From an uncultured virus (IMG/VR IMGVR_UViG_2061766007_002310) (taxonomy: Duplodnaviria > Heunggongvirae > Uroviricota > Caudoviricetes), in IMG/VR virus record IMGVR_UViG_2061766007_002310: a stretch of DNA of 35,583 bases; one strand, 5' to 3'. Below, piece by piece: positions 1 through 35,583 of this stretch (within the stretch, counting starts at the first letter, position 1; every line of letters starts with the position of its first letter). The notes under the pieces are model-generated. The model ran no database searches. It was not told where the DNA came from and worked only from the letters and a program-made list of their open reading frames with translations. The translations under genes were made by a program, and so were the position numbers.

Positions 1-255
1 TTCGAGCTTCGTGATATAGCTGGAAGTTCCAAGCGCCTTATGGTTCTTCGCCTTCACATTACCGTCACGGTCTGCCAGCCAGTCGAGAACCATCTGGACG
101 GTGCCAGCGTCGGTAACCTTCGCCTGGTCGTTCAGAGTGTATTCCACCTTAAAGTCGTTCACGTAGTTTGCTTGCGTGGTGAACACCCAAAGGTGCAGAT
201 AGTAAGTCACGTCATACAGAGGAATATTCAGTCCGTTCTTCTTGAAGTCCTTCTG
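1..255 (-). other. Second-haplotype fragment of the C-terminal region of the cadherin adhesin gene (duplicate of about 2636-2890)
   Basis: Near-identical to 2636-2890 with mostly synonymous differences (QKDFKKNGLNIPLYDVTYYLHLWVFTTQANYVNDF...ALGTSSYITKLE); ends at an N gap. Confidence 0.85.
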
Positions 256-266
256 NNNNNNNNNNT

Positions 267-479
267 GACAGAAAAGAAGCCTACATTATCGCCAAGGAAG
301 CTGACCAGATGAATGATAGGAAAGGACTTCCCAACCGTCTGGACTCATTCCAGATAGCTTCATATGACAGCAAGGAACTGCTCCATCTATCCAATATGTC
401 TTGGGATACAAATAAGACTTTCGTGAAGAAAGTCTTTGTATGCGAAGAAGATCACCGATTGACTGAGGCGGACATTTAG
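267..479 (+). CDS. Hypothetical protein, 3' fragment (5' end lost in gap)
   Basis: Open frame DRKEAYIIAKEADQMNDRKGLPNRLDSFQIASYDSKELLHLSNMSWDTNKTFVKKVFVCEEDHRLTEADI* converging on the next gene; not in the ORF track. Confidence 0.55.
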   Translation, partial: DRKEAYIIAKEADQMNDRKGLPNRLDSFQIASYDSKELLHLSNMSWDTNKTFVKKVFVCEEDHRLTEADI

Positions 480-596
480 CTAGCAACAGCAGATACCAAT
501 TACACATAGCACTGCAAAGACAATAACGAATGGTGGCCAAATGACCACCATTTCTAGTATTATAGCCATCAAGCAGAGATATCCAATAGCCCTCAT
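480..596 (-). CDS. Small hydrophobic membrane peptide (38 aa)
   Basis: MRAIGYLCLMAIILEMVVIWPPFVIVFAVLCVIGICCC*; starts 5 nt after the stop of the 602 ORF, with AAGGA upstream. Confidence 0.55.
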   Translation of the reverse strand: MRAIGYLCLMAIILEMVVIWPPFVIVFAVLCVIGICCC

Positions 597-601
597 GCTA
601 T

Positions 602-1376
602 TTAGTCCTTAGGAGGCACTGCAATCTTCCAGCTCTCGATATCTTCAATGTCGATATGCGTCGGAAAATAGTGACCGTCAGTATTGTCCACTATGGCGTT
701 CTCGACCAGAAACTGGCCGTCATCGAGTAACTTTCCGATAACCATGTCACCGTCAAGCAGTCTTGCAACAACTTGCTCATGCTTATACAGTCCGATCTTA
801 TGCCAGTCTTGATTGAATTCCAATCGTTCAATCTTGTTACGTAGCTTGGTTTCTTCGTCCAGCCATCCAGACAGCAACATGTTAGCATCCTTGAGCTCTC
901 GCACGAAGCGTTCTCGGTCGTATTCAGCGAACGGTTCACTCTGCTGTCCTACTGGATTGATTTTTCGTGCATCGTCTTGAGCTACGGAAAAACGCTTGCG
1001 AGCCTCTTCCCATTCCTCGTCGGTAGGGAATACCGGCAATGCGGTTTCTTCCAGTGTCCAGTCGATANNNNNNNNNNACGTTCGTATGATATCCAGCACT
1101 CTTCAACAAAACCTCGATAGAATCCGCTAGCAGTTTCGTCTTAATTAGTGTATGGCCAGTACCATAGTTATCAATATCAACACTGTACTCGCCATGCTTA
1201 GAGGCATACCGAATCGCTCGGTTCANNNNNNNNNNATCAACACTGTACTCACCATGCTTAGAGGCATACCGAATCGCTCGGTTCACGTCCGCCATGAACG
1301 AATCGACGCTCGTCTTGGACGCTATGTCGGCGGCTTCCTTTGCGCTGATCAGTTCATTTGTTTCTTCGCTAGGCAT
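602..1376 (-). CDS. Hypothetical phage protein, probably one gene broken by two N gaps
   Basis: MPSEETNELISAKEAADIA...LKSAGYHTN / gap / IDWTLEETALP...SWKIAVPPKD; coiled-coil middle; duplicated segment around the 1226 gap. Confidence 0.55.
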
Positions 1377-1384
1377 ACCGACCC

Positions 1385-1639
1385 CTACTTCAAGATAAAG
1401 TTTGTGACTTCCTGGATCACCCGTCCATCGTCGCAAGTGAACTTGTACGTATCGTTACCGTATCCATGGTAAATCGTCTTTAACGTCCCAGTACATATCG
1501 GTTCGTCATTGCCGATCAAGTAAAGTGTACCTTTCTCTTCATGTCCTTGAAGCATGAAGATGATAATGATAATGCCAATGACGCCTACTATCAAGTACGC
1601 CAAGCAACCGATAGAATCATTATCCCAATTATTAAACAT
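1385..1639 (-). CDS. Small membrane-anchored hypothetical protein (second haplotype copy at about 1713-1928)
   Basis: MFNNWDNDSIGCLAYLIVGVIGIIIIIFML... with one TM segment; GGA-type SD upstream; both copies keep the frame. Confidence 0.7.
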   Translation of the reverse strand: MFNNWDNDSIGCLAYLIVGVIGIIIIIFMLQGHEEKGTLYLIGNDEPICTGTLKTIYHGYGNDTYKFTCDDGRVIQEVTNFILK

Positions 1640-1920
1640 GATTGTCCTCTTTCTTATCATTTTCCGGATCCTTCGGCTTAGGCATCCAATATTTCACTTC
1701 ATNNNNNNNNNNGCCATCGTCGCAAGTGAACTTGTACGTATCGTTCCCGTATCCATGGTAAATCGTCTTTAACGTCCCAGTACATATCGGCTCGTCATTA
1801 CCGATCAAGTAAAGTGTACCTTTCTCTTCATGTCCTCGAAGCATGAAGATGATAATGATTATGCCAATGACTAATACTATAAAGTACGCCAAGCAACCAA
1901 TAGAATCATTGTCCCAATTA

Positions 1921-2454
1921 CTAAACATGATTGTCCTCTTTCGTATCATTTTCCGGATCCTTCGGCTTCGGCATCCAATATTTAACCTCGTCAAATTCCA
2001 AGAAATAGTACGGATCGCCGTCCACCTCGTATTCCTTGAACCAGCAGTCGTAATGGATGGGAGCGCCGCTATACTCGTCCGTGTCGTCCACCGTGTCCAG
2101 GAAGCGAACCTCGTCGCCTTGGCTACCACGGACGAAAACAGACTCTCCACGAGGAGGCAGACGCAGCGAACACGGAATCCAGCATTCCTGAGCTTGTATG
2201 GCCTTGGTGAGCTGTTCTTCCAGTGCAGCCTTCTCACGTTCCAGCTGGTCTACACGTTGCCTCAAATACTGATTATCCGCACGCTCGTCAAAGAACATTT
2301 CGAAATTGAGCTTCTGGTTGCCAGTAAGTTCAGCGACCTTCTCGTCATATTCCGACAGCTTGACGAACTGGCAGTCCCTCAAGTGGTCATCGACACCCCA
2401 GCCGACATTGACTGCGTTGAATATTTCATATGAACTGTAGATATGAGGCTTCAT
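1921..2454 (-). CDS. DUF551-like phage protein with N-terminal coiled coil
   Basis: WIPCSLRLPP...VKYWMPKPKDP matches the W-x2-(C/V)SERLP...V-x2-WMPLP pattern of DUF551 domains. Confidence 0.65.
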   Translation of the reverse strand: MKPHIYSSYEIFNAVNVGWGVDDHLRDCQFVKLSEYDEKVAELTGNQKLNFEMFFDERADNQYLRQRVDQLEREKAALEEQLTKAIQAQECWIPCSLRLPPRGESVFVRGSQGDEVRFLDTVDDTDEYSGAPIHYDCWFKEYEVDGDPYYFLEFDEVKYWMPKPKDPENDTKEDNHV

Positions 2455-2461
2455 AATGCAT

Positions 2462-2497
2462 AATATAGCAAAACGGCAAGCTATTGTCTAGCTTGCC
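2462..2497 (-). promoter_or_regulatory. Composite intrinsic terminator and sigma70-like promoter
   Basis: Hairpin GGCAAGCTA/TAGCTTGCC (2475-2497) followed by GTTTT; TAGACA(2490-2485)-N17-TATATT(2467-2462) with TG extension; ATG 7 nt after the -10. Confidence 0.65.
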
Positions 2498-2518
2498 TTG
2501 ATTCGCATAAAGAACCGA

Positions 2519-5500
2519 TTACTTGACCGTCGGCCTCTTGTAGCCGAATATGGTCATGTCCTCTTCCTTCTTGACCGTACGGTCGCCCTTCACTTGTTCC
2601 TTGTAGTCACAGCGGTGCTTGGCTACAGACTTGGAACTTAACTTAGTCACATAACTGGAAGTTCCAAGAGCCTTGTGGTTCTTCGCCTTCACATTACCGT
2701 CACGGTCTGCCAGCCAGTCGAGAACCATCTGGACGGTTCCAGCGTCGGTAACCTTGGCCTGGTCGTTCAGAGTGTATTCCACCTTGAAGTCGTTCACGTA
2801 GTTGGCTTGCGTGGTGAACACCCAGAGGTGCAGATAGTAGGTCACGTCATACAGAGGAATATTCAGTCCGTTCTTCTTGAAGTCCTTCTGGAATTCATCG
2901 GTGCAGTGTTCCTCGACATACTTCTCGACCGGAATGCCCTTGGTGGAGGCACCCACGATGTTGCCCTTGTCGTCGACNNNNNNNNNNGATATCATCCAAC
3001 GTAGCGAGGCCGCCAGTGGCAGATACGCTAGGAAGCACGATGTCGATCTTGAAGCCCACGCCGATGGTCTCAGGCAGCTTGCTGGAGTCCGGATTGGTGA
3101 ACTGGACGCTGTACGGCTTCTTGGGGTCGTACTTGTTGTCAGCATAGTACTCGTCGACCTTGTCCTGATCCACCTTCGTTACCGGATGGATGATGGAAAT
3201 GTCGATGTCCTTCGCCTCGTTCATAAGAACTGGGACAGTGTCGGCAGCCACGTTGCCAGCCTTGTCCACGTAACGACGGATGATGTAGTTCACGCCCTTC
3301 TCAAGACGCTGCAGATTCAGCGTGTCCTGGATTTCTCCGTTCACAGTCCACTTGACCTTGACTGCGTTAGTGTTGAACTTCGTCATTGCGATAGGTTCAA
3401 GGATCTCTACCTTCGGCGGAATGTCATCGAAGATGATTTCCACTTCTGCAGACGCCTTGTTGCCGAAATCGTCGACATAGTCGTACTTGACCTTGTANNN
3501 NNNNNNNCGCAGAAGCCTTGTTGCCGAAATCGTCGACATAGTCGTACTTGACCTTGTAGCCGATGTTTCCTTCCTCGTTCTTCACGACCTTCTTCTTGTC
3601 GTCGAGATCATAGGAAACCGTCGTNNNNNNNNNNATCGTTCTTCACGACCTTCTTCTTGTCGTCGAGATCATAGGAAACCGTCGTGCAAGAATCGATCTT
3701 GTAGGACACGTGGTAGTCGGAAATGCGCTGTCCAGTCAAGTTGTCGGTAGTGTAGGTAATCGTGACTTCCTTGCCGCCTTCGGTGGTCTTGTACGTCACC
3801 GTCTGCGTGGTATCAACCGCTTCCATCGTCTTGAGGGTTACAACCTTGGTGATGGTCACGTTCACGCCGTCAACCTTGACAGTCTCCGAGACTTCCGCCA
3901 GACCGCCGCCAATGGGCGTCACGGTGGCATTCTTCTCGTCAATCAGATAGGAATAGTCCTTGACATTGGAAGTCTTCACGGAGACCGTATCGAGCTTCAC
4001 GCCGATATCGAAGTGCTTCTCGGTCTTGTGGACAGTGTCCTTGACGGTCACCTTGAGAGCGTTGACCTTCTTGTTCACGTATATGTGGTCGTCCTTCTGT
4101 TCCTCGATGGTGATGTAGTCGATCAGACCAGTAGTATTGTCGGCATTNNNNNNNNNNNNNNNNNNNNNNNNNNNNNNNNNNNNNNNNNNNNNNNNNNNNN
4201 NNNNNNNNNNNNNNNNNNNNNNNNNNNNNNNNNNNNNNNNNNNNNNNNNNNNNNNCGTTCCGGAAAACTGCAAGAGCTGCATCGTGGGCATCATTACCGC
4301 AACCGATCCGGACAAGGATCCTATCAAGTACGATGTCATCGAGAAGGGCTTCGAGATCGACTCCAACGGAGTTCTCAAGCTGACCGACCCGGTTGACTAC
4401 GAGAAGACTCCTACTGTCAAGGTGACTGTCACCGCTACCGATCCGTCTGGTGCCGCCGACACGATGACCTACACCGTCAAGGTGACCGACATCAACGAGC
4501 CGGTACATGCGAAGGATACCACTTGCTCCGTTGCCGAAAATACCACTGGCAAGACTGGATGCAAGGTTCCGGCTTGGGACGAGGACAATACCAAGCCCAA
4601 GTACATCGTGACCGACACTACTCGCTTCGGTATCGACTCTACTGGCGAGATCATCGTCAAGGAGCCGTATGACTTCGAGAATAAGACCAAGGACACCGTA
4701 ACCGTCATCGTGACCGACGGCGAGTTCTACGATACTGCCACGGTCGTTATCAAGGTTCTCGACGTGCCGGAGAAGGCCGAGATTACAGAAGTCGACCATG
4801 AGCCGAAGAAGGATACAATCAAGACGAATAACCCAGACCACATCATCGATTACCGTATCTGCGAGGACACCAAGTGCGTCATCGACAGCCTTCCGGTTAC
4901 GACCCACAAGGACACCGTGGTCAAGGTCTGCAACGAGAAGAAGACATCTTGCGACCAAGTGGTCATCTTGTTCAACGATGCTCCGCCGGTAGTGCTGCTC
5001 ACAAATGCNNNNNNNNNNNNNNNNNNNNNNNNNNNNNNNNNNNNNNNNNNNNNNNNNNNNNNNNNNNNNNNNNNNNNNNNNNNNNNNNNNNNNNNNNNNN
5101 NNNNNNNNNNNNNNNNNNNNNNNNNNNNNNNNNNNNNNNNNNNNNNNNNNNNNNNNNNNNNNNNNNNNNNNNNNNNNNNNNNNNNNNNNNNNNNNNNNNN
5201 NNNNNNNNNNNNNNNNNNNNNNNNNNNNNNNNNNNNNNNNNNGGTGTCGGTATTTCCGTTGACGTCCTTCACCACGACGAACAAGGTGTCTTCCTTGGTC
5301 TTGTCGTAGTCGAACGGAGTCACGAGTGCCACAGCACCAGTAATAGAATCAACACTATAATGTACAGTGTCTGTACCAATATATCTAACTGGCAGTCCAT
5401 CTTCATCCTCACCTTTGACAGTGCCGATCGGGCCAGTGGTGCGTTCGTCTACGGTGAATGTAGTGTCGTGCGCATGTACGGGCTCGTCCACGTCAAGTAC

Positions 5501-7815
5501 AGTCACCTTCACATCAACCGGAACCACGTTGGTGCCGTCGGACACGTCCACCTTGATGGTGAAGTCCTTCTCGGTCTCGTAGTCGAACGGTCTCGTATTG
5601 GTGATGACGCCGTTGGAATCAATGGTGAACGGAACGTCGTTCTTGATCGTGTATGTAATCTTCTTTCCTTCTGGGTCGGTAGCCACGAGCGTACCGACCG
5701 TATCCACAGCATTTTCCGGAATGGTATAGGTCTTCTTGGTCACTACCGGAGCCTCGTCCACGTCGGCCAACTTGACGGTCACCAGTGCGGTGTCGGCAAG
5801 AGTAGGCGTAGTCTTGTCGGCGACTACGACCTTGAGGACGTACTCGGTAGAGTCCGTCTCGTAGTCGAAGATCTTGGACGTGGTGATACGGCCAGTGTTC
5901 GGATCGATAGTGAACTTGTCTGAACCTTCCACGATGGAATAGACGTTCTTATTGAACTCCGGCTTGGTGTCCTCGTCGGTAGCCTTGAGAGTACCGACGA
6001 TGGTAGGAACCGGGGAATTCTCGCTGAATGTCAGAGTAGTGTCGTTAAGCGACGGCTTCTCGTTCACGTCGATTACAGAAATAGGAATGTAGCCAGTGAT
6101 AGCCACGTTTCCAGTGTCCTTGACTGTCACCTTGATAGTATCTACTGGGGTAGTCTCGTAGTCTACCGGAGTCAACAGTGTAATGACGCCAGTGGTCTCG
6201 TCGATGGAGTAGCGGCCAGTGTATGCGGAGTCCAGATAGAACTTCACGTCGTCGGAGTAGTTGATTACCTTGATATTGTCAACCGTGCCAGTGTAGTTCT
6301 CCTTCTCGGTGTAGACCGCAGTAGTATCGAAAGCGAGCTTGCGAGACACGTCTGCGTCGATGATCTTCACACGGAGTTCGCCGTCGGTCTTGTTGTTCGG
6401 CAAGACTGCGCCAGACTCAATGGAGATTTTCAATACGAGGTAGTCGCTTGGTTCCGTGATGGTATCCTTCTTCACGTTTACCTTGATAAGTTCTGTCGGA
6501 ACCTTCGAACCAGTAGGGATAACCAATGTCTTCGGTGCGTCGGTTCCACAGATAGGGAAATCGGTGACCATGTTGAAGTCGTCTACGGTAACGCCGTCCT
6601 TCAAGTCGAAGCAGTAGTTGAAGTAAACGTCAACGGTAGCGGTATCGGAAAGCTGGATAGGAAGCACGACCGTGGAGTCGTTCTCACGGAGACCGCCTTC
6701 CTTGTTGAGCGTAGGGTCAATGTCGAGTGTGTCCGGATCGAACTTAACGAAACGGAAGTTCTCGCCGTTGAAGGTGTTACCGATTTCGAGCTGGTTCGCA
6801 AGGAGCTGTCCAGCGAAGTCGAGGTTACATGCAAGGTAAAGCTTCTTGGTGGTCAAGAAGGAACCCTGGATAGGCACGTTGTCAGTACGCTCGAAAGTGA
6901 TGTCAGCGTCGGTGTAGAACATGAGGTTGCCACGGTAAGACTTCTGGCTCTGAATGACGTCGCCGTCCGCAGTACGGTACACCACATTGATTGTCGTGTG
7001 GTTACCGATCTTCAANNNNNNNNNNGGCGTCGGTGTAGAACATGAGGTTGCCACGGTAGGACTTCTGGCTCTGGATGACGTCGCCTTCCGCAGTACGGTA
7101 CATCACATTGATTGTCGTGTGGTTACCGATCTTCAAGTCCTTGACGAAGATACGAGTGAGACGTCCGCCGTCTTGCATGCGGATGTACAGCTTGGACCCG
7201 TCAGTACCGCCAACGCCAGTNNNNNNNNNNAGTGTCGTCGCCGTCCGGAATGTCGATGTAGGCAACTCCGTTGTTGGCGCTGATGTAGATGTCGTTATTA
7301 CCAGAGATAGTGTCCGGCCAAGTGATGGTCGGAATGGAAAGCGTAGACGGAGCTTCTGGTACGGTCGAGCTGGTGGTCTCGTACGTACCGCCAGACCGTG
7401 CGATGATGCCCTTGACCGCATCGCCAGGATCGTTCTTGAGGACGACCTCACCAGTGAAGTATGAGCTGTTGTCGTTTCCTATCGTGAGCGAGTTGCCACG
7501 GATAGGGCCGGTGGTGAAATGGTTTCCATCGCCCAGCTTGATATCGCCAGCTACGAGGGTCGGGCCGCCGAGTTTCAGACGGTGTGTGACCGTAAGGTCG
7601 CCTCGTGTGCCGTTCCAACCGGACTTGTCCTGAATGGTAACGTCGTTGCCGATGGACATGTAGTCACGTCCGAACAGCTTGTACTGCAGCATGTACTCGA
7701 ATTCCGCTTGCTGTGTGGCGGAGTCCTTGGCGATGTCGTCGAAGACGAACGGCTTGACGTCGGCTGCAAATACCGACATGGCAAGCGCTAGGAGGAATGT
7801 CAACCAGTATTTCAT
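2519..7815 (-). CDS. Large secreted adhesin-like protein: signal peptide, beta-solenoid-like N-domain, Calx-beta-like domain, several cadherin repeats, Ig-like region and Fibrobacter-type C-terminal domain; fragmented by gaps
   Basis: Signal peptide MKYWLTFLLALAMSVFA; Calx-beta-like LRENDSTVVLPIQLSD...VKKDTITEPSD...IIDAD; repeated cadherin motifs (ENxP, ATDED/ATDPE, FDYET, DVNE/DVDE); C-terminus ...ALGTSSYVTKL...FGYKRP. Pieces at 7231-7815, 7026-7220, 5243-7015, 4256-5008 (inverted), 3635-4147, 2988-3497 and 2519-2977. Confidence 0.85.
4256..5008 (+). CDS. Internal cadherin-repeat segment of the adhesin gene, on an inverted contig
   Basis: VPENCKSCIVGIITATDPD...VDYEK...DINEP...YDFEN...; its end (ACAAATGC, T-N-A) overlaps the start of the minus-strand piece at 4147 (AATGCCGAC, N-A-D). 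Confidence 0.8.
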
Positions 7816-7857
7816 TTTTGTGCCTCTGTGTTTCATATTGTTTACAATTATGCCTCT

Positions 7858-7865
7858 AGTTTATC
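7858..7865 (-). promoter_or_regulatory. Putative phage late promoter motif GATAAACT upstream of the adhesin
   Basis: The same (G/T)ATAAACT octamer occurs upstream of five different minus-strand genes in the window and resembles the T4 late promoter TATAAATA. Confidence 0.55.
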
Positions 7866-7895
7866 TTTTTCTTACCGTAAAAATATAAAAATATA

Positions 7896-7917
7896 AGCCG
7901 CCTGTCAAGAGGCGGCT
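7896..7917 (-). terminator. Intrinsic terminator downstream of the phosphoesterase
   Basis: AGCCGCCT/AGGCGGCT stem followed on the minus strand by a T-rich tract. Confidence 0.65.
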
Positions 7918-7945
7918 ATAAATTTCGGTACGAAAATGCCCGATA

Positions 7946-8996
7946 CTAGTCATCGCAGAGGATTTCCTTCCAGTTATCCAGCATATTGACCTTGATTGCT
8001 ACATTGTCGTCCATATCCTTAAAGAATATATCCAAATATCCAGGAAACGGCACTGCGTTACACTTTTCGGAATACGGGTCAATCTGGCACTGGATGCCTG
8101 GGCAAACCGTCACGTCAAAATTGGACGAACTGTCATATAGCGAAGTATAATGATGCAAGTGACCACAAAAATAATGGCCGACATACTGTTTCATGTGGTA
8201 CACGAACTGTTCATTGATCATGTTATCCTTCATGAACCGATGATACAAGTTATGCGATTTAAACGGCTTGTGAGTAAACAACAATACTCTGGATTTATTC
8301 CAACTCTTGTCACGATTTACCGCATAAGCCAGATTGGCCACGGCTTGGTACGGATCAACAGTACCGGAGTCAAGCGTCACAATAGTACGTGTTCCAACAG
8401 AAAGATACTGTACGCATGCACCAGGTACCATAAACATATCGTCATAAGCGCCAGCAAGTCCGGCCTTAACGGCTGCCTTTCCGAGCAATTGACGGTTGTC
8501 GTGGTTTCCCGGAGTAACCATCACCTTGCCATTAGTAGTCAATGACTTCGCAGCTTCGATGATGTCCACGTATTGCTTGAGCTTGGCTGATTCGGACAGT
8601 TCTGAGTCATGGCTCTTGGAGTTGTTGTCCGGATCGACACAGACAGTATCGTCAATAAGGTCACCAGTGATAATGACGGCNNNNNNNNNNCCCCGGAGTA
8701 ACCATCACCTTGCCGTGAACCGTCAATGACTTCGCAGCTTCGATGATGTCCACGTATTGTTTGAGCTTGGCTGATTCGGACAGTTCGGAGTCATGGCTCT
8801 TGGAGTTGTTGTCTGGATCGACACAGACAGTATCGTCAATAAGGTCACCAGTGATAATGACGGCATCATAGCCGGATGTGTCCGGACAGTGCTTCTTGGC
8901 GTGCTTGAGGACTGCGTCCCACTGTGCGAACGTGTCCAAGTGACCGTCGTAGTCGGAACCGAGGTGAAGGTCGGAAAATTGGAGGATATGTCTCAT
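7946..8996 (-). CDS. Calcineurin-like metallophosphoesterase, CpdA/Icc-like cyclic nucleotide phosphodiesterase (internal duplication at the 8681 gap)
   Basis: All five motifs are present: DLH (QFSDLHL), GD (IITGDLID), GNHD, H (LFTHKP) and GHLH; the C-terminal CPGIQCQIDP resembles CpdA PSTCxQF. Confidence 0.85.
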
Positions 8997-9004
8997 TGGT
9001 TCTC

Positions 9005-9442
9005 CTAGGGATTTTTTACAATGTCAAGATATACGCTGAGGAGCGAATCATCTTCATAATAGGATTTAAACGTCCATCGATATAGTGCGACAAAAGGCGC
9101 AATGATTACAAAGAACAATACTGCGCACACTCCGACAACGAGTAACACCAATGCCATAATGCCAGCGACAGCAACTTGTACGAAATGATTTACCTTCCAA
9201 TCTGAAGTAGATACCTTCGGAAGTACGTCAGCCTCGCATGTGCCCTTCCATATGCCAGTATAGCCAATACTTGGCTTATACACGATAGCCCTCGGCTTTG
9301 CGGGATCGTCCACCTTGGCTTGGAAACACTGGGTTTCTTCAGGAAAGGTATCATTCCAGTGAATGGCCACATTAATGCAGCTGTATGCGATTGCACCGAT
9401 TATGACACCGATTACGATAGAGAAGATTGTTTTGCGTGGCAT
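9005..9442 (-). CDS. Membrane protein, hypothetical
   Basis: N-terminal and C-terminal hydrophobic segments; start overlaps the upstream stop (TAATG). Confidence 0.7.
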   Translation of the reverse strand: MPRKTIFSIVIGVIIGAIAYSCINVAIHWNDTFPEETQCFQAKVDDPAKPRAIVYKPSIGYTGIWKGTCEADVLPKVSTSDWKVNHFVQVAVAGIMALVLLVVGVCAVLFFVIIAPFVALYRWTFKSYYEDDSLLSVYLDIVKNP

Positions 9443-10209
9443 TAGTTTGTTCCTTCATGGCGGAGTTTCGCCATCTTGTTGTATACCTTGTTGTAATTCT
9501 TGATAAGTTCCTTGTCGTTCGTACGCTTGCGGAGCCAGTCGATAGTGGATTGGATGTAAGGTGCATCGACCTTGTAGTTCACAATCAGCAATTCCACCGT
9601 CTTGACGCACTTGCGTACGGCATCCGTATTCTGAGCCCAGCGGAGAATGTCGGCGCAGAGATAGTCGAACGCTTCCGGATCGAGCCAGCCGTGGCGCAGC
9701 ATCGTAGGACGGATACCAGCATTTCCATACAGACTGTCGGTACACGGCAACAAGGCAGTTCCGTCACACCAGATTCCCGGCCACGTGACCCTGTCGGTGG
9801 CGCTGCAGTGTACGGAATACACATCGCCCTGGAGATTAATGTGCTCCTGTTCGAAGCCTTCTCCCCAGCCGTCAGAGATTTGGCCGTCAAGGGTCTTTCG
9901 GAGATCCATGATGCACTGCTGCACGTCGAACGACTTGTGGTCTGGATTGGACTTGACTTCGACTGCGACGAGCCAGCAGATGTACGGAACCGCGTTGTGG
10001 ATGCAAGGCATCGGAACGACCGAATGTACGGCGTAGTTCTTCTCGTGGGTTTCCATGAGATAGTGCTCGTCGAAATACTCGGCGATGTCGTCGAAATACT
10101 TCTGGCACTTGACCGGAAGTGCGTCCAGAACGGACACCAGTTCGCCAGGGACAACATAGCGAGGAGTCTCGCACTTGATGGTAAGCGGTGAATAGAAACG
10201 TATAATCAT
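9442..10209 (-). CDS. Hypothetical protein with GQxSDGWGEGFEQ motif (allele A)
   Basis: Intact 255-aa ORF; LDGQISDGWGEGFEQ is a motif I recall from uncharacterised mobile-element proteins (DUF6329-like; unverified). Confidence 0.7.
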   Translation of the reverse strand: MIIRFYSPLTIKCETPRYVVPGELVSVLDALPVKCQKYFDDIAEYFDEHYLMETHEKNYAVHSVVPMPCIHNAVPYICWLVAVEVKSNPDHKSFDVQQCIMDLRKTLDGQISDGWGEGFEQEHINLQGDVYSVHCSATDRVTWPGIWCDGTALLPCTDSLYGNAGIRPTMLRHGWLDPEAFDYLCADILRWAQNTDAVRKCVKTVELLIVNYKVDAPYIQSTIDWLRKRTNDKELIKNYNKVYNKMAKLRHEGTN

Positions 10210-10212
10210 TGG

Positions 10213-10431
10213 TTATACCTTATATGGCTCCGGGTGAAGGATGTCGCCTTTCCAGCCGCCCCTTATGCGAGCTTGGAGGCATAACGTAGCCGCATGTTCT
10301 TCCTCTTCCGGAGTAAGCACCATCGCAGCTTGGACGTGGTTGTATCTGAAAATCTCGACACCGTTGTCTTGGACGTAGGCGGTCTCGTTCCCGTCCTTGA
10401 TCGGTTCGAATGTAGTGAAGTACTGTCCCAT
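10213..10431 (-). CDS. Small hypothetical protein
   Basis: MGQYFTTFEPIKDGNETAY...HPEPYKV; TGCTATATT -10 motif 9 nt upstream; second haplotype 3' end at about 11564-11644. Confidence 0.65.
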   Translation of the reverse strand: MGQYFTTFEPIKDGNETAYVQDNGVEIFRYNHVQAAMVLTPEEEEHAATLCLQARIRGGWKGDILHPEPYKV

Positions 10432-10499
10432 TATGCACAAAATATAGCAANNNNNNNNNNGGATACCGATTACGATAGAGAAGATTGTTTTGCGTGACA

Positions 10500-11266
10500 T
10501 TAGTTTGTTCCTTCATGGCGGAGTTTCGCCATCTTGTTGTATACCTTGTTGTAATTCTTGATAAGTTCCTTGTCGCCAGTACGTTTGCGTAGCCAGTCGA
10601 TAGTGCTTGCAATGAAGGTAGCGTCTACGTCGTGGTTAGATCCGATTTCCAAGCATCGCTGTTTACACTTGCGGACGGCATCACTGCAGTTTACCCATTT
10701 CTTGATACTGNNNNNNNNNNNNNNNNNNNNNNNNNNNNNNNNNNNNNNNNNNNNNNNNNNNNCGGCAGCGATGCAGTTAAGCCATAAAGATATACATTAC
10801 ATGGGACGATACAAGAGTCAGCACACCAGACACCGGGCCATATGACTCTGTCAGTAGGTGAGCAATGGAGCGAATAGATGTCGCCTTGGATATCTACGTG
10901 CAATGCTTCCAATTCCTTTCCCCACTTAGTGTAAATTTGATCATTTATTGTGTTATTCAATTCACGTATACACTGTTCCAAGCAGAACTTCGGATAGGCA
11001 AAGTTGTAATGAATGTCGATCTTGACCGTCCAGCAGATGTACGGAACCGCATTGTGGATGCAAGGCATCGGAACGACCGAATGTACGGCGTAGTTCTTCT
11101 GGTGTTCTTCTTCAAGATAATGTTCGTCGAAGAGATCGACAAGGTCGTCGAAATGCTTCTGACACTTGACCGGAATGGCGTCCAGAACGGATACCAGTTC
11201 GCCAGGGACAACGTAGCGAGGAGTATCGCACTTGATAGTAAGCGGTGAATAGAAACGTAAAATCAT
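10500..11266 (-). CDS. Divergent allele (B) of the 9442-10209 gene
   Basis: Same N-terminus, same C-terminus (KELIKNYNKVYNKMAKLRHEGTN) and same downstream gene start; divergent middle; contains an N gap. Confidence 0.7.
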
Positions 11267-11268
11267 AA

Positions 11269-11589
11269 TCAATACTTTGAGACACCGTGCATGCAGAAGG
11301 TGTCCATTTCGAGGTGAACGTTGACTGATACGACACGAGTAACGAGCGAAGCGTAGAACTCGTCAAAGAACTTTTTCNNNNNNNNNNNNNNNNNNNNNNN
11401 NNNNNNNNNNNNNNNNNNNNNNNNNNNNNNNNNNNNNNNNNNNNNNNNNNNNNNNNNNNNNNNNNNNNNNNNNNNNNNNNNNNNNNNNNNTCCGGAAGAC
11501 GTCATCATGTTGAAAGACGGCCAGACGATGTTCTTGATCTCTTTCTGGAAGAACTCACGGAAGTTAGTCATTGTCAGTTTTTGTGACAT
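11269..11589 (-). CDS. Hypothetical protein present only in haplotype B
   Basis: MSQKLTMTNFREFFQKEIK...gap...HGVSKY; lies between two genes that are directly adjacent at 10209/10213. Confidence 0.6.
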   Translation of the reverse strand: MSQKLTMTNFREFFQKEIKNIVWPSFNMMTSSGXXXXXXXXXXXXXXXXXXXXXXXXXXXXXXXXXXXXXXKKFFDEFYASLVTRVVSVNVHLEMDTFCMHGVSKY

Positions 11590-11842
11590 TGTAGGGCTCC
11601 GGGTGAAGGATGTCGCCTTTCCAGCCGCCCCTTATGCGAGCTTGNNNNNNNNNNNNNNNNNNNNNNNNNNNNNNNNNNNNNNNNNNNNNNNNNNNNNNNN
11701 NNNNNNNNNNNNNNNNNNNNNNNNNNNNNNNNNNNNNNNNNNNNNNNNNNNNNNNNNNNNNNNNNNNTGTGAGCGTATATTGGCAACAGATTTGCCATAT
11801 ATTCGTTATATTGCTATATNNNNNNNNNNCATGAGCGTATAT

Positions 11843-11882
11843 TGGCAACAGATTTGCCATATATTCGTTATATTGCTATATT
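11843..11882 (+). promoter_or_regulatory. Divergent sigma70-like promoter region
   Basis: TTGCCA(11854-11859)-N17-TATATT(11877-11882) with TG extension; inverted TGGCAA at 11843-11848 could be the -35 of the leftward promoter; gene orientation switches here. Confidence 0.65.
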
Positions 11883-11903
11883 TCAACAAAAACAAGGATT
11901 CCT

Positions 11904-12278
11904 ATGATCAAGGTAAAAATAAACAAGAACACTAAGACTGCGTTCATAATCGACGACGCCGAGTCCACACCCGGAGCTTCACGCACGCTCACTGCATTCC
12001 GTCTCCATGCACTGCCGAAGATTAACGAAATTATGGCAAATGCCGACGATAATGAAGACTGGCTATCAACGATTTACCTATGGTACTTTCCGTGCGACGG
12101 ACTTACCTTCATCGCTACGAATATTCCGTACACCGACGACAAAGAAGTCGTAATCAACTTTGACCTATATGAACCAGTAAAAACTGGCAATACGCTCGAC
12201 TGGATCGAAATCGGACAGTACATCCTCGCATTCTGTCTCGGCGGAGTCGTCGGCACGCTGCTGTACTGGCTAGGTTGA
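11904..12278 (+). CDS. Hypothetical protein with C-terminal TM helix
   Basis: 124-aa ORF after promoter and AAGGA; ends IGQYILAFCLGGVVGTLLYWLG. Confidence 0.7.
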   Translation: MIKVKINKNTKTAFIIDDAESTPGASRTLTAFRLHALPKINEIMANADDNEDWLSTIYLWYFPCDGLTFIATNIPYTDDKEVVINFDLYEPVKTGNTLDWIEIGQYILAFCLGGVVGTLLYWLG

Positions 12279-12316
12279 ATTGCAAATTAAACTTTACTAA
12301 CTTGGAGGCAGGCACC

Positions 12317-13262
12317 GTGGCTCAAGTCTCGAAGCAGAAAACAGTTAAACGCAAGGGCGGCAAGAAGCCAAACCGCTTCGCCGCCAAACAGAAAGACGAC
12401 GGAATGGTCGTGTTCCCAATGGCTAACGGAAAGCTCGCCACCACATGGGTGAGCAACGTAGACAATATCTTGTCCGAAGGAACCGGCTCACTCGACCTCG
12501 AACGTCTCAAGACTCTCAAGGAAAAGCTCACCAATACCATGTCGCTTGTCGAGCACCGCATTTCCGAACTGGAAATCGAGAAGGCGGAAAAGGCTGCGAA
12601 GGAATTCGTAGAAAACAAGATCAAGTACGTCTCGGAAAACTGCATCGGAAAGACAGCAAAAGTGTGCTTCGGCAACGGCCAGTTCTCGATGAACGCTGTA
12701 CTTACCTATGTAGCGATCGAAGGTGACAAGCTCCATATCCAGAGCATCTATCCGCTTCCCATGCAGAGAGATTCCAAGACGTATCCGTGCTACATGCACA
12801 GCGGAGTTGCGCAGATCGAATACAAGGCTCCNNNNNNNNNNCGGAAATCCAGCGAAGATATGCTTCGGCAACGGCCAGTTCTCTATGAACTCAGTACTTA
12901 CCTATGTGGCAGTCGAAGGTGATAAGCTACATATCCAGGGCATCTATCCGCTTCCCATGCAGAGAGATTCCAAAACATATCCGTGCTACATGCACAGCGG
13001 AGTTGCGCAGATCGAATACAAGGCTCCGTTGAAAAGCCTACAATTCAAGACGATGGACAGCGATACGCATTTCATCATGTCCAGTACGACTGTATCTACC
13101 ACCATCGAGTTCGGCTGCACGTTCGAGCACGCATATACGGACATGGTCAAGGTATATCTCACGGAAATCACCGAACAGTTCCACGCAATCACAGCCAAGC
13201 CCAAGAAGCTGAAGCTGGTATTGAAGAAACATACACCCAAGACAAAAACGGAATCCAAATGA
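12317..13262 (+). CDS. Hypothetical protein (basic N-terminus, coiled coil); internal haplotype duplication at the 12832 gap
   Basis: GGAGG SD then GTG at 12317; about 12645-12831 is repeated at about 12842-13027; stop overlaps the next ATG. Confidence 0.65.
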
Positions 13263-13765
13263 AATACCATTACATCTCATTCAAGGAGTTCAGCGACTGG
13301 TGCAACAAGCGTGCCGCCGACGGCAAGTGGGGAATGGCCAACGCCATCGAATGTTCCCAGCTATGCTCTGACATGTACAACGTATTCTTCCTCAAGCGAG
13401 AGAAGGTATGGAAGGAAAAGTACGAGTCCCGCATGCGAGAACTCGTAAACGAGATCGAACGAAAGATCGAACTTGACAAGTTGGGAAAGCTCCGTGAACA
13501 GATCGAAGCCGAAAAGGCCCACAAGGAAGAATGCTACAAGATGACCGCCGAGTCCAGATATAACCAGCCAGGTTACCGACGCACTATTCATCCGAACTAC
13601 TTTGTCGACTTGCCGTTCATCGTAAAGCCGGAAGCAGCATATTCCGGAAAGGTCTTGCCGAACGAGACTTACATTTCCGACCAGCACAGCAAAAAGCTCG
13701 GCGACTACATGTCAACAGAATACACCAAGTGCTCTCTGCACGAATCGCTAATCTATAACGACTTC
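13259..13765 (+). CDS. Hypothetical protein, 5' part; its 3' part is the reverse-oriented piece at 16336-16637
   Basis: MKYHYISFKEFSDWCNKRAADGKWG...; EYTKCSLHESLIYNDF at about 13717-13765 is the reverse complement of about 16588-16637. Confidence 0.7.
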
Positions 13766-14550
13766 NNNNNNNNNNNNNNNNNNNNNNNNNNNNNNNNNNN
13801 NNNNNNNNNNNNNNNNNNNNNNNNNNNNNNNNNNNNNNNNNNNNNNNNNNNNNNNNNNNNNNNNNNNNNNNNNNNNNNNNNNNNNNNNNNNNNNNNNNNN
13901 NNNNNNNNNNNNNNNNNNNNNNNNNNNNNNNNNNNNNNNNNNNNNNNNNNNNNNNNNNNNNNNNNNNNNNNNNNNNNNNNNNNNNNNNNNNNNNNNNNNN
14001 NNNNNNNNNNNNNNNNNNNNNNNNNNNNNNNNNNNNNNNNNNNNNNNNNNNNNNNNNNNNNNNNNNNNNNNNNNNNNNNNNNNNNNNNNNNNNNNNNNNN
14101 NNNNNNNNNNNNNNNNNNNNNNNNNNNNNNNNNNNNNNNNNNNNNNNNNNNNNNNNNNNNNNNNNNNNNNNNNNNNNNNNNNNNNNNNNNNNNNNNNNNN
14201 NNNNNNNNNNNNNNNNNNNNNNNNNNNNNNNNNNNNNNNNNNNNNNNNNNNNNNNNNNNNNNNNNNNNNNNNNNNNNNNNNNNNNNNNNNNNNNNNNNNN
14301 NNNNNNNNNNNNNNNNNNNNNNNNNNNNNNNNNNNNNNNNNNNNNNNNNNNNNNNNNNNNNNNNNNNNNNNNNNNNNNNNNNNNNNNNNNNNNNNNNNNN
14401 NNNNNNNNNNNNNNNNNNNNNNNNNNNNNNNNNNNNNNNNNNNNNNNNNNNNNNNNNNNNNNNNNNNNNNNNNNNNNNNNNNNNNNNNNNNNNNNNNNNN
14501 NNNNNNNNNNNNNNNNNNNNNNNNNNNNNNNNNNNNNNNNNNNNNNNNNN

Positions 14551-14846
14551 GCAGTACACTTGGTAAAAATCCGATAGCCAGATTCATCATCGACCTTTTT
14601 ACCGTCCCACTGAAGCTCGTACAGCTTGATGAGCGTGTCGATGATTTGCTCAACGTCACGCTGCAAGTTTCCAGCCTTTACCTCGTAATCCGGCTCGCCA
14701 TCATCATCTGGGAACCAAGTAAGACCAAGTGTACGGCAATCATCGGCAGCGTCGTCGAAGCTGAACGCATGCAGAGAATCCGACACGGTCTCGTGCCACT
14801 TGTTCCAGTCGATCGTATAGTTAGCGACATCATCACGAGTTAGCAT
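14551..14846 (-). CDS. Hypothetical protein, 3' end in gap
   Basis: AAGGAG SD; MLTRDDVANYTIDWNKWHETV... Confidence 0.6.
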
Positions 14847-15150
14847 AACAGCTCCTTAGTCAAAAAGTGTTTTTTCTTTAGCATCAGACGGTCGACGATA
14901 TACTGTAGTGTCAAGATCAGCACCTTCCCACTTCGCACCGAAAACGTTCTGACACTCCACAGTCCAGTAATGTTCAGTGAAACCCCAGCCAAGCCATTCA
15001 ATGATTGGACGTTCCCACGNNNNNNNNNNCAAATGACCGCCTTGCAGAACCGTGTATCGAAGTACGACTGGTCAGCGACCCAGAACACGGAATTCCCTGG
15101 TTCGAGATTAACTTGGTAACCGTAGGGCAGTTCTTTTAAGGAGATAAATT

Positions 15151-15489
15151 ATGGATAAATTCACTGTATGTTGCTGGTTATTTCAGTTTACCGTATTGGC
15201 ACTCATGTGTACGTCCGTTTATGTCATGGACGTCGTGATACCTAAAGCCGAATCGCTGGCGCTGAAACAGTTCCACTGTTTTGAAGTAATTTCTTACGAA
15301 GCAATGGCGCTCGTAATGGCCGCCTTTGTTGCTGGCATGCAGTTCTACGAAGGATTGATTGTCACGCCGATACTATTGTGTATCCAGTGCGTGATCTTGA
15401 TCGTTGCGATAGTCTGCATGGCACGTGCGCACCGTAAGTACGGCAAGGCCATAGAGGAAGAAAAGAATGGAACTAAGATGTCAAGTTGA
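15151..15489 (+). CDS. Membrane protein with about 3 TM segments
   Basis: AAGGAG SD; three hydrophobic stretches and a basic tail. Confidence 0.65.
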   Translation: MDKFTVCCWLFQFTVLALMCTSVYVMDVVIPKAESLALKQFHCFEVISYEAMALVMAAFVAGMQFYEGLIVTPILLCIQCVILIVAIVCMARAHRKYGKAIEEEKNGTKMSS

Positions 15490-15916
15490 TATGCACTGGT
15501 ACGAGGTGGGCAAGGAAACTCCTCGTGAACATTTACTACTGTTTTTGGTGACTGAACAAGACCCGGAAACTATCTATACTGGCTATTCCGTGGACGGACA
15601 GTTCCGTCTTGCTGGGCAAGATTGTGCGGTGTTGCCTCTGTTAGGCACAAAGTTCACTCATTTTGCCTACGTCAACAGCAACATGCTTCCAAAGAACTGC
15701 AAGGAAGGATGTCTGGGTAGCGGATGGTGTCTCACCAAGGATCAAGTTCCTGAAGACGACGAGCCGGTTGCTATCTATCCGAGCTTCCAGGGACATCAGT
15801 TCGCTGTTTGGAACAAGCACGAGCAGTGCTGGGACGACGAGTCTGGCGACGATTACATGTGCGCCAAGGAAACCGTTGACAAGTGGTATAAGATCAACTG
15901 GGGAGGTGTTCTATGA
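15467..15916 (+). CDS. Hypothetical phage protein with two DUF551-like units
   Basis: WYEVGKETP...FTHFAY and WCLTKDQVPEDDEPV...VDKWYKI; overlapping start/stop with neighbours. Confidence 0.6.
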   Translation: MELRCQVDMHWYEVGKETPREHLLLFLVTEQDPETIYTGYSVDGQFRLAGQDCAVLPLLGTKFTHFAYVNSNMLPKNCKEGCLGSGWCLTKDQVPEDDEPVAIYPSFQGHQFAVWNKHEQCWDDESGDDYMCAKETVDKWYKINWGGVL

Positions 15917-16269
15917 TTTTCGTAGCTGGATTTGTTGGATTTGTACTTGCATTGGCCATTGTTGGCGTCATCGTGCTTATCAAGCGCAAGAAGGAAAGTG
16001 AGCTACCGTATAAGATCCTTGTAGAAATCGATGGTATCAAGTTCGTCCTGGATACGTTGCTTCTCGATATGATGAAGCATGGAATGCTTGATGACTATGG
16101 CGAACAAAGTCTTATCATGAACAATATGATGCAGCAGTGCTATAACGTAATGGCGGCTGGTTGGAAATCCGAACATAAGGAAAAATATGCTCGATGCGGA
16201 TTCCTTATAAATGATGAAGACAAGCTGACCTATGTGATCACTCCGCTGACGATTACGACGCCTTTGTAA
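15913..16269 (+). CDS. Membrane-anchored hypothetical protein
   Basis: GGAGG SD; N-terminal TM followed by KRKK. Confidence 0.65.
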   Translation: MIFVAGFVGFVLALAIVGVIVLIKRKKESELPYKILVEIDGIKFVLDTLLLDMMKHGMLDDYGEQSLIMNNMMQQCYNVMAAGWKSEHKEKYARCGFLINDEDKLTYVITPLTITTPL

Positions 16270-16287
16270 TTGTGTCTCATAATAAAC

Positions 16288-16318
16288 GAAAGGGCCGGAC
16301 GATGTCCGACCCTTTTTG
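16288..16318. terminator. Bidirectional intrinsic terminator between convergent genes
   Basis: AAAGGGCCGGAC-GAT-GTCCGACCCTTTTT hairpin with A and T tracts on either side. Confidence 0.7.
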
Positions 16319-16335
16319 TTTCTTCATGACTAATG

Positions 16336-16637
16336 TTACTTTATCCACTGTTTCAAGAACTTGGTTTCTTGCTTGACACGGTCAATCGTATTGGCGTTCT
16401 CGTTAATTAGCTTTTGGATAGCATCCTTGTCGTATTCAAGGAACGATTCGTCCATGAGATCACGGATATACATGTCGATCTTGTCTCCGTTGATCTCGCC
16501 GATATTGTTTGCGGTAATTACAAGGATTGTATCGCAGATGTTCAGATCGGTCGGGTAGATGTCGAGACTATATACGAATTTCTTAAGGAAGTCGTTATAG
16601 ATTAGCGATTCGTGCAGAGAGCACTTGGTGTATTCTG
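16336..16637 (-). CDS. 3' part of the gene starting at 13259 (mis-oriented contig)
   Basis: EYTKCSLHESLIYNDFLKKFVYSLD...FLKQWIK*; exact overlap with the end of the 13259 contig. Confidence 0.65.
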
Positions 16638-16647
16638 NNNNNNNNNN

Positions 16648-17371
16648 GATGGCCTTGAACTGCTTGGTGTATTCCGGCAAGATGTCGGCATACGCCTTGG
16701 CGACCACTTCCGGCTTGTTGCGGAAAGCACCGCAGCCGAACGCACCGAGGATAACCACGTCTGCACCGTTCAGCGCAGCCACATTGAGGATCTGGCGAGC
16801 GCGGCTCACGTGGAGCTTGTAGAGTTCGTCGTCNNNNNNNNNNATCCGGGGCCGGTTCACGTTCCTGGTTGTACTTGGAAATATTCTTCTCACGGAGATT
16901 CGGAGCCGCACATGTGATCACGTCGAGATAGACCGTATCGTCGAGCATATCGTAGTCGTCGGTCTTAATCACTGGTACATTGGGCGTGTAGATGATGTCG
17001 TCGTTGTGCAACGGGCCCACGTTCTTCTTGTGGTGCTCGTAGAAGCATTCCACTGCATCCGGAGTAGTGAGACACTTGTAGAGTCCGGAAACACGGCAGA
17101 TGCACTCTTCTTGTGCAGATGAGCCTGTCGTGACACCGCCACCGGGTCTGGTAGCACTTGCGAAATTGAGGATAGCCACCTTGACGGTCGAGTCCGCCTT
17201 GAGAACGGCTCGACCAGCGTCGACGGTACGGTTCCTGGTAAGGCTGATAGAACACGGCGTGTCGAAGCGGTCTGCCATGGGTGCCGGTGCGTCACCGAAG
17301 TAGTACTTCTGTGCAGCGATTGCGTTGTCGATATCCTTCTTAATCGAAGGAGATGCATCGATGGCCTTCAT
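16648..17371 (-). CDS. Bacterial-type poly(ADP-ribose) glycohydrolase / TIGR02452 (DUF2263) macrodomain protein; 3' end lost in gap
   Basis: LNFASATRPGGGVTTGSSAQEE is the PARG signature GGG-X6-8-QEE; ITCAAPN; VILGAFGCGAFRN in the piece at 16648-16833. Confidence 0.9.
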
Positions 17372-18054
17372 CGTGCTTTCGAATACGGCGATATTGAATT
17401 CTTTTGNNNNNNNNNNNNNNNNNNNNNNNNNNNNNNNNNNNNNNNNNNNNNNNAGACGATTACCTTGACGTCCTCATTCCCGTGATACTTGTTCAGCAAG
17501 TGCAACCCAATGTTTGCTTCAGTAAATATAGCAATATCATGGCGCATTGCGTATCGGAAATTGTATCCTTTTTCCATCAAAATCAGCCCATAGAACGCAT
17601 CGTCGTTACATGTGGACACAATTTGCTTGGTAAGCAAGCCCAGTGCGCCGTCAAGACAGTGCGGAGGATACAATGTCGCATATCCGTTAGGTAACCGCAG
17701 TCCACCAGTCTTCACGTTGGGAAAGTTCGTGATTACGTCGTTAGGGTATTTCTCGTGCAAATCCCACAGAGCGTCCACTACGAATCCGTAATCGATATCG
17801 TCGTCGACGGAAATGACCGGATGGTCTGGATACTTTTCCATCGTATAGAGGACTTTCTTGAACGGGCCAATGTCGATAGGACACCAGATGATCTCGTCGA
17901 CCCCAGTGTCTGGCCATACACGCCCAGCAAACTCTTCCTCGGACAGAGTAAGCACGACATGGACATCCTTCGCCGTACGGCGAATCGATTCCACGGTCTG
18001 CTTCACTCTGTTGATTCTGTACCTACTGGTAGTAAGGCTTACAAGTCGTTCCAT
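17368..18054 (-). CDS. GT-A fold (family 2-like) glycosyltransferase
   Basis: LVSLTTSRYRI...DIGPFKK...VISVDDDIDY (DxD)...GYATLYPPHCL...NDDAFY; GAGG SD before the ATG at 18054; second-haplotype copy of the 3' part at 18213-18685. Confidence 0.75.
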   Translation of the reverse strand: MERLVSLTTSRYRINRVKQTVESIRRTAKDVHVVLTLSEEEFAGRVWPDTGVDEIIWCPIDIGPFKKVLYTMEKYPDHPVISVDDDIDYGFVVDALWDLHEKYPNDVITNFPNVKTGGLRLPNGYATLYPPHCLDGALGLLTKQIVSTCNDDAFYGLILMEKGYNFRYAMRHDIAIFTEANIGLHLLNKYHGNEDVKVIVXXXXXXXXXXXXXXXXQKNSISPYSKAR

Positions 18055-18806
18055 TTCGGTTTCCTCTTTACTGCGTCCCTTATTAGCTTTCCAGCTGACA
18101 GTATCGCTGCAATCGTCACGAGCATGTGGTGCTCGTCTGCGTTGACTCCGGGCGTAGTGTGCATCGACTTGACGCGCATCTTGCTGTCGTTGGAATTCTT
18201 TANNNNNNNNNNTTGGCATAAGTGTCCCTTGGGTATTTGTTGATAAATGTTTGATCGGTCGGGTTGAACTTGCCTGACTTGTACAGCTCGGTGACGATTA
18301 CCTTGATGTCCTCATTGCCGTGGTACTTGTCCAGCATGTGCAAACCGTCGTTGTCTTTCCCTAATATAGCAATATCATGACGCATTGCGTATCGGAAATG
18401 GTAGTTTTTCGCCATCAAAACCAGCCCGTAGAACGCATCGTCGTTCTTTGTGGCCACGATATGCCGTGTTAGCAAACCAAAAGCTCCGTCCAGACAGTGC
18501 GGAGGATACCATGTCGCATATCCGTTAGGTAACCGCAGTCCGCCAGTCTTCACGTTGGGGAAGTTGGTGATTACGTCATAAGGGTACTTCTCGTGCAGAT
18601 CCCACAGAGCGTCCACCACACATCCGTAGTCAATGTCGTCGTCGACGGAAATGACCGGATGGTCTGGATACTTTTCCATCGTATANNNNNNNNNNGTCCG
18701 CTAGGCTCTCCGCAGTTCCATAGAACAAGTTCTTAATCCTCCTAAGCGCTTTCACCAAGGAGTAGACCAAGCATACGGAGAAAATGACTGCAGCGAACTT
18801 CCGCAT
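18041..18806 (-). CDS. Probable single small membrane-anchored protein split by gaps (pieces 18696-18806 and about 18041-18202)
   Basis: MRKFAAVIFSVCLVYSLVKALRRIKNLFYG... and ...KNSNDSKMRVKSMHTTPGVNADEHHMLVTIAAILSAGKLIRDAVKRKPKWNDL*; the join is inferred. Confidence 0.4.
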
Positions 18807-18808
18807 TG

Positions 18809-18976
18809 CTACTTTTCGGCTACTTCAACTTCGTAGAATACCATGTAGGTGCTTCCGCGTGGATTGTAGTTAAATACAATCTGTACTTGTGACAAAGACA
18901 GTCCGTTCGTGTTGAGGAACTTGTCCACCTCGCCAACTCCGCCCTTGATCTGCTGGTGCATTACTATTTTCTTCAT
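18809..18976 (-). CDS. Small hypothetical protein (55 aa)
   Basis: MKKIVMHQQIKGGVGEVDKFLNTNGL...YMVFYEVEVAEK; AAGGAG SD; promoter TTGAAT-N17-TATATT at 19027-18999. Confidence 0.65.
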   Translation of the reverse strand: MKKIVMHQQIKGGVGEVDKFLNTNGLSLSQVQIVFNYNPRGSTYMVFYEVEVAEK

Positions 18977-19036
18977 AATAAAAAAACTCCTTGCAGTAAA
19001 TATAGCAAGGAGCAATTTGTGATTCAAATTTGGCCG

Positions 19037-20294
19037 TTAGGGCAGCGTAAACTGTAAATTATGGCGTTCCTTGGCTTCACGCAGGTCCTCGATGACACGG
19101 CAAAGTGCAGCCAATTTCTGCAACGACGGATCAATGCCCATCTCGGCAACTTCACGTTCGGCACATTCCACGTATCCGGTATACTTGAGCTGGCTCAAAG
19201 CACGTTCGGCAGCTTCCGGCGGATATGCGGTATTGATGTCGGCGATGTGCATGCGCAAGAACGTATCCATCGGCATACCGCCACGCTTCATACGGTACAA
19301 GTAGTTGCTGATGCTCTCGTCCGGCTTCGGAGCTTGCTCGACCTTTGCTGGATCGCCACCGTTGGCGAAACGCTCGTACAGACGTGCATAAGGCAATCTT
19401 GGGAAATGCTGCCTCATTTCGGCGATGCTTCCCACTCGTGCGGACAAGTTCTTAGGTATGTTGGCACGTTCTGCCATCGCCTTGGCCATTGCTTCCTTCT
19501 CGTCGAACTCCTTCTGGTCATCCGCAGTCAATCGAGCATCAGGCTTCTCAATTGTCGGCGCTTTCTGTACGTCGCCAGAGAATCGGCACCAGCTCAAGAA
19601 ACTACTCTCGTTGCCTTTCTCCCTCGCATTACGGAGATCGACAAGGAACTTATAGCATTTCTTTTCCAGTGTATCCAGAGACTTATTGTTCATCATTAGC
19701 TTTTGAATGTCCGGATTCTTGATCATTTCACCGAACGTTTTGAATACAACGGACTTGGCATTGGCTGCATCTACTTCAGGAGNNNNNNNNNNTCCATAGT
19801 GTCCACTAAAATTCAATCTGTACGCAGTTTATCAGAAACGGCCACCGAGATTGCTCTCGGTGACCGACTCCACNNNNNNNNNNATCGAAAGGAATGTGGA
19901 AATAATTGTATATTTGAGCAACCCTCTTCACAAACGCCTTGTAGTATGCCTTGCGAGCCTCGTCCTGGTTCAATACGTTCAACTGGGAATTGTGCATGTC
20001 CTTTTCTACATTCATCGGCTGGCGAGGAATCGGCTTGCTGCGGTACTTGCCTGGATACTTCTTCATGTCTTCCTTGACCGCAGCACGGTCAAACGGCATG
20101 CCGAGTTTCTTGCTACCAGCTTCCATGGCATCAAGTCGGCGTTCCATTTCCTCTTCGGTCATCGGTCGACGGTCTACGTGGTACGTATGGAAGAAGGCTT
20201 CCATCAACGCCGTCTTGAGGTGATCCGGCATCTCCATAGATTCCATCAACGCAGAAAATTCTTCCAACTGTTCAAGCTCGCCCATATTGTCCAC
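19037..20294 (-). CDS. Hypothetical protein, possibly late/virion-associated; probably one gene split by gaps
   Basis: Pieces 19884-20294 and 19037-19782; the upstream region is duplicated at 19793-19873; preceded by GATAAACT; acidic N-terminus with LMES/LMEA motifs. Confidence 0.55.
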
Positions 20295-20326
20295 AAAATT
20301 TCAATCTGTCTGCAGTTTATCAGAAA

Positions 20327-20354
20327 CGGCCACCGAGATTGCTCTCGGTGACCG
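20327..20354 (-). terminator. Intrinsic terminator with GCAA tetraloop
   Basis: Minus strand CGGTCACCGAGA-GCAA-TCTCGGTGGCCG then TTTCT; the T-G pair works only on the minus strand. Confidence 0.75.
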
Positions 20355-20406
20355 ACTCCACTATGCCGGACGGCCTATCCCTCAGCCGTCCATGATATAA
20401 ATTAGT

Positions 20407-22514
20407 CTATTTACTGAAGAACGTCGACAGTACTCGACCGAACCACTGGTACAGACGCTTGGAATTCTTGCCAGCTGCGGATATGTCGTTCAACGTATCA
20501 AAGTGGCGCACGTAGTGGACGCTACCAGGACCCCTATTGATATAGTTGACACTGAACTTTGCACCCTTGGTCATCGTCATAACGATGTCACGAGAAGCCA
20601 TCGAATACTTCACCACGAATTCTTCGCCTTGATAGGTAAACGTCCATGCTTCGCTAGGAATCGTGAGAATCTTGTCAACCATCGCTTTCGGCATGTCTGA
20701 CATGAGTTCGGCAAGAGATTCTTCCGGCGTAAGCGGCTTCTTCTCCGGAGTAATCTTGAAGGATTGGTTGACCTTCTGGACACGTGCCACGTCTTGTTCC
20801 CACACGTCGGCNNNNNNNNNNATCCGGAGTAATCTTGAATGATTGGTTGACCTTCTGGACACGTGCCACGTCTTGTTCCCACACGTCGGCAACCGTACAG
20901 TCGCCCTTGCCAGCACCGTTACCATCCTTGACCGTATCCCACAAGCTTGGCTTCATACCCATGATTAGCGTATTGCCAAGGTCAGCAGACGTATCATGGA
21001 ACCACTGCTTGTTATACTGGTCTTTTGGGAAGAACGGCTGACCCTTATTGGTCGGAGGAATAACTCCCTTCTTCTGCAGATCTTCGAACTGTTGCTTGAT
21101 TTTCGCACAATTATCCGAACTGTAGTCGAAACGTTCCTGGTTCCACTGGTTGAACTCAGGATTGTTCCACATGAAGTTGCTGATCATGGTCGGCTCGTTC
21201 ATCACCTTAGCGGCATCTGCAGCAGAGATGTTACCTTGTTCGTGAGCCTTGGACAAGTCATTAACGGTCTTTTCCGGATCGTAGTCAGTCATGGCTTCCA
21301 TCTGCTTTGTCTTCTTCTCCTCACGATACATGTTGAGCGACAGCATGAAATCCGGAACCTTGGCCAGCGTGTCTTGGATATCCTTCGGCAAGCGATCCCA
21401 CTTTTCGTAGAATTCATTCCAAGCGTCATGGGCAGCCTTCTGACGGTCGGCCTTCCAGTCGCCAGTCTTTCCTTCCATCTTGGCGGTCAGCTTCTCTGCG
21501 GCCAGCTTCGAATCTTCCTCGGCAGCTTCGAGTTCTTGTTCTCGTTTCCGGTTGATGGCACGTGTAGTGGCATCCTTGAACGCACTTTCGAGCCAAGGAG
21601 CCATTCCAATCATGAGGAGGCGCTGCTGTTCGTTCAAATGCGAGTACACATCGTCAATGACGTTCTGGCTTTCGGGTTCATCAAGATTATTCTGACCGAC
21701 TTGACGATACTGCATATATTCCAGAGCAGTCTTCGCAGTCCATTCGTCGGTACCAAGCTTCGGCTCATCATAGAGGCACTTGATGCAGTTGCCTTCACAG
21801 TCTGGCTTGCCGCATTTGCATTCAACCTTCGATACGATTTCATCACAAGCTTGTTCAAAAGCTGTCTTAACCGGGTTCGGCTCGATACCTTCGTCTGGAG
21901 CATCTTCTTCGCAGAAGTCGGTGCAAGAAGCTTCGTTGACCTCGTCAACATCTTCTTCGTCCAAGAACGCCTCGGTAGCTGCGTCGATCGTTTCCTTGGT
22001 GAGTGTCGGAATGTTTTCTTCATCTTCGGTGGACAATCCGTCAGCTTCCCTCATGTCGTTCAACATGTCGGTCATGTCGACGCCGCATTCGTCTGCAGCC
22101 TTTTCAAGGGCATCAATTTCAGAGGCTTTCTTGGCCTTGGCGGCTTCATCTTCCATCCACTNNNNNNNNNNTTTCCAGTTCTATGTCAGCAACTTGCTTC
22201 GGTGTCAACGACTTAGCAAACTGCTGGTACTGATTAGCAATATCAGTAGGATTTTCAGCATCGAGTGAAGAGTTATCAACTGACTTGGCGGCTTCCGTCT
22301 CAGAGACAAGCTGATCAAAGGCGTTCTGGCATTCCATTGTGNNNNNNNNNNATTTCTTTTCAAACAGCTTGTACTGATTCCGAATCTCAGCAATGCGTTC
22401 GGCAGTGGGTAAAACAGGCTTGGGCTCTTCCGTCTCAGAGACAAGCTGATCAAAGGCGTTCTGGCATTCCATTGTGGACAATGGACGAGAGGATTCTTCT
22501 GGGTAATTACACAT
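20407..22514 (-). CDS. Large acidic hypothetical protein (about 600+ aa) fragmented by three gaps
   Basis: Pieces 22352-22514, 22172-22341, 20822-22161 and 20407-20811 with duplicated overlaps; D/E-rich N-half; small Cys cluster CKCGKPDCEGNC. Confidence 0.6.
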
Positions 22515-22556
22515 TGTGGAGTATTCCTTTTATTGGTTTCCACAAGATAAATTATC

Positions 22557-22847
22557 CTATTTCTTGAATTTGTGGAACAAGTACAGAATCCAGCAGCAAC
22601 AGCAGAAAGCAAATCCGTAGTTGCCATACAACGGATACTGCCATACACCAGTGGTGAGGTTGTTGTCGAGTACGAACATGCCGCAGCACAAGTTCGCACA
22701 GAAGGATATCAGTACAAACAGCAAAGAAGTCCCTTCTGTGGACTTCTGCTGATAGATTTTGACTATGATTGGTACGTTGACAATAGCGAAAAGGAATGAT
22801 CCCAAAACGCCGAGGAACGGTGCGATTGAATGGAGAAAGCCTTGCAT
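22557..22847 (-). CDS. PQ-loop / SemiSWEET-like three-helix membrane protein
   Basis: LGVLGSFLFAIVNVPIIVKIYQQKSTEGTS fits the PQ-loop pattern (PQxxKxxxxKSxxGxS, here PI); PLYGNY in helix 3. Confidence 0.7.
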   Translation of the reverse strand: MQGFLHSIAPFLGVLGSFLFAIVNVPIIVKIYQQKSTEGTSLLFVLISFCANLCCGMFVLDNNLTTGVWQYPLYGNYGFAFCCCCWILYLFHKFKK

Positions 22848-22856
22848 GCCAACAGT

Positions 22857-23027
22857 TTAGTAGTAATGATATTGCACGTCACCGCACATGACGGTAGAAT
22901 CCGCATCCATGTGGACGCAGTTTTCCGTAGGGTCGGCACCAGCCGACAGTTCGGAACAAGAAATGACGAATACCGCCAGCAGAACGCCAACGATAATCGT
23001 CAATACAGTTTCTTTAGCGGTAAGCAT
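22857..23027 (-). CDS. Small putative lipoprotein (56 aa)
   Basis: [30 protein letters not shown]...; lipobox-like VISC; TAATG overlap with the dUTPase stop; absent from the ORF track. Confidence 0.55.
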   Translation of the reverse strand: MLTAKETVLTIIVGVLLAVFVISCSELSAGADPTENCVHMDADSTVMCGDVQYHYY

Positions 23028-23936
23028 TACTTCGTACCGGTTGAACCGAAACCGCCACGGTCTTCGGCAGTCATCTTGCCTTCGGTGAAGCGGATCTTCG
23101 GCTGCACTTCCATGATACGGAACTGGCAGATGCGTTCGCCACGCTTGATCTCGGTATCACGAGTAGCGAATGCAGGGAAACGCCACCAGTCGGTCGGGCC
23201 GCAGTATGTGTCATCGACAACGCCGACGGAGTTAGCTTGCAACACGCCGAACTTCTTGAGTGTGGACGAACGAGGCGCAAGGTGTCCTTCGTAGCCTTCC
23301 GGAAGCTTCATAGCCACNNNNNNNNNNATCGGTCGGGCCGCAGTAGGTATCGTCGACAACGCCAACGGAGTTAGCTTGCAGCACACCGAACTTCTTGAGA
23401 GTGGAAGAACGAGGCGCAAGGTGTCCTTCGTAGCCTTCCGGAAGCTTCATAGCCACGCCGAGGTTGATCAGCTTGAGCTCGCCAGCCTTGATGGTCACGT
23501 CCTCGTCGGCGGCCATGTCGATCCAGTTGCCCTTTGCGATGGCCTTGAGACGGTAAGTGTCCTCGTGCTGGTACTGTACGATAATTTCGAGTGCGTCGTT
23601 GTCCTGAATGTTGTTTTCTTCCATGAGGATGTCCTTGAAATCAAAGATGTCCTTATCGGTAACGAGTTTCTTTACACCATGAGATTCAGTAAGTCCCCAC
23701 AAGTACTGTCTATCGTCCACGGTGTCTCGTTGGTAAGTCAAGTCGCCGACGTGTTTTGAATAGCCGTTCGGCTGGTCGATCCAGAGTTCGGTCGTCATCG
23801 AAAGTGAATTGTATTCCGGATGGATGCCGACGGAAGATAGTACGGTGCAAGTGGTTTCTAGCGGATTCGGCATTTCGTAGTGGTCTTTGAGTGTCACACT
23901 AACGCCAATGCCGGAGTTCTGTTTGGTTACTCCCAT
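23027..23936 (-). CDS. dut: Trimeric dUTPase with an ~115-aa N-terminal extra domain (internal duplication at the 23318 gap)
   Basis: Motifs [26 protein letters not shown] and RGGFGSTG. Confidence 0.9.
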
Positions 23937-23962
23937 TAGAGTTCTCGTGATAAGTTAGCCAT

Positions 23963-23996
23963 AATATAGCAAAAAGGGATTTGACATGCAAATCCC
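23963..23996 (-). promoter_or_regulatory. Composite terminator and sigma70-like promoter upstream of dut
   Basis: GGGATTTG/CAAATCCC hairpin plus TTTTT; TTGCAT(23991-23986)-N17-TATATT(23968-23963). Confidence 0.65.
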
Positions 23997-24002
23997 ATGT
24001 TA

Positions 24003-25070
24003 TTATTCACCTTTAGTTTTTACAATAATACCATTCTGCTTTATAAACGACCCTCGATTAGTTATTTTATCCACCAGTACAATCTTCACATTATTTTGAC
24101 GCATACACTCATATTTTGCTTGCGCTAATGCATCATAGTTTCTATTATATGGATTAATCATATGAGTATTCGGATCAGATAAATTAATATCGCTTGCATT
24201 GTTCTGACCAAAGAAATGGACACCTTTTAATTCTACATAGTCATCACCGACCTTAAAATCTGGATAATAATAGTGTCGTATACTATTATATTCGTATGTA
24301 AAATGTATATGAGGATGATACTCAAATGACTCACCACTATCACGAAGTTTCATATAAAATTGTATCTCTGGGAGCGAATCAAACCAAATATCATCATATT
24401 TATACTTTTTCTTAGCTTTATCAAGTATTGATTGTACATGTTGAGGTATGGTCGTTCCATAACGATCAAATAACGTCGATTTATATTTTTCAGCAATATC
24501 TTCGACGGCATAACCAATTCCACCATATTTTTCAATTAATGAATCAAAAAACTGTTGCTTTAATATTGGTGATTGCATATTATGGGACACATTATACTTG
24601 TCCATCATAGTATCTTGTTGTTTCTTACGTAATTCTGCACTTTCGAAGCCGACACCACCATATCGTTGTACGGTTGTCGTCCTAATTTTTTCTTTTACGG
24701 ATTCTAACTTACCAAAATGATCTACCCCATATTTTTGTATACACGTATTTTTTAATGATTCCTTCCATTCTTTTGTTTGAGAATTAAACGCAACACCATA
24801 TCGTTCTATGTTAGTTTGTTTCATTTTCTCAATAAATTGAGGATCATCATATCGATGCCGCATACTACATGATTTACACATCACTGGAAATGATTTCATT
24901 GACCTTAGCATCAATGTTTTAATTTCTTTACATTCACAGCATACAAACGAAAGATGCTTGTATCCGTTAGCCTTCTTAGGTCTAGCGGATTTCCAAGCAT
25001 CAAAATCCTCTTGCGAGGCAATATCAATAACACTTGACGAATTTGACGAAGTATTCTCGATTGGCATCAT
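24003..25070 (-). CDS. Free-standing homing-type endonuclease: Zn ribbon, (E/K)(R/K)YG helical repeats and a C-terminal PD-(D/E)XK nuclease
   Basis: CCECK...CKSC; six repeats (KQTNIERYGV, KNTCIQKYGV, TTVQRYGG, TMMDKYNV, SLIEKYGG, TLFDRYGT); FDSLPE...YYPDFKVGDDYVELKG; strongly AT-rich. Confidence 0.75.
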   Translation of the reverse strand: MMPIENTSSNSSSVIDIASQEDFDAWKSARPKKANGYKHLSFVCCECKEIKTLMLRSMKSFPVMCKSCSMRHRYDDPQFIEKMKQTNIERYGVAFNSQTKEWKESLKNTCIQKYGVDHFGKLESVKEKIRTTTVQRYGGVGFESAELRKKQQDTMMDKYNVSHNMQSPILKQQFFDSLIEKYGGIGYAVEDIAEKYKSTLFDRYGTTIPQHVQSILDKAKKKYKYDDIWFDSLPEIQFYMKLRDSGESFEYHPHIHFTYEYNSIRHYYYPDFKVGDDYVELKGVHFFGQNNASDINLSDPNTHMINPYNRNYDALAQAKYECMRQNNVKIVLVDKITNRGSFIKQNGIIVKTKGE

Positions 25071-25896
25071 AATAGTCTTGCCATATTTTTGTGACTAATT
25101 CAAGGGTATCATCATCGGTTTTATCCATTTTGATTTTATTTTTGTGCTTTGGTGACGCAATCGCAACATTTTCAGCACCGATATCCGCAATAACTTCGTA
25201 ATCATTACTTTTACCAGCACGTGCGATCCATTCACTCATAAAATACGACGCCCAACCCAATAAAGTTTGATTACCAGTTAACGTATTTGGCGTATCCATT
25301 CCAGTATTAAATGACAGTATGCGAAGCTTACCTACATACTCAGAACGTTTAAGGCCAGCATTCAATACAGCAATAGGGCTATTCGCCCAGCAACCACCAT
25401 CAATATACGTATTACCGTTAGTTTCAACCACATCAAAGTATGTTGGTGCGGCTGCGCTTGATAGCAAAGCTAGACTTTTCTTGACTTTCTTGTCGCCCAA
25501 GTCCCAAACCTTTTCCACGCTCTCGCCGTTGGTGTGCGTAGTGGGGATAAAGATGGGCTTCTTCCAGTCGCCCACGTATCCACGGAACTTCTTCTCAAGG
25601 AGTTCCTTGAGGTAGGAGTTGTCGTAGGTAGGGCACGACGGCTGCAGACGCTTGTACCAGGAATACTTGGTGAAGATTTTCTTCAAGTTCTCACGGTACA
25701 GCTTGTAGAGGTCATGTGCGGAATATCCTTCGTCGAGGCCACCGGCAATGATTGCTCCAGTGGACGTACCGGCAAAGGCCACGGCGATATTGCCGAGTTC
25801 CTTGCCGACATCTTGTTCAAGACGTTCCATGAAGGCGAGAGGCCCGATACCGAGCGCACCGCCGCCATTGATACTGATAGCTAAGTAGGGTCTCAT
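25024..25896 (-). CDS. Patatin-like phospholipase
   Basis: GGGALG oxyanion loop, GTSTG nucleophile elbow, SAAAPTYF and the catalytic DGG (IDGGCWANSP). Confidence 0.92.
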   Translation of the reverse strand: MRPYLAISINGGGALGIGPLAFMERLEQDVGKELGNIAVAFAGTSTGAIIAGGLDEGYSAHDLYKLYRENLKKIFTKYSWYKRLQPSCPTYDNSYLKELLEKKFRGYVGDWKKPIFIPTTHTNGESVEKVWDLGDKKVKKSLALLSSAAAPTYFDVVETNGNTYIDGGCWANSPIAVLNAGLKRSEYVGKLRILSFNTGMDTPNTLTGNQTLLGWASYFMSEWIARAGKSNDYEVIADIGAENVAIASPKHKNKIKMDKTDDDTLELVTKIWQDYYDANREYFVKFVKCY

Positions 25897-25905
25897 ACAC
25901 GTCCT

Positions 25906-26430
25906 TCAATAACTTGGTCTGCATCGCCGCCATAGCGGACTTGGCAGATTCTGTCCAAGGTNNNNNNNNNNCTTTTTGCATTCCGCTTGGACTTCTGGGT
26001 CATTGTCATTACGCACGTTACTAATGATCTTACCAGAATTAAACCATTCACTTACTTTTTCAAAATTTCCGCCGCTAGTCAGATATGCCAAGGCCGCATA
26101 ACGTATCGCACGTTCTTTCTGTCTCGGATTCAGCTTGGAGGTAACAGGAGATGTTTCTACAAGTTGAGTAATCTTTGACGCAGCGAGATGATCATTGGCG
26201 ATCCTTGCCTTCTCGGTATCCGAGGTATCTACTGTCTGCGTAGGATTCGAGTTAAAATTGACACGTTTCCACTCATCTTCGACAATAGACCCAGGAATAG
26301 GATCAGCGGCCAAGATATCATTAAACTCGGATTCGAACAGCACGTCAGCAATCTGCTTGACGGATTCGCAAATAGGGGATCCACTGATTTCGGCGTCGAT
26401 AACTTCATCGACAGATTTCATATTAGCCAT
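25906..26430 (-). CDS. Hypothetical protein, possibly late/virion-associated (gap near 3' end)
   Basis: GAGG SD; TATAAACT at 26467-26460; acidic N-terminus with ICES/LFES motifs. Confidence 0.6.
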   Translation of the reverse strand: MANMKSVDEVIDAEISGSPICESVKQIADVLFESEFNDILAADPIPGSIVEDEWKRVNFNSNPTQTVDTSDTEKARIANDHLAASKITQLVETSPVTSKLNPRQKERAIRYAALAYLTSGGNFEKVSEWFNSGKIISNVRNDNDPEVQAECKKXXXXLGQNLPSPLWRRCRPSY

Positions 26431-26508
26431 TGTTTCCTCGTCTAGGAATCTTTACGGATAGTTTATAAGTTGCTATATTATTGATCGAACCTTAACAAGG
26501 AGTCCCCT

Positions 26509-26709
26509 ATGCAGTTCGAAATCACACTCACCAAGACTTGCAAGTTCTTCGTCCCGGACAACGCAACCGACGAGGAATACGACGCCATGAAGGAAATCGT
26601 CATCGCTGGCATGGCCACCAACAAGGTCACGCCGGACACCATCAAGGTCAAGCGCATCGACATAACTGAACCCCAGCAGCCCTACGAACGCAACAAGGAC
26701 TGCGATTAA
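26509..26709 (+). CDS. Small hypothetical protein
   Basis: AAGGAG SD; TGCTATATT -10 at 26471-26479. Confidence 0.7.
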   Translation: MQFEITLTKTCKFFVPDNATDEEYDAMKEIVIAGMATNKVTPDTIKVKRIDITEPQQPYERNKDCD

Positions 26710-26724
26710 TGTAATTTCGTAGGT

Positions 26725-27369
26725 ATGGAACTATCTGCTGGTTTTATCATCATTGACAAGGGCACGCACAAGGTGCTCGGAGGACATCCGACCGGACGTC
26801 CCTATACCTACAATTACGCTTACGACATTCCGAAGGGTCACATCGAGGACGGAGAGACGCCTCTCGACGCTGCGAAACGTGAACTGAAGGAAGAGACCGG
26901 ACTCGTCTTGCCGGACGACCAAGACATTCACGAGATCGGCCACGTCGCCTACAACTCGAAGAAGTCTCTGCACCTCTTCTCGACCGAGCTGGACATCGAC
27001 CTCAAGAAGCTGCACTGCGACTCGACGTTCGTTGACTCGTTCGGCAACGTGAAGCCGGAAGTCGACCACTTCATCCTCACAGACCGCTGCGACCAGTTCT
27101 TCATGAATATGCGTAGGCACATCATGCGTGAGCTGCAGCGACGCTACAAGGTGAGGCTCGTACAGATTGTATACGATGGCATTCCATTTGATAACTACCT
27201 TCCCACTGGTAGGTTCAACCGTATACAGACCCGTCTTCTTGACGCATACGACCGTGGCACGTACAGACCATACGGCGANNNNNNNNNNGCTTCATATGAG
27301 AAACCAGAAGTTCCCGTTCGAGTTATTCGACTTCGACGACTGGGTATCGGTGGAATTGTCGTAAAATAA
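26725..27369 (+). CDS. Nudix hydrolase (T4 NudE-like) with C-terminal extension; true 3' frame uncertain across the gap
   Basis: Complete Nudix box GHIEDGETPLDAAKRELKEETGL; SAGFII...YDIPKG resembles T4 NudE. Confidence 0.88.
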   Translation: MELSAGFIIIDKGTHKVLGGHPTGRPYTYNYAYDIPKGHIEDGETPLDAAKRELKEETGLVLPDDQDIHEIGHVAYNSKKSLHLFSTELDIDLKKLHCDSTFVDSFGNVKPEVDHFILTDRCDQFFMNMRRHIMRELQRRYKVRLVQIVYDGIPFDNYLPTGRFNRIQTRLLDAYDRGTYRPYGXXXXASYEKPEVPVRVIRLRRLGIGGIVVK

Positions 27370-27386
27370 CAAAAATTATAAAGTAC

Positions 27387-27415
27387 TTGACAGAACTATA
27401 GTTTTGTGCTATATT
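27387..27415 (+). promoter_or_regulatory. Near-consensus sigma70 promoter
   Basis: TTGACA(27387-27392)-N17-TATATT(27410-27415), TG extension and an A-rich UP element. Confidence 0.8.
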
Positions 27416-27437
27416 TAAGACATATAGAGGTCGAGAT

Positions 27438-28617
27438 ATGCACAAAAAGAAAAATACCTGGGCAAAAGCCATCCAAGCCAAGCAAATCTTCAGCAAATAC
27501 GCTTATATCCCTACGACGGACAATCCGGTACTTTGCCAGCTGTATCTGGTCATGCAGAAAGCCATTGAGTATGCAGCTAACTTATATAATCGCCCAGACT
27601 ACACCAAAACCTTTGAAAAAATGCAAGATGTCATACGCCAAACTAAATCAGACAATGGCGATGACATGCTTCACCAACTGTTGGAATTTGAATCAGATAT
27701 ACTAGACAAGAAGATTACCGATACCGACATTATGGCGAATACCATTAATAATTCGCCCAAATACAGTCCTAAAACATTTCGAATGGCAATGACGTTATTG
27801 TCTGGTGAGTTAGAAAATACCAATGACGATTTTGATGGTTATATAGGCGAACAATTTCTTGCTATGGCAAGTCGCGTATTTATCATTCCGTACAATACAT
27901 GTATGTATTCTAGAATATCGGAAGAAGCCGTCGATTACCTAGTGTCTCTTGGAAATCCATCAAAAGATTTGTGGGAATCCTTCCTCGATTACTTACAATT
28001 GATGTCGTCTGAATCGCATAACGGCAACTACGAAGAAGTTATCACATTCGATATCAATGGTCAACCTAATGCCATATACTATGGATTTAGACATAATTTT
28101 GTCTATAGATTTCATTATACGGTAAAACATATCGAGATGAATATTCTCCAAAAATCTGGTTACGACAAGATTTTCTCTATGAANNNNNNNNNNNNNNNNN
28201 NNNNNNCAATATTTTGACGTCGAACAAGGTGATGTAGCCGAGCTAGACATCAACGATTGGTCATTTATTGTCAATCTCTGGGCTGCCAAGCAGCATAATG
28301 ATTTCGTGGTAGGAAATGAGCTCCAATCCAACCAGTCTACAGTTGCCGAGCAAGTAAATGCCATATGCAAGAAGCCGAACTGGTCAAAATACAGTTACGT
28401 GCATATATCAGACGCTGGCCGAGAAGCGTTTAACGAAGCCAAGCAGATTATCGCAACTTATCGTGGCAATGCCGAATACAAGAAGACCATGTGGTACACG
28501 AGAGCCTACTATGCCCGACGTGGCAAGAACGGACTTATCGTACTGAATAAGGCGTCAATCCACCACCGAAAGTGCGCTACCCCGTCTGAGGGAACCAATA
28601 TAACGGTCTATACATAG
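27438..28617 (+). CDS. AT-rich hypothetical protein, probably one gene across the 28184-28206 gap
   Basis: GAGG SD; MHKKKNTWAK... continues after the gap as NIFDVEQGDVAELDINDW...NITVYT*. Confidence 0.6.
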
Positions 28618-29032
28618 TTAAACTATGTCATGCTCTTCTTTCTGGACAATTCCAAGATGCATTGCTTGAGGGACGTTGAANNNNNNNNNNGGCAGCCGTG
28701 TACGCCTCGTTCTCGTCCAGTCCGTCATATCGGGCACAGTGAGACATGAAGCGAGTACTCGGATATGCAGTGCGTTCCTTGCCAGCGCAGAAAATAAAGA
28801 ATGACATCGAATATAGTTTGCCATTCCCGACCGTATGGACTACCAAGCCTTTGTCTTGTAGAATACGGATAGCGTCAATGAGCCGGAACCCTTCCTCTAT
28901 GGATCCGCCGTCGCTGTCGATCAGCAAGGTCACCTTGTCCACGTTATGGGACATCCTACCAAGCTTCTCGATGACCTCGGAAACGTTCTCATCGTCAATA
29001 TCCCCTACTAGTCGAATAACCGGTTCCGCCAT
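28618..29032 (-). CDS. clpP: ClpP-like serine protease (middle lost at the 28681 gap)
   Basis: IRLVGDID...LLIDSDGGSIEEG...LYSMS (catalytic Ser)...RFMSH (catalytic His); C-terminal FNVPQAMHLGIVQ piece at 28618-28680. Confidence 0.82.
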
Positions 29033-29347
29033 ACCAAACCTCCTACTAAGGAGCTTATGGGAACGGCCCCGACCGGAATGCCCAGTCAGAGCCGTATTTT
29101 GAAAAGTGGCGTTTTTAAGATAAAAACGGCAATTATTCAGTCAGAAGCTTGCTCACTGCAAATACAAATTCGTTCTCGGCCTCCACAAGCTCGCCGTCGT
29201 TCGTAATCATTGCGTCCCAAGGTTTCCTGGCCTCGAAGCAGTTGAACTGTCCGTCCTCGTCGGCNNNNNNNNNNAGCGGCTGTATAAGCCTCGTTCTCGT
29301 CCAGTCCGTCATATCGGGCACAGTGAGACATGAAGCGNNNNNNNNNN

Positions 29348-29740
29348 GTGGTCGTTCCATCCGTACTTTTCCTCACCGACCTCGGTGATTTCGGATTCCT
29401 TGACCTTGATGGACGGTTCAAGCGCAACCTCGGTAGTCGTCACGGTCTTTTCAGTGACCTTGAATATCTGCACGGCAGTCGCCTCGTCCATGCTCCATTC
29501 GCCTCGATCAATGTCTAAGGCAAGCGTATTATGAAGAAACTCCAGCAAGGTTTCCTTAGTCGCATAGCCATGCACCACATCTTCTGGTCTAGTCGACCAG
29601 CCGTAGTCACTAGGAATTCCACGGCGAGCTGTCTTGCCGAACCAGAAATAGAGGTCGCCAGTGCCGCTCTCGTTGCCACTTGCTGGCAACATTGCGTAAT
29701 AGAACTCTTCGACAGTTTCCTTAACCTTCGATGTCGCCAT
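29348..29740 (-). CDS. Hypothetical protein, found after gmk in only one haplotype; 3' end in gap
   Basis: MATSKVKETVEEFYYAML...; AGGAG SD within the gmk 3' end. Confidence 0.6.
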
Positions 29741-30459
29741 CTTTATCTCCTGATAGAAGTTTGCTCACTGCAAATACAAATTCGTTCTCGGCTTCCACAA
29801 GCTCGCCGTCGTTCGTAATAACCGCATCCCAAGGTTTCCTGGCCTCGAAGCAGTTGAACTGTCCGTCCTCGTCGGCACTGCGCTTGTCCCACGTGGTGGT
29901 GTCGCCATTGCGAGCGTTCGCACGTTCACGGCGGATCTCGTCGCTAGTCTTGACATAGATCACCTTCATATTGAAGTCGCCATTGAACTTGCTGCAGAAG
30001 TCGTAGCCGTTAGGGTCGATCGTGTAGAAGATNNNNNNNNNNGTTGCGAGCGTTCGCACGTTCACGGCGGATCTCGTCGCTGGTCTTGACATAGATCACC
30101 TTCATGTTGAAGTCGCCCTTGAACTTGCTGCAGAAGTCGTAGCCGTTAGGGTCGATCGTGTAGAAGATGGTGTCGCCGTCGAGACGGTTGAGCATTTCAA
30201 CGGTAGAGCAGTAACGGAACCCGGTGTCACCGATCTTCGTGTAGGCGAACACGTTTTCCTTGGCCAGCACCTCATCGAACATGTCCTTCGTGAGGAACGT
30301 ATGCTCTACGCCGTCTGTTTCAGTGGGTCGCATCGGCCTATCCGTATAGGAAGGCACCGACACTATTTTGTACACGTCCTTGAACACTTCCTTGGCGTGG
30401 CGGATCAGGGTATCCTTGCCAGAGCCAGAGCGTCCAATAACCAAAATAAGATTCTTCAT
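29721..30459 (-). CDS. gmk: Guanylate kinase-like protein (internal duplication at the 30033 gap; alternative 3' end at 29133-29264)
   Basis: P-loop GRSGSGKDT; SYTDRPMRPTETDGVEHTF is the GMP-binding signature. Confidence 0.88.
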
Positions 30460-30499
30460 GTTAATCCCAATCTCCGGGTTCGTTGTGAGAGGTTCCAAG

Positions 30500-30760
30500 C
30501 CAAGCACGCTTGCTCGGACTCTGCCTCATAAAAGGTATATAAAAGTATAGACGGAATTGTCTATGACTTAAATATAACAATTTATGGTTGCGTTAACAAC
30601 TTGGTTCCATAGACGATTGAAGAAATCGTCCACCATAGCCGCCCTACCGTCTCTGGTAAGTAAGCGATGAGCATCAACCTCGGTAGTTTCACCAGTTCCC
30701 GAAAGGGAAGAGGCCAGAGCTACCAAGTCCGCTGGCGTGAATTTCCGACGGGCAATGTCG
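30500..30760 (-). ncRNA. Putative TnpB omega/reRNA scaffold plus guide (5' boundary approximate)
   Basis: Inferred from the established location of TnpB guide RNAs over the ORF 3' end and right end; terminal hairpin ATAGAC-AATTCC-GTCTAT; the guide would start at 30520 (AGTCCGAGCAAGCGTG). Confidence 0.5.
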
Positions 30761-32106
30761 GTATTAAAACGGTTATTTAGTTCATTGAACAAGGCTTCCG
30801 CGAGGATGTTAATCGCGGCATTGGTATCCCTATCGATAACCAATCCGCATTCCTCGCAGATGAACTCTCGTTCAGACAATGAAAGTTTTTCTTTCACATG
30901 TCCACACCCGGAACATTTCTTTGAAGACGGGAAGAACCGTCCTACTTTCAAGAGCATCGTTCCGTACTTGGCACTCTTGTATTCTAGGAACCTACGGATC
31001 ATGCCAAATCCGCAGTCCGAAATTGCAGACGCCAACGTGTGGTTGGACACCATGCATTTTACGTTTAAGTCCTCTATAGCGACAACCATATTGTGCTTGA
31101 CAATCTCGGTCGTCGCCTTGTGTATCAAGTCCTTACGGTAGTTCTTGATATATGTATTTTTCTTGTTAAAAGTCTTCTTGATGTCCTTGTAATGTACTGA
31201 ATTATACATTCTTCGAGACATCATTTTCTGATATCGCTTAAGTCTTTTCGCATGCTGGAGGAGAAGTTTGTCATTAGCTACTTGCTCTCCAGTAGACAGC
31301 TGCATCAGAGTCTTGATACCCATATCGATACCGACAAGACCATTTTCAGTAGTACCATATTCTACATTGATGTCATCATACGTATACGAAATGGATATAT
31401 ACCAGCAATCATTGCTTCCCTTAGATACTACGAAATTATTGATTTTTCCATGCAAGCATTCTTGATTGACTGGTTCGGCCAATCTAACTGGCCTAGGTAT
31501 CTTCGGCAACTTGATGTAGTATTCATCACTCAACCTTGCTTTGTCGTTCTCTATATAGAACGAACGCTTGGAATTGTATTTCTTTCTCTTAGGAAAGCCA
31601 AACTGTTTAGGATTTTCATAATGACGCTTCTTAGCGAGAACGAAGTTCTTGATAGCGCGAGCCATCGAGCCCTTCGGGCTCTCGTACATCCAGTCAGTCT
31701 TCTGTGCGTTGAATTCCTTGCACAGTTCTTCACACGTTACCGATGCTTGGCCAGCCTTCTTCTTGTCAAACCATGTGTCCCTAGCCCAATTATATGCATA
31801 TCTAGCACAACCGCACGCACGGTTCAATGCGCTTGCTGTCTTGCTATCAACTATCAACATTATCTTCTGAGCGGTCGTTATCATACATACAAGAAATGTC
31901 CCGGCAACGCCTATTGTGGAATTTAACGCTGCCGAGACATCCAAATCGCTAATGTTTATTAGAACAAGAAATTCCACTAACTTGTGCTAATATATGAAGT
32001 TTATATCTGTCTATTAGTAAAATAGAGTTCTTTTGTTTTATGACTTACATTTTTTTTTTACATTTCAATATATTTATATATGTTTTCGTCGATTAGATAC
32101 TATCTA
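30521..32106 (-). mobile_element. Non-autonomous TnpB element (IS607-like ends, no transposase), inserted in a small gene
   Basis: Minus-strand junctions GTGAAG|TAGATAG... and ...GAGGCAG|AGTCCG; removing it restores the reading frame; AT-rich ends share TAAGTCATA (30562-30570 and 32039-32047); no long terminal IR or target duplication beyond a shared AG. Confidence 0.78.
30568..31884 (-). CDS. tnpB: RNA-guided endonuclease TnpB (438 aa from the likely start)
   Basis: GCARYAYNWA N-terminal motif; GFPKRK; RuvC-I VGIDMG, RuvC-II IEDLNV, Zn finger CSGC...CEEC and RuvC-III DRDTNAAINI all intact. Confidence 0.93.
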   Translation of the reverse strand: MITTAQKIMLIVDSKTASALNRACGCARYAYNWARDTWFDKKKAGQASVTCEELCKEFNAQKTDWMYESPKGSMARAIKNFVLAKKRHYENPKQFGFPKRKKYNSKRSFYIENDKARLSDEYYIKLPKIPRPVRLAEPVNQECLHGKINNFVVSKGSNDCWYISISYTYDDINVEYGTTENGLVGIDMGIKTLMQLSTGEQVANDKLLLQHAKRLKRYQKMMSRRMYNSVHYKDIKKTFNKKNTYIKNYRKDLIHKATTEIVKHNMVVAIEDLNVKCMVSNHTLASAISDCGFGMIRRFLEYKSAKYGTMLLKVGRFFPSSKKCSGCGHVKEKLSLSEREFICEECGLVIDRDTNAAINILAEALFNELNNRFNTDIARRKFTPADLVALASSLSGTGETTEVDAHRLLTRDGRAAMVDDFFNRLWNQVVNATINCYI

Positions 32107-32404
32107 CTTCACGGGTTCATAGCCGTCAAGTTCCTCGAAGTACACCGAGTTGAACCAACCGACCAGTTCAGACACCTTCACGAGAGTATACCAGCTGTCG
32201 ACGTGTACGTCCACCACGTTATATTCAGTGCCGACAGAAAGCATGCTAGGGTTNNNNNNNNNNGGATCGTCCAATAACCAAAATAAGATTCTTCATGTTA
32301 ATCCCAATCTCCGGGTTNNNNNNNNNNNNNNNNNNNNNNNNNNNNNNNNNNNNNNNNNNNNNNNNNNNNNNNNNNNNNNNNNNNNNNNNNNNNNNNNNNN
32401 NNNN

Positions 32405-32664
32405 CCTTCAAGTTCCTCGAAGTACACCGAGTTGAACCAGCCGACCAGTTCAGACACCTTCACGAGAGTGTACCAGCTGTCGACATGTACGTCCACCACG
32501 TTATATTCAGTGCCGACAGAAAGCATGCTAGGGTTTCCGCCGACATTGTAAGGCATCTCGTCATTGCGGACGCACTTGACCTTACGAGGCTGTGCATTCC
32601 AAATATCGAATTCGGTGAGTTTCGGATCGCAGATTTTAATTTCTTCGCTCATGTTTTTCCTCAT
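32405..32664 (-). CDS. Small hypothetical protein targeted by the TnpB element (empty-haplotype copy; inserted allele at 32104-32253 with orphaned tail at 30461-30520)
   Basis: ...RKVKCVRNDE...LSVGTEYNVVDVHVDSWYTLV...WFNSVYFEEL in both copies. Confidence 0.7.
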
Positions 32665-32879
32665 TAACGACGATTCGGGTTTGGGTGGCCCGGTTTGACA
32701 TTGGGCACACCGAGACGGTGAGCCTTCTGGGAGACAGCGGAGACGCTGATATTGAACAGCTTTGCAATCTCAGTATAGGTCAATCCGTCAGCAATGTACT
32801 TCAACAGACGTTTTTNNNNNNNNNNCGAACTCGGTGAGTTTCGGTTCGCAAATGTTAATTTCTTCGTTCATTTTTAACC

Positions 32880-33356
32880 TCATTGACGACGATTCGGGTT
32901 TGGGTGACCCTGTTTTACATTGGGCACACCGAGGCGGTGAGCCTTTTGGGAGACAGCGGAGACGCTGATATTGAACAGCTTTGAGATCTCGGTATAGGTC
33001 AATCCGTCAGCAATGTACTTCAACAGACGTTTTTCCTTGATGGTAGACCAGGTATCTTGCCTAGACGTGTCGAATCCGGCCTTGTGCAAGGCTCTCTGGA
33101 ATGTCTTGGGCGCAACGTGGTACTCAACAGCAAGTCCACGCAGAGTACCCTCGCCGTTGCGATATTTGTCCACCATTTCAGCAAGGACTTCCGGAGTAGC
33201 GTGAAGCTTTGTTGATTCACCGCTGTAACCTAAAATCTTACGGATTACACCGATGTCAATGCGTTGGATTTCCGGGTATGCTGCCAAAGCCTCCTTGGCT
33301 TGTTTAGCAGTGCCACGGAACAACGGTAGAATGGAAATGAATTGTTCTTCAGTCAT
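32880..33356 (-). CDS. Tandem helix-turn-helix DNA-binding protein (C-terminal unit GcrA-N-like)
   Basis: TLRGLAVEYHVAPKTFQRAL and WSTIKEKRLLKYIADGLTYTEISKLFNISVSAVSQKAHRLG; 3' part duplicated at 32661-32815. Confidence 0.7.
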   Translation of the reverse strand: MTEEQFISILPLFRGTAKQAKEALAAYPEIQRIDIGVIRKILGYSGESTKLHATPEVLAEMVDKYRNGEGTLRGLAVEYHVAPKTFQRALHKAGFDTSRQDTWSTIKEKRLLKYIADGLTYTEISKLFNISVSAVSQKAHRLGVPNVKQGHPNPNRRQ

Positions 33357-34667
33357 CTGTGTCCTCGTGATAACCGATGTATGGGTTCTTGTCGGATGCG
33401 CCCTTTTCCGGTCGCATCATAGTCTTGTTTACGATACGCTTGACGTTCTCGATCTTGTCGCCACGGACATAGGAAAGAAGCGCAGCGTTCTGTTCCTCTG
33501 GAAAATGTTCCTTGATGTACAAAGCACGTTCCTTCATGCTGGAACACATCGTCTTGACNNNNNNNNNNNNNNNNNNNNNNNNNNNNNNNNNNNNNNNNNN
33601 NNNNNNNNNNNNNNNNNNNNNNNNNNNNNNNNNNNNNNNNNNNNNNNNNNNNNNNNNNNNNNNNNNNNNNNNNNNNNNNNNNNNNNNNNNNNNNNNNNNN
33701 NNNNNNNNNNNNNNNNNNNNNNNNNNNNNNNNNNNNNNNNNNNNNNNNNNNNNNNNNNNNNNNNNNNNNNNNNNNNNNNNNNNNNNNNNNNNNNNNNNNN
33801 NNNNNNNNNNNNNNNNNNNNNNNNNNNNNNNNNNNNNNNNNNNNNNNNNNNNNNNNNNNNNNNNNNNNNNNNNNNNNNNNNNNNNNNNNNNNNNNNNNNN
33901 NNNNNNNNNNNNNNNNNNNNNNNNNNNNNNNNNNNNNNNNNNNNNNNNNNNNNNNNNNNNNNNNNNNNNNNNNNNNNNNNNNNNNNNNNNNNNNNNNNNN
34001 NNNNNNNNNNNNNNNNNNNNNNNNNNNNNNNNNNNNNNNNNNNNNNNNNNNNNNNNNNNNNNNNNNNNNNNNNNNNNNNNNNNNNNNNNNNNNNNNNNNN
34101 NNNNNNNNNNNNNNNNNNNNNNNNNNNNNNNNNNNNNNNNNNNNNNNNNNNNNNNNNNNNNNNNNNNNNNNNNNNNNNNNNNNNNNNNNNNNNNNNNNNN
34201 NNNNNNNNNNNNNNNNNNNNNNNNNNNNNNNNNNNNNNNNNNNNNNNNNNNNNNNNNNNNNNNNNNNNNNNNNNNNNNNNNNNNNNNNNNNNNNNNNNNN
34301 NNNNNNNNNNNNNNNNNNNNNNNNNNNNNNNNNNNNNNNNNNNNNNNNNNNNNNNNNNNNNNNNNNNNNNNNNNNNNNNNNNNNNNNNNNNNNNNNNNNN
34401 NNNNNNNNNNNNNNNNNNNNNNNNNNNNNNNNNNNNNNNNNNNNNNNNNNNNNNNNNNNNNNNNNNNNNNNNNNNNNNAACTCTGCCAGTAGCCACCTCG
34501 AACACGATGCCACGAGCGTTCAGCGTGACTTCGTCCCAGTCAGCGTGCGCTGCAGTGGCCTCCGTATACTTGAAGCATACCAGACGACCGTCGTCGCTGG
34601 TATCCGACATAAGGCGGCCATCGTTAGCAGCCGCATAGAAAGCGCACATCGGTGGAATTTGAATCAT
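33349..34667 (-). CDS. T4 Rnl1-like RNA ligase (central ~920 nt in gap)
   Basis: N-terminal LVCFKYT...WDEVTLNARGIVFEVATGRV is characteristic of Rnl1-family ligases; the catalytic KxDG motif is not visible because of the gap. Confidence 0.65.
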
Positions 34668-34674
34668 GACTTGA

Positions 34675-34703
34675 AATATAGTATATTTGAATTAAAATCG
34701 CAA
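34675..34703 (-). promoter_or_regulatory. sigma70-like promoter of the RNA ligase, in a divergent promoter region
   Basis: TTGCGA(34703-34698)-N17-TATATT(34680-34675); ATG 7 nt downstream, no SD. Confidence 0.6.
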
Positions 34704-34711
34704 GTTCGACC

Positions 34712-35281
34712 ATGTACAAGTGCTGCTTTCCAGGCTGTAACTACGAGACAGACAACCGATCTCTGATAGAATACCACCATATCCACCTTCGAGAGGCCGG
34801 AAACCGCCTCGGAAAGAAGGTGACTATTCCTCTGTGCCCTAACCATCACGACTTGATCTACCACGAGGAAGCGACCGCCGGACAGCACTCCGAAAAGCAT
34901 CCAGAATCGATGGTCGTCAAGATGGTCACCAACACTAGCCGTGGAAAGTGCGTCATCTTCGAGGACATGCAAGGTAACGAGCATACGGTCGACTTGGAAT
35001 CCTCTCCCAGCAACTCCATACATTTCCTCAGCTGGGACATCATCAACGGACTGTCCGAGGGCGATGCCGACGATATCGACGAGGCAATCGCAAAGCTGGT
35101 CGACGACGACGGGTTCTACGACGATGCGTCCACTATCTATTACGTCGACGGATACGAAAAGGTAGCCAAGACGTTACTGTCAAAGCACATCGAGCACTAT
35201 ATGACAAAAACCAAGTCGGAATTCGACTTGGCTCTTGAAAAGGCTCGTTCTGACTACAAAGCGCTTAGAAGCAAGGCTTAG
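34712..35281 (+). CDS. HNH-like zinc-binding protein with acidic C-terminal domain
   Basis: CCFPGC...IEYHHI...PLCPNHHDLIYH; the usual Asn before the LC motif is absent. Confidence 0.6.
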   Translation: MYKCCFPGCNYETDNRSLIEYHHIHLREAGNRLGKKVTIPLCPNHHDLIYHEEATAGQHSEKHPESMVVKMVTNTSRGKCVIFEDMQGNEHTVDLESSPSNSIHFLSWDIINGLSEGDADDIDEAIAKLVDDDGFYDDASTIYYVDGYEKVAKTLLSKHIEHYMTKTKSEFDLALEKARSDYKALRSKA

Positions 35282-35465
35282 CGTCGGTCGGGCCGTAGTC
35301 GGCACCGAGAATCGGCTGCTTGCGAGGGCAAGCTGATTCGGAAGTCAATCCACGAGTACCGGGAATGGTGTCCAGCACGCCATCAATGTAGTCCACAGGG
35401 GACTGGCCGTTGACGCTCATGCCACGCACCTTCGTGAGAATGTTGCAAACCTTTGTATCGTCCAT
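35265..35465 (-). CDS. Small hypothetical protein
   Basis: AAGGA SD; GATAAACT at 35504-35497. Confidence 0.55.
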   Translation of the reverse strand: MDDTKVCNILTKVRGMSVNGQSPVDYIDGVLDTIPGTRGLTSESACPRKQPILGADYGPTDAKPCF

Positions 35466-35583
35466 ATATCAATCCTTTTATTTTGGTGATATACGGAGTT
35501 TATCAGATCTGATACTCCTTCGAAGCGGACTTTCTATTCTTTCCGATGAACTTGATCGCATACAGCAAGTCACGCACGCCGTA

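Follow-up and report, generated by a model that had tools for sequence, protein, structure and literature searches.

A transposase-less TnpB/guide-RNA element of probable IS607 affinity interrupts a DUF6501-like gene in a rumen phage population

The window considered here, a 35,583-nt metagenome scaffold from a cattle-rumen phage, contains 42 N runs and 25 duplicate pairs that represent strain variants. At the locus under study (Table 1), a tnpB gene with its flanking sequences separates the two parts of a small gene. A second haplotype was scaffolded beside this arrangement. Its segment 32264-32317 is a copy of 30428-30480 (98%), and the piece from 32405 onward is a copy of 32123-32253 (97%). 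With the second-haplotype copy as the query, Pfam matched the small gene to DUF6501 at 5e-05, with 23.5 bits against a cut-off of 23.8. When the region was compared by blastn with 50,697 phage records, no match came up.

Table 1. Coordinates of the features at the interrupted locus (positions in the window)
Feature	Position	Strand	Remarks
Guanylate-kinase-like gene, downstream	30010..30459	-	Pfam PF00625, 4.3e-09; ATG 30457-30459
Orphaned tail of DUF6501-like gene	30461..30520	-	SPSKRAWLGTSHNEPGDWD plus stop; tail found in 9/9 full-length homologs
Predicted guide template and target	30501..30520	-	AGTCCGAGCAAGCGTGCTTG, directly 3' of right end
Non-autonomous TnpB/guide-RNA element	30521..32103	-	right end common to 9/9 copies; contigs skip 30521-32106; left-end homology to L004, L009
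Guide-RNA (omega/reRNA) scaffold	30521..30765	-	overlaps tnpB 3' end; ends ...UUUUAUGAGGCAG
tnpB, 438 aa	30568..31884	-	ATG 31882-31884; stop TAA 30568-30570
Left end and 5' leader	31885..32103	-	~220 nt; palindrome, variable AT-rich stretch, conserved box, conserved hairpin
TAM position, putative	32104..32108	-	AGTAG here; family consensus (A/T)GGAG; empty allele AGGAC
DUF6501-like gene, 3' part (filled haplotype)	32107..32253	-	ends ...EELDGYEPVK
Second haplotype, co-scaffolded	32264..32664	-	kinase start 32264-32317; 87-N gap 32318-32404; small gene from ATG to ...FEELE 32405-32664

In silico removal of 30521-32106 joins ...EELDGYEPVK to SPSKRAWLGTSHNEPGDWD and a stop, and the coordinates and arithmetic of the preliminary description of this locus are correct on this point. 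As it also noted, the stop of the small gene (30461-30463) lies one base ahead of the kinase ATG; the empty allele has the same spacing. TAG (32104-32106), which that description counted as the first three element bases on the gene strand, is the stop of the truncated gene. The element does break a gene, whose homologs run on past EPVK in nine of nine cases. The uninterrupted gene is present in the related phage L006 and in eight database homologs, all of which read K-D-SPSK at the insertion point. The insertion cuts off a conserved C-terminal tail of the DUF6501-like gene, just upstream of the guanylate-kinase-like gene. The truncation is thus as first described, but the loss amounts to 20 residues rather than 19, because the natural empty site has a GAC (Asp) codon that is missing from the filled allele.

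Public contigs document both allelic states. Two Logan contigs join 30520 to 32107 and skip 1586 bases. One is from X2, which shares its sample with the best-matching data set, and the other is from X3, which belongs to a different study. Their shorter sides measure 34 and 30 letters, respectively. In X3, a contig of 206 letters also extends 30 letters into the right flank, one fewer than the 31 letters required for bridging. Both junctions of the filled allele are bridged by contigs in X1 and X2, which rules out misassembly as the source of the insertion. X2 carries the filled and the empty allele together, in agreement with the co-occurrence that had been proposed from the scaffold, and the phage population is polymorphic for the insertion. 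Both empty contigs have GTC between the flanks on the + strand, which is GAC (Asp) on the gene strand. The existence of an empty allele is therefore established from two studies, but its predicted junction, GTGAAG^AGTCCG, was not found. Because the empty contigs, L006, and 8/8 database homologs carry the extra Asp codon, the empty site reads GTGAAG-GAC-AGTCCG. These three extra bases bring the empty distance, earlier calculated as 56 nt and set against the 87-N gap, to 59 nt (40+3+16).

The element is 1.6 kb long and contains a single ORF. Its right boundary at 30521 is exact: among close copies in which a right end is present, nine of nine terminate in ...TTTTATGAGGCAG (GAGGCAG) and then diverge into unrelated flanks. 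On the left, the boundary falls at 32103 if the TAG ahead of it is a TAM remnant and at 32106 if placed as drawn earlier. A terminal palindrome occupies the left tip (32094-32106). Further inward, two features of the leader are conserved, a ATAAACTT box at 31997-32004 and a hairpin whose arms, at 31969-31977 and 31916-31924, show compensatory changes between subfamilies; another covarying hairpin lies ~26 nt from the right end. The distance from tnpB to the left end is 33-215 nt in all copies with a visible left end. A scan for the right-end pattern returned 13 loci; five of them (L167, L168, L170, L173, and L174) were similar in nothing else and were not considered further. When viral contigs were scanned for left ends with a 14-mer, at least 112 loci were returned; among the matches listed, only one was a genuine left end, which resembled that of L004. 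A scan for mini-elements recovered only the two copies already known. Other copies have a ribosome-binding site on one side and a start codon on the other, and the copy in the window is atypical in this respect. We found no paper on TnpB elements that insert between these two signals.

The encoded protein has the domains expected of a TnpB. Pfam matched PF07282 (3.4e-22), PF01385 (1.8e-16), and PF12323 (2e-05), and the HTH_OrfB, OrfB_IS605, and zinc-ribbon (TNB) domains were all found along with the RuvC D-E-D triad (D189/E273/D355). In alignment A1, residues D189, E273, and D353/D355 are invariant, as are C326/C329/C345/C348, which form two CxxC pairs. Judged from its sequence, the TnpB is intact. 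The best match in the PDB is ISDra2 TnpB (3e-42, 148 bits); ISFba1 TnpB (8iaz) is matched at 2e-28 (102 bits). At the TAM-contact positions of ISFba1, only the equivalent of N121 is kept, in a low-confidence alignment with residues counted by hand.

The 3' end of tnpB runs into a region of conserved secondary structure. An alignment of 13 sequences yields 47 consensus pairs, 23 of them with compensatory changes, and 93.9% of the scaffold cells are paired, compared with 83.3% in shuffles (0/500) and 29-55% in slid controls. The last ~245 nt of the element thus make up a structured guide-RNA scaffold, supported by covariation, and its end coincides exactly with 30521. Rfam gave no match over 30000-32700 at E values up to 1, and over 30480-30830 it gave only a chance match to traJ_5 (E 0.95). 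Rfam 15 contains a RAGATH-18 model; downstream of tnpB there was no match to any such model. No Rfam intron match indicated a group I intron at the 5' end of the element, where the leader is only ~220 nt long. The guide predicted earlier (AGTCCGAGCAAGCGTG...) stands, since its position follows from the exact right boundary. From what is known of TnpB biology, AGTCCGAGCAAGCGTGCTTG would be used as the guide. The 30 nt of flank that would supply the guide are unchanged in the X3 empty contig, a match of at least 30 nt.

The left flank leads to a different TAM from the one first proposed. AGGAG or TGGAG directly precedes the left end in all six clearly bounded relatives (L004, L009, L003, L002, L172, and L179) and also in L007. 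The exceptions are the window copy (AGTAG) and L010 (TGAAG). Across the family, an (A/T)GGAG left flank is paired with a GGCAG right end; the two have AG in common and differ at position -3. According to the preliminary description, the left end lay at 32106 (TAGATAG...), the TAM was (G)TGAAG, the target was GTGAAG^AGTCCG, and the element was currently spreading by RNA-guided homing between co-infecting phages. Several observations are in its favor. The flank common to the filled and empty alleles stops at GTGAAG, TGAAG precedes the L010 copy and CGAAG the junction of the L175 remnant, both alleles occur in one sample, and TnpB-driven, TnpA-independent spread between homologous molecules is a published category in the accessible part of PMC13565253. 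However, the predicted junction was not seen, and the extra Asp codon in both empty contigs, L006, and 8/8 homologs places the TGAAG TAM and the target 3 nt apart. The left ends of L010 and L175, the two supporting copies, are truncated. Moreover, the earlier boundaries give a core dinucleotide of AG in 4/7 relatives and TG in 3/7, whereas on the present boundaries AG precedes the left end in 9/9. We therefore regard this account as improbable and its TAM as unlikely: the six bounded relatives show (A/T)GGAG, and TAG fills the last three positions of that motif, so that TGAAG is probably three bases off.

Neither set of boundaries describes a clean transposition. The filled and empty sites differ by two substitutions within 3 nt on the present boundaries, or by a 3-nt deletion on the earlier ones, and clean transposition explains neither difference. 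Ahead of the guide-matching target, the natural empty allele has AGGAC, and on the earlier boundaries TGAAG sits 3 nt from the target. Thus, on either reading, the natural empty site would not be an ideal TAM-plus-target joint. The right flanks of L003 and L002 were each sought in five other phage records as possible empty sites of these copies, and none was found, so the TAM boundary is compared with an empty site at this locus only.

The element was also described as transposase-less, and this is confirmed by its single ORF and by Y1_Tnp or Resolvase matches in 0/76 other window ORFs of at least 90 aa. A serine (MerR-Resolvase) TnpA is absent from the element, which has no room for one between its left end and tnpB; it is thus at most a non-autonomous IS607 derivative. 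A serine TnpA with matching ends was not found among the related phage records, where four Resolvase matches adjoin other TnpBs with unrelated ends. The complete IS607 elements in G004 and G006 were rejected as trans-mobilizers because their ends are unrelated, and the TnpBs L200 and L201 of G004, which have no DNA similarity, were rejected as partners of the mini-elements.

Bacterial relatives help to place the family. Among 80 bacterial TnpB relatives, 17 have a serine TnpA directly upstream, three have a Y1 transposase, and 60 have neither. In a tree from a quick, unfinished search, with 12/80 bacterial rows left out for length or ambiguous residues, the phage family lies on a long branch (1.67) within a 25-row set (SH-aLRT 97) that includes six serine-linked and no Y1-linked rows. 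Together with the family ends and published parallels, these bacterial relatives support the link to IS607, with an AG dinucleotide in common, that was suggested at the outset. Alternatively, a Y1 transposase that acts at subterminal hairpins could have moved the insertion as single-stranded DNA, which would make it an IS200/IS605 (IS1341-type) element. ISDra2 TnpB is the best solved match, the left-tip palindrome and the covarying hairpin near the right end would suit such a mechanism, and, as is the case in IS605, the guide scaffold extends over the 3' end of tnpB. However, Y1_Tnp was found in 0/5 related phage records and nowhere in the window, and the three Y1-linked bacterial relatives all fall outside the clade that holds the phage family. 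The G-rich flank motif also differs from the AT-rich TAMs that the accessible part of bioRxiv 10.1101/2023.11.20.567912 gives as typical of IS605. An IS200/IS605 origin is accordingly very unlikely.

The locus is probably best explained as a non-autonomous (TnpA-less) TnpB/guide-RNA insertion element with IS607 affinity, from a lineage that is known so far only from rumen phage contigs. It would have entered by means of a serine transposase supplied in trans, through recombination at the AG core of a site similar to (A/T)GGAG, which would be the AGGA-C/G that spans the Lys-Asp codons. AGTAG could then derive from a donor core taken over, from a point change, or from both, and the same event would have made the stop codon. 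TnpB would take its guide from the flank AGTCCGAGCAAGCGTG... and would cut TAM-adjacent copies of that flank. RNA-guided homing between co-infecting phages may follow, although this proposal is weakened by the non-consensus TAM position. The natural empty allele has AGGAC there, so that homing into this allele today is doubtful, unless a C at position -1 is acceptable to this TnpB.

That the element is instead a domesticated weapon, whose TnpB and fixed guide cut competitor phages with an intact gene (marker exclusion) and do not spread the element, seems very improbable. The nuclease and scaffold are intact, and the DNA of the target tail is conserved (78% over 59 nt, with one mismatch, read by eye, in the 20-nt target) even in a phage whose protein is only 59% identical. 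However, the family occupies many unrelated sites with unrelated guides, as is typical of a mobile element, and the natural target departs from the consensus at its TAM position.

The preferred reading, a TnpA-less element of IS607 affinity, can be extended in a speculative direction that we consider unlikely as a whole. A phage-specialized TnpB/guide-RNA lineage might home by RNA guidance, or bring about marker exclusion, when jumbo phages co-infect. Its members would be nearly harmless between a ribosome-binding site (the TAM, GGAG) and the start codon, where they bring a replacement GAGG, and would be parasitized by guide-RNA-only mini-elements. The surviving empty alleles at the present locus would then be TAM-escape alleles, fixed by the invariant Asp codon.

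In this phage population, a TnpB element occurs naturally as a polymorphism, and the case is resolved at the sequence level. TnpB homing between viral genomes appears in print only as a theoretical category, at least in the accessible part of PMC13565253. A direct test of such homing is possible, since both junctions and the real empty site are known and a 20-nt guide has been predicted. The locus also illustrates that a TAM predicted from the junctions of a single copy may miss by a few bases. For the family at large, the space between ribosome-binding site and start codon provides a neat route to harmless insertion.

TnpA-less TnpB/guide-RNA elements are already known as a kind, and the window element adds a member. 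It is useful to contrast it with better known systems. The ISFba1 group of IS607 elements (Ren et al., Cell Res 2024, PMC11061315; 8iaz) also uses an RNA-guided RuvC nuclease. In the accessible part of that source, AGGAG is the measured TAM in 18/22 strains of IS607 TnpBs. The likeness to this group extends to (A/T)GGAG by the left end, a guide after the right end, and bacterial relatives linked to a MerR-Resolvase TnpA. In contrast, the window element lacks a TnpA and is phage-resident. Its TnpB has 438 aa rather than 387 and is only weakly similar (2e-28), its scaffold runs into the ORF and is without a match in Rfam, and the TAM-contact residues are mostly not conserved.

CboIStron of Clostridium botulinum (Zedaveinyte et al., bioRxiv 10.1101/2023.11.20.567912), an IS607 element with a GG core, provides a second parallel, as far as the accessible text describes it. 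Its TAM and right end have the core in common but not the base at position -3, as TGGG/TCGG compared with GGAG/GCAG here. Its TnpB cuts the empty joint, and integration with a mismatched core leaves donor-derived bases at the left junction. Unlike CboIStron, the window element has no group I intron (no Rfam match) and no TnpA, its core is AG rather than GG, and its insertion truncates the gene rather than being spliced out.

ISDra2 TnpB (IS200/IS605; 8h1j, 8exa) has the same domain order and a scaffold that overlaps the 3' end of the gene. Its TAM, TTGAT, is T-rich. The flank motif of the window family is G-rich, however, and its relatives are linked to a serine TnpA, whereas ISDra2 has a Y1 TnpA. 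Finally, the free-standing homing endonuclease genes of T4-like phages (SegB, MobE) are likewise nuclease genes that lie between conserved genes, are polymorphic between related phages, and possibly spread or exclude during co-infection. The window element would differ from these in its predicted choice of target by an RNA guide and a TAM.

On sequence grounds, the insert is a non-autonomous, IS607-like TnpB element that is carried by a rumen phage, is polymorphic and is well resolved. The guide proposed in the preliminary description appears right, and its TAM and empty site need correction. Removing the insert fuses the flanking frames into ...EPVK-SPSKRAWLGTSHNEPGDWD*, as calculated there, and the truncated gene's stop is indeed the TAG that opens the insert on the boundaries first proposed. 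In L006, a related phage whose version of the gene is uninterrupted (59% protein identity), gene order is conserved and the intact gene encodes 106 aa, ending ...GYEPVK-D-SPSKRAWLGTPQPGDWD*. A database search with its protein returned eight homologs, and all eight, like L006, carry ...PVK-D-SPSK(R/H)AW... plus a tail, with the Asp after PVK invariant. Homologs thus continue past EPVK, and the gene is interrupted as claimed; the filled allele loses 20 residues, Asp included, rather than 19.

The gene-tail DNA is 78% identical to that of L006 over 59 nt, a much closer match than elsewhere in the gene (59% protein identity); by our own reading, the guide target matches at 19 of 20 positions. Between small gene and kinase, L006 also has a Cys/Trp-rich ORF; the window's phage lacks it, and there the kinase directly follows the small gene. 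The window, a metagenome scaffold, contains 42 N runs (2,812 N in total) and 25 near-identical stretch pairs, most straddling a 10-N gap; therefore at least two strains of one phage are joined in series.

Features of the insertion locus, its relatives and the rest of the window (L numbers, loci in other contigs; five-base motifs precede the left end of the copy)
Feature	Position	Strand	Remark
DUF6501-like small gene		-	first in locus order; upstream of insert
Insert	30521-32106 (1,586 bp)	-	between DUF6501-like gene and its in-frame continuation
Continuation of small gene's frame	57 nt + stop	-	after insert
Guanylate-kinase-like gene, ATG	one base after small-gene stop	-	last in locus order
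Sole long ORF of insert	30568-31884		438 aa
tnpB leader hairpin	31916-31977	-	conserved
Gene tail	30461-30520		compared with L006:3280-3332
Cys/Trp-rich ORF	L006:3297-3728		143 aa; hydrophobic stretch
Window copy			AGTAG
L004, L003			AGGAG; boundary clear
L009, L002			TGGAG; boundary clear
L007			TGGAG; left end different
L010			TGAAG; first 12 nt of left end missing
L172, TnpB-less mini-element	1850-2319	+	AGGAG
L179, TnpB-less mini-element	1359-1818	-	TGGAG
L177, TnpB-less mini-element	977-1243		
L175, solo right-end remnant (~52-69 nt)	2268-2319		CGAAG before; gene start 8 nt after
Microbial PARG	16598-17371		auxiliary
Patatin-like lipase	25027-25896		auxiliary
Cadherin-domain protein	4853-6922		auxiliary
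dUTPase fragments, NUDIX protein, Clp protease fragment			auxiliary

We compared window 30043-32253 with Logan contigs from four runs, all of gut or bovine-gut origin. Both junctions of the filled allele are spanned by contigs of runs X1 and X2, which rules out misassembly as the source of the insertion. The empty junction is present in one contig of X2 and one of X3, from different studies: 30520 is joined to 32107, precisely the 1,586 bases of the insert are missing, and the shorter sides measure 34 and 30 letters. Between its two sides each contig has GTC, or GAC (Asp) on the gene strand, so that the natural empty site is GTGAAG-GAC-AGTCCG, identical to that of L006. Thus, an empty allele exists as predicted, but the junction foreseen for it, GTGAAG^AGTCCG, omitted the GAC; with GAC included, the empty site needs 59 nt, not 56, in the 87-N gap that adjoins the second haplotype.

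Contigs of X3 leave the center of the element without coverage. One low-depth contig (4.5) of that run joins 30869 to 32166 (pieces 30747-30869 and 32166-32253) through nine shared bases, so that it enters the small gene at a point 60 nt past the left boundary; it may be a decayed allele keeping only the guide-RNA end, if real, or a unitig chimera. Runs X1, X2, X3 and X12 show loose contig ends at 30520-30532 and 31945, further element copies in other flanks, and a variant whose left ~160 nt diverge from 31945 outward.

Other rumen contigs, viral and metagenomic, contain close copies of the element (86-92% protein identity) at unrelated sites. All nine copies having a right end terminate ...TTTTATGAGGCAG and then diverge, so 30521 is the exact right boundary; this fixes the putative guide template, which begins AGTCCGAGCAAGCGTG..., as predicted. 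The left end, TAGATAGTATCTAAT in the window, aligns to GAGATAGTATCTAGT of both L004 and L009 and to slightly different versions in L003 and L002. The left flanks do not bear out the predicted TAM, (G)TGAAG: L002-L004, L007, L009 and the mini-elements L172 and L179 have (A/T)GGAG, and of these copies and L010 TGAAG precedes only L010, with its incomplete left end. AGGAG is the measured TAM of IS607 TnpBs in 18 of 22 strains in one published series (PMC11061315). Every right end reads GGCAG; GGAG and GCAG share their last two bases and differ at position -3.

When the left end is taken to start with ATAG at 32103, an AG core precedes it in nine of nine copies, whereas the earlier boundary gives AG in four of seven and TG in three. 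Because of this difference, the TAG probably forms the end of a degenerate TAM (its final three bases), and TGAAG would lie three bases outside the correct position. Across the junction, the filled allele has AAG-TAG, element, AGT where the empty allele has AAG-GAC, AGT; with the element at 30521-32103, they differ by two substitutions. The C to G at -1 could reflect a donor core dinucleotide remaining at the left junction, an outcome described for CboTnpA with mismatched cores (bioRxiv 10.1101/2023.11.20.567912); the G to T at -3 creates the stop codon. Alternatively, a rare Asp-to-Glu allele (GAG) could have been the insertion target. On the earlier boundaries, the target would instead have had to lose 3 nt, and a G in the left end would have had to become T.

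The copies also show a preferred setting. An ATG of an ORF of at least 65 aa follows the right end by 0-11 nt in all eight other close TnpB copies, and also at L175 and L177 (absent at L169, L179 and L172). Thus, the TAM would be the downstream gene's ribosome-binding site, for which the right end supplies GAGG instead. The window copy is the exception: it lies within a Lys-Asp codon pair that contains AAGGA, and the next ATG is 59 nt downstream. L012 (with TnpB) and L177 (without), on different contigs, sit just before the start codons of homologous genes (MFNELPDKDYT... and MIERRLPEQDYI...).

For the guide RNA, 13 elements were aligned over their final 250 nt; three of them are TnpB-less mini-elements with little sequence in common with the others. 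The consensus structure has 47 pairs, 23 with compensatory changes. Pairing holds for 93.9% of cells; shuffles give 83.3%, with none of 500 attaining the real figure, and slid partners give 29-55%. Six of seven helices covary, and the putative long-range helix with terminal UUUUAUGAGGCA is invariant. The mini-elements, ~470 nt long and found in rumen phage contigs, have a right-end terminus identical to the window's, a GGAG left flank, and a scaffold structurally homologous to the window's and very different in sequence. They may parasitize TnpB with a guide RNA alone, and the loci examined yielded no partner TnpB for them. Separately, the leader hairpin, GTGGAATTT...AAATTCCAC, lies downstream of a conserved ATAAACTT box and shows compensatory changes in the L002/L003/L007/L010 subfamily (GTAGGATTT...AAATCCTAC).

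The insert's ORF matches Cas12f1-like_TNB (3.4e-22), OrfB_IS605 (1.8e-16) and HTH_OrfB_IS605 (2e-05), with the D/E/D residues of RuvC and the two CxxC pairs intact. The insert has no second gene, and none of the 76 other window ORFs of at least 90 aa matches Y1_Tnp or Resolvase, in agreement with the transposase-less element described initially. Among solved structures, the protein matches ISDra2 TnpB (3e-42) and 8iaz (2e-28); the 8iaz alignment shows a D371A change, and by our own count its residue numbers fit ISFba1 at offset 3.

Three observations count against IS607: the nearest solved structure is ISDra2 (IS605), the guide RNA has no match among Rfam families, and a single one of the TAM-contact positions of ISFba1 (IS607) is kept. 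The best 80 bacterial relatives (30-49% identity), scored for upstream neighbors, have a same-strand serine TnpA or fragment directly upstream in 17 cases, Y1 in 3 and neither in 60. In a quick, incompletely searched maximum-likelihood tree retaining 68 of these 80, the phage family is on a long branch within a 25-row set (SH-aLRT 97) holding six serine-linked and no Y1-linked rows; Y1-linked rows group elsewhere. No Y1 was found in five related phage records (G001-G004 and G006). Resolvase genes occur in two of the five (four hits), each adjoining a different TnpB; in the one pair aligned, the ends are unrelated to the element's. Each of these large rumen phage records, the sources of L001-L004 and L172, has 1-8 TnpB zinc-ribbon hits (25 in all), with four IS607-type TnpA(serine)+TnpB pairs (three in G004, one in G006) and additional families that lack TnpA, L200 and L201 among them.

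The guide flank matches the empty allele over at least 30 nt, with AGGAC at the TAM position. The empty allele would not be an ideal substrate, given AGGAC there, or a 3-nt spacer after TGAAG on the earlier boundaries. In the cleavage data published for ISFba1, any single TAM change abolishes cleavage (PMC11061315); if the window TnpB is as strict, the present empty allele would be refractory. Homing between co-infecting phages is treated in print as a theoretical category (PMC13565253), and in the window's population it is hypothetical. A published parallel for the paired ends is the IS607 element CboIStron, for which the preprint describes, from experiment, a TAM of TGGG, a right end of TCGG, a GG core, and self/non-self discrimination by position -3 (bioRxiv 10.1101/2023.11.20.567912). 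The family described here and CboIStron both pair a left flank and a right end with a common core and a mismatch at -3: GGAG/GCAG here, TGGG/TCGG there.

Follow-up and report, generated by a model that had tools for sequence, protein, structure and literature searches.

Leaders whose structure restrains a selfish element's own enzyme are already known. In T-even phages, hairpins in the leaders of homing-endonuclease genes sequester the ribosome-binding site, and the late promoter starts inside the hairpin. TnpB nucleases, the ancestors of Cas12, are under development as compact genome editors, and to our knowledge little has been learned about how natural elements limit their expression, guide-RNA processing at the 3' side apart. 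It has previously been reported that translation of the IS200 tnpA gene is repressed by a 5' UTR structure together with the antisense RNA art200 and Hfq (PMC4513863), and that the ISPpu9 tnp gene has a structured 5' UTR with the small RNAs Asr9 and Ssr9 (PMC8450116).

The locus described here lies in a 35,583-nucleotide stretch of DNA from an uncultured virus of the Caudoviricetes (IMG/VR record IMGVR_UViG_2061766007_002310), and this whole stretch is called the window. Our analysis supported the presence of a conserved, covarying RNA-type structure 5' of the tnpB gene of the window. We propose, with a probability of roughly 0.55, that it forms the 5' leader of the tnpB transcript, which would reduce and insulate the translation of TnpB in cis; control of TnpB expression in cis, taken as the function in general, is held with moderate confidence. 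The architecture of the leader and its link to TnpB appeared to be new, and full-text searches of the literature found no account of such a tnpB leader. The features of the locus are collected in Table 1.

Table 1. Features of the tnpB locus; positions are counted from the first letter of the window
Feature	Positions	Strand	Description
tnpA-less IS607-family element (assigned from sequence)	30521..32103	-	1583 bp; left end ATAGTATCTA..., right end ...TTTTATGAGGCAG
TATAAACTT box	31997..32005	-	8-11 nt ahead of HP1; putative promoter -10-like or RNA 5'-end sequence
HP1 hairpin	31959..31990	-	arms 31990-31981 and 31968-31959 (10 pairs), 12-nt loop 31980-31969
Kissing 9-mer GTGGAATTT	31969..31977	-	within the HP1 loop; partner is 31924-31916
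HP2 hairpin	31896..31940	-	arms 31940-31927 and 31909-31896, 17-nt loop
U-rich spacer	31885..31895	-	11 nt, from HP2 to the start codon, without a Shine-Dalgarno sequence
tnpB coding sequence	30568..31884	-	438 aa; Pfam HTH_OrfB_IS605, OrfB_IS605 and Cas12f1-like_TNB
3' guide-RNA (omegaRNA-like) scaffold, predicted	30521..30760	-	overlaps the 3' end of tnpB and the element's right end
Apparent empty-site allele	32265..32535	-	both flanks present once more, adjoining each other, element absent

The protein encoded by tnpB matched the Pfam profiles of the HTH domain (2e-05), the RuvC-type OrfB_IS605 domain (1.8e-16) and the zinc-ribbon TNB domain (3.4e-22). Residues D187, E271 and D353, which we take to be the putative RuvC catalytic residues, were invariant in four homologues. 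Position 1 of the HTH_OrfB_IS605 profile aligned with residue 1 of the protein that starts at ATG 31884. Moreover, a translation start at the GTG at 31977, which the preliminary description had named as a reading that would undo its interpretation, was excluded, and with it the N-terminal extension of the protein: 21 of the 33 relatives had an upstream frame that was closed within 6-29 codons.

Comparison of relatives showed that the insertion sites were varied and defined both ends of the element. The left boundary, at which GGAG is followed by ATAGTATCTAGT, was found in 32 distinct left flanks after scanning of the window and 43 relatives; GGAG itself was present at 20 of these 32 flanks, and the window had the variant GTAG. 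The right boundary, at the end of TTTTATGAGGCAG, was the same in the window as in 34 relatives, with flanks that diverged immediately beyond it. Full relatives carried a serine-recombinase tnpA gene immediately upstream of tnpB (Resolvase matches of 1.5e-18 in L046 and 7.5e-17 in L038, each accompanied by HTH_17, at a TnpB identity of 68-70%), and the window copy was without tnpA. Judging from its sequence, the element was classified as a tnpA-less derivative of the IS607 family of insertion elements. The flank copies of the apparent empty-site allele were the direct repeats D2 (97%) and D6 (98%), and the empty-site junction itself was an 87-base run of N at 32318-32404.

At the other end of the element, a consensus fold of the last 240 nt of 28 sequences gave a scaffold of 64 predicted pairs, 27 of them with compensatory changes, and the conservation ended at GAGGCAG. 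The mapping of this scaffold agreed with the earlier view that the 5' structure is separate from the guide scaffold at the 3' end. The window element was intergenic and co-oriented with its neighbour genes. Of the 27 distinct right flanks, 17 had the ATG of the next gene no more than 14 nt from the right end, and therefore those downstream genes need transcription through the element or from within it. It was also observed that the insertions were flanked by phage genes of one orientation and were in many cases placed at the Shine-Dalgarno sequence of such a gene, and that the right end provided a replacement GAGG. The combination of a structured left-end RNA with a guide RNA at the 3' end was similar to that of IStron and IS607 elements (bioRxiv 10.1101/2023.11.20.567912). 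Unlike in IStron, no match to a group I intron was obtained at E<=10, the window copy was intergenic, so that splicing was not needed for it, and the left end was 219 nt long as compared with the 581 bp used for IStron in that preprint.

Inspection of the minus strand of the window located every motif that had been listed for the leader in the preliminary description. Namely, the HP2 stem had 14 pairs, two of them G-U, it enclosed the 17-nt loop, and the tnpB ATG at 31884 followed the stem after 11 nt without a Shine-Dalgarno sequence. The segment AAATTCCAC (31924-31916) inside the HP2 loop was complementary to GTGGAATTT, and the two loop segments were about 50 nt apart on one leader. The leader had been called pseudoknotted, and this description needed one correction. 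The loop-loop pairing was indeed present, in 46 of the 47 leaders compared. On the other hand, the upstream 9-mer sits in the HP1 loop, and therefore the two distant segments join loop to loop in a kissing helix, and the topology is an intramolecular kissing loop of HP1 with HP2 rather than an H-type pseudoknot. Folded as RNA, the 131-nt leader stretch had an energy of -38.8 kcal/mol, as compared with -23.8 +/- 3.1 kcal/mol for its shuffles (z -4.9), and the native RNA fold was more stable than 200 of 200 shuffles; the same stretch folded as DNA had a z of -3.3. Two other pairings were considered and rejected. The HP1 loop could pair with the loop of the right-end hairpin (AATTCC) in the window and in one relative (L001), and the other relatives showed no covariation there. 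The HP2 tail was also complementary over 14 nt to zinc-finger codons of tnpB, which was attributed to chance, as there were 12 such pairs in 7 kb.

The covariation check on homologues, which the preliminary description had proposed, was carried out on an alignment (A4) of 33 distinct leaders of what we call family 1, namely the window and 32 relatives. Standard pairs were found in 97.1% of 1087 pair cells, as opposed to 39.6-48.3% in controls with the 3' partners slid by 1-3 columns, and 20 of the 33 pairs had changes on both sides (9 of 10 in HP1, 2 of 9 in the kissing helix and 9 of 14 in HP2). Cells were paired in 91.8% of cases in HP1 and in 99.8% in HP2, and the kissing helix was Watson-Crick in 292 of 297 cells. 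The observed pairing values were reached by none of 500 shuffles, a count that should not be read as a probability because the sequences are related; for the same reason, the slid-partner controls were the fairer comparison. RNAalifold, run with no structure supplied, recovered both HP1 and HP2, lengthened HP2 to 17 pairs and gave a consensus fold in which the start codon was unpaired. A scan of every pair of columns for mutual information revealed no further helix. Accordingly, a helix closing over the start codon, which was absent from the consensus fold and had no support in mutual information, was discarded.

The stems of the family-1 leaders contained 136 G-U cells and 5 A-C cells. Therefore, the fold was selected on the tnpB-sense single strand and not as a duplex palindrome. 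The same argument for RNA had been made earlier from the two G-U pairs of the window, and the relatives upheld it.

The search for relatives in the phage GenBank collection gave no DNA match, and the best TnpB there was 36% identical. IMG/VR contained 4 close loci with 86-88% amino-acid identity, and the metagenome collection contained 46 loci, 43 of them at 68-91% and 3 at 35-41% identity. The leader count in family 1 was limited to the 46 close relatives with the tnpB N-terminus on the locus, and 37 of these possessed the leader, which amounted to 32 distinct sequences besides the window. The 9 leaderless relatives had either an ORF at the place of tnpA (L038, L045 and L046), scored as Resolvase plus HTH_17 in L038 and L046, or a left end that was short and lacked hairpins (L032, L033, L043, L044, L048 and L050); among the 43 family-1 relatives without tnpA, the leader was present in 37. 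The spacer from the leader to the ATG was about 7-15 nt in the relatives, with no GGAG or GAGG in it. The tnpA-linked relatives had AAGGA ahead of the tnpB start, and the neighbouring phage genes had GGAG or GAGG ahead of theirs.

The alignment A4 served to build a covariance model, with which four phage contigs (about 750 kb in total) were searched, and all seven of its hits were located in front of TnpB-type genes. They comprised the four known leaders and three weaker hits (E 1.8e-9 to 2e-7). Two of the three weaker hits were inspected, and they preceded TnpB-like proteins of 577 and about 580 aa that matched only the TNB domain. One TnpB-like protein of this second family was 25% identical to the window TnpB over the RuvC region. 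The leader was present in 15 of 19 viral sources of family 2; of the leaderless four, one was cut at the 5' side, two had other upstream coding sequence, and L081 had a Resolvase/MerR TnpA. Thus, in both families the leader occupies the place that tnpA has in full elements.

In the window itself, the covariance model gave one strong hit. Another, weak one at 24940-25049 (E 1.1) was inside a readable homing-endonuclease-like ORF and was rejected as chance. A strict degenerate leader pattern had 43 matches in 185,579 species genomes, none of them at a covariance-model E<=0.01, and therefore no bacterial or archaeal copy was found in these genomes. PHROGs were matched by 5 of the 20 large ORFs of the window, and none of the matches indicated a T4-like phage. 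The host of the element was a large phage with few recognisable genes.

The leader had been regarded as belonging to no known RNA family, and the Rfam searches were in line with this. With Rfam 15, the window element gave nothing relevant at E<=10, including the group I intron, RAGATH-18, IS605-orfB motifs and small ribozymes, and six loci searched at E<=1 gave no family at the gathering score. The best match among the six loci was CopA in one leader, with 29.8 bits against a gathering score of 60 (E 0.094). The leader was similar to CopA/CopT (RF00042) in having two stem-loops in about 90-120 nt, Watson-Crick loop-loop recognition and a variable loop. Unlike in CopA/CopT, both partners belonged to one strand of one molecule, there was no antisense gene, and the score was far below 60.

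The loops themselves differed considerably between leaders. Across both TnpB families, the two loops were exact complements over 8 nt or more in 46 of 47 distinct leaders and over 9 nt or more in 45 of them; the kissing loops of L084 had one mismatch. There were 11 different kissing versions of 9-10 nt across the two families, in which the outer GU and UU(U/C) of the helix were fixed and the centre was variable. In family 2, the diversity of the kissing centre was 0.574 as compared with 0.352 at four-fold sites, and in family 1 it was 0.285 as compared with 0.418; the kissing flanks and the box had a diversity of 0.0-0.024. This suggested a faster-than-neutral turnover of the kissing centre in family 2 alone, on few columns, and none in family 1. 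The variable centre of family 2 was not obviously accounted for by a purely structural role in cis. Additionally, four contigs held two leaders each, and the versions differed within each contig, as would often be expected by chance.

In the reading that we prefer, transcription would start from or near the TATAAACTT box, and after it HP1 (10 pairs) and HP2 (14-17 pairs), with their loops joined by a 9-bp kissing helix, would form a compact fold. The synthesis of TnpB would be kept low by a large stable helix that abuts a start site without a Shine-Dalgarno sequence. The gene would also be insulated from the transcripts and ribosomes arriving from the co-oriented upstream phage gene, from which read-through is expected since the element is co-oriented with its neighbours. 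The fold may also protect the 5' end of the RNA, and the transcript would probably give little nuclease in comparison with the guide RNA that is cut from it. A limiting and insulating role is indicated by the missing Shine-Dalgarno sequence, the 14-17-bp helix next to the start and the co-orientation of the element taken together, and repression as such would follow from the helix adjoining a start site that lacks a Shine-Dalgarno sequence. It would differ from classical sequestration of a ribosome-binding site because the start codon was outside every conserved helix. Neither it nor a Shine-Dalgarno sequence was found inside a conserved stem, and the 3' arm of HP2 had no Shine-Dalgarno sequence at a usable distance.

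Such a leader has counterparts among the systems introduced above. As in the T-even homing-endonuclease leaders, a stable hairpin stands ahead of a selfish phage nuclease gene that is co-oriented with its neighbours, and restricting the synthesis of the nuclease is the presumed purpose in both cases. Unlike in the T-even leaders, the promoter-like box was upstream of both hairpins, and no binding site was sequestered. The likeness to IS200 (PMC4513863) is that a structured leader at the left end, internal to the transposon, would hold down the element's own protein, and low expression would be the selected state. The differences from IS200 are that the AUG was unpaired here, that the fold was a two-hairpin kissing one and that no antisense partner was indicated, since the excess of G-U over A-C cells favours the sense strand. 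With ISPpu9 (PMC8450116), the leader shared a long structured transposase-type 5' region and complementary RNA segments encoded by the element. However, the complementary RNAs of ISPpu9 are separate transcripts, whereas here they were loops about 50 nt apart on one leader.

Several other explanations were weighed against control of translation in cis. The one that fared best, and that we still regard as improbable, is that HP2 and the conserved UUUCUU tail form a partial terminator, so that a two-hairpin RNA of about 110 nt would be released and tnpB would be expressed only by read-through. It is consistent with the G+C-rich stem of 14-17 bp and with the conserved U-rich tract (CAUUUCU) that comes after it in both families, and 5 of the 8 nucleotides in the tail were U. 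However, the loop of HP2 was 13-17 nt long where an intrinsic terminator would have 3-8 nt, and the hairpin was not called by the terminator scan. A strong terminator at this place was unlikely, as it would deprive tnpB, the guide RNA and the phage gene downstream of transcription. By extension, the released RNA could pair in trans with the leaders of other copies and in this way sense the copy number. The CopA-like resemblance, below threshold as it was, points in this direction. So do the family-2 kissing centre that was more diverse than the synonymous sites and the differing versions on the two-leader contigs, which are, as stated, often expected by chance. Against such a small RNA, family 1 had no excess of diversity, and a cis partner 50 nt away should out-compete a partner in trans.

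A bolder form of the same idea, which we consider doubtful, is that the loops are a private recognition sequence that also acts between molecules, with the leaders counting the copies of the element during phage replication and shutting off nuclease synthesis. For this, whole leader RNAs or terminated fragments of about 110 nt, made from the many replicating copies, would have to pair through their loops with the leaders of other copies. If it were true, co-resident elements would be pushed to differing loops in the manner of the incompatibility groups of antisense-controlled plasmids. The result would be an RNA copy-counting device made from one sense-strand leader and common to distinct TnpB-type nucleases.

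It is likewise doubtful that the leader is an operator for a protein, bound either by TnpB itself in autoregulation or by some protein of the phage or the host, which would time the production of the nuclease. The presence of the same leader before two TnpB-type families with 25% identity would agree with this, and so would the near-invariance of the kissing flanks and the box, which went beyond the needs of base pairing. On the other hand, no resemblance of the leader to the 3' guide scaffold was noticed in sequence or structure, and the loops of the right-end hairpin and of HP1 did not covary.

The preliminary description had placed a phage late-type promoter at TATAAACT, which would time TnpB to late infection in the style of the T4 homing endonucleases. 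We consider this very unlikely. The motif was located at 32005-31998 on the minus strand, where the box reads TATAAACT(T), and it differs from TATAAATA, the T4 late promoter consensus. The conservation of the box could be taken in favour of such a promoter: ATAAAC was invariant in all 33 family-1 leaders, the nucleotide diversity of the box was 0.015 in family 1 and 0.0 in family 2, and family 1 had no conserved -35 element upstream of it. A large phage host with few recognisable genes would also fit. However, the box was at most weakly over-represented in phage DNA. The window had 2 copies of TATAAACT (0.74 expected) and 2 of TATAAATA (0.64 expected), and four related phage contigs had 28 matches to TATAAACTT as compared with 14 in the reversed control (12 and 9, 6 and 5, 9 and 0, and 1 and 0 in the individual contigs), a modest and uneven excess. 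Moreover, in the tnpA-bearing relative L038 the same box was located 7 nt ahead of the tnpA start, and therefore it was inherited with the element and is not a phage adaptation. The T4 device, in which the late start is within the inhibitory hairpin, cannot apply, as both hairpins were downstream of the box.

Family 2 also spoke against a late promoter, since it had a conserved sigma-70-like promoter (TTGACA-17-TATATT, an 11 of 12 match in L067) just upstream. This promoter ended 2 nt ahead of the leader and would put the box at the 5' end of the RNA. With such a promoter directly upstream, the family-2 leader is very probably transcribed. Thus, the late-promoter part of the first interpretation was wrong, or at least unproven. 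Of its broader picture of a phage-adapted TnpB with an extra RNA, the structured 5' RNA stood and the box as a phage adaptation did not, so that the interpretation as a whole was partly supported.

Finally, the possibility that the structure is a single-stranded DNA hairpin of a transposon end, such as the Y1 TnpA of IS200/IS605 elements recognises, was largely refuted: an imperfect subterminal palindrome that lies upstream of tnpB within the left end, on the gene-sense strand, would suit it, and the strand asymmetry also fits a top-strand DNA hairpin, but the TnpA of the relatives was a serine recombinase (Resolvase plus HTH in L038, L046 and L081), serine TnpA works on double-stranded DNA and IS607-family elements move via double-stranded DNA (bioRxiv 10.1101/2023.11.20.567912), so that an IS605-style hairpin is not needed, and, furthermore, the hairpins were absent from the tnpA-bearing and short-left-end relatives, the right-end hairpin (ATAGAC/GTCTAT) was unrelated to HP2 with no matching hairpin there, and 60 of the 330 HP1 cells were G-T (G-U), which would be costly in DNA.

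Control of TnpB translation in cis by the leader is therefore the reading that we retain. The system is tractable, because the module replaces tnpA, is common to two TnpB families that are 25% identical, and has seen its loop pairing rewritten 11 times or more. Being portable and so far uncatalogued, a 5' RNA module of this kind would offer a testable handle on the control of TnpB expression, and it adds to the picture of TnpB elements in large phages acting like homing-endonuclease genes.

Across the window's element and its relatives (loci L001-L052), GGAG directly preceded the insertion point in 20 of the 32 distinct left flanks, and GTAG and CGAG stood at this position in three flanks each (left-flank site at 32104-32107 in the window). 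The right end of the element terminated with GAGGCAG (30521-30527), and an ATG began no more than 14 nt from the right end in 17/27 distinct right flanks. Judged from these sequences, the Shine-Dalgarno sequences of phage genes appeared to be the landing site, for which the element seemed to supply a substitute. One relative (L012:95-4291) was located inside a phage tRNA array, the locus having 21 tRNA matches at E<=2.6e-05 and three weaker matches of the tRNA-Sec type; there, the 3' end of a tRNA immediately adjoined the left end of the element.

Near-duplicate pieces with 92-98% identity were found in the window at 32123-32535 and also at 28674-33034. Between the pieces stood stretches of 10 N, and one stretch of 87 N occupied positions 32318-32404. 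The order of the flank copies looked like filled and empty alleles of the insertion site lying side by side, with the junction itself unreadable inside the N run. The empty junction was predicted at 59 nt, compared with 87 for the N run.

Copies of the element's flanks in the window, in the order read on the plus strand
Feature	Position	Context
Right flank, first copy	30428-30480	followed by the element
Left flank, first copy	32123-32253	after the element
Right flank, second copy	32265-32317	followed by 87 N
Left flank, second copy	32405-32535	after 87 N

Downstream of the element, the window encoded a guanylate-kinase-like protein (Pfam, 4.3e-09; 30010-30507 and 29721-30092), and its gene was partly duplicated (repeat D3, 98%) across an N run that appeared as XXXX in the ORF translations. 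Another ORF (24003-25070) resembled a homing endonuclease (PHROG 3339, 4.9e-15). A weak match of the leader covariance model (24940-25049, E 1.1) fell within its readable coding sequence and was taken as chance.

The kissing 9-mer had three matches against 0.27 expected, two of which were the leader's own. The third, AAATTCCAC when read on the minus strand (34652-34660), lay at codons 3-5 of a minus-strand ORF starting at 34667 and was complementary to the loop of the first hairpin (HP1). This copy could be either a chance occurrence or a target in trans.

A second TnpB-like family (L060-L084, e.g., L063:768-2498) occurred in the same phage contigs. The two ORFs read were 577 and about 580 aa long with the Cas12f1-like TNB as the only recognised domain, and one such protein was 25% identical to the window's TnpB. 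The same leader type was present in this family, with its own sigma-70-like promoter immediately upstream, and one member (L081) had an IS607-type TnpA in place of the leader.
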